Source: Podarcis filfolensis (Eukaryota). Taken from it: DNA of 64,000 bases. A program made the position numbers and the translations under genes. The stretch lies in the NCBI GenBank assembly GCA_964270895.1, contig OZ185449.1, one strand, 5' to 3'. Below, one piece after another: positions 1 to 64,000 of the stretch. The stretch's first letter is position 1. Every line of letters starts with the position of its first letter. The notes under the pieces are model-generated. The model worked only from the letters and a program-made list of their open reading frames with translations, was not told the DNA's origin and searched no databases.

Positions 1-99
1 GTGGGAATCCTGCAAGCAGGACCTGAGCACAAAAGCACTCATCTTGCTTTTGGTTTCCAGCTATTGGTATTCAGAAGCATTATTGCTTCCAGCTCAGGA

Positions 100-350
100 G
101 ACAGAGCACAGCCATCCAGCCATCGTGGCCAGTACCCATTGATAGTCTCCTCCTCCATGAAGTTACCTAGTCCTCTTTTAAAGCTATCCAAGTTGTTGGC
201 CATCTCTGCCATCACTAGGAGTGAGTTCCGTGTGAAGAACTTTCTTTTATCTGTCCTAAATCCTGCAACTTCATTGGATGTCCATGAGTTCTAGTGTTAT
301 AAAGGAAGGAGAAAAACCTTTGTCCACTTTTCCCATGCCATGTATAGTTT
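100..350 (-). mobile_element. Degenerate CR1 LINE 3' fragment
   Basis: Resembles the reverse complement of the CR1 3' region and the better preserved copy at 30297-30800 (ctccatgaa...cttttaaagc...gttggccatc...ggagtgag). Boundaries approximate. Confidence 0.5.
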
Positions 351-362
351 TATAATCTAGCA

Positions 363-612
363 CAGGAGTAGGCAACCTAAGGCCCGGGGGCCAGATCCAG
401 CCCAATTGCCTTCTCAATCCGGCCCGTGGACGGTCCAGGAATCAGCGTGTTTTTACATGAGTAGAATGTGTGCTTTTATTTAAAATGCACCTCTAGGTTA
501 TTTGTGGGGCATAGGAATTCGTTTATTTTCCCCAAAAAAATATAGTCTGGCCCACCACATGGTCTGAGAGACGGTGGACCGGCCCACGGCTGGAAAAGGT
601 TGCTGATCCCGG
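363..612 (+). mobile_element. hAT-type non-autonomous DNA transposon (MITE), 250 bp
   Basis: Imperfect terminal inverted repeats CAGGAGTAGGCAACC / GGTTGCTGATCCCGG. 8-bp target site duplication (TSD) atctagca/aactagca. A second copy in reverse orientation lies at 48152-48418. Confidence 0.85.
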
Positions 613-1541
613 AACTAGCATGTCACCTGTTACTCACCTTTTTAGTATAGAGAAAAGTCCAAACGCTGCAACCTTTCTTCATAAGAGAGTTTATATGCCC
701 TTGATCATTTTGTTTCTGAAAGTGCAGATCAGGCCATTTCTCATTAAATACAAGCAGAATCTAATTCCTCCTCCATACTTAACTGGCAACAAAGGAAAGT
801 GTTGTGCTCTCTTTTTAACCTTGTCTTTTCGGATTCAAAAATCTCAGCCTTATAGAAGATCCTGTAATTTGACTGCATTTTGGTTCCAAGAGGCTCAAAA
901 AACCTTTGGGAGAACTTTTTCCTTAAATGAATGTTGAGGTTCAGCCATCCCTTGTGATGACTGCATTGAGTCTGATAGAATGACAAGCCTAGAGCCTCAG
1001 TAAGGATCTGTGCTGTGCTGCAGCAGGCAGGAGAAAGGATGAAGTGCTTCCCCTTACTTCACCACAGGGATGCTGAGATCATTTTGGGTGCCATTTGCCA
1101 GTCCTCTGCACATCAAATTTAAAAAATCATAACCCCCCCCAGGAGGAAACTACCAAAGAAGCTAAGCAGAGGAAGAGGTAGGTTACGTTAGTGTGCATGG
1201 CTAAAGCTTAAAACTGTTGACCAACCAAAATGTCAAAGAATAGTGAGACTGGATGGAAAACAAAGTGGGGGAGATTGTGTGAAAGAAGATGCTCGCTTTC
1301 ATTGAAGCCTGCCACAACACTCCAGTTTTCTTGGGTTCTGTGCTGTGATGAGGAGAGGGAGATGCAGCCTGGTTGGAGTAGATCCCTTTCTTTTACACCT
1401 TTTCTGCTACCAAGTGAAATAGTCGTTGGCTTTCACCAATCGGCCTAAAATTCCCTGTGTCTCCCCCAAGAACACTTCCAGGTATCTTAGCATGTGGCAC
1501 TAGACATGGGGCAGCCTATTAAAGGAGACCATTCAAGTTAT

Positions 1542-1980
1542 TTTTCCCAGTAGTGGTGTATGGAAGTGAGAGCTGGACCATAAAGAAAGCTGATCGCCAA
1601 AGAATTGATGCTTTTGAATTATGGTGCTGGAGGAGACTCTTGAGAGTCCCATGGACTGCAAGAAGATCAAACCTATCCATTCTTAAGGAAATCAGCCCTG
1701 AGTGCTCACTGGAAGAACAGATCCTGAAGCTGAGGCTCCAGTACTTTGGCCACCTCATGAGAAGAGAAGACTCCCTGGAAAAGACCCTGATGTTGGGAAA
1801 GATTGAGGGCACAAGGAGAAGGGGACAACAGAGGATGAGATGGTTGGACAGTGTTCTCGAAGCTACGAACATGAGTTTGACCAAACTGCGGGAGGCAGTG
1901 GAAGACAGAAGTGCCTGGCGTGCTCTGGTCCATGGGGTCACGAAGAGTCGGACACGACTAAATGGCTAAACAACAACAAC
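1542..1980 (+). mobile_element. BovB (RTE clade) LINE, 5'-truncated 3' end
   Basis: ORF 1553-1969 (YGSESWTIKKADRQRIDAFELWCWRRLLRVPWTARRSN...) is the typical BovB reverse transcriptase C-terminus. (CAA)n tail. TSD attcaagttat/atgcaagttat. Confidence 0.92.
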
Positions 1981-2849
1981 ATGCAAGTTATGTGAAAACA
2001 AGAACAAAAGATTAGTGGTTTTAAGGTCATTGTTAGGGAATAGGTTTAACATAGGAATAGCTGTAAATATGCATAGCTTTCCTTCCATTTGGAGCAAAAG
2101 AGCATATAAACAAAGAGTTAAAAGCAAATCTACTTTCCCTCCAGCCTAAAACATTCCCTATCAACATATGACAGCCAGGCAGTTCTTAAGATGTTAGAAT
2201 GGTGCCCTTTAGCAGGATTTCTTCCTTTGTCTCTTGAGAACATGCCTTGATCTCTTCATCCTTTGTTCTGGTTCTCCAATATACCTTCTGGCTACAAGCC
2301 TTCCAGTCCACCAGTTCAAGTACTAAAGTCTTTTGCCAACTATATACAGCTGACATGCTATTTTTCAATGAATCTACCACCTTGCAATTTGATCCCAGGG
2401 TGGGTCAGGTTTAACAAGTTCATGCCATAATCCCCAAACAAATTTACATGCAAAATTTGAATGTTTATATAACAGCAGAATCTATAAAAGGATCCTATAT
2501 TTCCTTTACAAAGCCGAAATGTCTGTTTCCCCCTCTTCTCTTGTTTCCTGAAACCCAAGATCCTGACTTAACTGGGTTCTGGTCAAGCTGCTTGATTCTC
2601 CCATTCTGCAACCCATTTTGCAGAGTTCTGCAAAAATTCTGTACTACTAAGATACAAATTGTGTATCTTAGTAGTACAGTGAAGCACATTCCTTACATTT
2701 GCAGCACAAAGATGTACTTTTAGAGTATTTTGGAATAAAAACTGCTTCCGTCTGCCTTTCACTTCAGAAAGAAAAAAAGGCGAGTAGAAGATGGAGATGA
2801 TAGAGGCATATTAAATTAAGCATGATACAGAGAAAGTGGGTAAGAGAAG

Positions 2850-3180
2850 TTTGTCTTCCACTCATTATATTAGAACCCAGAGTCATCCATTGAAGCTGCA
2901 AATGTTCCAAGATTCAGGACAGACAAAAGAAAGTACTTATTCATACAACACAAAGTTACACGTTTGAATTTTCTACCACAATATGAAATGATGGCCTTAA
3001 AAATGGATTATACAAATTAATGGAGGATATAGGAATTAATTTATTTGCATGTTGACATATTTAAACAATTTATATCCCATCCTTTGTCAAAACACCTCAA
3101 GGTGGATCACAATGTAAATGGCTATTAATGTCTAGGCTATTGCCTCCAATATTGGCAGTATTATGCTTCTCTGTGTTTTG
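2850..3180 (+). mobile_element. Old CR1 LINE 3' fragment
   Basis: agaacccagagtcatccattgaagctg...agattcaggacagacaaaagaaagtact resembles the CR1 ORF2 end (TRGHPLKL...RFRTDKRKY). Confidence 0.65.
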
Positions 3181-4496
3181 GAGTGTGCCTCCTCCTTAGA
3201 ATCCAGCAAGAGACTCTGCCGAGGGGGGGGGGATGCCACTCCTCTGAGCCTAGTAGGTAATTGATTCATGCTGCTGCTCTTCATTGGTAGTGATTGAATG
3301 TTCCACTCAAATGCTATATGGAGATGCTGCAGGATTGCTTGTCCTCAGCAGAGGTTGATTGGAAGGAGATAAGTCCATAGCAATGACTCATAAGAAGGAA
3401 ACATGCAACCCCCTCTGAGGATAGGTCAATATGCTTCATCCCTACAGCAAAAGCAATTGAATGGCTCTGGTGCATCACAGGCCAAGGCAAGGACAGAGCA
3501 ATGAGCCAGGCAGAGAGGCAGCAAACAAGCTCCTTTTTTGGTGGATGTTTGGGCTCAGATAAGCCTTTCTTAAATGTTCTCTCTACACATGCTCAGCTGC
3601 CATCTTTCCAAGTTAAAGGAGGTGGTCCAGAACACAACCCATGAAACTGTCCTTCTTTTGGCTTAAGCTGAATGGTTTCAGTGCTTTCCACAGGTCTGTC
3701 ATGCACAGGTCGTTGGCTTGTGCTATTACTTTTGATTCTCCGCCTGGTTTATAAGCTGCAGCAACAGCCCACAGGCACCATCTGTCCACTCAGCAAGTCA
3801 TCTGTCTACTCAAAGCCTGTAAAGATCTTTCCCACACTCCTCTTCTCCCGCTCTGCACTTTTGATTACTCCAGTGGAAATTGGATGGGCTTTACGAGGGA
3901 TGAGAGTTGATGCAAATGAAAACCGACTTGAGGCTGGTTGCCATGGCAAGCCTAAAGATTTACTATCTGGAGGGGGAACTTCTGCTCAAAGAGCCAGTGG
4001 CAACTGACCTTTTCCTATGGAATCGTCCAGCTGCAGTTTGCCTGTGAGTTTGCAACATAAAGCAAGCGGCAGCAAAGTGCCCACAGCAGACCTTTGTTTG
4101 GCTAAGAGGGCCAGACCAAAGAAGGGTGTTTCCTTCTTTACAGTATATCGGCAAAGAAGCCTTTGGCTAGTAAGACTGCAATAGTCATTTTATGATGAGT
4201 TATTTGCACCATGAACCCAACTTTGCAACTTGTCAAACCAGCAAGCTGGATGTTCGGCTGGTGAATGGTTTAGTCCAGAGATGGGGAACAATTTTATGGC
4301 TAACCAAGCCAGGTCCTTATTTGTCCCCACCTTCCATGAGCCAACATTGACAAGTGATTGGGACACCCTCTGTCATTTACTTGATGTCATGATGTCAGAT
4401 GGTTGACTGGTGGTTTGTCCCACCGACCAGTCAAAGCTCATTGCACAGTACTTCCCAAGTGTCCTGGCAGCCTTCTGATTTAATTATGTATTTTTA

Positions 4497-4844
4497 GGTG
4501 GCGCTGTGGGTTAAACCACTGAGCCTAGGACTTGCCGATCAGAAGGTTGGCGGTTCAAATCCCCATGACGGGGTGAGCTCCCATTGCTCGGTCCCTGCTT
4601 CTGCCAACCTAGCAGTTCAAAAGCACATCAAAGTGCAAGTAGATAAATAGGTACCTCTCCGGCGGGAAGGTAAATGGCGTTTCCGTGCGCTGCTCTGGTA
4701 CGCCAGAAGCAGCTTCGTCATGCTAGCCACATGTCCCGGAAGCTGTACACCGGCTCCCTCGGCCAATAAAGCGAGATGAGCGCCGCAACCCCAGAGTCGT
4801 CTGCGACTGGACCTAATGGTCAGTGGTCCCTTTACCTTTACCTT
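4497..4844 (+). mobile_element. Sauria-type SINE
   Basis: GGTGGCGCTGTGGGTTAAACC head, internal gcaagtagataaataggtac core and (ACCTTT)n tail. Closely similar to copies at 10574 and 57330. Confidence 0.9.
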
Positions 4845-4849
4845 AAGGT

Positions 4850-5210
4850 TTATACACCACTTGATTGTAAACAACAACAACAACCCACCCTCAAAAAAGT
4901 TTACAAAGCGAATAGAACAATAAAATTATCAGTATAAAGAGTGGAAGCAATTCTTTAAAACTTCAAAGGATAAAATCAACAAGAAATTACAAAAGCAGAT
5001 AAAGCGTATATCAACATTCCACGTGCCTGAACAGATTCACCTAAAAAAAAAATGTTTTCAGCAGGTGCCAAAAAGAGTACAGTGAATGTGCATGCTTGAT
5101 GTCCATTGGCAGGGAGTTTGAGAGCATAGGTGCTGGCATGCTAAAATGTTGATTTCTTACAAATGTGGAATGGACACTGGGTAACTGTAGCAAAAGGGGC
5201 TTTGCCAGCC
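4850..5210 (-). mobile_element. Old L2 LINE 3' fragment
   Basis: Similar to 31320-31800 and 11820-12130 (gttttcagcaggtgccaaaaagagtacagtgaa...ggcagggagttt). Confidence 0.55.
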
Positions 5211-5334
5211 CTGTGCTTGGCTCTTGAGTTAGTCCCAAACTTTGTACCTCCTCTTGTGCAGGGTAAAATCTGTCTTTTGATATATTTATTAAAAATAAGT
5301 GCATTTACAGATACGTGCATCCTTCATTTTACAA

Positions 5335-5490
5335 ATACTTAGACTTGGAAGATCAGGGTTCAAATCCCCACTCAGTCGTTCACTGGTTGTCCTTGGGCTG
5401 GTCACTTTTCTCAGCCTAACCTGAGGATGAAAAGTGGGGAGAACCATGTGTGCCACTTTGAGCTTCTTGGAGGAAAGAAAGGTAGGTAAA
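5335..5490 (+). mobile_element. MIR-like tRNA-derived SINE followed by (TACA)n/(TGCA)n microsatellite to ~5545
   Basis: B-box-like gggttcaaatcccc followed by ccttgggctggtcact...ctcagcctaacct. Related copies at ~8265-8500 (-), ~10270-10420 (-) and ~51570-51710 (+). Confidence 0.55.
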
Positions 5491-5559
5491 TACATACATA
5501 CATACATACATACATACATGCATGCATGCATGCATATATACATACACGAATGCTGCCCG

Positions 5560-6800
5560 CCCCCGGCGCGCATTGGGCTTCTTCAAAACCAAATTCCAAA
5601 TTCACATGCTTCCAGAGAGGTATAGGATCGCAGTGCAATCTATGCCCCCCCCCTTGAGTTCGATGGGATTTGCTCCCACGCAACCCAGCCGTGAATAGGA
5701 TTGAAGTCTAATGCAATAGGATTGGAGCGCAGGTGGGGAGCGTGGAGCAGCAACGCCCACTGATCTCAACTGGGGGCTTGCTTCTCAGTAAAGATGCATA
5801 CCCTAGCATTGCAGATGTACTCGTGATAACAACTTTTAATCTACGAACTGCAGCACTTTGCATTTCAAAGAATGTTGGAGGAAGGCTGGAAAACCACAGG
5901 CGGGAGACAGAAAACCCCGCCCGACTCCGCCTCGAACGCTCCTCATTGGTTCTGCGTGGCCGTCTATCACCTTTCCAGCCGGCCCTGCCTCTCGGTAGTA
6001 GTAGCAGCCGGGAGCCTCCGGCCCCCACCTTCCCGTCTCTGCCCCTGCTGCGTGCTGGGTTTGGCGAGGCGAGAGCCATGAATGTATTGCCAACTTTCCT
6101 CCAGACGCGCGCTGTGCGGCGGGTCCTTGCGCTCCGGGAGCGCACGCAGAGGCGGGTGAGTGGGGACTGCAAGGCGAGCGAGAAGGGAGGGTGCCTGCCT
6201 GCCCTTCTCCTGCAAGCTATACTGGCCTGCTTGGAAGTGCCAGGAGGAGAGGCGCCCGGCCGGCCGCAGCGCAGTCGCCCGCGGCTTGCTCGCGCAAACA
6301 GCCTGCGATATTTACGCGTTTGCAGTTTACCGACACATTCTCTCCCTTCTGTCTTTCGCGCGCGTGTACGTGTGTGTGTGTGTTGAGACTGGTTGTGTGC
6401 ACGCGTCTTTTTCTTTTGTGTCGACTCCTGCAGGAAGTCGGGAGGCCTTTTTCGCTTGCTTCTCCCCGCACCCCCCGCCGCCCTTTCTTTCTGCTGTTGC
6501 CATCTCTTTTGGAGGAGAAAGAAAGAAAGGACAGGCGCGGGTGGGATTTGTGGAGCGGAGCCGATCACCTATCACCCCATCGCAGAATGTATGTGAGGCT
6601 TCCTCCGGTTCTCTAGCCTCTTCCTTTACCTCCGCCGGCAGTCTCCCTCCCTTTCCCCCCACCCTTGGGTAGGCCGGGCGCTGGGTAGCTTTGTTGCTGA
6701 GTTGCCGGAGCTTGCGGTGGCTGGTGGTGGCTGGCCTCCCCTGCTGAGATCACCCCTTCCCCACCGCAGACGCGCCGCGCTCCTTAAGCATCCTATTATT
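5560..6800 (+). promoter_or_regulatory. AMER1: CpG island and promoter of AMER1
   Basis: High GC and CpG density against an AT-rich background. GC box CCCCGCCC at 5915-5922, reverse CCAAT (ATTGG) at 5945-5949, then a strong splice donor at 6156. Confidence 0.8.
6000..6155 (+). other. AMER1: AMER1 first (5'UTR) exon; start approximate
   Basis: Donor CGG|GTGAGT at 6155/6156 inside the CpG island. Matches the known two-exon structure of AMER1 and the acceptor at 12968/12969. Confidence 0.7.
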
Positions 6801-7994
6801 TTTAAGAGGCCAGGATAGCTTAGAGGCAAACCTGGTGATAGTTTGCCTGCAGGAAGCCCTAGGATTAGACCCTGGTACCTCCCTCTTTTATTTTATTTTT
6901 AAAGGACCAGGTAGCGTGCTAAGAAGCACACTTCTGCAGCTTTTCAGAACCAGAAAGCATTTCGAGTTGGAAAGCATCAGGATCGGTGAAATCAGAATCT
7001 ATCATCTTCCTGTGCTCTTTTTCAGAAAATGGGGTGGTAGCTTTGTGGTGGTGCACAGCCTTTAAGTGCAGAAGAACCAGGTTTGAGCCTTAGAAAATGT
7101 GGGTGATGGGAAACTCTTCCGCTAGAGAGCTGTTGCCCATCAGAGCAGACTATATTGGGCTAGATCACAGAGTCCCTGTACCATCATCTTCCTTTGGCCC
7201 TCCAGATGTTCTTGAAGTACGACTCCCATCAGCACCAGCAAACATGGGCAGTGGCAGTGGAAGATGGGAGATGTAGTTCAACCACCACACCTGGAGGGCC
7301 AAAGGTTTGGCTGGGTGCATGACACTTTCCTATGTGATTATGCTCCATCCACTTTTCAGTCTTATTGCCCTCTCTGTCTGGGGAAAAAGGCATATGAATA
7401 GTGTGGCCTTTTCACCATGAAACTCCCTGGCTTGGTGGACTCTTGCCTTTAATATCTTAATCCTCAAGAGGTGTTAGGCTGGTGGGTAATAGGGACAGGG
7501 CTTTTTCAGTGGTGGCCCCACAACTTCGGAACTCCCTCCTCGCAGAGATAAACATGACCTCATGACTGCTGGTGTTTAAAAATTCCAAACCCTGAAAACA
7601 GTAGTCTGTTTTTCGCTGAATTGTGTTGTGCATGAAAAAAACATTAGCTGCTACTATCCTTGGGTGTATATTTTATTTCCATGTGTTTTAGAGTCTTGTA
7701 AACAGCCTTGTGAAACTGGTGTGCCTGGAAAGATGGGCTTTTTTTTTTTTTTAGTAAATAAAGAGACTTTCTTCCCCCCAACATAGTTCCCTGATTGTAC
7801 ACCTAAAATGCTATGTGTGGATGTGTCAAACTTCACTTTGGAAATGCACAAGTGTTGTAAAATTGCACGCCTTAACACTGGCTGCAGCTTCTTATTGAAT
7901 GTAAATTCCATCACTCAGTCGCAAATATATGAAATTTCTGGGGGAAACATTTCTCTCTCTCTAGGCCTACATAAATCCAGATTTGATAGGACAA

Positions 7995-8175
7995 TGAACT
8001 CAGTGGTGGAGCATCTGTTTTGCATGCAGAAAGTCCCTGGTTCAATCCCCAGCATCTCTAGGTAGGGCTGGGAGAGAATCCAGCCTCAAACCCTGGAGAG
8101 CCGCTGCCAGTCAGTGTTGACAATACTGAAATAGATAGATTGATGGTATGGCTCAATATAAAGCAGGTACTGTGT
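7995..8175 (+). mobile_element. Squamate tRNA-derived SINE (Squam3-like)
   Basis: ctcagtggtggagcatctg...ggttcaatccccagcatctc...ctgccagtcagtgttgacaatactga. Further copies at ~19020-19215, ~21225-21410 and ~32660-32850 (+), and ~43860-43960, ~48097-48520 (split), ~60700-60890 and ~62990-63100 (-). Confidence 0.7.
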
Positions 8176-10573
8176 TTCTGTGGCTGGTCCTTCAAGTCCT
8201 GCCGATTTACGGCGGGACTTGGCTTCCTTGCGTTGTATTTAAGTGTCATAGAGACTGACATTGTTTATTTATTTATTGTATTTATTTCCCACCCTTTTCT
8301 CCAAGGAGCTAATGCGATGTACGCGGTTTCGCCCCTTCCTTATTTAAACCCCACAACAACCCTGTGAGGTAGGTTAGGGTGACAGGCAGTGACTGGCCCA
8401 CGCTCACCCCCTGAGCTTTATAGCTGAGTTAGGATTTGATTCCTGGTCTCCCAAGTAATAATATTCCCACTCTCTTAACTGCTACACCACACTGGCTCTC
8501 CCCTGTTATCTGTGGATTGTGTCCATCACAAGAGAAAAGTGACAGTCTTGTGGCACGCCTTTAAAAAAACTGACAGATTTATTATTGATCAATCCAGCTT
8601 CTCCAAGATGTTGTTGGACTACAATTCCCATCAGCCCCAGCCAGCATGACTGGTGGTCATGGATGACGTGAGCAGCAGGGTCAGGATCGGCCTTAGGGGC
8701 ATTATAAAGCAATGAGAGTCAGAAAACCTAGCTGAATCTTCTTCAAGGCACACAGAGATCTATCTACAGTTAGGTATACCAATAGCTAGGGTTTGTTTTT
8801 TCCTTTAAAGAAAAGAAAAAAAATGAAGCCTGGGTTTCAAGTAAAAGTCAAGAGACACTTCTTTTGAACATCTCTTGCACACGTTTTTATATTTGTGCTG
8901 GGTTAATTTATTTCCAGATTTTAGAATTCCCAGCCAGATCCTGTGCATAATTAAGTGCACAGGACTGTAGGCAAGGTCAGGCAAATCTAGTGTCGAAAGG
9001 AATCATCTGGACAGTTTTGTAAAAGTAGTTAATGTCATCTATGTTAATCGCTGTCAGCTTTTCTTTGTGATAGTTACATTAAATGAATACATACAGAAGA
9101 GCTAATGTTGACCATCATTTGACCCCATTTTTTAAATATCCTAATTGGGGTTGGGGGGTTGGAGGCTTGCATCTGCTTGCCTCCCTACTCGTTTTACAAC
9201 ATTGTATGTCCTGCGAATGCATGAACACAGTTTATAGCAGGACTGAGCAACCTCCAGCCCATCAGACTAATAAAGCCTGCTCATTTGGCTCACCAGACTG
9301 TTTTGGCCATGCTACACTCACCTGCCAGTCACCTGATGTCTTATATGATGCCAGGGGTGGACAGGTTAAAAAGGTGGCTGCACTGGGCCAGAAGCACCAG
9401 CTGATAGTTGGCACTTTAGGAGACTCATGTTCGATTCTTCTTAAGTCCTGACCATCCTCTGGGACCTCCCAAGAACTGCGTGCTGAGCTTTGAAGTTCCT
9501 AGCAACCAGATGATTTCTGGCACTTCAAAGTGCTGCACAGAGCTGTTTGCAGGAGGCTTGCAGAGAATCCTGCACAGTGCTTTTAAGGTTCTAACACTCA
9601 TTGCCACCTCATTTGACATCAGGTAATTGACAGGTGCTGCAGCCTCCCACCTTTCAAATTTGGTGGTGTAGTGGGTAGGAGAAAGAATAATCTTACAAGG
9701 TTAGAGTGTTAAAGGTGGCCAGATAGACCATCAAGCATAACTCCTTGCTTGGCATAAGTGTGAGGAACCTTTGACCCTCCAGGTGTTGCTAAACTAGAAC
9801 TCCCATCAGCCCCGGCAAACACAGCTAATTACCAGGGGTGACGTGAGATGTAGGTGAGAAGCATCCGAAGGGCCACGGGTTCCCCACACCTGGGGTAGAG
9901 TCTCCCCAGTAGATGGCTGTCCAGCCCCTGCAGAATGCAGGAGATTCATTAAGCTCTTGTGAAATTGTTTTCTGTGAAGATGAGTTGTGTAAAGCAAAGC
10001 ACCAACATTTGACCAACATGAGCTCATCAATTTAGAATTTGTGCGGCCGATAGCGATGGCTGCGACAATTCAAATGAAAGGCTATTCCATTGTAGCTGGA
10101 GAGCTATGCGAGAGAGTGAAAGTGATTTGACATGATATTAAATGTTGGCTTGTGATGCAATGCAAAGGTGAGATGGTGTTTTGAAGTCGTGTGGCCTTTG
10201 GTGAAATAAAACTCTTATTTTGTGGGGAGGGGCTTGCATATGCAGCATGAGTGCCTTGGCTGGGAAGTTATTTATTTACCCATATTTATTAATTTATATC
10301 CTGCCTGCCCTCCAAGGAGCTCAACACAGCATGCAATGTGTTCTCCCTCAACTCTTCTCTATCTTCACAATAGCCCTGCGGAGTAGGCCAGGCTGGGTGA
10401 TAGCGGCTGGTGCAAGATCCCTGCAGCTGTAGGCCTTCAGTCTGGGTTGTGTAAATGGCCTAGCACTGCCAGGGCATGGACTGAAGGCACGTGAACCCCC
10501 TTCCTGAAATGAAGTACATCTGGGTCTGGCCAGTGCCTGCATAGGTGGCCACCTGGGAATCACATGAATGTTA

Positions 10574-10931
10574 AAAGGTAAAGGGTAAAAGGACTCCTGA
10601 CCATTAGGTCCAGTCATGACCGACTCTGTGGTTGTGGCGCTCATCTCGCTTTCCTGGCTGAGGGAACCGGCGTACAGCTTCCGGGTCATGTGGCCAGCAT
10701 GACTAAGCCGCTTCTGGCGAACCAGAGCAGCGCACGGAAACGCCGTTTACCTTCCCGCCGGAGCGGTACCTATTTATCTACTTGCACTTTGACGTGCTTT
10801 CAAACTGCTAGGTTGGCAGGAGCAAGGACCGAGCAATGGGAGCTCACCCCGTGGCAGGGATTTGAACCGCCGACCTTCAGATCGGCAAGCCCTAGGCTCT
10901 GTGGTTTAACCCACAGTGCCACCCGCGTCCC
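10574..10931 (-). mobile_element. Full-length Sauria-type SINE
   Basis: Reverse complement of a GGGACGCGGGTGGC head and (ACCTTT)n tail. Perfect 14-bp TSD tcacatgaatgtta at 10560-10573 and 10932-10945. Confidence 0.95.
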
Positions 10932-11819
10932 TCACATGAATGTTAGCACAGGTATTATACCTGGAGAACAACCTTTTTTACACCCCCTTCTGAGTGCTTT
11001 AAAGTAGAGGCACAGGGAAGATAGTCTGGCATCTATTGACAGATCTCTGGTTGTAGTTATCTAACAAGGCTTTGGAATTTAATCCCAGAAACTGTCTCAA
11101 GATAATCTTAAACAGAACAGTGCTGATGTAGAAAGTTTTCAAGCCATAGGGGTTATAAATGAAAATTTTGAAGCAGCTGTCTCTGATCTGATGTGACTAC
11201 TATGATGGAAATGCTGCATTTGAGCACAGGCATTTTCACTTGGTCGGAAGCTGTTGAAGCCAGGTGCAAATGCGCTTGATGCCTAGTTAATTTCTAACAC
11301 TGCATGAAACTCACTGCTCAGTATCAGTCTAACTTACTTCTCAATGCTGTTGTGAGGATAAAGTTTGGAAGGGGAGAACGATGTACGTCACCTTCAGGTC
11401 TTTGGAGGTAAGGTGGGATATAAATTCAATGTAATTAATTAATTAAAAGACTAAATTGTGTGTTTCTGTGCTCAGTGCAGTTTCCCTTTCCCTTTTAAGA
11501 GAGTTGTTGGGTGCTCACTACTAATGAAAGATAGAAGTCTGACATTAATAACATTGCAGAGTCCCCTGCAGTTGCTTTGGCCTGTACTAGTCTTGGAATA
11601 AAAATTGCTACCAATGTTGACTGTCTGAAAAAGAATGAGGAAAAGCTCTGACTTGATCGATGACCTGATGTTAGAGCTCTATTTTGTTCTTAAATGTGCC
11701 ACCCCGAGGCCTGTAGCTCTCTCATCAGTCCGTTGTGGGGCCACAGGAGAGTAGAGAGAGAATATGACCAATAAATTGGTGGAACAGCCAATTCCAGGAT
11801 TTCTTAGGCCTCTTGTCTG

Positions 11820-12130
11820 AAAATTTATTTAATTTATTTCATACAGTTGGATACACCGGGAAACCTCAAAGCAGATTATAAAAAGATAAGAGAATAAAAT
11901 GAAGAAAAAACTACAACCCTACTTTAATACACACACACACAAATACTACAACATATTAAAATTACTTCAGCTTTCTAATCATCTGGTTAGAATGTTTTTA
12001 GCAGCTGTCAATAGGCAAGGAGTTCCAGAGAGCAGGTGCTGCCACACTAAATGACCAAGTTCTTACAAATATAGAACAGGTATTATGTGGCACCTGTTGC
12101 AGTGCCAATTCCACCCATGGAAGTGGTTGA
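11820..12130 (-). mobile_element. Old L2 LINE 3' fragment
   Basis: cagctttctaatcatctgg...caataggcaaggagttccag...gtattatgtggcacctg is shared with 31520-31700. Confidence 0.6.
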
Positions 12131-12206
12131 GTGGACACATGTGCAATAAGGCTTACATTGGGTTACATTAAATGTAATGTCCATTTGTGTATTTGTCAAT
12201 TTCTCC

Positions 12207-12251
<45 letters not shown>

Positions 12252-12703
12252 TTATTATTTATACCCCGCCCATCTGGCTGGGCTTCCCCAGCCACTCTGG
12301 GCGGCTTCCAAAAAAATATTAAAATACTGTAATACATCAAACATTAAAAGCTTCCCTAAACAGGGCTGCCTTCAGATGTCTTCTAAAAGTCTGGTAGTTG
12401 TTGTTCTCTTTGGCATCTGGTGGGAGGGCGTTCCACAGGGAGGGCGCCACTACCGAGAAGGCCCTCTGCCTGGTTCCCTGTAACTTGGCTTCTCGCAGTG
12501 AGGGAACCGCCAGAAGGCCCTCGGTGCTGGACCTCAGTGTCCGGGTAGAACGATGGGGGTGGAGACACTCCTTCAGGTATACTGGACCGAAGCCGTTTAG
12601 GGCTTTAAAGGTCAGTACCAACACTTTGAATTGTGCTCGGAAACGTACTGGGAGCCAATGTAGGTCTTTCAAGACCGGTGTTATATGGTCTCGGCGGCCG
12701 CTC
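12207..12703 (-). mobile_element. Young L2 LINE, 5'-truncated, with (TAA)n tail at 12207-12250
   Basis: Minus-strand ORF 12337-12672 (LHWLPVRFRAQFKVLVLTFKAL...RAFSVVAPSLWNALP) is the typical L2 ORF2 C-terminus. Confidence 0.9.
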
Positions 12704-13052
12704 CTACCTAAGGCTGCCAGCTATTTACCTAATGTAGGCTCTTCTGCTTTTTTTGAACAGCTGGGAGAAATGTAACAGGTGCTGCTTTCCTCCCATTTGT
12801 TACGTCCCTCCCACATTTAGAGGTATGGGAGCCCCAAACAGGGCAGCTGTTGTGGCCCTGGCTTTGCTTGGTTACGATGCACTTGGATGAAATAATGCTC
12901 AGCACCAGTATCCTCTCCTGATGCATTTCCTGTTGTCCCCCCTCCCCCTTCTTTCCTTTTTCTTTCAGATCAGCCAGGATGCTTCACCCAGAGCATGTTG
13001 AGGAAGATGCGGCCGCAAGAGACTGCCCTTCCAGCTAAACCCGCATGCCAGA

Positions 13053-16000
13053 ATGGCCACCACAGAAGCTGCCTGCACTGGAAACAAACCTGGAGCCAAA
13101 TCTCCACTGGTAGAGGAAGGCCATCACCATCAGCGGCTGCAGGAAGAGAATGGGGCAGCTGACCAGCTCTCTGAGCACAGCGATGCCTCCTTTGCCACAG
13201 TGGAGCCCAGCCGCCAGCCGCCTCCTGCTGGGAAGCTCAGGAAGACTGCCTTCAAGCTCTTTGGTGGGAAGCGAAGCATCTGCACCCTGCCCAGTTTCTT
13301 TGGTGGGAAAAACAAAGGCCAGGGAAAGGGAGCTGCAAAAAAGGGCCTGAGCAAGAGCAAGACACACGATGGCATCAGCGACGTGGGGTACGAAGAGGCC
13401 AACTCGGGTGGTGGAACGGACTTCCCTCCTGCACAGCTGCCGAGTTCTCAGAGTGCTCTCCTAGGAGCAGACGCCAGCCTCAGGGTTGGTTTTGTCCGGC
13501 CGTCGGCATCCCTGTCTGGAAGCTCTGAGGGCTTTGAGAAGAAGCCCTGTGGGGAGAAGTCCTTGTTCCTTCCACGCTCTAAGAAGGGGCTCAGGGGCCT
13601 CTTCAACAGCATCCGGCGCCACAGGAAGAGCAAAAGCACTGAGCCCGAGAGGACTGAGTTGCAGGAGTGGACTTCAAGGGATGCTGTGGCTGAAGGACTG
13701 CCCAGTGCAAGTAAGCAGAAGAGGGGTGCCGAAACCCAGCAAGTCTTGAAGCAGGGGAGCCTAAAAAGCACTGCACTTCCCCCAGAACATGGGGAGCATT
13801 TTCGTGATGACGCTTCTTCTTCACCTGGAGTAGCGGCTGGTCTCGATGAGTCAAGAGAGGAGGTCCAACCGGTGGCCAACGAAAGCAGCTCTGTAGGGGA
13901 TGCAGCCAGAGGAGGGACGGGCAATGAAAGCTCTCGAGATGCAGAGCTGGAAGCAGATGACACCCTCTGTGCTAACTCTGTGTGCGGAGAGCTTCCTGAT
14001 GCTCTCCAGTCTGAGGACCTAGACAGTAGCCCTCCCTGTGTCCCATCTGGGGACCAGCTCAGCTTGATGTTTGGAGATGTCACTTCCCTCAAAAGCTTCG
14101 ACTCCTTTACCGGCTGCGGAGACATCATTGCTGAACCAGATATCGACAGCATTGCTGAGAGTGCCACCACTGCAGAGCGCGGCAGGGATGTGGCCAAGAG
14201 GAGCTCCTGCCTAGTTACTTACCAGGGTGGAGGGGAGGAGATGGCCATGCCAGATGACATAGAGGAGTATCTGCAGCAGATGTGGGAAGGTGCCATCAAA
14301 GCAGATGCTGGATACGAAACACGCCTTCCAGAACTCATGGCGAAATGTGAGCATCAGGGAGTGAACGGTGGCAAGCCAGAGGTCCACCTCTATCCTGAAG
14401 GCACAAGGGGTGACGTGGACCTCTTAACACCACACAGTGACCAGCAAGAATCTGCTCCCAACAGCGATGAGGGGTACTATGACTCTACCACTCCAGGTCC
14501 TGATGATGAAACTGGCGATGGGCTTGAAGAAATCAAGAAGGACCGCCTCCCGAGGGACAGCTACAGTGGCGATGCGCTGTATGAGTTCTATGAACCTGAT
14601 GATGCCCTCATGAGCCCCACTCGTGCTGATGAATCTTGGTTTGGTAGCAAAGTGTCCCCACCAGAGATCTTTTCCATGAGCCAGTTCTTGGACTTTGCTC
14701 TCCCTGACGAGAAGGACTTGGTGCAGATAATGGGCCAGAAGAGGGAAGTGATGGAAACGGAGGAGGAGAGGCTGGCTGCCATTCAGAAGCAGCTGCTCTT
14801 TTGGGAGATGCAGAGGGAGCCAACCTTGAAAGACCTGGATATCCTCAGCAAAGACCAGCACCACCCCAGAGAAAAGCTACATACGGAATGTAACACGAAA
14901 GTGACCAGCTTAACCGACAAGAGTCCGAGTGGCCTTGGCGGCGATCAAATGCCCCCCCCTGCTTTGAACAGTGGCCTGGATGCTGGAATTCTAACTGAGA
15001 AGCAAGAGTGGAAAGATTTCAAGGAGATGCTGTGCCCAGAGAAGCACTACAATGGCAGTGGGGGCCCTAAAGTGCACAGTGGGGGCCTTTTTCAGCACGT
15101 GGAAAATGGCTCAGTGTTGGATTCAGATAGAGAGCATCCAGGGCTTGAACCGGGTGCTTTAAGTGGCCTGGAGAATTCTGTGGCATTCCCTTTCTTCAAA
15201 ACGCACAGCTGTCCACTCAATGAGCAGCCAAGCAGAACCGAAGCTGACTTTGGGGAGCCCCCCAACATGGAAAATGAACCAGAACAGGCCGTTAATTTCT
15301 CCCAGGCATTGGTGGAGTTCACCAGCAGCGGGACTCTATTCTCCAGCCTCTCTGAAAGCCTTGGGAGCTCTGATTCAGGCTCTGCGTTCACCCAGAACCT
15401 CCCTGCCCTCCCAACGATGGTCACATTCGACATTGTCGACGTGGAGCAAGAAGGCGAAGGGGAGTGCGAGCAGCACCTGGGGATGAACACTGATGAGGAC
15501 ATCGCTGCATCCTTTGAGGCCTTTGACGATAGCTACACTGCAAAAGAATCCTTCGCCGAATGTGACGAGAGAATGTTTCCTGGGTGCTTCCAGAGCTCTT
15601 TCCAAAGCTGCAACTGGGGTGTCACCAGCCTTCCCCGGCGCATGAGGCTTCAGGAGATGAGTCCTCCCATGCCGGAGCCTCTCTCCAGCTGCAGGAGGAG
15701 CAGGTCCCTTGACACTGAGAGCTTGGAGTTCGAGCTGGCTAGCTTGCAACTCTCCAAGGGTGGCTTCAAGCCTTTTGACCTCTGGTCTCGATGGAGTGGC
15801 TGCAGGAAGGATCCTGTGTCTCCTGGTCTAGATGCAGACCGTGAAAATGCTCTGGGCTCTCCAGAAGGAAAGGAAGGAAGTGATGCTGCTGTCTTTCCTT
15901 GGGCAGAGCTGCAGCAGAATGTATCATGCAGGGAGGATTTTCCCTCGCAAGGCGTGAAACCGTGGGACTGTGATCTGAGCACCCCAGCCTTCCAGAGCAC

Positions 16001-16370
16001 GTGGGGTGCATCGGAACAGCCAGGTATGGAAGCACCTTGCATGCCCCTGGTGCAGGAATCCACCAAGGAGCCTGGTGGGAAACCTCGCGCAGATGGGGCC
16101 AGCGATCCAGCGCTGATGGCAACCAGACCAATGGCCAGGCCATCCAATTTGCCTTTGCAGACTCCTGCTGTGCCCCAGGAGGTGTCTGCCTCGCACAGGC
16201 CTGGTGGGGACAGCGCAGGTAAAAAACTTGCTTGGGTCCTTCCTTTGGGCGAGAAGGGGGCTGACCTGCCCCCGGACCCCAGCTTCACCCATTCCCCCGA
16301 CAAGCCAGCAATGTGCAAACCTGCAGGTGTGACGCAAGGAATGTCCCAGCTTCACAGCAAGCAGTGCTGA
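13053..16370 (+). CDS. AMER1: APC membrane recruitment protein 1 (WTX/FAM123B), 1105 aa, single coding exon
   Basis: Diagnostic motifs: KTAFKLFGGKRSICTLPSFFGG, GLSKSKTHDG, SIRRHRKSK, FGDVTSLKSFDSFTGCGDIIAE, KRSSCLVTYQGGGEEM, ESAPNSDEGYYDSTTPG, LPRDSYSGDALYEFY, METEEERLAAIQKQLL, FSQALVEFTS, RRSRSLDT. Strong Kozak context AGAATGG. Polypyrimidine acceptor tttctttcag| before 12969. Lacks the mammalian poly-Glu and REA repeats. Confidence 0.98.
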   Translation: MATTEAACTGNKPGAKSPLVEEGHHHQRLQEENGAADQLSEHSDASFATVEPSRQPPPAGKLRKTAFKLFGGKRSICTLPSFFGGKNKGQGKGAAKKGLSKSKTHDGISDVGYEEANSGGGTDFPPAQLPSSQSALLGADASLRVGFVRPSASLSGSSEGFEKKPCGEKSLFLPRSKKGLRGLFNSIRRHRKSKSTEPERTELQEWTSRDAVAEGLPSASKQKRGAETQQVLKQGSLKSTALPPEHGEHFRDDASSSPGVAAGLDESREEVQPVANESSSVGDAARGGTGNESSRDAELEADDTLCANSVCGELPDALQSEDLDSSPPCVPSGDQLSLMFGDVTSLKSFDSFTGCGDIIAEPDIDSIAESATTAERGRDVAKRSSCLVTYQGGGEEMAMPDDIEEYLQQMWEGAIKADAGYETRLPELMAKCEHQGVNGGKPEVHLYPEGTRGDVDLLTPHSDQQESAPNSDEGYYDSTTPGPDDETGDGLEEIKKDRLPRDSYSGDALYEFYEPDDALMSPTRADESWFGSKVSPPEIFSMSQFLDFALPDEKDLVQIMGQKREVMETEEERLAAIQKQLLFWEMQREPTLKDLDILSKDQHHPREKLHTECNTKVTSLTDKSPSGLGGDQMPPPALNSGLDAGILTEKQEWKDFKEMLCPEKHYNGSGGPKVHSGGLFQHVENGSVLDSDREHPGLEPGALSGLENSVAFPFFKTHSCPLNEQPSRTEADFGEPPNMENEPEQAVNFSQALVEFTSSGTLFSSLSESLGSSDSGSAFTQNLPALPTMVTFDIVDVEQEGEGECEQHLGMNTDEDIAASFEAFDDSYTAKESFAECDERMFPGCFQSSFQSCNWGVTSLPRRMRLQEMSPPMPEPLSSCRRSRSLDTESLEFELASLQLSKGGFKPFDLWSRWSGCRKDPVSPGLDADRENALGSPEGKEGSDAAVFPWAELQQNVSCREDFPSQGVKPWDCDLSTPAFQSTWGASEQPGMEAPCMPLVQESTKEPGGKPRADGASDPALMATRPMARPSNLPLQTPAVPQEVSASHRPGGDSAGKKLAWVLPLGEKGADLPPDPSFTHSPDKPAMCKPAGVTQGMSQLHSKQC

Positions 16371-16973
16371 GACCTTCTGATGGCAAGGTTGAGCGTCGTG
16401 GGAGCGCCGACTCTCTGATCTGCAGAAAGGGAAAGCCCCCACGTTGGAGGTGGCTGCTTGTGTTGCCAGCTGTTGGAACACCGCGATGAATGTAACAGTA
16501 GCCAAATAGCTTGCAGGAGAGGGTTAAAGGAGGATTAGGGTGGGTTGGTTCCCTTGGGCCCGCAGGGAGACTTGGAACATTACAGATGGTTAACTTTGAT
16601 TTGAAATTGGGTGGTGGTGGTAACCAATTCTTTCATTAGTGGTGGGTAAGGCAGAGTGTGCCTGATAGGACTTCTGTTATCACTCATCACTGCTTGATGG
16701 TGCTTCTTGTTGGGTTGATGCTGAATTGCACTTCCATAGTGTGAACCACTGTTAATCCTGAACACAATACAGGGGAAAGGTGCCAACACCTTGGCTTGGA
16801 GATATTCAGATATGATGTAAGAGAGCTCTGGGATGTCCAGCTTGCCCTTTAGTTAAAAGCAGAAAAAACAATTTCTTAAACCGACTAACTGGGTGCTTTT
16901 AAACAAAAAAACAGTGGTTGTAACAACTTTAAGAAATGGGGTGGTTTGCTGGTGGTAAAAAAAAACCCTATTT

Positions 16974-16979
16974 AATAAA
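16974..16979 (+). terminator. AMER1: Candidate proximal polyadenylation signal of AMER1
   Basis: AATAAA about 600 nt after the stop codon, followed by GU/U-rich gttctgtgtttttg. Confidence 0.5.
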
Positions 16980-17706
16980 CGTTCTGTGTTTTTGACAGCA
17001 CAACCTTTCTGTGCATTCCTTCTCTGGAAGCAAGCCCCCCCTGATTTCAGTGGGGCTTGCTCTCAGCTAGGGGTGCATTGGGTTGCAGCCTTGTAGTGCA
17101 GTCCTGTGCAGATCTACTCAGACGTAAGTGCCACCCTTTTCCAAGGGGGGGGGCTACTTGTAAGCAGTTGTGCATGCAGAGCCATCTGTATCAGGTGGCA
17201 TTTTGAAGATGAAATAAGACCTGCAAAGTGTGTTGCCTGCCAGGGGTGGGTGGGTGAGAGTGGCAAAGCATTGGGTATGTGGTTATAAGGAGGCAAAGTT
17301 TGGCCAGGGGAAAAGAAGTACTAGGAAGACATTTAAAAATTTGGTGTATTTTATTGATGGTGTCAGAGTGGAGTGGCACCCAAGTGACTGCAGAACTGCA
17401 GACTTCAAGGAGATATAGTATGTGTGTGCTTTAAGCTAAAAACAGCAAACCCTGTTTCAAACTGTATCCCTTTTTAAAGATTTGAGTCCCATTATTTCCT
17501 TATGACTAAATCTCACTCAGTGGGATGTCCAATGAAATGAATTCTCCTGTGTGCCCCCAGAACAGAGCCTCCCCCCCAAAAAATAATTTACTCTTGAATA
17601 CTTGGGTTCTAATGCAAATCTGGGCAAGCGTATTCACCATACTGTGGTTTAACTGGCTTGTGTAATGCAAGGCTGGCGTTCTGTTGTTTGTACATAAACT
17701 ATATCA

Positions 17707-17930
17707 AGGATGGGGAACCTGTGGCTCCCCAGGTGTGGCTGGGCTACAGCTCCCAGCACCCCTGACCATTGGCCATGCTGGCTAGGGCTAATGGGAGTTG
17801 GCTGTCTGGAGCATAGCTGTCAACTTTTCCCTTTTCTTGCGAGGAATCCTATTTGAAATAAGGGAATTTCTCTTTAAAAAAGGGAGACATTGACAGCTAT
17901 GGTCTGGAGGGAGCTATATGATGGACTTCT
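17707..17930. mobile_element. Palindromic ~130-bp squamate MITE, interrupted by a younger 90-bp MITE
   Basis: ggggaacctgtggc...gggctacagctccca...tgggagttgg family. Further copies near 7180, 8598, 9770, 18640, 21418, 27890, 44590, 58533, 59920, 60102, 60270 and 62200. Confidence 0.7.
17812..17901. mobile_element. 90-bp hAT MITE, copy 1
   Basis: Terminal inverted repeats (TIRs) CATAGCTGTCAA/TTGACAGCTATG. Perfect 8-bp TSD gtctggag. Confidence 0.92.
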
Positions 17931-20900
17931 GCTTATAGATGCTATGTTGCAAGGCCAAATGTGGCCTTCATTGGAAAATCTGTTTCCTCTCGTCCATGCA
18001 GGGCTGGCCCAAGAAGTTGATTGGAAAATCCAAATCTTTCCACACATGCAAACAGATGCTACTGTTTAATCAGCCAGAAAGGTCTCCATCAAAACTCCAC
18101 TTGAAGGGACTTGTGAAAGCATGTTGGAGCTGTTGGTGGGGATGTACAGGAGGGCTTCTTGGTGGATTGACCCCCAGGAATCAATTCTGTTCACCTCTTA
18201 CTCAGCTGCCCCTTATGGGATTGCAACATCTACTGCTTGAGGTGGACATAAGAAGAGCCCCTGTTGGATCAGGCCTATCTAGTTCAGCTTAGTTATTCTA
18301 ACTGTGGCCCATTAAATGCTTCCAGGAAGGCGGCAAGCAGGGCTTGAAGGAAACAGACCAGCCCCCCCCCCCCCGATCAACTTGCCTTGTGAGAAACCTG
18401 CCATGGCCTTCCACCCAGAAGTGATCTTTCTGAAAGGTAAGGCTGGCAGTAGAGGAGGGTCCTCAGAAATGCATGAAACTAGCACTGATCTGTCTAGTCG
18501 AATCTAGTCAACTCTTGACTAGCAGAAGCTGTCCAGGGATTCAAATTTGGGGGCGGGGTCTTCAAAGCCCACTATTCAAGGGGCCTTTTTTGGTTGCAGG
18601 GGGAGGAGATGCAAGAACCAAAGACTGGGGTGTCCTATATTGGAGGTGGGGAATCTGGCTCTCTGGATGTTGCTGGATTCCCATCAGCCCCAACCAGCAT
18701 GGGAGCTGTGATTTGTCTTCTGGTCCAGGAACACCTGGAGAGCCACAGGTTCCCCTCCCCTGCTGTACATGCAGAGCAAATGTTCTGCTGCTAAGGTGGG
18801 CCTTGCCCTCCTGTTAATTTGCTCTGGAAGAGTCATATCTGGCACGGTAGCTTTTAGGGGAAATCATTTTGAAAGAGGTGGTGCACAACTTGCTTCTTTG
18901 CTCAAGGAGTGCCCATACCTGCCAGTATTTGTTAGCTAATAAATCGGAGAAGAAGACCAGCAAGAGGAAAATCCTACATTAAAGCCAAGTCCCTTGAAGC
19001 TGCTGTCAGTACAAGGGCAACTTCAGAGGAAGGGCCCTACCTCACTGCTTTGCATTCAAAAGATCCCAGGTTCATTCCTTAGTGGCACCTCCAGGTACGG
19101 TTGGAAGGGGTTCCTGCCTGAAACCTTGGACAAATGCTGCCAGTCAGTGTAGACAGCACTGGGCTAGATTGGCAAAATGTTCTGATTTGGTATGAAGCAG
19201 TTTCTTATATTCTATCTTCCCTTCACTCTTGTTTTCTTTTTTTTAGCAGTACGTATGTAAATACTATGTAGTAAAACTCTAATTTTTTTAATATAGAAAA
19301 CCACACCTCTGACCAGCCTCTTATGAAAGATTAAACTTATTTCCTGCTGTAGCTCAGAGCAGGCCAAAGAGAGTGAGGAACCTGAGGTGGAAAATCCAAA
19401 TGGTTTATGTATACCTTAAACTAATTAAGATAGCATCGAGAAGTTTTCTTGCACTGGGCTCTTCCTGTTCCTTTGTGGGGCACTTTCTGTTCATTCCAGC
19501 AGGGCTCAGCTGGGAGAGTGTTGATGTACTTACCCAAAGGCCAGACCTGTCTCTGCCTATAGTACTTCATGGCACAACAAATCTCCTGTCTGTTCATCAT
19601 TTGCCCACCTCCAAAGGAGGATTAGCCATGTGAGATGGGTTGCCAGGTTTTTACCTTTCTGTTATCTCATGTGGCTAAACATCCCCTGAAGTTCAGAGGG
19701 GGCTAAGCACATGGCAAAAGGGTGTGTGTGGAGTTCTGAGCTAGCCAAGATTTCCCCCCTCAGTTGAGAACTACATGCCGACCTTTTCCACATACATCAC
19801 CCACTATGAAGGATGCTTCCTCACATGAGAGAACCTAGGCAACTGATAGCCCACCCTGTTCTAAATGCTAGTACAGAGGTGCTCTGAGAAGGCAGAGAGT
19901 TCACGCTCTCTTGCTGGGAGTGCATGCATGCCAGCAAGTTGAGCTGCATGCTAGCAAATCAGTTCTGTCCTGCTTTCTTTGCCTGGAGTGACACCTGACC
20001 GGAACTTCTTGTCTTGTGATTCTGTGTAATGTGTAGACTAGCTAGCAGCCTGCTCATCACTCCTGCCTTCACTAAGCAACTGAATTAACATCAAACCCAA
20101 ATCCTCCTTTGCTTTCAGTAGAAAGCGCAGTCAGTTGAATGTTCACAGAACTGGTGTCAGACTTTTGTTCTCAGTACACATGGGGCAGATTGAGGGTGAG
20201 GCTTGCACCCACATCCCTGCTCCTCTGAAGCTTTAGCTTTCAAGTGTTCAGGGGACTTAGGAAACAAGCTGGAGGGCAGTTGTGGATGAGGTCTTTCTCC
20301 TCAAGCTCTTGATTTGACAATGAATCCCTCCTGTGGGATGGAATGTAAACATTTGCTTAAAAGATAAGTATCTGAGCAAGACAGGGACACTGGGAACCAA
20401 ATGTCCAGATTCACAAATCCACCAATGTTAGATTGCATAGATCTTTTAGGCTTGATGTCTGCCTGATTAATGGCCCCATTGACCCAAACACAACCAATTG
20501 GCCATGCAAGGTAACTCACCGGGGGCCTAATAAGCCTCCATGTTTTGGTATCTGTGTGGGACTGCCAGTGAAGGAGCCTTGTCAAGCAGCTGCCGGGCCT
20601 GTCTAATTTTGCCTCTTTTCTGAATTGCTACCGCAAACTAGAACTATTAATGATCATACTGTGTCGCACACAGGTTTTCACTGTGGCCTGCCTTGGCCAA
20701 GTCTTCAGTGTGTTTTGGGTTAGGTTGGTGGCATGGCAGGTCCCCCCGCCCCCCATTTTCCTTTTGAACACATCACCAAAGACATCTTGTGAAGTTTGTT
20801 GTCAAATGGTGTAACTCTTGTTGATAATGTATTTGTGTAAAAAAACAACAACAACAACCAACAACTCTGTGTTAATAAGAATGTTCTTCTACAAATGTGT

Positions 20901-21557
20901 GTGTGTGTGTATAAGCATTTTGGTTTTTACATATTTAATGGGGGAAATTTAAAAAAGAAAAGAAAAACATTTTTATACAAGTGTGTACAACAGTTTGACT
21001 CTGCCTTGGTAATTTGACCTGTTTGTAAAGGATTTTTCAATCTTCGTACTATATAACCTTTCCTCTGTCTCTTTTTAAAATTACCATCTTATCTGATTTG
21101 GTCTGTGGCTAAAAACAATGATTTGGGACACAGAAATGACAGCAGGACAATGGGGTTGCAGAAGCATGAAAAGCTGGCTGCTTGTTCCTCTTTCTCTCTT
21201 CCTGTGGTCTTGTTTTTTGGATTCTTGGCCAGTGGTAGAATTACCTGCTTTGCATTCAGAAGGTCTTGGGTTCCGTTCCCATATCTTCACTTAGGGCTGG
21301 GAAAGATGCTTGCCTGAAACTGCAGAAGCACTGCTTGTCAGTGTAGAGAATGCTAAGCTAGATGGACCATCGTCTGACTCAGGGTAAGGCATCTTCCTGA
21401 CTTGAAAGACGTAGAACAGGGTGGCAAACCTGTGGCCCTCCAGATATTGTTGGACTACTGTCTCCATCATCCCTAACCATTCACCAAACTGGCTGGGGCT
21501 GATGGGAGTCCAGCAACATCTCTGGAGAGCCATAGGCTCCCCACCCCTGACCTAGAA

Positions 21558-21660
21558 TAAGGTTACCAGACGTCCCCAAACTTACAAATCAGTCCCCATA
21601 CAAAATCCATTGAAGTTGAAAAGTGTCCCCGGACTCAATGGAAAAAATCTGGTAACCTTA
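21558..21660. mobile_element. 103-bp hAT MITE
   Basis: TIR TAAGGTTACCAGA/TCTGGTAACCTTA. Perfect 8-bp TSD acctagaa. Confidence 0.9.
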
Positions 21661-22368
21661 ACCTAGAAGGTAGGGAAGGTTGACTTCAGTAGTGAAGCTA
21701 ATTGTATTTTAGAATTATTTATGCAGAATGTGGTAGGATCTTGGATATGGGTCATGTTTTAGACTGTTTCCCCACACTAAAGGGGGAGGGTGGAACCCTC
21801 ACTGCACATCAAAAATTAGTTTTGAGGGGAAATGTTTAGCATGGCCTTTTTTCATGGCTAGTTCACCATGAAGATTTTAAGTTGGGGAACATTCAGAAAT
21901 TGGACCTCCCCCAGACAGTCTAAAGCAGTCCAACTTAGAATTATGCCAGCTCATCTTGCACCCCTCAGTAATGTGTCAGATGGCTCTTAGGAAAGAAATA
22001 AAAGTCCATGTTGATTTGTGTCTATGGCTATAACCCAGAACATTGCCCACTGTAGCCCCTTCACCAATACTGTTGTCTTCCTAAGACTAAGAATAGCTTT
22101 GCCAAGGAAGACATTCAGTAGTCCAATGAGTAGATGAAAGTCTGTACAATCAAAGCTTGAATATTTGGCTGCAATCCAAAGAGGTGAAATGCATCCAAAA
22201 GAGAGTAATGTGTACAAATACATAGCTTTGACTTTTAATTTTTAATAGAACTGTTTCCCCAATTGTTGAAGAGGCAAGCCACCATGCATGGTAAAAAGCT
22301 CTTTTTCTCTCCAGTCATTGGAACTGTTGCTTGATGAGCAAAGACTGATTGTTTTCAGAGTTCTGCAT

Positions 22369-23120
22369 TGCGTGGCGAGTTCCCACCCCCCACCAGGATA
22401 AATAAAGACACCAGACACCATAATTTAAGGTTAAATGGGCGAATTAGGCCACAACTTTATTGAATTCAGGAATGAGAGGCATTGGCTTAGGCATTGGCCC
22501 TATCGACCATCCGGCTCCAGCCCATTTGCTGGAGACACGGGAAGGGTTAACACCATAGAGGGGGAGTCTCCTGCTGAGGCACGTCAACTAGGAGCTCCCC
22601 CAGGAACTCCCCCGGGTCACCGCTCGGGGGCGTGCCTTTGGCCCACACCTCCATAGGCTTCGGACAGGGCCACGCCCCCGGAGTCCTTTATCGGACCACC
22701 CTTCGTTCGCTGGGGGGAGGTGATGGCGTTCCTCCCCCACACACATCCTCTTAACCCCTTCTTACCAATGCCTAACTGCCAATGCCGAGGAGTTGTGACG
22801 AGTTGCTACGAGGTAGGCGAAAAACCAAATGGCTGTAAATTGCCAATCAGGAAAAATCCCTACCATGCCCCTTGCGGCGACAGACCGAAGTCCATAGCAA
22901 AGTCAGAGACCTGCCTAAAGCCTGCCTAAAGGGAGGGAGGGTGGGAAAACGTGGGGGCTAGCCGGCAAAGAGGGCGAACCCCCGTCCGCGCCAGCCCTAA
23001 ATAGGGCAGGCCACGCCACCCGATTGGCCGGCTGGGGGGGGGCTACGCGGACGGGATTCCCCTGCTCTCGCGGGGGCTGAAACCAGCCCCCGCTCACATG
23101 GGGTGGGCGGGAAGCCCGCA
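22369..23120 (-). mobile_element. CpG-rich LTR-like element, ~750 bp, probably a solo terminal repeat
   Basis: Abrupt GC/CpG-rich block with TGCG...CGCA ends. On the - strand: CCAAT (23023-23027), TATTTA (22998-23003) and AATAAA (22456-22461) in promoter-to-polyA order. No TSD found, so family is uncertain. Confidence 0.65.
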
Positions 23121-24214
23121 ACCCCACCTCCTGGGCAGGCCGGAAGTGGCTCTGTTTGCCTACAATATCTGCTGATGCTTATTTGAGGCTGATTCTTTTT
23201 CTCCCCATGAAGCATAATGTTTTTATAACAAGAGGTCCAGAATCTTCATGTGTGATTTCAGTAGGAATTGTTGGGTGATGTGGGACTGCTTTGGAGAGGC
23301 TTCTTTTCAGGTTTTGCAATCTTGTGCAGTTCCATTAAGAATGGAAGTATCTTTGGTTTCCTTTGGATGGCATTGGGTTTAAGCCAAGGAATACTGGGAT
23401 TCAAGCTGGGATTCCTGTTGCAATGGGGCAACAATTGGTTGGTTAGTGTTAAGTGGAGATAGCGTTGGTACTATTACTAGAGGAATAGGCAACATGAATT
23501 CACATGCTCTCAACCGCTGATATTCAACTGGTGGGTCGGGACCCACTAGTGCATTGTGTCCTGCTCCAACGTGGGTTGCAACAGGAGAACTACCACCATG
23601 CAAACATATGATGAAAAATTAAGAAACTGGTCCCGAAATGCATATTCAGGTTAAAAGTGGGTCTAAAAAGGTTGAAGATACCTGCTCCAAGCCATGCTGA
23701 CTTCTAGTCTAGTGTGATCTAGGGTTGGTTAGGGGTGGGTTTGCTTTACAGTCCATTAACATGTGTTTAAAACTACAGAACTTCAGGATGTCTTGCCAGA
23801 TAAGGCATAACTAAGCTGTGCTAAGTGATCCTGTGGATGCACTCTTGCTTAAGAATTTAAGAAGTCATTTGCTGGGATCATATTGAGCTCCAGCTAAGTC
23901 CAGCACATTTGCGAAAGTCCCAACAATCAGCAGGCGGCAGATGGTCCAGTTTTTATCTCCCTCCAGATTAAGAATAAGTGGACAGTTTTTACAGTGGAGG
24001 GAAGGAAGATGTGGAATCTCCCCACAACCTGTACCGAGACCAGTTCCTTTTTTTAACTTGGTCAGAAGTGACCTGGAGTTAGGGAGTGAGCAGTGAGTTT
24101 GCAGATCATACCTTGTTATTTTAGTGTTGTGAATGTCCAAATGGGTAGGAAAGAGCCCTGAAAGGGTTGGTTTGCAAATGGGGTGAAAGAGCAACAAAAC
24201 AGAAAGTTAAGATT

Positions 24215-24610
24215 CAGTGTGGGTGTAAAGTGATGTATGCTGGAGCAAATAAATCTTAACGTTCTACACATGCTGAGGGGATTAAGAACAGTTAATCAGG
24301 AAAGACATTTAGGGTGCATGATGAATATATAGATCAATGAAAACATCAAGCCAGTATGAGGCAGCTGGGGGGAAAGGGAAACTCCTTGCTAGGGATTATT
24401 AGGAAAGGATTGAAAAATAAAAGCTGCAGTAGTATAATGCCCTTATACAAATCTATGGTGTGGCCATGCATACAATGCAGTGTATGGTTATGGTCAGTGA
24501 ATCTCAAAAAGAAGAAAGGGCAACCAAAAGCAACTGGAAGGTGGAGGACCTTCCCTATAGGACAAAATTAAAATGTGGCCTTTTTTTAAAGGAAGAAAGA
24601 AGTGACTAAA
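24215..24610 (+). mobile_element. Degenerate CR1 LINE ORF2 fragment
   Basis: Translates to NSLLGIIRKGLKNK...IMPLYKSMVWP, a CR1 ORF2 motif. Confidence 0.75.
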
Positions 24611-27600
24611 TACTGTAATCGAAGAAGAAGAAAAACCTTGCCTGAGAGTAAGTCCTACTGAATTCAATAGGGGTTACTTCTAATGGAACATGATTAGGAT
24701 TGTACTGTAAGGCACAGAATGATGGGCTGCTTAAATTGTACAGGTGTTTCTCCCTCCTTTGTAACACCAGAAGGGATCATAAAAAACAACAACAACATTG
24801 ATTAGTGGTAGATTCAGAAGACAAGAGTTTCTTCATTGCATGCATAATGCAACTTACGGAATTGGCTGCCTTAGGATTCATTTATTTTATTCTATTCCAT
24901 GTATGTCCCTTCTTTCCTCCATAGAGCTTACTGTGGCATACATGTTTCTCCCTCCCCCCTAATGCTACATATATAATGCAGGTCAGATTACCAGGTGCTG
25001 TGCCTACACTGCACATCCGAGATTTATCTATTTTTCTATAGGTTTCATTGTTGTTGTATACATTCATGGAAAAATTTTATGGGCTGTTCTTTTTACTGTC
25101 TATTTTTAAAGAAAGGTGCAATTTGCAGTTTTGAAAGGGGGGAAAGCATTGGCTACTGCTTATACATGTGCAAAACAGTGGCGGGGGCGCAGCATGCTGT
25201 TCAGAGGTCATTGCTGCACTATAAACTGACAGCTATCTTGGAAGATTTTAAACCCCCCCTACCTTTTTCATTCACACATACCCCTTGCTTTTCTGGGCTC
25301 TAATATGCATTTAATAACTTTTTGTAACCCTTGTCGAATACTGTTTTGTGGTGTTCTCTCTCTCTCTGTGTCTTTATTTCTGCTTTTGATCTGTAAAGGG
25401 TGTCCCATTTTTTTTCTTGCAGGTCTTGGTTGCTACTTAAAGCTAATAAACTTGCATATTCCCCCCTCCCCTTCCTTTTGGTGAAAACTTGATCCACAGC
25501 TAGGATGGTTCTCCCCTAGATTTACATTAACAGAAAAAAGGGAAATGCTAAATGCCGTGAAATGTTTTCTCTGTTGAATAAGGTAGCCAAGTTCCTTTTC
25601 CATTTTTTTTTCCTGGCTGGTCCTTTTTAGTAAACTATGCCTCCTTGAGTTAGCTATGCTTTCATTCCGCATTCATTGGCAAGAATGTGGATTGACATCA
25701 TGCTTTGTTATGGGGGGAATTTGGATGAAACTTAAAACATCTGAGTACTCTTCCTCCCTCAAAGATAAGAGGACTGATTCTAATAAGTAAAAATCAAATG
25801 CATTCCAATAGTTCTACTTTTCTTTGGAAGGAGATCACTGCAAAGTCCTCATATGGCCTTGTATCAGTTGAAGAGCACTGTTCACATCTCAGTGTCAATT
25901 CCTGCCATTATCTGTCTTTATTGCACCACCTTCAGGCTTGTGGGGTATACTTTTGCTTTTCACTGAGGACCAGCAGCTGAAGTCAGGTGCCACTGAACCC
26001 AGGAATTTTGCTTTGAAGTGCAAAACCAAGTGGAGCTCCCAGTCCTTCCATACAGAAATGCACTCCTGGCTACCCCCAAGCTTTCTAACATTTCTGCAGT
26101 ACCATTTAAGGCAGGGAGCAGAGTTGTTGTGTTGCTGCTATTCTTAACCAGTTGGGAGTCAGAAATCCTTGAGATCTCCCAGCAGATGCAGATCCACCTT
26201 CTGCCTACCCCAGCCATGAAAGTATGCAATGCAAGGCAAAAAGTGATGCGGCATTCGAAGGATGACAGTGTATTTCCTGCCACTGGGTTTTGATAAACCT
26301 GTCCTGCAGCTTCTCAGGCATAACTGGGGACAGGCTGACACTGATTGTTTTACAGCTGAGGTGGTTTTATCTCCAGGGCCAATATGGTTTTTGTAATGCC
26401 TGTGCAACCAGTAATGCATCTCTGCTTTTTTGCAAGTGAGGAATATAATTCTCTATATATTCCCCCCTTAAAAAAAAAACAAGCCCAACCCTATCTGTTG
26501 CACAAATGGAAGAAAGAGATTGAGGACTGGCTGACTGGCTGATGAAACTACCTCTTAGCTGCAAAGCTGGGTTACACCATGAAGAACCCAGCTGTAACAT
26601 CAGTCTTCACCTTTCACAATGCTTGGATACTCCTGCACTGACTGAAGATGGGTGCAGTAACATATGGGGTTCCAACCACTTGGTCTTTCCTGTCCGTATC
26701 CTTGTGTACCTATTAATACTTCCAGGGTCATGCCTGGAGACTGATGCATGACTGTTTTGCAGAGCATTTCCTAAGTGTATGTCTCATCATTGCGTTTTTT
26801 CCTACAGGACCCTCAGTGTGGGGCATTGCTTCTCCCAGTGTTTTTGAGGGGTCTCTTACCAGTTTCAGCTTTCCTGCTTCAGGTTACCTAAAGTGAAAGA
26901 GAAGGCACACATTCATAACTGAGAATGGCAGGAATTGAAAATAATTGTAAGAGGCCCCCCCTTTCTACCCCCAAAAGGGAGTTGGTATCTGCTTTGCAAA
27001 GCTGTGAAGATAATCTCCCTATTTTTTTTGGGGGGGGGGATAATTTGATAGTTCACTTGGTGCTCATTTTCCAAAATAAGTTATAAGAGCTGGTCTGCCA
27101 TACTGGTTTGCTAAAAATGGCTCAAAGCTCACCGCTGCTAGGTGAGCCACCTCTGTAGGTGACTACCTTCAGTTATTCACTGTTGGCTGGCTCTTAATCT
27201 GTGATGAGTGGATAAGAACGCTGATCTACTTTACAGAGTTGCTCACACTCATTGTGAAGAACAGAGAGTGGTTTTCATCCTTGCTGCAACACTGGGCTAG
27301 GAGGAGAAACCTCCCACCCCAGAGCTGTCATGGGGATGAAAAACATTGACTTAACTTTGTTAGATCTGCTCTTTTGCCTGTTTCCTAAAGTGCTAAGACC
27401 TAACAATATTGCTGTGCCAGAAGAGGATAAGCCCCCTTTGCCAGGTAAATGGAGGTCCAAAGGGAGAGGCTAGGCCCCTGGTTTTTGCAAAGGGCTGGTG
27501 AGCCACTGGAAGTAGCTTCATGGGCTGGATACAGGCGTGTGGGCTTTGCACCCATGTTATGGGAATTAGTGACATAATGTCTGTAAGATGCTTTAAATTA

Positions 27601-28912
27601 CTGAAGCACTAGAATTGTATACTAAGTGTTCCTCCTAAGCCTTGGTAGGCTTAAACATTCCATTGTAGTACTATATTATTGGGGCTGGTTTTGGTCAATG
27701 GCTAATGTTGCTGTTTTGGTACAGGGTTTACATGTAAAGGCTTGAGAGAGAAGTGATTTTATGTACCCTAATCCAGAGAAGAAGATGCACACATGGATCT
27801 CCAAATTAGGGAATGTGGCCGTAAGGCAAATCCAGATGTCCACTCTGCTGCTTTCAGTAGGATCCCCACATAGCTGGATCGGGGGGGGGGGAGACTATAT
27901 AGAGCAGTGGTGGAATCCTGTGCCCCTCCAGGTGTTGCTGGACTCCCAATCCACATCAGCCCAGCCAGCATGGCCAGTGGACAGGGATGGTGAGAACTAA
28001 AGTCTAATAATATATGGAGATTCAAGATTCCCCACGTCCTGAGTTAATTGGTGACCTAGGATGCATAGGCCCAGTTTTACTTCTTACCCTAGAACTTTGA
28101 AACCATTCCTACTGAAGGCAGTAGGATTTCTCACAAGTAAGTGGTTTCAGGTTTTCAGCCTCTCATTTAAACACTGCCAGATACACATTTATGCGGTTTG
28201 ATTTAAACAAACTGTCACTCCATTATCCTCCATTGCTGTGTCAGCTGGTTTATGTTTTTGCTGAAGTTTCATTAATATTGGTTTATTTTATTTTCATTTT
28301 ATCTTCAAGTTTTTAATGTGTTTTTCTTTGTTTTGCAATGTATGCCCTCCTTGCTGAAGTCTAATAAATAAATCTGAGGGTTTTTTAAGAGACCATCCTA
28401 TTTCATTAGTGTCCTTTGATTTATTTCTTTTTACGGGAGCTCCTTCCTTGCTGAAGCCATGGTCATAATCTTAACCAAAGAGGAAGAAAAAGGAGAACAA
28501 AACAGTTTGCAATACGTCTTCCTATCAGCATTCACTAACCTGGTGCCCTCCAGAGGTTTTGGGACTGCTCCAATAGGCAGAGCCTCAGTGCTAGTGCATG
28601 CCCTGAGGCATGGTAAAAATATTGGCAATGCAATAAAAACATACACTGAACAATTGCACATGTAAGATCAGCTCAAACATTTGCATATATAAAAGCAAAC
28701 ATGGAAATAACACATCAAATCACAATACAAATAAGATAGTACCTGGGATTTTAAAAAATCACTTAGAAGAATGTCTTCAACAGATGTTGAAAGGACAACA
28801 CATGTCTGTCTGATGTATAAAGGGAGGGAGTTTCAAAGGGTTGTTGCCACCATAGAGCCTGATTCCTGTATGGAACACTCCTCTTGAGAAGATGGTACCT
28901 GCAGGATGCTCT

Positions 28913-29052
28913 TCTTAGAATCATAGAGTTGGAGGGGACCACGAAAATCATCTAGTCCAACTCCCTGCAGTGCAGGAATCTTTTTGCCCAACTTGGGGCT
29001 TGAACCCACGACTGAGATTACCAATCTTGTGCTCTACTGACTGAGCTAGCCC
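28913..29052 (-). mobile_element. tRNA-Lys-derived SINE with CR1-type 3' tail
   Basis: Minus strand GGGCTAGCTCAGTCAGTAGAGCAC...GTCGTGGGTTCAAGCCCCAAGTTGGGC resembles tRNA-Lys(CTT), fused to ggagttggactagatgat...ccctccaactctatgattct. Confidence 0.8.
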
Positions 29053-29659
29053 TCTCCTGCATAACACAGCAATCAGTTGGGTTATGTAGAGAATAGGCCC
29101 ACCTTTCAGATATTCTTTTCCTGAGCTGTACAGAGCTTTGCACACCTCAACTAGCACCTTGAACTTAACCCAGTAGCTGAATGTCAGTCAGTGCAGTAGT
29201 AGCATAGGATGGTGGTTTTTCCACCATCAGTGAACAGTTGAACTGCCATATCTTACAGTAGTTTCATCTTCTGGCTCAGCCCCTCATAGACCACATTGCG
29301 GTTATCCCACCTGGTGGCTACCAGAGCATGGACAACAGTGGTCATGTTATCTCAGTCCAGAAATGGTTGTAGCTATTTTACTAAACAAAGCTGGTAAAAA
29401 GCACTCCTAGCCACTGAAGCCACCTGGACCTCTAGGGATCTAGACTATGAATTTTCTCGTTTAGGGAGAGTATGATCAGCACCTCTGCATTCCCAGGATT
29501 CAGTGTTAGTTTATTGGTCTTCCAGCTCACTATAGATTTCAGGCACCAGTTCAGGGCTACAACTGCAGTGCTACAGAGAAACAGAACTGGGTTTAGTGAG
29601 CTAATGTACACAAAAACTGCTTGGAATGCATGAAAGCAATAACTGGCTTATAAAATGTA

Positions 29660-29826
29660 CCGTATTTTTCGCTCTATAACACGCACCCGACCATAACACG
29701 CACGTAGTTTTTAGAGGAGGAAAATCCGTAGGCATGCCACCCGTAGGCATTCCCTCCATAACACGCACAGACATTTCCCCTTACTTTCTAGGAGGAAAAA
29801 AGTGAGTGTTGTGGTGCAAAAAATGG
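29660..29826. mobile_element. Short Tc1/mariner (pogo/Tigger-like) MITE
   Basis: TA|CCGTATTTTTCGCTCTATAACACGCAC left end, degenerate right end followed by TA. Same ends as 54919-55635. Confidence 0.7.
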
Positions 29827-30296
29827 TATATAAGCTCTTGGTCTTGAACAAGTCACCAGGTTTTTGCACTCAGACCTCACTGAACCATGGAAGGCCAGCA
29901 ACAACCCTATGCATTACTTGAGCAGTCTCCCTCCCCATTTGAAATGAATGGTGTTACTGGGATGTCACAGGTGCACACAGCAAATGTGATGCTGCCACCA
30001 GGCTAGAAATTTTATTTCTAAAAAAATCTGGGTAAACAGTTGACATGTGTATGTACCTTTGTAATGCTGTGTGCAGCGTTTTCCATTTTGAGTAGCATCA
30101 GACCCTAGAAGTGTGTGTGTGTGCTTTGCAGGGAGGGAGGAGCTGACCGTTATTGATTTGAACATGAAAGCTAGAACTAAGCCAAGTGTGTCTTTGGCCA
30201 TATGCACCAAAAAAAAAAATCAAACTGGGAGAGGGGGCTCTGACATCCACACTAAGCTCCCACTGCAACAGTATACAGAATGCACTCCTGTATTAT

Positions 30297-30800
30297 AAGA
30301 ACATAAGAAGAGCCTGCAGGATAAGGCCAGTGGTCCATAAAGTCCAGCAGGCTGTTCTCGCAGTGGCTGAACAGTTGTCTTTGGAAAACATAAGCAGGAC
30401 CGAAGCACAGAAGCACTCTCCGCTCCTGTGGTCCCCCACAACTGGTAGGTGGAAGCATTGCAGGCAGAGCGTAGCCATCAATAGCTCTCCATGAATTTTA
30501 TCTAATTCTCTTTTAAAGCCATTTAGGTTGGTGGCCATCACTGCCTCCTGTGGGAGTGAGTGCCATAGTTTAACTGTGATGCATAAAGGACTTACTTCCC
30601 TCTGTGCTGAATCTTCCAATGTTCAGCCTCTTTGCATGCCCACAGGTTCTAATGTTGCAAGAGAGGAAGGAAAACTTTTCTCTGTCCACTTTCTCCATGC
30701 CATGCATAATTTTATAAACCTATATCATGTCACCTCTTACTCGCCTAAAGTCCCCAATACTGCAGCCTTTCTTCATAGGTGAGTCACTCCACCCCCTTGA
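30297..30800 (-). mobile_element. CR1 LINE 3' fragment
   Basis: Begins with the reverse-complemented tail aagaacataagaa. Minus-strand translation includes VKLWHSLPQEAVMATNLNGFKRELDK. Confidence 0.85.
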
Positions 30801-30862
30801 TCATATTGATTTTCTGAAGCTTGTGATCACACTGCTGAGTTTAAGCAACTCTCTCTTTACAG

Positions 30863-30963
30863 GGTTTAGGACATGAGCCTCTGTTTTTGGCCACAAGTGG
30901 ATTTATTGAGGCAGTTGATGCTGCTGAGAGGACACCAGATGTGTGTGCAGTGGCTGATTCCAG
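30863..30963 (+). other. Candidate 101-nt internal exon, possibly an upstream exon of the next gene
   Basis: Acceptor ctctctctttacag|G and donor CAG|gtaaaa. Only the phase-0 frame is open across the whole exon (GLGHEPLFLATSGFIEAVDAAERTPDVCAVADS). Confidence 0.5.
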
Positions 30964-31319
30964 GTAAAAAACACAGATTAGCATATGCTCTTGGCTTCCC
31001 AGCTGTTTTATTCTTACTGAACATCATCTGGGAGTGGGTGTTGTAATCAACTAAAAGAAAAAAAGCTTAATTCCATTCTAACCCCTTTTTAAAAAAAGCC
31101 TTCTAAGCTTAGCTTGGCTATTCCTGCTATTTCTGATGTTCAGGCATGGCTGCTGGTACTTACAGAGTCAAAGCTGCATCAGCCACACACAGAAGAAATA
31201 CCAGGCTTGGAGGAGTTTTGCAGAAGTACAAAACATATTGAGAAGAAAAAAACGTCTGGAAGGGGAACCCCCAAAGTAGCCCAGTGAGCAGGGGAGGCTG
31301 GTCCATTAGGGCAAATGGG

Positions 31320-32243
31320 GCATCCATTCATTCATCCATTCATTCATTTCCTAACAATTATACACTGCTTGTAAAAACAAACAAACCAACCTGAAAGATG
31401 TTTACAAAAAAGATAAAATAATAAAACTATCAGTAAGAATAATTAACACCAATTTAAGACTTCCAAAATGTTAATTTTATAAAAAATACAAAACCCTAAA
31501 AACAGATTAAAGCTCACACCAACTTTCTAATCATCTGGGTAGCCTTATCTAAACAAAAATGCTTTTATCAGGCACCAAAAGGTGTACAGTGAAGCTGCCT
31601 GCCTGATATCAATAGGCAGGGAGTTCCAGAGTGTAGATGCTGCCACATTAAAAGATTGTGTTCTTACAAATGTAGAAAGAGTATTATGTGGCACCTGTAA
31701 CAGCGCCAGTTCCACTGATCAAAACAGCAGAGTGGGCATATTATGGGGGTAAGGCAATCTCTTAGGTAAAATGCTCCTAGTGCAGAATGCACAAAAAATA
31801 CATTTCCTAACACCTCAAATTTGGCCATGTAGCAAACTGGCAAGCAGTGCAGATCTTTGAGCACGTGTTACATGTTGACAAGGCCTCACTTCTGTCAGCG
31901 ACTGTGCTACAGCATTCTGTACTAACTGCAAATTCCAGATCAAGCTCAAGGGAAGCCCCTCATATAGCATATTGCAGTAATTCAATCTTGAAGCAACCAT
32001 GTCATGAAGTGGGCATTGACCTATCAACTTTAGCCTGGCCTCAGCCAGCTCCCACCAGCCTGCCTTTTGCCTTACAACCAGTCAGGGTGCAGCTTCAGAA
32101 CAGTGGGCGTGGAGATGCTTCTTCAGGTATACTGGGCCGAGGCCGTTTAGGGCTTTAAAGGTCAGCACCAACACTGAATAGTGCTCAGAAATGTGCTGGG
32201 AGCCAATGTAGGTCTTTCAGGATCGGTGTTATATGGTCTTGGC
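31320..32243 (-). mobile_element. L2 LINE fragments: older copy plus a younger piece at ~32100-32243
   Basis: Minus-strand translations ASRLNYCNMLYEGLP...LQLVQNAVA and DLHCLPV. 32100-32243 closely matches 12560-12700. Confidence 0.8.
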
Positions 32244-34149
32244 GTAAACACATCAGTGCAGGAATATCCTTTTTTTAATATAACAATTCTAAAAAGCTTT
32301 GTTGTTTATGTACTTTCACAGTGATTCAGAGTCTTAATTGGGATGCAGTCTTAAACACCCAGTTATTGAAGAAGAGCAAGTCTGTACTTTGGAGGAACTT
32401 ATGTCTGAATAAATATGCTGAGTTTCTTCAGAGTATGGATCTGACATTAAAGAATGTTTGCACTGCATAGTACAAAATCAACCTAATGACTGATTGTCCA
32501 TCTGCAGAATTTTTTATATTCTGAGCCTGAGAAGAACTTCTCAGAGGAATTTGTAATACATCTGAGCCTTACAAGATCAGCAAAAACATATTTGGAACCA
32601 AGGTGATTCTGAACTTTAGCGGCATGGGTTGTTATACACAAATAGCAGCCCAACATGAAGGGGAAGGGTTGTCTCTCAGTGAAAATGCATTTGCTTTTTA
32701 TGTAGATAGTCCTCATTTCAGTTCCTGGCATTTCCAGGTACTGCTGGGAAGGGCTCCTGCCCGAAACCCTGAAGAGCTGCTGCCAGTCAGTGCAGACAAT
32801 TCTGGGCTAGTTGGACCAATGGACTGACTTAGTATAAGGAATCTCTGTATGTTCATAAAAACCATCACTTTGAGGGTTTGCTATTATTGTTATTACTATT
32901 TCTAATTCATGTGGGGTGAGTAGTCATTTTAATTTAATATTTTAGGGTCCTCGTTCCAATCTCTCAGTTTCAGGGTTTCTCCAACAGTCATTTGCATAAA
33001 ATGACTTTCAGCCTTATCTGCTATGCAGATCTTCAAGAAAGCACAGAGAAATGAGGATCTGGGTGTGTTTTTTCCTGTCAGGTACCCAATTTATGAGCAT
33101 AAAGAGGAAAAGTGTGGTGCCAGTATGATAAACAGTCCTTAAAATCACTATGGCTAAGCAAGTGTAACCCATTTTGACCCGACATCCCCTCAATTGGATC
33201 TGTGTAAAGCCATTACCAAAGGCAGCACCTGTCACCAGGTCTTGAGAGAAAAGCTGAGATCCTTTCCTGTGGGGACCTGGGGGTCAGGTGGCAGTGGAAG
33301 AGGTTGCTTGTGTGCCTTTAGGGAGGCTGCATGATCTAATTAGGCCTAATTCAATTTAAGGAAGTGACAGGAGGGCAGGGGCAAAACCAGAAAAAAGGCA
33401 GGAGGGAGGTATAAACAGACAAAGAGTGATTGGCGGGCAATTATGGCTTGGACAGAATGAAGCCTGAGATTAGGAGGGTAAGTGGCTGTAAAAATTAAGT
33501 GCAAAATTGAATTGGGTAGAGGCCCAACAGGGACAGCTTCTCTGCCCTCCCTTAAATTACAAGCGGGAGGTGGGATATTATAAAGTGAAATGTCTCACAC
33601 ATACATGAAATGGTAGAAACCATTTCTTCTCACAAGTGAAACAGAGCAAACTTTCTATGAGGCCTTGATTAAAAAATGGTAGATTACCATGCACCACATC
33701 AAATTTCTTCAGAGCCTGGGTTTTGATCTGTTTGGTTTGTTTGTTCATTCATGGGGAGTGTCTAGTGCTTCCCGGAAATTTGTCGAACCCTAAAAGTATT
33801 GTGTTTTTTTAATGGATAGTTAACTTGTAGGAGTTTGGACCTGTAACACCAAAAATCAGGTGAAGTTATGTCAAGGTCACATTTAGGTCTCCCGTCTTGA
33901 TCCAAAATGGCACCTGACATCCAACCTCCACCCCCACCTTGGGAACTACCATGCTGAGTTTGGCAATGATATATCGAGATATGTCTGAATCTACAGAGGA
34001 CAAACAGACAAACTACCTTTGAAAATATATAGTAGATTTCCAATTCTTAATTGCTTCCCTGCCTGCCTTTTTACGTGCATCCAACCCATGGGTAGGCCCT
34101 GGTTGTCTACTTGTTCATGCAGTGCATAGTTGAACTATAGATCTCACTC

Positions 34150-34435
34150 CCACAGGAAGCAGTGATGGCCATCATCCTGGGTGGCTTTAAAAAGAGGATT
34201 AGACAAATTCATGAAGGATAAGGCTATCAATGGCTACTAGCCATGATGGCTATGCTTTAGCTTCACTGTTATGTTCTGTATTCGGAAGCATTCAAAACCA
34301 CAGAAGAGGGGAGTAGTCTTGCACTCAGGTCCTGCTTATGAATCTCCTGTTTGCAGCATTTGGTTGCCCACACTGAGAACAGGAAGCTGGACTAGATGGG
34401 CCATTGGCCTGAACCAGCAGGACTCTTCTTATATT
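34150..34435 (+). mobile_element. CR1 LINE 3' end
   Basis: gtgatggcc...ggctttaaaaagaggattagacaaattcatgaaggataaggctatcaatggctactagcc...ctcttcttat. Confidence 0.75.
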
Positions 34436-34504
34436 AGGTTCCTTAATGCTGGGTACAACATTCAGGTAAGTAGCTGTGTTGGTCTGACACAGTCAAAATA
34501 AATA

Positions 34505-34635
34505 AAAAAATGTCCAGTAGCACCTTAGAGACCAACTAATTTTGTTCTGGGTATAAGCTTTCGTGTGCATGCACACTTCTTCAGATACACTGAAACAGAA
34601 GTCGCCACACCCTTATATATAGTGGGAGGGTGGGA
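34505..34635 (-). mobile_element. Penelope-like element terminal fragment
   Basis: gtagcaccttagagaccaactaa...gggtataagctttcgtgtgcatgcacacttcttcagatac resembles reptile Penelope terminal repeats and contains a hammerhead motif. Confidence 0.75.
34551..34588 (-). ncRNA. Minimal type I hammerhead ribozyme motif
   Basis: Minus strand GUAU-CUGAAGA-A-GUGUGCAUGCACAC-GAAA-GCUU-AUAC: core CUGANGA and GAAA, palindromic helix II, GUAU/AUAC helix I and palindromic AGCU helix III. Confidence 0.75.
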
Positions 34636-37600
34636 CAGGGTTCTCCTGCTTTCTTTCTTCTGGTACCGTTGACTCTTAGTCTCCTTTTCCTCTGCCCTGC
34701 CAGTCAAAATAAACACCAGGCACCACCACCCTCCACATACCCCTACCTCTCTCCTCTTCCATCCAGGCAAGGAAGAGGCGTTGTCACGGTTCAAGGACAC
34801 ATTCCAAGCAGCCAAAGGGCTCAAGGAGGGTGCAGAGCAAAGCTGATGAAGGGAGTGGGCTGGGAAGAGTGGTCTGGAGGGCTGGGCAAGAGGTCCCCCA
34901 ATGAAATGGTAGATATACACACATCTTTTACTATACTTAAAAAAATATATATATTGAGAGCTTCTGCTACTGACAGTGCAATCCTATGCATGTCTCTGCA
35001 GAAGTAAGTCCTATTGACTTCAGTAAGTCTTACTCCCAAGGATGAATAGGATTGCCAACTGAATTTATTATTTGGGCAGTCATTTATACAATTTATTTTG
35101 CAGTAGAATGTATTGACTTATGGGTCTGTGGCCACTGCGGTGGAACCAGACACACTGCCCTAAATCCACCTCTGCTTGCAGCTGCCCACCTCCCCCAAGA
35201 AGGGGGTATTTGTAACTAACTATTCAATAGCCAATCCAGTTTAAGGGGTCCAGGGTTGGTTTGTTTAGGAAAGGCTGCCCCACTGCATATTTCAAGGCAG
35301 TAGGCACCAACACCTCACACAAATCAAGCATTAGCACTCTCTGGACTCAACCAACCCCCACACTTTACTGGACAGCTATAAGAGCAATCCAGGCTGCTTT
35401 GAACCACCTGGTTTCATAACTTTAATATAATTGTCTGTCTCACAATGAAACTGTGATCATTGCCCAAGAGCAAATCAACTTACAAAAATGACCTTTCATT
35501 CTCTGCCAGAGATTGATGCAATGGGAAATTATAGCAGCCACGTAGATGCTGCTGTTATCTAATTAACTTGTGATGGATGCTCATTGTGGGAGTTATTTAA
35601 ACTTGCTTCATGGAGGGACAGGTTCTGAGGTTCACAGCAGATGAAAAGCAAGAATTCTGGAGAACCATTTCAGTGGTGCAGAGAAGAAAGGTGTATGGCG
35701 GCTCACAGATAACATCAGGTTGCAGTGACCCAGGCTTTAGTTGTTTTCACAATACTTATTAATTCACCAGAGCTTTAGGGTGGGGTGTAAAAGTTAAAAA
35801 CGACAAGAAAAGCCTTTCCAAAAAAAGGTCAGCTGATGCAGTAAAAAGGTGTGGGGAACCTTTTCTCCTGTTTGGGGTAGGAGGTTGCATTTCTTCAGAG
35901 GCAATCTGCAAGGTGTTATGAAATGTATCACAAAGAGGTGATCAAACAAAGGATGCATAGACAAGAAAACTTTAATGCAAACTGTGCAGTGGGGAGTTTC
36001 TTGTAGCACAGAACAGAAATGAAAAGCACAGTGCTGGTGAACAGACTTGGGCAGTTCCTGGTATGGCCAGGCAAGAGGGTCCAAATAGTGCAGGTTTCAT
36101 GCAAATGATGGGCAGGGCTAAAGCCAACAACAGGCAGGAAAACTGCCCCCCCACTCTCTCTGCCCCCCTCCTTCTCTCTTGCTCTTTCTTTTTTTCATAT
36201 TTATTGATCTATTAATAACAAAAAAGAAACAGAGCAGAACATAAATATTTTTATGCTGGTTTTAATGCATGTACGAGTTTGGTTTTCTGCTTTAAAATGC
36301 TTTAAGTAACTTTAAGTTGCCATGGCAAAAAAAAAATGTGACCAATAAATTTAATTAACAATAATAGAATTAGATATGTTAGGTAAGAAACAATTTCTAC
36401 AAAAGAAAACAAAAATATTATGAATGCTAAATTTCCTTGTATGGTATAGGCAGCGAATTTTGCACCTTTGAGTTTGAAGCGTAATAAATAAAGTCCCCAT
36501 GCAGATGTGTTATGCATGTGAAACAGACTAACTCGTTAACTTTTATCAGAAAGAAGTGGACCAAAATAAACTAAGAAGAAGCAAGGCAGGTGGCATTCAT
36601 GGAATGATGGAATTGTAGAGTTCAAAGGGACCGATTCTCATGCTTTGCTAAAGACTAAGCTCCCTGATTTATTTTGAAAGCCCCAAAGGATGCTGAAGCA
36701 AAATGTCACAGAATAGCAAGCAAACATCTGAGTCCATCAGAACTCTTCATCACACTGGATGTTAAGCAAAGTGTAAGAGGAGGTGAGAGGGAAAAAGCCT
36801 GGCATGGTGTTGTAGCCATAATTCCAAGCACTGGTGAAAAATTCACTTTTGCTGCATAGTCTTTGAAGCCAGTGGTGGCTGGTTCCCATTGGGACTGGAT
36901 GGGTGGAGGGCAGGGAGACCAATGGTAGGTGGAGCAACAGACAGAGCCATCCTCCTAGATTGGTTGTAAGAAAGAAGACAGACAGGTGGGAGCTGGTTAG
37001 GGCCATCTGAGGTTGGTGGTGCAGGGCCCCATTTGCCCAAATGGGCCAACGTCCACTGGGCACAGCTATAGGGGTGTTGCTGTAGGGGTTGCCAGGAAGA
37101 GCTCCTGCAGTTCAGGATTTGCCACTGCACTACTGCTGGTGCATTGCTCTGCCCACAAACACAGCAGGATTGTAGATCAGGCCCACCACCTACTCACATC
37201 CCCTGATCCTAAGACCTCTAAATATCACCCAAATTCCTTGTGGTATTATTGTCCCACCTCTCCTTTGCTCAGCTTGCCCACTTAGGCTAGTAAGTCCAGT
37301 GACACGTAAAAACATCACCTTTTGCTGGGATTTCTGCATTGCAAGGAGTTGGACCTGATTCCACATTGGATCCCTTCCAACTCTACAATTCTTTGATTCT
37401 AAATGACAACAGTCCCCCCAATAGATTAGTGTAAGCTGCTCCATTCCCCACCTCCCACAAAGGTCCAAGATATAGATATTCAGTTACAGAGGCACAGAGA
37501 CGGGGGGAGAGGGGACGACAACCAAATCACATGTTGTGTTAGTCACATTTAAAAAGACACGCTTAACCTGGCCGCTTTTATTTTGGAGACAAAGCAACCC

Positions 37601-38505
37601 AGGGCCCCGATCTGGAATGTGTTCCTAGTTGGAATCAGCCCACATCAATTTTCTGCTAAAAATTACCCCTTAGTTGTTTGCTATTGCCACAGAACATGGG
37701 GTGGGGGGTGGGGGAGCTGTCCAACAGGAAGTTATTTTCAGTAAAAACGTGGCATGGTTGTACCAATTGGGAGGAAGTACCAGAATGAGGCCTTGCAGCT
37801 GTTTCTTCTCAAAAATGAAAGTGGCCAATTGAGCATGGTTATTTTAACATGTGTTTAACATCACATGTAGTTTGGTCCACAGAGGCAATAACAGAACAGA
37901 ACGCACACCCTGCAACATATGCATGTTTGTAGCAGCCATAATTATGTCAGCTCTCTTGATTTCAAGTTCTCTAGCATACACTCCAGCAGGAACACAAGAT
38001 ATAGTTCCTTGCAATTTCTCTAAGGAGCACTTTTAGTGAATTCAGTAGGATTTCTGAGTAAGTATACATTGCAAAGTCATTTGAGGAAAGTCTCCTTATA
38101 CGTGATGGGCAGAATTAATGCACTGAAGTTTTTTAACCTGTCTGTGGTGATACCTGCAGCACTAGCCATAATGGTGATAACTCTTCCAGGAGATGCCCTT
38201 CATAAACCTTTACATCAAACCACAGAGATGCAAAATTGAAATTGCCATAGCAACACTATCTGCCAGCATCTGATACTCCTTTCTCGTGAAAGCTGTTTGT
38301 TCCTTGCTGCCTCTAGAGGATGACAGTAAAAAAACCCAAAACCCTCAATGGCTTTCATGAGGAATTAAAATGCACAGCATTCTCTGGGTTTATTTTTAAT
38401 CTCTTTATTTTTAGTGCACATCTAGGGCAACAGTCTCTTTTGTGCTTCAGATTTAAATAATAATAATGGAGGCACGCGCACGCACGCACACGCGCACATT
38501 TGCAG

Positions 38506-38660
38506 GGTGGGCATAGGATGTGCAAACTATTCTGGATGACATTTTTGGTATGAGAATGGAAATGTTTGGGGGCAAGCTTAAATTCTTTGGTGGTAATGAA
38601 GATCCTATCTAGACATGGTCAGAGGCACCCCTGAGGCTATTGGAGAATATCCACGGAAGG
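38506..38660 (+). other. Candidate non-coding exon
   Basis: Acceptor catttgcag|G (weak pyrimidine tract) and donor AGG|gtaaga, 196 nt upstream of a very strong acceptor. Confidence 0.35.
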
Positions 38661-38856
38661 GTAAGAATGTGAATGAAAATGTGACCTAAAGTTGGATGGG
38701 TCTTTGCACACTATGCAGAATTCATTCATCTCCTAAACCTTGGAGAATGTATCCCCAATTACCCAAGACTTACATTCCAGCTTGGTTGACTTTTTTGACA
38801 GGAAATGTGTTGGTTGTGGCTAATACCAAAATTCATTTTTTCTCTCTCTTTCCCAG

Positions 38857-38965
38857 GCCTATTACATTTAGCAGTCAATGCCCAATGCAAGATGTGTTGG
38901 TTGTTAGGCATTCAAATAGCCTTGCGAGTGGGACAAGTAGAATGATGATTGACATCTTTAGGAGG
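38857..38965 (+). other. Candidate 109-nt exon, open in phase 2 to phase 0
   Basis: Strong acceptor ttcattttttctctctctttcccag|G and donor AGG|gtaagg. Encodes (R)PITFSSQCPMQDVLVVRHSNSLASGTSRMMIDIFRR. Confidence 0.55.
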
Positions 38966-40170
38966 GTAAGGGGGCAATTGCTCCCCTTTCCCATAATCCA
39001 CAGATTCCCAGATGTCATTTAGAGGCTACAGCGGGAGCAAAGGTGACATTCAGCTGAGTTTTACTCAGAGTAGACCCATTGAAATAAATGGACATGACTG
39101 TCCATTAATTTCAATAGGCATACTCTGAATTGAATCCTACCGTGAATTTGTAGCCCTTGTAGAACCCAAGAAAAGAGGCAAAATATACATGTACTGTACT
39201 ATTCTGCTCATTTTTTTAAAACATGAGAAATCTATTATTATTATTCTGAGTGCAGCTGCAACAAGGTAGTAGTGTACCTACTCCCCAAACGAGTTTGCAA
39301 CAGAGGCAATGATGTTTCCAACTCTGATCTTATTTCATACAAGAAAGTGTAGACCTTGTAAGCATTAAAAAAAATTACCCTAGCAATGCCAGCACAGAGA
39401 AAGTCCATTGATATTTTACTAATATTGTAGGGAGCGGGGTGGGGGCTGAAAGAATGGGGATTACACCAGCCCAGCAAAACAGTCCAGTCTTGTTATAACC
39501 CACTTTACTGCAGACAGGGGAAAGTAGTGTATTATGACCCTGCAGCACACTCCAGTATTGTTATCCAGTCTCCTGGCATATTGTTAGGGCTTTGTTTGTT
39601 TTTTAGGGAAATGTGAATGGTGACTTTATAAAGTTAGTTGTAGATGCAGAGCCAATTAAGGGCTGAAAGCAGGTGAGCAAGTTGGGGAAATGCACTGAAA
39701 AATTATGGGATGAATGAGTGATTAACAGGAAGACACGCACACACACCTTGCAAGCAAATCAGGATGGCTGTTCATTGTCATATAACTACTCTGCAAACAA
39801 TCCAATAAAATGCTCTGGATAAAGACAGGATATGGTCTGACATTCTGTGTACGCAAATCAGGATGAATGCTTAATAAGCAGGTTGTCTGAAGGAGCCTTA
39901 AAACTCAGGAATCATCGAATGAAGCAAAACAGTGGGAGATTCAGAACAGACAAAAGGAAGTATCCACCCCCCCACAGCACATGGTTAATTTGTGGTATCT
40001 ACTGTGAAATCAGGTATATGCTTTGTATTCAAAAGTTCCCAAGTTAAATCTCTGGCAATGCCAATACTTTATTTTTAAAAACTGAAATTAGTCCGTATTA
40101 TGAACCCCAAAAGGAAATACGTTAAGGGGAAGCTTTCATTTCACAAAATTCCAACTTCTACTTGGTGTTA

Positions 40171-40189
40171 CGGCGACCCCTAGTGGCAA
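40171..40189 (-). promoter_or_regulatory. CTCF-binding motif
   Basis: Minus strand TTGCCACTAGGGGTCGCCG is a close match to the consensus TGGCCACCAGGGGGCGCTA, in non-repeat sequence with retained CpGs. Confidence 0.6.
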
Positions 40190-40741
40190 CGTTGCATTTC
40201 TGTCCCTGTCTCTGCTTCTTAGCTATTGTTAAATAACCAGCAAATAAAATCGAAAAACAAAAATATATTGGTCCATAATCGGGGAGCAGGCGGGACACTT
40301 TAGAATAAACAATTGAACAATAATTTTTTTCGGATCAACCAAAATATCACAAAAGAGTGCAAAATTTTTAGTTCTCGGGTACGCTTCACAGGCTATATGT
40401 TGCACAAAATAGGGCTGGATGAGGGGGAAAGTATTTATTGATTTATTAAGGTATCTTTATACCACCCTTCACTGCAGCAGTCATAGAATCAGAGTATTGT
40501 AGATTTGTAGAGAGGACTTCAAGGGTCAACTAGTTCAACCCCCTGCAATGCAGGAGTCGCAACTAATTTGTCCCCCCCCCTTTTTGTTTTTCCCCTCTCA
40601 ACTGATTTGTTGGTAGTGTTTTATAGACTGCAATCTGCTGTACTTGCATCTTGCGATGCTCAGGTACAGTGACAGCTTTCCCATCTATCAATGGTATCTG
40701 GGCAGTTTGCCCCACAGATCTCTGTCATACACATGTACGCA

Positions 40742-40831
40742 CATAGCTGTCAACTTTTCCCTTTTCTTGCGAGGAATCCTATTCAGAATAAGGGAATTTC
40801 CCTTTAAAAAAGGGAAACATTGACAGCTATG
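40742..40831. mobile_element. 90-bp hAT MITE, copy 2
   Basis: Same TIRs as 17812-17901. Perfect 8-bp TSD tgtacgca. Confidence 0.92.
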
Positions 40832-41302
40832 TGTACGCAAACCATTGCACACAGAAGGGAGGCCCACCTCACAACCAGGACCAGTGCCCAGGATCATGCT
40901 CTTGGCTGTTCCGTTGTGGGGTGTGAACCTCCTTGCTCTAGCCAGGCTTCTGTGCTCTCTGGTGGTGTCTTCAGGATACTTGTTGTTGTTTTTACACATA
41001 TATGCAACAAGAGCATAGGATAGAGTGGCTCACAGCATTAACACTGCAAAAGTTCTTGCTTCCCCATTAGGTTTCCCTGGAAGCCCCAAGCTCACTGTCT
41101 TTTGTCCAGCACAGAGTAATCATGCCTCTGTGTCTCCACCTCCCAGCGTCAGCCAAAACTCTTTCTCATACACTTACACTCCTGGGCCTTTCGGTCCCCA
41201 AAAGGCATTCAGTTTGAGGCAGCAAATGTCCGCCCCCACCCTTTTGTCTCTATGGCAACAAAGCTCACTTTTTAAGATGTGGATGACAGGTACTTAACTG
41301 AG

Positions 41303-41376
41303 TGGTGAAGACACCGTGACAAAGAAACCTTGGTGAAGACACCTTGACAAAGAAACCTTGGTGAAGACACCTTGAC
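41303..41376. repeat. 28-bp tandem repeat, ~2.6 copies
   Basis: Unit tggtgaagacacc(g/t)tgacaaagaaacct, head to tail with no spacers. Confidence 0.9.
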
Positions 41377-41506
41377 TAACAGGTTCCTGCTTACAGATTC
41401 TACTGCCACAGATACAGGATTGCAGCTTTGGAAGGGACGATAGCTATCATCAAGACACATCTGCCTAGACTCACGACAGGCAGTTAAACCCTTAGCTCTG
41501 TATGCT

Positions 41507-41757
41507 TAGGGTTGCCATATGTCCAGAATTTTCCAGACATAGCCGGATTACTGCAGTCAGAGGGAGTGTCTGGGCAGAAATTGCTAAAAATGTCCAGGAA
41601 AAGCCGGACGTATGCCAACCCTTGTGGGCAGTGTTGCTTTTGGTGATTTCCCTTTAAAATGGCTCAAAAACTTCATTTTTTGTGGTTTTGCCAAAAAAGT
41701 GCAACAATGTTGGGCAACTTTGTCCTGATTTTCACTTCTTGAAATATAGCAACCCTA
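41507..41757. mobile_element. 251-bp hAT MITE
   Basis: TIR TAGGGTTGCCATAT/ATATAGCAACCCTA. Perfect 8-bp TSD tgtatgct. Confidence 0.9.
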
Positions 41758-42499
41758 TGTATGCTTGTGTATCCCAGCGTTTCACAATTGGGGGCCATAT
41801 GGCCCCCTGGCCCCCACCCCCCGGATATTCCAAGGGGGACACAGGTGAAAATCGTGAGGCTAGGGGACCACAAAGGGAAATGAGAAGTTAAATACTGTAA
41901 TCCTGATTGGCTGGCTATCTGCTAGGCCAATCACGAGCGGATAAGGGGGCAGCCCACCAGGGCCTAATGCTCCTTTTTGCCATGTGTGTTTTCTTGGAAC
42001 AGTCCTGGTTTGTTTCTGGCGGGAGAGGGTGATCTCTGAGGCCTCTGTTTTGACCAGTAGATCCACAATCCAGAACCCCCAGGTCAAGTAAGTACGGTGG
42101 TGGAGTGGCAATGGGTAGGGCTGGGCAAGTCAGAGCTGCTTGTTGCTGCTGCCAGTGCTGGGTCCAGTGGCAGCCTGGGACTGACTCTGCAAGGTGCAGG
42201 GTGCAATTTACCCCAGCACCTAGTGGATCAGGGCCTTTGGATGTTGCCAAGGGGCAGAGCCCATTGGTAGCATCGATCCGGCTCTGCAATACTCAGGGTG
42301 AAATCCTCTCCAGGTCTAGCCAAGCAGGGTCGTCTGGTGCTGCTGACTTGCATCTAGTAAATAACTAAGTGTCTACTCAGAAGAAAGCCGCACTGAGTTC
42401 AGTGGGCCTTATTCCCAGGTAAGGGTGTGTGGAGCTATAGTGTTTTATCTATTTTAATTTTGTTTTTAAGTTTTATTCATTCAACTTGTTTTTATTATT

Positions 42500-42549
42500 G
42501 CTTGTTAGCCACCCTGAGCCCGGCCTTGGCTGGGGAGGGCGGGGTATAA

Positions 42550-42599
<50 letters not shown>

Positions 42600-42600
42600 C
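42500..42600 (+). mobile_element. Extreme 3' end of an L2 LINE with (TTA)n tail at 42550-42599
   Basis: gttagccaccctgagccc...gggagggcggggtataaat followed by (TTA)n. Confidence 0.7.
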
Positions 42601-43989
42601 TAGGCAGCCAGGGCTCCTCAGGATGACAAGATCTTTTTGCACCTGGTCAGTGAGGACCACTTGCTTTTTAAAATTAACCCATACATACAGAACTCACTGT
42701 GCACATTTTGGACTGTATGTGTAGGTTTACCCCTCTACATCAAACAACTGGAGTCAAATAAGTGTTAAAGTTTTATAAGACACTGAAGATGAATCTCCCT
42801 TGGTTGGTTCTGGACTAAGAGGTTTTTAAGCAGAGGTTGGATGGCCATCTGTCATGGATGCTTTAGCTGAGTTTCCTACATTGCAGGGGGTTGGACTAGA
42901 TGACCCTTGGGTCCCTTCCAGCTCTGTGATTCTATGTTCTTCTGCTTCAACAATATTTCAATATGTTCCTATCATTTTATGTAATTGAATTTTGTATAAA
43001 TTGTATAAATTATAAATAAAACATGTTCCATTTACAAACAAAACATTTAAATAGCTACCTTTCTACCAGTAGGAGGGGGGCTATGGGTGTAGCCAGGATT
43101 TTTGTTGGGGGGGCAAGCTTTTGTTAGAGGGGGTCAGAACCTCAGATTTGTTTTGATTTTTACTTATTTTGGAGGGCAGCTGCCCCCCTGTCCCTCCTTG
43201 GCAATGCCGGGGGGGGGGGGGGGGCGGCGGCACAGGAAGGAAACAAGGTTGGAAGAAGGTTGGGAAACGCTGGTGTATCATACCTCTTCCTCTGCAGATC
43301 ATATTTAGTGGGATTTTCTCTAAGAAAAGCTTATTTATTTGGCACACAGAGAATTGGCAAAAAGTGCCTCAGGAGATTAGATCATTCTAATAGCACTTTG
43401 TCCCTGTTCTATGACACCTCTGAGCAGCAACACCAGCCGCTCCCTCTGGCCCCTCCTGGTACCAGAATATTTCAAACCCAGAGTTCTCATCCAGGCAATA
43501 CATTGTGCCCTCATTGTGCCAGAGTTCAGCTGTGGTCAAGAAAGCAGAACCCAATGACGACACTGTGAACTTTCTCCTGGCCATTGTTGTCTGAATGGAT
43601 GAGTCAGAAAGCAACGAGCCTCTCTCCCCCCCCCCCCACTAGCTGAGCACAGCCAATTAGTTTGCATCCTGTAACAAAGATATTTTTAGGGGAGGGGGAA
43701 TCATAGGGAAAGGTCAATTGTTCAGCCTCTTTGTGAAATTGTTGGGCCTGGTCCAAATGCCTCAGCTACACTCTTCGACTATGTCTTCTGTTTGTGCTTT
43801 GGCACATAGGAAGTTACTGGATCGGACCATTTGTCCATTGAGCTCAGTACAAGCAGTGGTTCTCAGATGGAGGACATTCCCAGCACTGCTTAGAGATGCC
43901 CTTATGGATCAAATTTGGTACCTTCTGCATGCAGAGCATATGCTTCACTGATGAGCTTCAACTTCTCCCTGATCAAACCTCACCTTATA

Positions 43990-44231
43990 CAGTGGTACCT
44001 CAGGTTACATACGCTTCAGGTTACATACACTTCAGGTTACAGACTCCGCTAACCCAGAAATAGTGCTTCAGGTTAAGAACTTTGCTTCAGGATGAGAACA
44101 GAAATTGTGCTCTGGCAGCGCGGCGGCAGCAGGAGGCCCCATTAGCTAAAGTGGTGCTTCAGGTTAAGAACAGTTTTAGGTTAAGTATGGACCTCCGGAA
44201 TGAATTAAGTACTTAACCCGAGGTACCACTG
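43990..44231. mobile_element. Tc1/mariner-type MITE, copy 1
   Basis: TA|CAGTGGTACCTC...GAGGTACCACTG|TA. Homologous to 47853-48094 and 59290-59515. Confidence 0.92.
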
Positions 44232-44873
44232 TATTTCCTGCAGCCCATTGCCAGCCTCCACCTCTGCGCTCCACTTCTCCTCTAACACTGGCACACTTGG
44301 AACCCCAGGCTTTTCAGGAGTGGATTTCAAAGCAGCAATTTCCTTGTGAAATACAACCACCAGCTGTTCTTGAACAGCCATGTTTTGTAGAGATTCCACC
44401 ATTCTTTGCCACACCAGAGATGAAAACAGAAACCCTTGAGTGCTTGTAACAACAGCCAACCTCTGCCCTTGCCCCATCACTGCTTCAGTTCTAGCCCCAC
44501 CACACAGTACCTGTTACCTGCGTTTACCAGGGACTCTTCTAGTGTGGCCACAAAGACAGACGTGTATGACATGACTGTAGGGTGCCGTCAACAGGGTGCC
44601 CTCTCCTTCAGATGGTGTTGGACTCCCACTCCCATCAGCCCCGGCGAGCATGGCCAGTGGTCAGGGATGATGGGAGATATAGTCCTACAACATGTCACAT
44701 TGCACCACAGTGGGGAAGACTGCCCAGGTAACAGGTGTGCCACTCAGTCTGCTATCTGAGCACCAATGGTCAACTGGAAACTTCACATCCTCTTATCCCC
44801 CTTCTTATGCAATAATGGAATACCGAATGGTATAGTTTTTGTAAAATATGCAGGTATTTATGATATATATAAT

Positions 44874-45308
44874 TGTAATGGTTATAGGGGTTGCTCGTGC
44901 ATAAGTTGCCGCCACTCCTGGCTAGGTTGCCTGGTTAAACCTTTTCTGTCTGGACAGCCCTTCACTTCGTGGCTGTTTCAGTCGCTAGCAGAATCCGTCA
45001 GTGGGTGTTTCTTGAACTTCTTCCAGCAAAGAAGTTCCTTGACGCCAAGTCTACGCCTACTTTCCCTGCGCAGAAGTCTTCTGCGCAGGGTGGGTGTGGG
45101 TAGCGGAGGACCCATGCTCTCCCCGCTGGTCTCCGGCGAGGAGTCCTGGAGCCCCCTCGCCGATTCCCCCATCTGCCCCCCTTTATCCCTGGTGTTACGT
45201 TGATTTCCTTCCCCAGCCGATGAGTTGCCTCTCTCCCTGCTGGGCCCTTCTCCAGCATTGCTTGGGAGTCTTGCCTCCGCCTCTCGCTCCGATGTCAGTT
45301 CCCTGACA
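44874..45308 (-). mobile_element. Solo LTR, 435 bp (Gypsy- or ERV-type)
   Basis: TGT...ACA termini and perfect 5-bp TSD ATAAT at 44869-44873 and 45309-45313. GC-rich interior. Orientation is inferred. Confidence 0.85.
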
Positions 45309-45519
45309 ATAATGAACCATGAAAAGAGAAGAGGGGAAGTCACTTAAAATAATTATTTTAAACTGCAAAACAGAAAATTTAATAAAAATTATATATAAAA
45401 AATTATGTGTGTGTGTGTACAAAATAGGTCTCCTATGTTACTTCGGCTAGACAGCCTTGCCACCAGGGTTGTAATCTAGGGGTTGGCCATGATAGCCCCA
45501 GCCAAGGGACCAACAGGCC

Positions 45520-45829
45520 CAGAGGCATACAAAAAATTGTGCCTTTCCAGTCCGGCTTGGAGTGGCTATGAGCCCACCCACCCACCCACGTGCTCCCTAG
45601 GCTGCACCTCCGCTGCTCTGGGCAGCTGCCAAGGCGCACAGGCTCTTCTGGGTGCCTTGATGGAGAAATCTGACTGCTGGCATTGGCCAGCGGCACTATT
45701 AGAAGTGTGAGCAGAGTACCCAGCAGGGCTTAGAGAGAAAAAGATGGGAGAGTCGGCAGTGATCAAGGGACGGGGGGTGCCAATGCAGCTCTTTGCCAAG
45801 GGTGCCAAGGGTGCCTAGGTATGCCTCTG
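45520..45829. mobile_element. MITE-like element with 11-bp TIRs
   Basis: CAGAGGCATAC / GTATGCCTCTG. No TSD recognised. Confidence 0.55.
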
Positions 45830-45839
45830 CTTGCTACTG

Positions 45840-46140
45840 CCCTGCGCTTGATTTACCTCCTATAAAGATTAGTGTAATGCCTTCTGTGTAGAGTTGCCCT
45901 TGAAAATTGCCCAGAAACTGCAGCTAGTGCAGAATGCAGCCACAAAAAAAACCGATTGATAATGCAATGGTACATCATTTAACAACTATCTTGCGAGATC
46001 AGCTCTGATGTCCAGTATGTTATCAAGCCACATAAAACCCTTGCATCTTCGTAGCTAGGCATCTGACAGAGTTCCTCTCCTCATGATAACCACCCCATGC
46101 TGTTAGAGTGGCATGCTGTCCTCCCAACATGCATTGTTCG
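45840..46140 (+). mobile_element. Degenerate L2 LINE fragment
   Basis: gttgcccttgaaaattgcccagaaactgcagctagtgcagaatgcagc corresponds to the L2 ORF2 motif LPLK...KLQLVQNAA. Confidence 0.65.
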
Positions 46141-47640
46141 CTGTGCAGGATGTCAGAGGGATTGGTGGAAGTTGTCATTCAAAACATCTAGATGGCACCA
46201 GGTTGGTAGAGGCTGCTATGTGGCTGATAAACAATATAAACCCAAATTAAAAATTTAACAAATTATCTGAGTGCTGTTGAAAGTGCATTTATGCGCTCAT
46301 GTAAAAATATCCCCATGGGCACTGAAACACCAAGTAGTGTCTGACCCTTGCCATTCTACCCAGGGTGCTACTTGATTAGCCTGCTTATTGAGCATTCATT
46401 CTGATCTGTTTATTGGGAGATTAGAGGACACTGGATATTTAATGATGATTCATTCTGGTTTGCAGAAAGGTTAGATGATGCTATCAAAACAAGTATTATC
46501 CCACATTTTGCAGTGTTTCCTCATCATTTTCCTTATCACAAAGGCCTGATCTTTTGAAGGAAGCAGGGTAATTATTGCCAAGACCTCCCCATCAACTATA
46601 AATGTGCAACCTGAAGTTGTTGCTATATGACTGAATCCCACCTCAAGAGAATGACCGTCTGGAAGTGTCCATACTGCAGCTGGTGCAGTTTACTTTAAAT
46701 GGTTATGTGCCATGAAGATGTTAGGTTACTGGACAATCAGGTGTTTCTATTATAATAATTGTCTCGGGCTTAGTTATGATATTTTGATTTTGTGTTTGAA
46801 CAGCAAAAACTCACTGCCAACATTAGCAGGTGAGCCTAATTCTTAGGACCTTGCATCAAACTTCACCTGCTGGTTCCTGCAAATGAAGCTGCTGTTAAAG
46901 GCATAGGAGCAGCCCAGGGTGCATTTTCTGGTCAATTGACAACCATTACACATAACTTCTATCGTAATCTAATTTAGGTTGGAGATTAATAGGCTGTTGC
47001 CTACACGAATTCTGCCCGCACACAAACAAAAACCAATGAACACACCTGAAATTAACCATCTTCTATACCTGACCCCCGGAGGATAGAAATAATATAGCCA
47101 CATATCTGATCAGGTGACTATGCTACAAGAGGACTCTAGTGCCTCCAGAGGCTGACAAAACAAGTAACAGAAACACAGTATGCTTTTTTCTTTCTTTTAC
47201 AATAAAAACAATGCCTTGACATATGCCCCTTGCAGATGAGCGCAGGTAGATGTTACAGAGTGCTGCAAAACACCATAGTAAGTCACCACTGAATTCCGTG
47301 GGACTTAGGGCTACTCCAGGGTGATGGTTATTTTGTGGGTTTCTTCTGACATTAATAATGCATTAGTGGTGGATTTACACCAGACTATCAGCACCTTATT
47401 CCGCTTTATTAATTTTTCTACAATGCTTCCCTACTGTTACCACATTACTGCTACCTAGAGGGCACTCTTGCACTGCAGCACAACAAAAACAGGACCCCCT
47501 CAACACTCCCCCCCCCCCGGAACATTTGTGATATAAAAAGTTACAGGATGCCAGGGGAAAGCTACGGGATATGTCTACACTGAAACTTTTGCAGCTGCAA
47601 ACAGTATTGAAAAGCAGGATCGTGTATAACCTCCTGGTGT

Positions 47641-47730
47641 CATAGCTGTCAACTTTTCCCTTTTCTTGTGAGGAATCCTATTCGGAATAAGGGAATTTCC
47701 ATTAAAAAAGGGGAAACGTTGACAGCGATG
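47641..47730. mobile_element. 90-bp hAT MITE, copy 3
   Basis: Same family as 17812 and 40742. TSD cctggtgt/ccttgtgt with one mismatch. Confidence 0.88.
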
Positions 47731-47852
47731 CCTTGTGTCCATCATGAATGCACAATAAAAATGACATCTGCAGAGACCCTTTACTTCTTAGGAAGAATTC
47801 TGTAAACTACCCTGTTAGCTTCTGTGTGTGGAATTTAGGCACATACAGTATA

Positions 47853-48094
47853 CAGTGTTACCTCGGTTTACATATGCTTCAGGTTACATACGCTTCAGGT
47901 TACAGACTCCGCTAACCCAGAAATAGTACCTCAGGTTAAGAACTTTGCTTCAGGATGAGAACAAAAATCGTGCAGTGGCGGTGCAGCAGCAGCAGGAGGC
48001 CCCATTGGCTAAAGTGATGCTTCAGGTTAAGAACAGTTTCAGGTTAAGAATGGACCTCCGGAACGAATTAAGTACTTAACCCGAGGTACCACTG
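47853..48094. mobile_element. Tc1/mariner-type MITE, copy 2
   Basis: TA|CAGTGTTACCTC...GAGGTACCACTG|TA. Confidence 0.92.
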
Positions 48095-48151
48095 TACTGA
48101 GTTAGTCCATCTTAGCTCAGTATTGCTGACACTGGCAGTAGCTCTGTAGGG

Positions 48152-48418
48152 CAGGGGTCAGCAAACTTTTTCAGCAGGGGGCTGGTCCACTGTCTCTCAG
48201 ACCTTGTGGGGGGCCAGACTATTTTTCTATTTTGGGGGGGGGGGCGGGGCGTGAACGAATTCCTATGCCCCAGAAATAACATTTTAAGAGATGCATTTTA
48301 AATAAAAGGACACATTCTACTCATCTAAGAACAAACTGATTCCCAGACTGTCCGCGGGTTGGATTGAGAAGGCGACTGGGCCGGATCCAGCCCCCGGGCC
48401 TTAGTTTGCCTACCCATG
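48152..48418 (-). mobile_element. hAT MITE of the 363-612 family, inserted in a SINE
   Basis: CAGGGGTCAGCAAAC...GTTTGCCTACCCATG. TSD ctgtaggg/ctctaggg. Confidence 0.85.
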
Positions 48419-49058
48419 CTCTAGGGTCTCAGAAGGAGGACATTCTCTACCTGAAAATGCTGGAGATGGAAACTATTGCATGCAGAGAAGGTGCTATACC
48501 ACTACTGAGCTTATTGCCCTTCACCTCAGCGGTACATTGTATTTGCACATTTTTGCCCCATCTTTACATATTTCCTCTATTTGGCCCCAAAAGGCAAAGT
48601 ATATTTTTTAAAAAAACAAGCAGACAAAACTTTTGCCAGAGCAGTGGTGATAAAATGAAAGGTGTATGTGGTTCTGGTTCTGCACCTACTTAATTTCTAT
48701 GTGTCCAGATGCTGTGACAGGCAAAGGAGTAATTCTTTAGGGAAAAGGATCAGGTGGGCTGCTTTTAACTGGCTGTCCATGGGTTTGCCATCTCTTAAGT
48801 GCACATTTCTTCTGTTCTGATATTCATGCTTTTGCAAGAAATTTCTCCATATATAATGCATGTTTTCTTCACTAATGTTTTGCAACACTGTCTTCTGATA
48901 TACACATTTACACTTTTTTTGCTATGAGAATTGCACTGCAAAATTAAGTCGTGAGAAATTTGAACAGCAGCTATATTCTGTTTGTATATCATTTGAGGGC
49001 ATGTTTGTATTAAAATGTGAACTGAACTGAAATTCTCCCCCATCTCTATCTTTCACAG

Positions 49059-49162
49059 GCAATCGAGAATTGCTGCATCCTTCTGCAGTGGCCCCATGGG
49101 ATGAAACAATGAACTTCAAAAGGTGCCTTCTCAGTGAAGGTCCTTCAGGCCCTAGACAAGAG
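49059..49162 (+). other. Candidate exon; 3' boundary uncertain (49122 or 49162)
   Basis: Strong acceptor actgaactgaaattctcccccatctctatctttcacag|G. Weaker donors AAG|gtgcct and GAG|gtggga. Open in phase 1 (GNRELLHPSAVAPWDETMNFKRCLLSEGPSGPRQE). Confidence 0.35.
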
Positions 49163-52100
49163 GTGGGAGGAGCCTCAGAGCTGGGGCCCAAATGCGGCCC
49201 ACAATGCCTTTCTGTTTGGCCCTTGGAACTCTCCCTGGTCCTCACACACACCCCTGTTCCCAGCCTACACTGCTCACTAGCCCTGCTGCACATTCCAAGT
49301 GCCTTGAATGTGTCCCTGACCTCCAATAATGCCTCTTAGTTGTGTGCATGGAAAACAAGAGGGATCTGTAATTGTGTGTAGAACTTAGCCTACTGTAAAA
49401 AAGGTAAAAATTGCATTTGTTGCACTGCCCACTTTTATTTGTGGGTCCACCCACCCACCACTGGCATGTCATGGTGGGCATGGAAGGTTGCCCCAGAAGG
49501 AAAGTAGTCCTTGGATTGAAAAGGGTTCCCTTCTTCTGCCCTAGACTGATTTTGCTCGTCCATGCTGACTGTTGAATGGTTGGCAGGGCCAGCTGTTCTG
49601 ATTAGGATTTGCTTGAGGAACAAGTTTTTTATGAGCTCTGATGCAGCCCTTTGTTCTTCATCCTTTTGTTCTTACTTCTGGCTTGCTCCTTGACATGCCA
49701 CTTTGTAAACCACTTTGAGGGTGTGTGGGTTTTTTGTGGTTTTTGTGGTGTTTTTTTGTTTTGTTTTTTGTTCTGTTTGTTTTACAATCAAGCAGTGTAT
49801 AAATTTTATAAAATAAATAAAGGCCTCCTGAGCTGTCCTTTGGACTCAAGCAATAGTGATCAGATCCATGCATCAAAATGTATCATACAATGAGGTGATT
49901 AATGTATGCAAAAGCTGCATTTTGAATCGGGCTATAAATGCAAGGGGGTAGGAAGCATTCAAATATCGAAAAAATAGGCAGGGGAGCCTGAATATGCTTC
50001 TTGTCTGGGGCGCCATTTAGTCTGAGGCTCGTCTTTGCCTAGTGATATCAAAGGTGACAGGCCAGCTCACTGGAAGAGAATGGAGCAAAGGGGAGCCGGG
50101 TTCTATTTATTTCTGAGAGAAATCTCACATCAAATACCAGAGAAAGTGGCTGTTGAAGGAGGCAGTACTGTCTATTTCTCTTGACTGAAGTGCTTCCTTT
50201 GATAATGCCTTAGGGAACGGGAGACGCCGAGTCCGCACAGAACGGAAAGGGAACAGAGGTTGTTGTCTCCTAGGCACCAGCTTTTTATATATTTCCTCCT
50301 GCTTGGACTTCTCCTTGCTCTTCTACTCCTCCCACCCCATATAAAATAAATTAGAAACAGGAGATGGACCCTTTCCCCTCCAGGCCATGATTTCAAAGCC
50401 TGTTGTGTAAATCAAATCCTGATATTAAACTGCTAAGGTGAACTGGATGGACCTTGACCGAGTACTGGGGGCATTTGTGTCTGTGTGTAGTGTCAAAATG
50501 CTCCCTGGAGGAGCAGGGTTGCTATTGAAATAACCTACCCAGTCAAAGATTAGGGATGGAGGAGAAATCCAGTTGTTTGCATTTAAAGGTGAACCTACCT
50601 TATTCACATTTTCTGAAACACAGTAAACCTACAATAATTGAACTTCTCCAACTATTGGACCCCAGCATAGCATTACTGATGCATGCAATGCCAGGCGTTG
50701 GGCCCAGAGGTATTCTGTGGGTAACGTAAGATGGCAGCTGCCTTGCCTTGCACTTTTCCTCTCAAAGCCAGGCACTCCTGAGTGATACAGTTACCAGTCT
50801 CACCACCAGTCCCCACTGTGGCTGATCTGACCACTGAAATGCCTGGCAACCCCATTGCCTCGTTTGACAGGAAGGGGATGTGAGGCTTTCCCTGGAAGTT
50901 CCCATTGGAGAAAACCTTGCCCAGGACACACACACACTCTCTCTGGCCTTCATGACCATTATTTTGGGTATGTACTTACTGGAATCACCGACTTAACGCT
51001 TTGGAAGTGTACCATCTCCCAAAGTGGTCACAAAGTTTTCAGACAACTCAGGATCAATAAAAATCTATGGAATATAGCAGAATGCTTCCTGCTGTGGCCT
51101 TACCTCCAATGAATTGGGTTGCCCACTATGGGAACAGACAGCTGGTCTACATGTGCCTTTAGCCTGATGATCTAGCAAGACTTTTCTTATGGAGGAAGCC
51201 TGAGCACCAGCTGCTATCATCCTAAACTCCTTGTTCTTACCCTAACCTTCTTCCAGGGCTGGCTCAATACATTTTGGCATCTGAGGTGAACCACACAATG
51301 GCACTCCCACCCTGCTACCACCAGCAAAATGACATGGAGGTGATGGTGTGGAATAAATTTTGCTTTATGTGTATGAAGTACAAAACCAGACTTCTAAGCA
51401 CAACTCCAATACATACCACTCTGTAGTCCCCACACACTGAAGCACACAAGCATCAAGTTGCAGTGTTTTGGGCCTTTGTAGTTTTCAAGGTTACATACTT
51501 TTAGCATTCCAATTTTGATACCAAGGATAATTGTGTAAGCTCTGGGTTGCTCCCACCTTGTCTGCCCAATGCACATGGTAACACACTCAGCTATCAGGTT
51601 CAAATCCCAGCTTCCCCATAAAGCTCACATGGTCACCTTGAGTCAATTACAGCCTCACAGCCTAACCTACCTTACAGGATTGTTGTGAGCAAAAAATGGG
51701 GGAGGGTTATCAGCAGCATCTGCTGAGGTCAACTGGTGGAGGAAGTGTGTGTGTGTGTGTGTGTAGATAATAGAATTATAAATTGTAGAGCTGGAAGAGA
51801 CATAAAGGAATCTTCAGCAGCGAGATGGCCTGGTCATTTCCTGAAGTCTTGCAGACCTCATGGGCAGACTACTGAAATCCAGACCTCTATTACACACGGA
51901 GTTCACATGGTAGACTAAGTGTTTCCAGTTTATTTGTATAGAAACACAAAGATGGCTTGTTTAAGCCACACAACCATCTGGACTTGGAGTGATCAGCAAA
52001 GATGTCCTTCCTGGTCAGTTACATAGTGCAAAAAAGGGAGACAAAAAACAAACGGACTTGATTTCCTTCCTTCCTTCCAAGGTGAGGGGGCATGACCTAG

Positions 52101-52618
52101 TTAAGTCTGGGAAAACAGCTTACTCTATGGGCTTAACCCCTTCATGCACTTACTAGAGCTAAGCATGCTGGTTACAGTATACCGGTATGTGGCTGATTTG
52201 TCCCACAGGTCTGTTGTACCTGTTGCATGCAGAGCAGATGCTCTTCCAATGAGCTACAACCTTTCCCATAGACATTGGAGGCATGAGTTTTCTGCTGTAC
52301 ATAGAAGGAGGCTGGGATGGTTTCCCTTTAGAAATGTTGTTTAATGAAGTAAGAACAGCAGGTGCCTCAACGTTTTGAAGAAACCCCAAGACGCTGAAGT
52401 ATCAGTGATAATGGTCCAGGTAGGTGAAAACACTGGGGTCTAATTTGATCAGTAGAATGTTTGGTATCTGGTGGGCGGGGCTTGTGTGTTTTTCTCCGGA
52501 ATCAGCCCCTCCCTTCAGTCTGTGTTCCGTTAAGAATGTCAGTTAAGAGGGACCAACTGCCTCTTCTTGCTTTTTGCCTCAGACTTACCTCATGTTGTTG
52601 TATTTAGTTTCTCTCATT

Positions 52619-52968
52619 GAGTGCTGGATTTAGGTTTGATGAGGCCCTAAGCTACTGAAGGTAATGGGGCCCTTTATATGTCCAGCTGTCCTTTGTCAAC
52701 AACAAATTGTCGCTGTTTTTTGTGTTGAATATATGCTATATGGTAATTTATGGACCTAATAGGTATCTAAAGCCATTTGCAGATAATAAACAGGAACCTA
52801 CAAAACACAAAACACTGTTGCTGTATGTAGGTTTTATTTTATTTGTTTTTTATCTTGTATTTTGGAAATGTACATCCAGGTTTTTTCCCCTTTAATTTTT
52901 TGGGGGGACCCCAAGAGAGTGGAGCCCTAAGCTATAGCTTGTTTAGCTTATACGTAAATCCAGCACTG
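52619..52968. mobile_element. Non-autonomous DNA transposon, ~350 bp
   Basis: TIR (G)AGTGCTGGATTTA / TAAATCCAGCACTG. TSD unclear. Confidence 0.65.
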
Positions 52969-53329
52969 AGAGTCTCATTATGTTATTTTGTTACAGTTTT
53001 CTTTATTATTAAAGCTTAGTTTAGATATATGTGAGCCACTTATTTTTCTCAAAGGAAGAGAAGCTCTGCTGAAGAATGGTGGAATATCTTAAACTTGGGT
53101 GGGTGAGGGGATATTCCCAGTTTGCCAGGAGGACTGATTTTGCTAATCACCCCCACCCAGCTCCAGTTGCCAAGGTAACAGTGCCATCCTTGTGACATCT
53201 CTTGCTGCTGGCTTAAAAATCATCAATGTGGGAATGTGACATGTTAGAGAAAGGGGAGGAACTAAAGAGTGAGGCTAGGAGAGAAGTGTTATTTGTTTTA
53301 GTTACTTAAATTTTTAGGGGTGGGGCAGA

Positions 53330-53500
53330 GTACTCTGGGAAACCAACCTAGGTATACAAATCTCAAACAAAAATTGGAAAGGGCTATGGATCAAGAAACC
53401 ATTGAAATCATTCTGCTCCAAGATCTGGAAATCCACCCTGAAGCTACTACATAGATAGTCCAACACACCAGCACAGCTCTCTAGAATTTCCAAGTTAATC
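53330..53500 (+). mobile_element. Degenerate L1-clade LINE ORF2 C-terminal fragment
   Basis: Translates to LWETNLGIQISNKNWKGLWIKKPLKSFCSKIWKSTLKLLHR*, resembling the WE.DLG...W...W....KIIHRWY motif of vertebrate L1. Confidence 0.55.
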
Positions 53501-54588
53501 AAGCCTGCTGGCAGAGATGTAACACTCTAGGTACCTATGTCCACATGTGGTGGCATTGGGGAGGTTGTAAAAATATTTTTGGTTGTGGGGGGCGGTTAAT
53601 GTAAATAATGTGTGGAATGATAATAGATATGACACCTGAACTAGCATTGTTGGGCATAAGAGCTACCCACCCTCAGGGATCACTGAACAATGATTTGCTC
53701 TCCTTTGTGTTAATGGTAGCGAGCATGGAAGTTGCCAAGTGTCGGAAACATGAGGAAGGTTTAAATATTGTATCCAAATAATATGGTAAGTAGCATTGGC
53801 TGAGAAACTGATAAGCAGACTCAAAGCTGCCAGAGGAAATTCTAGTCCCTTTTCATTTTATAATACTTGGCAATCATCAATGGTTTTTGTAAAGAAACCA
53901 GAACATGACAGAAATAAATCCTCCTTCAGTGCACACAAGAATATGGCCAGACCTTTTGAAATAATTTTTGAAATGTTTATTATAAGATATTGTACACACT
54001 GATCAGTATGAGTTTCGTAATTTGTTGTTATATGTGTTCCATGTAATTGGCAGTTATAGTGATAGTTTTGTTGCATTATGATGGGCAGATGTTGTATGTA
54101 CAGTGTACACCATCCTGAAATCCTTTCATGACTGGCAGTATAAAAAATGTTTCAAATAAATAATGCAAAACTGTTATCCTTCTGGACTTTAGGAATGTCT
54201 GTCTTTTGTTAATGTCTTTGACAGACGTTCAGGTTTCTAGAGGACTTGTCAATATGCTAAGCCTATAGATAGTCCTTGTTCCCTGCCCTTGAATGTATGT
54301 TTTACTTACATTGTTCTCTCCGTGAATTATGCTGTACCTGATTTCTTACGGTTTGAGAGTGATGAGAAGCCATTTCCTTGGTCTTCTACTCTTGTGTTCT
54401 TTTTATGAGTGATTTGGCCAAATTGTTGATGATGCCTGCCAATGTGAGCTAGTGTGAAAGAAGCTTTGGAATGCCCCTGAGGATTTGGCAATACAATGGT
54501 GTTATCCACCACAGCTGGGAAAGCACTGCATATATTTGCCAGCCTGGTGTTGGGATCTACTCTAGGAAGCTGTCCTCTGATGCTCTAT

Positions 54589-54655
54589 ATGTTATGTTAT
54601 GTTATGTTATGTTATGTTATGTTATGTTATGTTATGTTATGTTATGTTATGTTAT
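54589..54655. repeat. (GTTAT)n pentanucleotide microsatellite, ~13 units
   Basis: Seen directly. Confidence 0.95.
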
Positions 54656-54918
54656 CTGTGTTGTTCAAGACCTAGAAGCTTGGGTGGTGTCTGAAGAAAA
54701 TCAACACCCAGGATTTGGGGTTGCTGTTTGCTTTCCAAAGAAGCCAAGAATAGTCTCATGCTTTCTCTTAGATGGGATGTTCCTGGGACTGGGGCATAGA
54801 CCCATGGCTCAAACCTGCATATGCTAATTTATATGTATTAGATGTCTTTAGCAAATTAAGATGGCAGGTGGATGGGGCCTTTGCAATGTACCCAGCTCCC
54901 CTCACCATCTAGTAAGTA

Positions 54919-55635
54919 CCGTATTTTTCCCTCTATAACACGCAGATTTTTTCTCCTAAAAAGGAAGGGGAAATGTCTGTGCGTGTTATTGAGCGAATGT
55001 GTGGTCCCTGGAGCCAAATGGCAAAAAAAATCAGGCAAAAATCAAATCGCGCGTCTCGGAGAAGGGAAACCTGAAAAGAGGAAGTGGCTGCTTTCCTGCA
55101 TTCTGCCTCAGGGTCTTACTGCCCACCCTCCTCTGTTTCCTTGCTGTGTTTGCTCAAACGGAACAAAGAGCAGGGAAAGGCCCTCCCCTCCAGGCAAGCA
55201 GAGTGTCGTCTCTGTGCTCCGGTGCTGCTGAAAACATGCAGGAGGGAGGGAGGGAGAGAGAGAGAGCTGGCTGGCTTGGGTGGGTAGGTGAGGGAAAACT
55301 TTTGCCTTCCTTTCCTCCCTCCCGTTATACCCCTCTCCTGCATTCTTAGCCAGCTGCTTCTCTGCACACCCCTCTCGTGCTCCTTGTCCATTCTGTATTT
55401 TTCCTTCCTTCCCCACTTAAAATGTGGTTAAAAAGCATGGATCCACATGGATCCTCAGGATCTTTGCATTGGGTCACCCCAAATTCACCATCAGATCACA
55501 TGTCTGTGGCCACAGCATGAAGCACAAAAATGATACATCCACTGTTTCATTCAGAATGTTTTTTCCCTTGTTTTCCTCCTCTAAAAACGATGTGCGTGTT
55601 ATGGTCAGGTGCGTGTTATCGAGCGAAAAATACGG
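54919..55635. mobile_element. 717-bp Tc1/mariner (pogo/Tigger-like) non-autonomous element
   Basis: TA|CCGTATTTTTCCCTCTATAACACGCA...TGCGTGTTATCGAGCGAAAAATACGG|TA with subterminal repeats. Confidence 0.88.
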
Positions 55636-57329
55636 TAATAATGATATTCTTCCATGCCACCCCAATCTCAGAGTGATGTGAGATTCCAGGGGTTTCAGGC
55701 ACTTCCCCAGGGTTCATGTTTCCTTTTGGAAAGAGGCACAGCAGAGACTGTGGTGCCTTTATTATATATGGTATATATTTACACATATATACAACCTGAG
55801 TCAATGATAGAGGGGTACACAGCATTAACACCCCTAAAGAGTCAATTTTCTGCATAACTGCAGCTTTGGATTCAAACAGAGATCAGACATTGCTCTCAAA
55901 CATTGCTCATATCCTTTCTCCAGTTTGCTGCTTTATTTCTAGGTCACATCAATGGAAAACTCCAAACTCATAACAATATAATAATAAGTCTAATAAAAAA
56001 TTTAAAGGGAGGGAGGCTCAGTGCAAAAGACTAAGGTCACAGAACTCTGAGCCACTCCCTAATGATGTCCATGCTCTTAGATGGGGATGGGAGACCTCAG
56101 ACCAAGAGACCAAATGTGGCCCACCAGACCTTTCTGTCCAGCCCTTGGGACTCCCCCCAGACCACACCCCCTTCTCAGCCATACCCACTTTCCACAGGTC
56201 ATGCCCCACATCAGCCTTACTTCACATTCTCCTTGCTCAGAAGTGTCTTTGAATGCTGGCAATGCCTTTTGCTTGTGCAGTTGGAAAATAGAGAATGGTG
56301 TGTGAAGACACTAGCATACTGTGCGGAAGTAAAATTTACATTCATTGCTCTGACCACTTTCACTCCAAAGGCCACCTACCACTGGCATGTGGCTTTTAGA
56401 AGGCTGTCCAGAAAGGGAATGCAACCTTTGGTTGGAAGGAAAGGTTCCCCACTTCTGTCTTGGATGCTCTATACAGAAAGAAAAAGGAAGCACTACTTAG
56501 GGGCAAATGCCTGACTACACCACCCTCTGAAGTGTGGCAAGACTAGTGCATGTCTCTAGCAGTCTCTCACAAGCCTTTAAGAGTGTGCATAGAGCCTCCA
56601 CATCTCCAGATCTAACTCCAGCATGGCACCTTTTCTCCTGGGGCAGATGAGAGGTGAGGTATGGATGTGAAGCTGATATGAATTAGGACCATGTTGGGGG
56701 CAAATAGCGAAATCTATTTTCTCCATGCCATGGCCCTAGTCAGGCTCCCTCACTCTTGCTGTTAGGCAAGAAAAAACAAGTGCAGAAATGCTAATTACTG
56801 GCTTAACACAAACTGTTGTTTGGCCCAAAATCTGCATTTCTTAAACTTATGATAATGGAGGCTCACTTTCCCCACTCTGAACTAAAACCAGGTGCATTGC
56901 TTGGGGCTATTCATGCCTGGATCTGAAAAGTAGGCCTATAACCCAGTGTTGTTTGTTGTTGTTGTTGTTGTTTTAAAAAAACAAAATGATAAATCGTATT
57001 AGATTCATTGTGCAGTTCTATACATGCCTACTCAAAAGTTAGACTCACTGAGTTTATTCAGGTTTATTCCCAGGTAAATGGCCTGTCAGGCCAGGGGGAG
57101 GTACATAAGCTGGTGGAGGAGGCACAGTCCCCTGTTGCATTAACTGCTCCATACAGCGCAGACCTGGGAATAGCTGTCTAGACGCTAGACTGCTACGTGG
57201 GGGTATTCAGAGCTATAGGAACAACTCTTAAGTGTTAGCTTTGACAATAAAGAGTTAACTATTTGCTGTGTGCATTCCTTTGGCTAGGGAGCACCCTTGA
57301 CACAATTGACCGAAGCTAATTGGAAGGAG

Positions 57330-57680
57330 GGGACTTGGGTGGCACTGTGGGTTAAACCACAGAGCCTAGGACTTGCCGATCAGAAGGTCGGCGGTTCGAA
57401 TCCCCGCGACGGGGTGAGCTCCCGTTGCTCGCTCCCTGCTCCTGCCAACCTAGCAGTTCAAAAGCACGCCAAAGTGTAAGTAGATAAATAGGTACCGCTC
57501 CGGCGGGAATGTAAACAGCGTTTCCGTGCGCTGCTCTGGTTCGCCAGAAGTGGCTTAGTCATGCTGGCCACATGACCCGGAAGCTGTACGCTGGCTCCCT
57601 CGGCCAATAAAGCGAGATGAGCACCGCAATCCCAGTGTCGGACACAACTGGACCTAATGGTCAGGGGTCCCTTTACCTTA
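57330..57680 (+). mobile_element. Full-length Sauria-type SINE
   Basis: Typical head and tail. 14-bp TSD ctaattggaaggag/ctaattgaaaggag. Confidence 0.93.
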
Positions 57681-59289
57681 CTAATTGAAAGGAGGCATGG
57701 ACAAATCAGTAACTCATGACTAGCTGGATGTGCATGTGTTTCGTACACTGAAATAAATATATTTAGGATTTGGGGGTGCCCCCCTGCCCCACAGACACTC
57801 ATGACAAAAAAGACCTTAAAGACCCTGTAGAGTCACTGTAACATAGGACAGCATCCTACATTCAAAATATTATTTTTTAATCAAGTCACAACATTGAGGT
57901 GCTCTGAAATGCACTTGCACATTGCATGCAATTAGGCTACTCACTTATAGGAGCAGGTGCAGCCTTCCAGATCTTGTCACATGCTTCTCAGGAAGATTTA
58001 CAACTGGGGTTCATCCTAGCATCCTCCCTAAAAGCTATGGGAGCTTTTATCTGTTGTTCAGGTTGATCACAGGTGCCAGTATTAGCCAGGATCCATATGC
58101 CTAGAGGAACAGAGACTGGGTGCTTCTGTGATATACTGCAAGCAATTATGAGCATTACTTCTGAACATCTTCCATGAACCTTTTGATTTCTTAGAGGAGA
58201 CCTCTTTAATGAAAAGTAGGACAGTCATGCCCAGAAACAATATTGTGCCCCAAAAGCTACATTTCCCCCTTAATCCAGAGGTGCGGGGCAGGAAAACCTT
58301 GGAAAGGAATCAGTTACATAACTCTTTGCTAATGAATCATCTGCCTTTTAAGCAGCTACTCAACTCAGTAATAAAATTTAAATAAACATGTATGTATGTT
58401 GCCTCACAAGAGGTGCATTATTGGAGGAAGAATAAGATAATGAACAATTTAATGAACAAAACTTACCATTGTTGTTGTTACAAGGCAAGGTCCTTGTTAA
58501 AGCTCTTCCTAGTTTTCTTTTAAAGAACAGATGGGGAACTTGTGGCCCTCCAGATTTTATTGGACAACAAACTCCCATAATTCCCAGTCAACATGGTCAG
58601 TGGTCCAGCATCATGTGGAGGGTCACAGGTTTCCCAACCATATTTTACATTTGTACACCAGAATCAAGTAACTTTAATTAATAGTTAAATAACTTTAGAT
58701 AATAATAATTAGGAATTATTCTTTACTTGCAGTCCAACCAATTAAAATTTGGTCCTGCCAATTAAAACTACCACCACACACTAATTACTAGATTGTCATC
58801 CATTCATCTACCAATCAAAGCAATTAAAGCTCTAATTTGAACAGAGCCATGCAAAATTGCCATAGAAATGGTCCAGTTATGTTGTCAGAAGCTACAGAGA
58901 AAAGATTCGTAGAAATGTAGAGTTGGAAGGGACCCTGAGGGTCATCTAGTCCAATCCCTTGCAGTGCAGGAATCTGTTGAATGGTTTTATTTCTGTTGCA
59001 TTGCCAGATTGAGGTCCCCTCCCTTGATGTTGTCACACCCTCAATAGCTCCTGCCCAGTAGCCATTAACCTAATTTAAAGCAACAGCTTGTGCTAGTACA
59101 GACATGCTACTTGTCTTCAGCTGCCTTTGCAACATCCAAGCAGATTCCGGAAAGCTGGAACAATCCCAATGCTGGAGAAGTGGCTCTCTAGAACATGAAA
59201 TTGTTTCACAATGCCAAGAGTTTCCCAGTAATGAAAAGTTGCAGGAGGGGATGAGAGAAACCCATATGTTACCAAATGATAGCTGTATA

Positions 59290-59515
59290 CAGTGGTACCT
59301 CGGGTTACAGACGCTTCAGGTTACAGACTCCGCTAACCCAGAAATAGTACCTCGGGTTAAGAACTTTGCTTCAGGATAAGAACAGAAATCGTGCTCTGGC
59401 AGCGCGGCAGCAGCAGGAGGCCCCATTAGCTAAAGTGATACCTCAGGTTAAGAACAGTTTCAGGTTAAGAACGGACCTCCAGAACGAATTAAGTTCCTAA
59501 CCCGAGGTATCACTG
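59290..59515. mobile_element. Tc1/mariner-type MITE, copy 3
   Basis: TA|CAGTGGTACCTCGGG...CCCGAGGTATCACTG|TA. Confidence 0.92.
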
Positions 59516-61086
59516 TATATAGTGATAGAACTAGGGTAAACATGTGCCCTGCTTTGCACAGGAAAGAGACTCCTTCATTTGAAGGCTGTTTTGTCCAGAT
59601 CCACATTAAAGATTAAAAAAAAAAATAGATGAGAGAGAGAGTAGATTTGCATGTAAACTGTTACTTCTTTACTACACTTACCTGCTGAGGAGTAATAATA
59701 CATTCTTATTACAATAGGAACCAAAGAGTCTGTTGGGGGAGGGGATTTAGTTTTGTTTCAAATAGCTTTTTAATTGTTAACTATAATTAATGCCCAAATG
59801 AGTCTCTGGAGTGGGGGGGCATTCAGACATGGGGAATATGCCATAGTCTAAGAGGTGCTAGTGCTTCTTTTCCATTTCCTAGCATCCCTTTCACACTGAC
59901 TGGCTGTCTTCTTTTGGGGTAGTCTGTGTATTTCCCTCCAGATGCTGTGGACTACAGTTCCTATCATCCCCTGTCACTGGCCATGCTGACTGTGACTAGT
60001 GGAAGTTGGAGTCTGCAACATATTGCCTACCTCTTAGAGGGAAGCATCAGCACTGTGAAGAGTTGTTTAGTACAAAAGAAGTTAATTCATCTTGTGTTAT
60101 TGCAGCTTTCCCCAACCTGGTGTCCTCCAGATGTTTCAGTCTCCAGTTCCCATCTGGCCAATAGTCAGGAATGATGGAAGTTGGTATCCAAAACTTCTTG
60201 AGGGCACCAGGTTGAGCAAGACCATGTTAATAAAGAAAGCCAGCATGGAGAGCCAAACAAGGGTTTCCAGATGTTGAACATCAACTCTCAAAATTCCAAG
60301 CCAGCATGGCCCATGGTGAGAAATGCTGGTATGTATAGTCCAACAACACCTAGAAACCCAAGGTTGGAAGGCTGGTGGGTTATAGTGGTCATTGTGTACA
60401 CCACCCTGGTCTCTTTAGAGGAAAGACTGGATATAAATGTAATAAATAAGTTTATAGTTAATGCCACATAATACTTCCTGTCTTTATGCAGGTGTGGGGA
60501 GAAAATACTTAATATCCTAACATTTCAGCTGTACACATAGGAATCTGAAGATTGATGGGTTTCCCCTTATTTGGGCGATGATGCAATTCAGAAGTGATTG
60601 TCTTGCATTGATTCTGCACATTCAAATAAGCCCTTGAACTATCTGATGCATATCTGCATAAACATTAACGATGAGCCTGCAGTAGCACTGCCCAGTTTTA
60701 CTTTCATAGGAAGCTACCTTATACAGAGTCAGATCATTGTCCATCTGCCTCAGTACTGTTGACACTAACTGGCAGCAACTCTCCAGGGTTACAGCTGGGA
60801 ATCTCTCCCACCTGTACCTGGAAATACCAGGGATTGAACCTGGTGCCTTCTGCATGCAAAGAAAATGTTCTACCACTTACTTATATGCCCTTTCCCTTTT
60901 CATACCTCCTGGGCAGAAGGGACAGTTCAGTTTTCTTTTTTCTTCTGTGGCTGATAAATGGAGCATATTCTTGGTTTCTAGTGTGGGATGAAGGAACTGC
61001 ACACAGCAGCCTCATATTGCTGTTGCCAAATGTCCACATTTCTCTGGTGCCACCCGCTCTGCCTCCCTTGGCTCAACAGAGCCTGT

Positions 61087-61087
<1 letters not shown>

Positions 61088-61137
<50 letters not shown>

Positions 61138-61270
61138 ATAGTTGAGTAGGAAGAATGCACCATCCCATACAACAGCCTATGAAATTGTGCACTAGGCCTT
61201 TACTCTATAACATTAGTTCATGTGGTTGTTTGTTTGTTTGTTTGTTTGTTTGTTTGTTTGTTTGTTTGTT
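61088..61270. repeat. (GT)n at 61088-61133 and (TTGT)n at ~61226-61270
   Basis: Seen directly. Confidence 0.95.
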
Positions 61271-63611
61271 TTTTACAGAGTTCAAGCACGTGTCCCTGAC
61301 AAAAAAGATATGTACTGTAGAACTGTGGTCAGAAAATTCCAACTTTACTAAAACAAACACATCAAGTTGCTTCTTTTTTCTCTGAATTTAGTTAGTTTTA
61401 AAAAATGCCTAGCACTGTCCCCTCCTCTTCCACTTGCCCTCGACTGGTTAGTTGGCAGCCAGACAATATTTCCTCTTCAAATTAACTAGGAGGCAAAGCT
61501 TTAAAAAAAATAAAAATGAGGGAAATAGGGTTGGAAGAACAGTCGCTGTGAGTGCATTGTGTCATGACTATTTTTATTCTGCTCCCTTATGATAACTTTT
61601 CACGGAAGGAAGAGGAACTTAAAGAGCAGAGGGCGTGCCAGAGAGGAACTTTGCAGGAATATGTGTGTGTGCGCGTGCACACACACACACACACACACAC
61701 ACACTGCTTCTGACTCACAATTCCTTCACACTCCCTAAGGGAAGAAGGAGCCGATGTTTTTCTTGCCAGGAACAGCTCTTACTGTGGCTTCCTGCTTGAA
61801 GGTTCATAAACAGATGACGTCTAATCTGACAAAAGCCCAGTTCTCTCACTGTAGCGGAAAGCCTGTGTGGAAAGCTGGACCACTTCAGACTTAGAGTGAG
61901 GGCTCATGGAGTTTAGTGATGCCCCATGAAGAATACAGATATTCCCTGCATTGCACATAATGCTCTAATTTAGCCTTATCTCTGCCCTACTTGCATAGGT
62001 GTTTGGGGTGGTGGTGGTATAGACAAGGATGCAGTCATGTGAGTCCTGCCCCCAACCCTGCAGTCTCACCCTGCAGTCTCAAGTGGTACAGCCCAGGACA
62101 GAGTGATGACCCCAGTGAGAACTAGATCATGGTGACTCAATCCTCTGATAACAAAGAGAGTCACTCCTATCCTGACTCATTTCGCCCCCAGGTTACACCA
62201 GCCTTCCCTAGCCATGAGCGGACTACAGTTGAGTTGACTGGGGCTGATGGGGGTTGTATCCTAAGTTGTCTGGAGGGCACTGGCTTGGGTTGCACCCTCA
62301 ACTAATTCCATTTGCTTGGTTTTAAAAAAGAAAGAAAATAAATACCAGAATCTTGCCTTTTAAAACTAACAGGGGCTTCAATTCCAGCTGCCCTCCTAGG
62401 ACACAAATGTATTGCTGGGTGCCCATAAAATAGCTACCAAAACACACAGGCTTGAACCAATTTGAGACAATAGGTCATGTGATACACCATTGGTTCTTCA
62501 GCAGCTTAAAAGTGTGAACAGGAGGGAGAGGTGAAGGGGCTGTCCTGTTGGAGTGGCACTTCAGTTTCTACTTCAACCTGGCTGCTGGTTTTTCTTTCTT
62601 TCTTACAACAGATCACATATTATGGGGGCAATCCTATGGCAGGATCTGATGGGGAGTGGGGTGTAAATTCAACAGGCCTCTGCAGAGCTTGTCTGACTCC
62701 CATAGCGGGAGTCTTTTCCATGAGACGTGCCCGCCACGCTGCTGCAGTTTAATCTAATCTGATGCTACATGCTAGTAAGCAGTAATGCAGTTCCAGATCC
62801 TACTATTGAAGCCTTGCAGTGCATACAGACAGGCATGGGCGTTTCAACACTGGCTGTTTGACCCATTAAGTCCCTGGTTGGCTGGGACACCACTTAAGTT
62901 AGGTCTACTAGACCAAAATTGTAAAGCAATGTGAACTAAAATAGCTTCTGGGACACCTTTGGAATTAGTTTCACAGTGAATCTGACCCTGGCCTTGTGTG
63001 AAAGGATTTCCCATCACCCTGAGAGTCTTCTAACCTGGGAATGCCAAGCATTCAACCTGGAACCTTCTGTGTATAAGGGATATGCTGTACCACTAGGCTA
63101 TAATATGACAAACAATTTTGCTGAAGATGGGAGCAGGGCAACATGACTAAGTCTGGAGTGATTTAACCTTATTACCTGTCTAAACAACTTAGAATTCAGG
63201 GATTCTCTATATGTGGCTGCGCATAATGTAAAACTGCAGCAAAGATTCTTGATATTGGGGTTCCCATGATACCTTATTCCCTCAACCAAGTATAAATTAA
63301 AGCTGAGGCATGATGGAAACACGAAGCACATTTTTATTAACCAACAGTCTATGAGGGATAAATCTTGACAATTTCACTATTAAAGTAACAGAACTTCTGT
63401 CAGAAATGCTGTTTCAGGTTTGAACAATAATTTTACTTCTAAGAACTTTATTTGTTATTCTCCACAACAGAACTGTTTTTTGTTAAAAATATGTCTTCCT
63501 AGAATGGCTGCCCACTTTAACTCTGCCTGTAAAACACCACTAACCCATTTCCATGTCCTTTTCCGTATCCTAAGGCTGTAGGCAATTAAACAGGTTTATC
63601 CTGCTTGACAA

Positions 63612-63704
63612 ACCTCTAAGCACACCCAGCTACTTCTTCTTCTTTGGCGATCAGTCATAGCCGAGTAATCGCCAAAGAAGAAGTAGCTGGGTGTGCTTAG
63701 AGGT
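63612..63704. repeat. Near-perfect inverted repeat (40/37-bp arms, 16-nt loop)
   Basis: 63612-63651 is the reverse complement of 63668-63704 apart from one extra TCT unit. Confidence 0.95.
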
Positions 63705-63716
63705 CATAGCCGAGTA

Positions 63717-64000
63717 GGGACGCGGGTGGCGCTGTGGGTAAAACCTCAGCGCCTAGGACTTGCCGATCGCATGGTCGGCGGTTTGAATCCCCGCGGCGGG
63801 GTGCGCTCCCATCGTTCGGTCCCAGCGCCTGCCAACCTAGCAGTTCGAAAGCACCTTCAGGTGCAAGTAGATAAATAGGGACCGCTTACCAGCGGGAAGG
63901 TAAACGGCGTTCTGTGTGCTGCGCTGGCTCGCCAGATGCAGCTTGTCACGCTGGCCACGTGACCCGGAAGTGTCTGCGGACAGCGCTGGCTCCCGGCCTA
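63717..64000 (+). mobile_element. CpG-rich, probably young Sauria-type SINE of a different subfamily; runs off the window
   Basis: GGGACGCGGGTGGCGCTGTGGGTAAAACC head. Body diverges from the 4497/10574/57330 copies and retains many CpGs. Confidence 0.9.

Follow-up and report, generated by a model that had tools for sequence, protein, structure and literature searches.

AMER1 of the lizard Podarcis filfolensis ends about 46 codons early after a one-base insertion shared with monitors, snakes and iguanians, and a conserved island persists in its abandoned coding tail

Comparison of orthologous sequences confirmed that AMER1 of Podarcis filfolensis, read from a 64,000-nucleotide stretch of contig OZ185449.1 (the window), is truncated by about 46 codons. 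The truncation was shared across several lizard lineages and snakes, and the coding tail that it left behind decayed at two rates. An ancient insertion followed by truncation, decay of the tail and nucleotide-level constraint on a short island very probably explains these observations. One base would have been inserted just after the ...QLH-x codon and fixed in the ancestor of lacertoid lizards, anguimorphs, snakes and iguanians, and the last 46 residues (...SNAEAF...MNVTVAK) would have been swapped for KQC and a stop codon. In iguanians a second +1, some 30 bases upstream, would later have moved the reading into yet another frame. The former coding tail would have become 3'UTR, in which positions 16371-16484 drifted and gained stops and indels particular to each lineage. 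Two reasons may account for the tail being recognisable today: the intact lineages kept it, so that change occurred on the lizard side only, and about 26 bases (16486-16511) would be under a nucleotide constraint that is independent of translation. This island would most likely be a cis-acting RNA signal that overlapped the coding end before the frameshift.

AMER1, or WTX, is a Wnt-pathway tumour suppressor and a bone-disease gene. The Pfam AMER profile (PF09422) scored 327 bits over residues 49-521 of the P. filfolensis protein (cut-off 26, E = 3.4e-97). The protein is orthologous to AMER1 of other amniotes (also WTX or FAM123B, APC membrane recruitment protein 1) and belongs to the same family, the AMER domain being common to both. 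The best matches were named AMER1 in lacertids, Varanus, geckos and snakes, and the AMER1 gene tree clustered the lacertids, the snakes, and the skink with the cordylid, as expected. In the searched region (residues 700-1105), identity was 99% to Podarcis raffonei, from which the full 1105 aa differed at 9 amino acids, and 59-68% to gecko, skink, turtle and crocodilian AMER1. The coding sequence occupied one exon, as does that of human AMER1, described as a single long coding exon (PMC7760256). In contrast to geckos, skinks, cordylids, turtles and many birds, P. filfolensis AMER1 was without the last 46 residues, which end in ...NVTVAK; the skink Lerista had 46 residues after the frameshift point where P. 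filfolensis had KQC. A review of the AMER family mentions neither lizards nor the extreme C-terminus (PMC2949870), and our literature search found no paper tying AMER1 to squamates.

Translation of the region gave three partial readings. Frame 1 (16203+3k) ran through ...KPAGVTQGMSQLHSKQC to the stop TGA at 16368-70. Frame 2 (16204+3k) read SSAETF (16360-77), then TGA at 16378-80 and TGA at 16390-92, and after these continued for 38 codons (16393-16506) ending in ...ASCWNTAMNVTVAK before TAG at 16507-09. Frame 3 read DGKVERRGSADSL from 16379 to 16417. These readings reproduced what the first-pass annotation had proposed, namely an ORF stop at 16368-70, further stops at 16378 and 16390, and a conserved tail in another frame at 16393-16509. 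It had also held that two frame changes, by way of the third frame, join the protein to its tail; the path from frame 1 to 3 to 2 was a fair summary, but more than two indels were found. Relative to the ancestral frame, the DNA alignment placed +1 near 16359, about +1 near 16378, +2 near 16412, +1 in the C-run at 16436-40 and +5 near 16459-63. The stop and the frame layout were alike in Podarcis and Zootoca. Lacerta was off by one C only, an apparent homopolymer difference in one assembly, which would put its NVTVAK-stop reading in another frame than in Podarcis and Zootoca.

The likeness of the out-of-frame tail was assessed against tail-keeping sauropsid orthologues. These orthologues (geckos, skinks, a cordylid, turtles and many birds) ended in ...(T/A)xNVTxAK and a stop, in line with the terminus that had been expected to be conserved among relatives. 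In P. filfolensis the motif lay at 16486-16506 in frame 2, 116 bases beyond the frame 1 stop and out of frame with the protein. The stop that follows it was TAG in all aligned species but Sceloporus and Anolis (TAA) and Liasis (CAG). Significant BLASTP likeness was confined to the last 14 residues, 9 of which were identical to Hemicordylus (E = 6e-5 for a single comparison); the rest of the tail was recognisable only at the DNA level and only against the intact lineages, with 67-69% identity.

Table 1. Positions in the window of AMER1, its former coding end and candidate signals
Feature	Position	Strand	Description	Basis
AMER1 coding sequence	13053..16370	+	1105 aa, single exon, end ...SQLHSKQC + TGA	ORF list, translation, Pfam
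One-base insertion AGC-A-AGC, ~16359	16356..16362	+	shifts the ancestral ...H-x-SNAEAF... frame and makes KQC-stop	DNA alignment
Current stop codon TGA	16368..16370	+	read in frame 1	
Decayed former coding tail, now 3'UTR	16371..16484	+	ancestral reading split between frame 2 (16360-77), frame 3 (16379-16417) and frame 2 (16417 onward)	
C-run, length varies among lacertids	16436..16440	+	Lacerta with one more C	DNA alignment
Conserved island ATGAATGTAACAGTAGCCAAATAGCT	16486..16511	+	last seven ancestral codons, ancestral stop and two more bases	blastn, alignment
TGAATGTA, 8-mer matching the presumed miR-181 seed	16487..16494	+	candidate only	alignment, 13 species
GTAACA after AAT, weak 5' splice-site-like	16492..16497	+	candidate only; exit point of bird and turtle AMER1 isoforms from the main exon	
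Ancestral stop TAG, now within 3'UTR	16507..16509	+		DNA alignment
Downstream element	25023..25093	+	homologous to the annotated alternative last coding exon of a turtle AMER1 isoform	tblastn, blastn

The extra base stood in the same alignment column in all 8 readable truncated species (Podarcis, Lacerta, Zootoca, Varanus, Liasis, Thamnophis, Sceloporus and Pogona) and was absent from three intact squamates, the skink Lerista, the gecko Eublepharis and the cordylid Hemicordylus. The site was unreadable in Anolis, where a later 4-base deletion fell on it. Ends of the ...QLHxKQC-stop type were present in Varanus and in at least seven snakes (Liasis, Candoia, Notechis, Naja, Thamnophis with EQC, Erythrolamprus and a Logan snake); Candoia has lost the stop and added four residues. 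Bases 16359-16370 were identical at 12 of 12 positions in Varanus and at 11 of 12 in each of two snakes. A second +1 was found in iguanians, about 30 bases upstream of the shared insertion. Turtle, crocodilian and bird AMER1 proteins carried the tail, indicating that the truncated state is derived. When the gene tree was built without the tail columns, a branch supported at 100/99 set the eight truncated taxa apart from the others, so that one change suffices. Presence of the insertion in lacertids, Varanus, snakes and iguanians, and its absence in the gecko, skink and cordylid, indicate an event on the stem of Lacertoidea plus Toxicofera. We infer a single origin on this common stem, the node being based on four major lineages in a sampling without teiids, amphisbaenians, anguids, dibamids and tuatara. 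The truncation had been called lineage-specific at first; taken as lacertid-specific, this had to be given up, as the truncation was common to all sampled Lacertidae, Varanidae, Serpentes and Iguania.

The first-pass annotation had left a choice between a genuine loss of about 46 aa, the fossil of the tail being still readable, and two local assembly errors. An artefact would need at least two local base-count errors breaking an otherwise intact 1150-aa ORF. No support for it was found, and the sole weak point in the case against it is that assembled contigs were compared, rather than raw reads. AMER1 of 1104-1105 aa was present in the separately assembled genomes of P. raffonei, P. lilfordi, P. 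muralis, Lacerta agilis and Zootoca vivipara, and the KQC-stop end recurred in Varanus and snakes. Contigs from four further sequencing runs under three organism labels, spanning 15500-17700, had no indel in 15500-16543 among the indels listed; no base change was listed at 16368-70, and the tail differed by three substitutions only. One of these runs, X17, a possible RNA run, gave one contiguous contig, with repeat depths like those of the three DNA runs as judged from depths per contig, and is therefore uninformative about transcription. Assembly error was rejected on the agreement of the five lacertid genomes, the four further runs and the Varanus and snake termini, and is next to impossible as an explanation; the shared end in lacertids, Varanus and snakes bore out the real truncation. 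It is also extremely improbable that the base was inserted independently in lacertids and toxicoferans, such that a younger lacertid truncation would explain the legible tail without extra constraint. The lacertid island, identical to the intact-lineage consensus at 26 of 26 bases, would fit this history, as would the somewhat greater resemblance to intact taxa that the lacertid tail seems to have when set beside that of Varanus or snakes. However, lacertids, Varanus and snakes shared the same column and the same K-Q-C-stop reading, and the gene tree, with its 100/99 split, needed one change only. The lacertid tail had, moreover, already taken on two stops and four or more additional indels, and its identity to the other truncated lineages was at the neutral level.

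Positions 16371-16484 have drifted at about the neutral rate, with stops and frame-breaking indels that differed by lineage. Identity of 16359-16454 to other truncated lineages was 0.49-0.61, compared with 0.49-0.58 at fourfold sites, and identity to the intact lineages was 0.60-0.69. Blastn homology ended at 16371-16388 in Varanus, Sceloporus, Pogona, Thamnophis and the turtle. Within lacertids the tail evolved like the adjacent UTR (identity of 0.947-0.974 and 0.936-0.937, respectively). Most of the tail could be read in one shifted frame in the python, and several further shifts were needed in lacertids. Judged by its frameshift relative to outgroups, seen in independent assemblies, and by its neutral divergence, 16371-16484 is an abandoned (pseudogenised) coding segment, from which the island at 16486-16511 is exempt.

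In each truncated lineage the island was 83-100% identical to the intact-lineage consensus, and the pooled match over the four independent truncated lineages was 91-94 of 102 bases (89-92%), a level no lower than that of the intact lineages themselves (23-25 of 26 bases). Neutral expectations were put at 0.70-0.80 by a rough Jukes-Cantor calculation on 260-330 fourfold sites. Measured against them, P ranged from ~5e-8 to 0.01, and these values need a correction of about 5- to 100-fold because the island was picked after the alignment had been viewed. Identity was down to 42-61% in the flanks (110 bases before and 100 after). An isolated island match of 25-27 nt (89-92%) was returned by blastn in Varanus, Sceloporus and the turtle, and it was the sole match between the stop and the downstream UTR. 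Indels that were not multiples of three fell inside the island in snakes (-2) and Anolis (+2), indicating that the constraint acts on nucleotides and not on protein. Among the four intact species represented by DNA, four codons of the island (AAT, first GTA, GCC and AAA) never differed at their third position. The legibility of the tail is due mainly to this nucleotide-conserved island of 26-29 bases and is no evidence of recent loss or of codon-level constraint, and we infer that the island has a non-coding function. Structured RNA was rejected as a candidate: Rfam at permissive thresholds returned nothing at the island, and alifold over 13 species found no helix there (consensus energy -0.37). 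Rfam also gave two sub-threshold microRNA-family matches, at 17010-17079 and 17804-17911, each in a region whose high depth suggests a repeat.

A functionless island that decayed slowly by chance, for example under a locally low mutation rate, and is special only post hoc is rather unlikely. It would agree with the short length (26-29 nt) and post hoc choice of the island, with the 3-4 of 24 aligned bases changed in snakes beside their 2-base deletion, and with the failure to find either a known RNA family or a conserved fold. Set against this are the retention of 83-100% (91-94 of 102 pooled) in four lineages that split early, between flanks of 42-61%, the solitary blastn match in Varanus, Sceloporus and turtle, and the four synonymous positions already invariant in four intact lineages. 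Far less probable is a tail that is still translated, a short intron or recoding bypassing the shift, with KQC-stop either wrong or one of two isoforms and the island conserved for MNVTVAK. In-frame GT..AG pairs do exist, e.g., donor 16327 or 16329 with acceptors 16393-16449, or acceptor 16469 with several donors, and the old stop is still TAG or TAA in all aligned species but one. However, about one third of GT..AG pairs fall in frame by chance, and when all 48 in-frame pairs were enumerated none coupled a good donor with a good acceptor; a short frame-restoring intron was rejected on this basis. Acceptors at or before 16435 would give the wrong frame in Lacerta if its extra C is real. The AK-stop reading was lost in snakes (-2) and Anolis (+2) through the island indels, changes in the island had no third-position bias (T>P in Varanus, V>K in iguanians), and none of the retrieved lacertid, Varanus and snake protein models ended in NVTVAK. 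Two stops in frame 2 straight after the shift (TGA 16378-80 and 16390-92) exclude simple ribosomal frameshifting, which was likewise rejected.

The extreme C-terminus of AMER1, conserved across sauropsids, was dispensed with in lacertids, monitors, snakes and iguanians. Squamate dating makes the truncation well over 100 million years old, and the long absence of the tail in the whole radiation sets a bound on how essential it can be. Together with the second iguanian insertion, the shared insertion is a clean rare genomic change that places iguanians with snakes, anguimorphs and lacertids and leaves geckos and skinks outside. That grouping of iguanians is favoured by molecular trees but not by classical morphology. 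Clade-wide frameshift truncations serve as rare genomic changes in phylogenetics, and AMER1 likewise is a conserved gene with one indel that a set of lineages shares and the outgroups lack, and with lineage-specific decay downstream of it. It differs from these in marking Lacertoidea with snakes, anguimorphs and nested iguanians, and in that part of the abandoned coding sequence stays conserved. As the island shows, the bases of an ORF end can be held by a constraint other than protein, and a legible out-of-frame tail need not mean recent loss or assembly error.

Like coding sequences with regulatory RNA signals (dual-use ORF ends, microRNA or splice sites in codons), the island was constrained even at four synonymous positions in intact lineages, and it remained under constraint after translation was lost. 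Unlike dual-use ORF ends, it offered only candidate signals, a miR-181 seed match and a weak 5' splice site, both gone in snakes. We suggest tentatively, as a possible but doubtful reading, that the island is a working RNA signal that is older than the frameshift and outlived coding, either as a weak 5' splice site to 25023-25093 or as a microRNA or protein binding site. The 8-mer TGAATGTA, matched to what we take to be the miR-181 seed, was unchanged in 10 of the 13 species aligned, namely the lacertids, Varanus, Sceloporus, Pogona, Anolis, Lerista, Hemicordylus and the turtle; both snakes have lost it, and Eublepharis has GGAATGTA. A literature search gave no paper with AMER1 as a miR-181 target.

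The GT at 16492-93 was kept in all aligned species but snakes. Bird and turtle protein isoforms (P0019, P0025, P0030, P0031 and P0042) diverged directly after ...VN, and at the turtle locus L012 the main-exon match stopped at ...GTGAAT, followed by GTAATG. The turtle isoform junction to GGGAAA (L012 10170) was not GT..AG in that assembly, so the donor was not confirmed by this isoform. If the island does act as a splice site, the 3'UTR of lizards and snakes would contain an intron over 100 bases beyond the stop codon, and with it an inherent means of triggering nonsense-mediated decay. If the island is a signal of either kind, the roughly ten thousand species without the tail would amount to a natural experiment in which the protein role and the RNA role of the same bases are separated. 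The possible partner of the splice-site-like sequence, 25023-25093, was matched by tblastn (KFYGLFF..., E = 7e-4) and by blastn, with 78% identity over 72 nt to L012 10130-10194 (E = 3e-7).

Frame 1 of AMER1 (16203+3k) ended in ...KPAGVTQGMSQLHSKQC and the TGA at 16368-16370. In frame 2 (16204+3k), 16360-16377 read SSAETF and was followed by TGA at 16378-16380 and 16390-16392; the 38 codons of 16393-16506 then ended in ...ASCWNTAMNVTVAK before TAG at 16507-16509, and 16379-16417 read DGKVERRGSADSL in frame 3. ORF listing and three-frame translation reproduced all elements of the early stop and out-of-frame tail claimed in the first-pass annotation. The alternative it had offered, two local assembly errors, was ruled out. 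The 90% cluster of the best match held the AMER1 proteins of P. raffonei, P. lilfordi, P. muralis, Lacerta agilis and Zootoca vivipara, equally short at 1104-1105 aa each. Logan contigs (not raw reads) of all four runs, two from samples with the organism label of the window and two with other labels, covered 15500-17700; no indel was among those listed within 15500-16543, and the three substitutions in the tail (16389, 16407 and 16463) left the stop unaffected. Among database AMER1 proteins of Podarcis, that of P. raffonei was closest to the window protein (13053-16367), with 9 differences, compared with 18 for P. lilfordi, 19-20 for P. muralis and 42 for Lacerta agilis. These differences assign the window to a Podarcis species or lineage other than those three.

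AMER1 features in the window
Feature	Position	Basis
AMER1 CDS, single exon, 1105 aa	13053-16370	ORF list, translation, Pfam AMER E = 3.4e-97
Island 26-mer ATGAATGTAACAGTAGCCAAATAGCT	16486-16511	Isolated blastn match and consensus comparison

A word-indexed protein search with AMER1 residues 700-1105 returned 322 relatives; for the 63 best matches the C-terminal 110 residues were compared, and the terminus was judged on sauropsid orthologues. Among these 63, proteins ended in ...(T/A)xNV(T/S/M)xAK-stop in geckos (Eublepharis, Euleptes, Sphaerodactylus, Paroedura), skinks (Lerista), the cordylid Hemicordylus, turtles, palaeognaths and Galloanserae, and many Neoaves ended in NVTEAE-stop. The motif lay 46 residues after the QLH-x position. 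Because it ends the protein in all these groups except many Neoaves, the NVTVAK type is, from protein comparison, the ancestral sauropsid terminus, and the TAMN...AK end named in the annotation stood as a conserved terminus among sauropsids. The truncated end is by the same comparison the derived state, since turtle, crocodilian and bird proteins carry the tail. In BLASTP, significant likeness between the frame-2 reading and the intact tail was limited to the last 14 residues (9/14, E = 6e-5).

Within the same 63 proteins, Varanus ended in ...SQLHNKQC-stop, Liasis, Notechis, Naja, Erythrolamprus and a Logan snake in ...HTKQC-stop, and Thamnophis in ...HTEQC-stop; Candoia aspera (protein P0015) had lost the stop and gained four residues (KQCGAHL). 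A DNA alignment was built from the genomic AMER1 loci of eleven squamates and one turtle. Lerista, Eublepharis and Hemicordylus read CAC-NNN-AGC-AAY-GCN-GAG, and a single additional base, in one shared alignment column (~16359) in three lacertids, Varanus, both snakes, Sceloporus and Pogona, turned S-N/S-A-E into K-Q-C-stop. Anolis had a later 4-base deletion at this site. A second extra base after GGTGT (16330/16331 equivalent) was common to Sceloporus, Pogona and Anolis (loci L003, L009 and L011), so annotated iguanian proteins read what is frame 3 in the window (...VDAKNV.ASQQAE...), with ends differing in length between the three genera.

When AMER1 codons, aligned and stripped of the tail columns, were used to build a maximum-likelihood tree, the branch parting eight truncated from four intact taxa had support of 100/99. 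Convergent insertion in lacertids and in toxicoferans would be unparsimonious, as the base lies in the same alignment column in both and a single change suffices on this tree. Alignment and tree place the insertion on the stem shared by Lacertoidea and Toxicofera, which squamate dating puts at roughly 170-190 million years ago. The truncation is real, as the annotation had allowed, but not restricted to one lineage, since Varanus, snakes and the iguanians Sceloporus and Pogona carry the same extra base; the clade that it marks is the one of molecular squamate trees, with iguanians inside. Delivery of the tail by a short intron or recoding is unlikely: the 48 in-frame GT..AG pairs were all poor, the tail frame differs between species, the island contains indels that are not multiples of three, and none of the retrieved lacertid, Varanus and snake protein models ended in NVTVAK. 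No description of the truncation was found in literature on AMER1 with squamates or frameshift or in an AMER family review. Clade-wide frameshift truncations that leave a decaying remnant are a familiar kind of event, to which AMER1 adds a further case.

Three-frame translations past the stop of each species showed that tail decay differs by lineage. Most of the old tail was legible in one shifted frame in Python (...SNAETTFKGRAEHWGSS...). The two frame changes through the third frame proposed for the window were a reasonable outline, but in the DNA alignment the lacertid tail needs further shifts (about +1, +2, +1 and +5 bases), and it contains two stops. The C-run at 16436-16440 was one C longer in Lacerta than in Podarcis and Zootoca, a single-assembly homopolymer difference that would put the NVTVAK reading in different frames even among lacertids. 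With fourfold-degenerate sites of AMER1 itself as the neutral yardstick, Podarcis identity was 0.45-0.58 to non-lacertid squamates and turtle, and pairs of truncated lineages differed by about 0.62-0.85 substitutions per site. Identity over 16359-16454 was at this neutral level to other truncated lineages (0.49-0.61) and 0.60-0.69 to intact ones, where Jukes-Cantor expectation is about 0.68 if the lizard side alone drifted. In blastn, similarity ended at 16371-16388 against Varanus, Sceloporus, Pogona, Thamnophis and turtle, and continued through the whole tail against Lerista and Eublepharis. Within lacertids, identity was alike in the tail (0.947-0.974) and the adjacent 3'UTR (0.936-0.937).

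An isolated blastn match of 25-27 bases (89-92% identity) lay at 16485-16513 in Varanus, Sceloporus and turtle, and a longer one (16486-16542, 81%) in Pogona. Against a consensus of four intact species, this island around the ancestral stop matched at 26/26 positions in lacertids, 23/26 in Varanus, 24/26 in Pogona, 22/26 in Sceloporus and 20-21/24 in snakes; intact lineages matched their own consensus at 23-25/26. Four early-diverging truncated lineages pooled matched at 91-94/102 positions (P ~5e-8 to 0.01 at a neutral expectation of 0.70-0.80, before correction for an interval chosen post hoc). An island without function that is decaying slowly has an appreciable, though minority, chance. 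Codon-level constraint on the tail, which the annotation had proposed checking, was not borne out: inside the island, snakes had lost and Anolis had gained 2 bases, first or second codon positions were altered in Varanus (T>P) and iguanians (V>K), and the rest of the tail was at the neutral level. Because of these changes, constraint on the island would not be on protein. Among the four intact species represented by DNA, the AAT, first GTA, GCC and AAA codons had invariant third positions, which suggests that nucleotide constraint predates the frameshift. The truncation lays bare a probable nucleotide-level signal where the old ORF ended.

An Rfam search gave no match at the island, and no conserved fold was found in it. 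AAT/GTAACA (16489-16497; slash, junction) is a candidate weak 5' splice-site-like sequence; annotated bird, kiwi and turtle isoforms leave the canonical terminus exactly there (...VN/C.PPLS..., ...VN/GKFY...). Against this candidate, the turtle junction in locus L012 is not GT..AG, and the GT is lost from snakes. Downstream of AMER1 by 8.6 kb, 25023-25093 matched 10130-10194 of L012 (78% over 72 bases, E = 3e-7), the stretch coding for the alternative C-terminus in one annotated turtle AMER1 isoform; the window element may serve as an alternative 3' exon that has been conserved, or may be non-coding. Just upstream of it, the window species and turtle have both kept a strong acceptor-like sequence, TTTATCTATTTTT.TATAG. 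Eretmochelys isoform X3 (...TTVN/GKFYGLFF...) implied a junction of ...GTGAAT to GGGAAA (L012 5438/5439 and 10169/10170) and a GT..AA intron in the L012 assembly; the model or assembly differs from the annotated one. The candidate microRNA site TGAATGTA (16487-16494), a putative miR-181 seed match, was intact in 10 of the 13 species but lost from snakes, and no paper supporting AMER1 as a miR-181 target was found in the literature. The best-kept part of the island, GCCAAATAGCT, is explained by neither candidate.

Further into the 3' region, 17720-17920 (and more weakly 17015-17215 and 18227-18327) had a summed contig depth of 10^5-10^6 in all four runs and many inverted and back-joined contigs; these stretches look like a very high-copy, SINE-like interspersed repeat. 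Weak Rfam microRNA-family matches at 17010-17079 and 17804-17911 lay inside them, far below threshold. The 3'UTR at 16627-16678 aligned across families in blastn (79% over 52 bases with Varanus), and a TTTGATTTGAA block near 16596-16606 recurred in the DNA alignment in the two snakes (Thamnophis differs at one base) and, in the form TTTGATTTAGAA, in Varanus.
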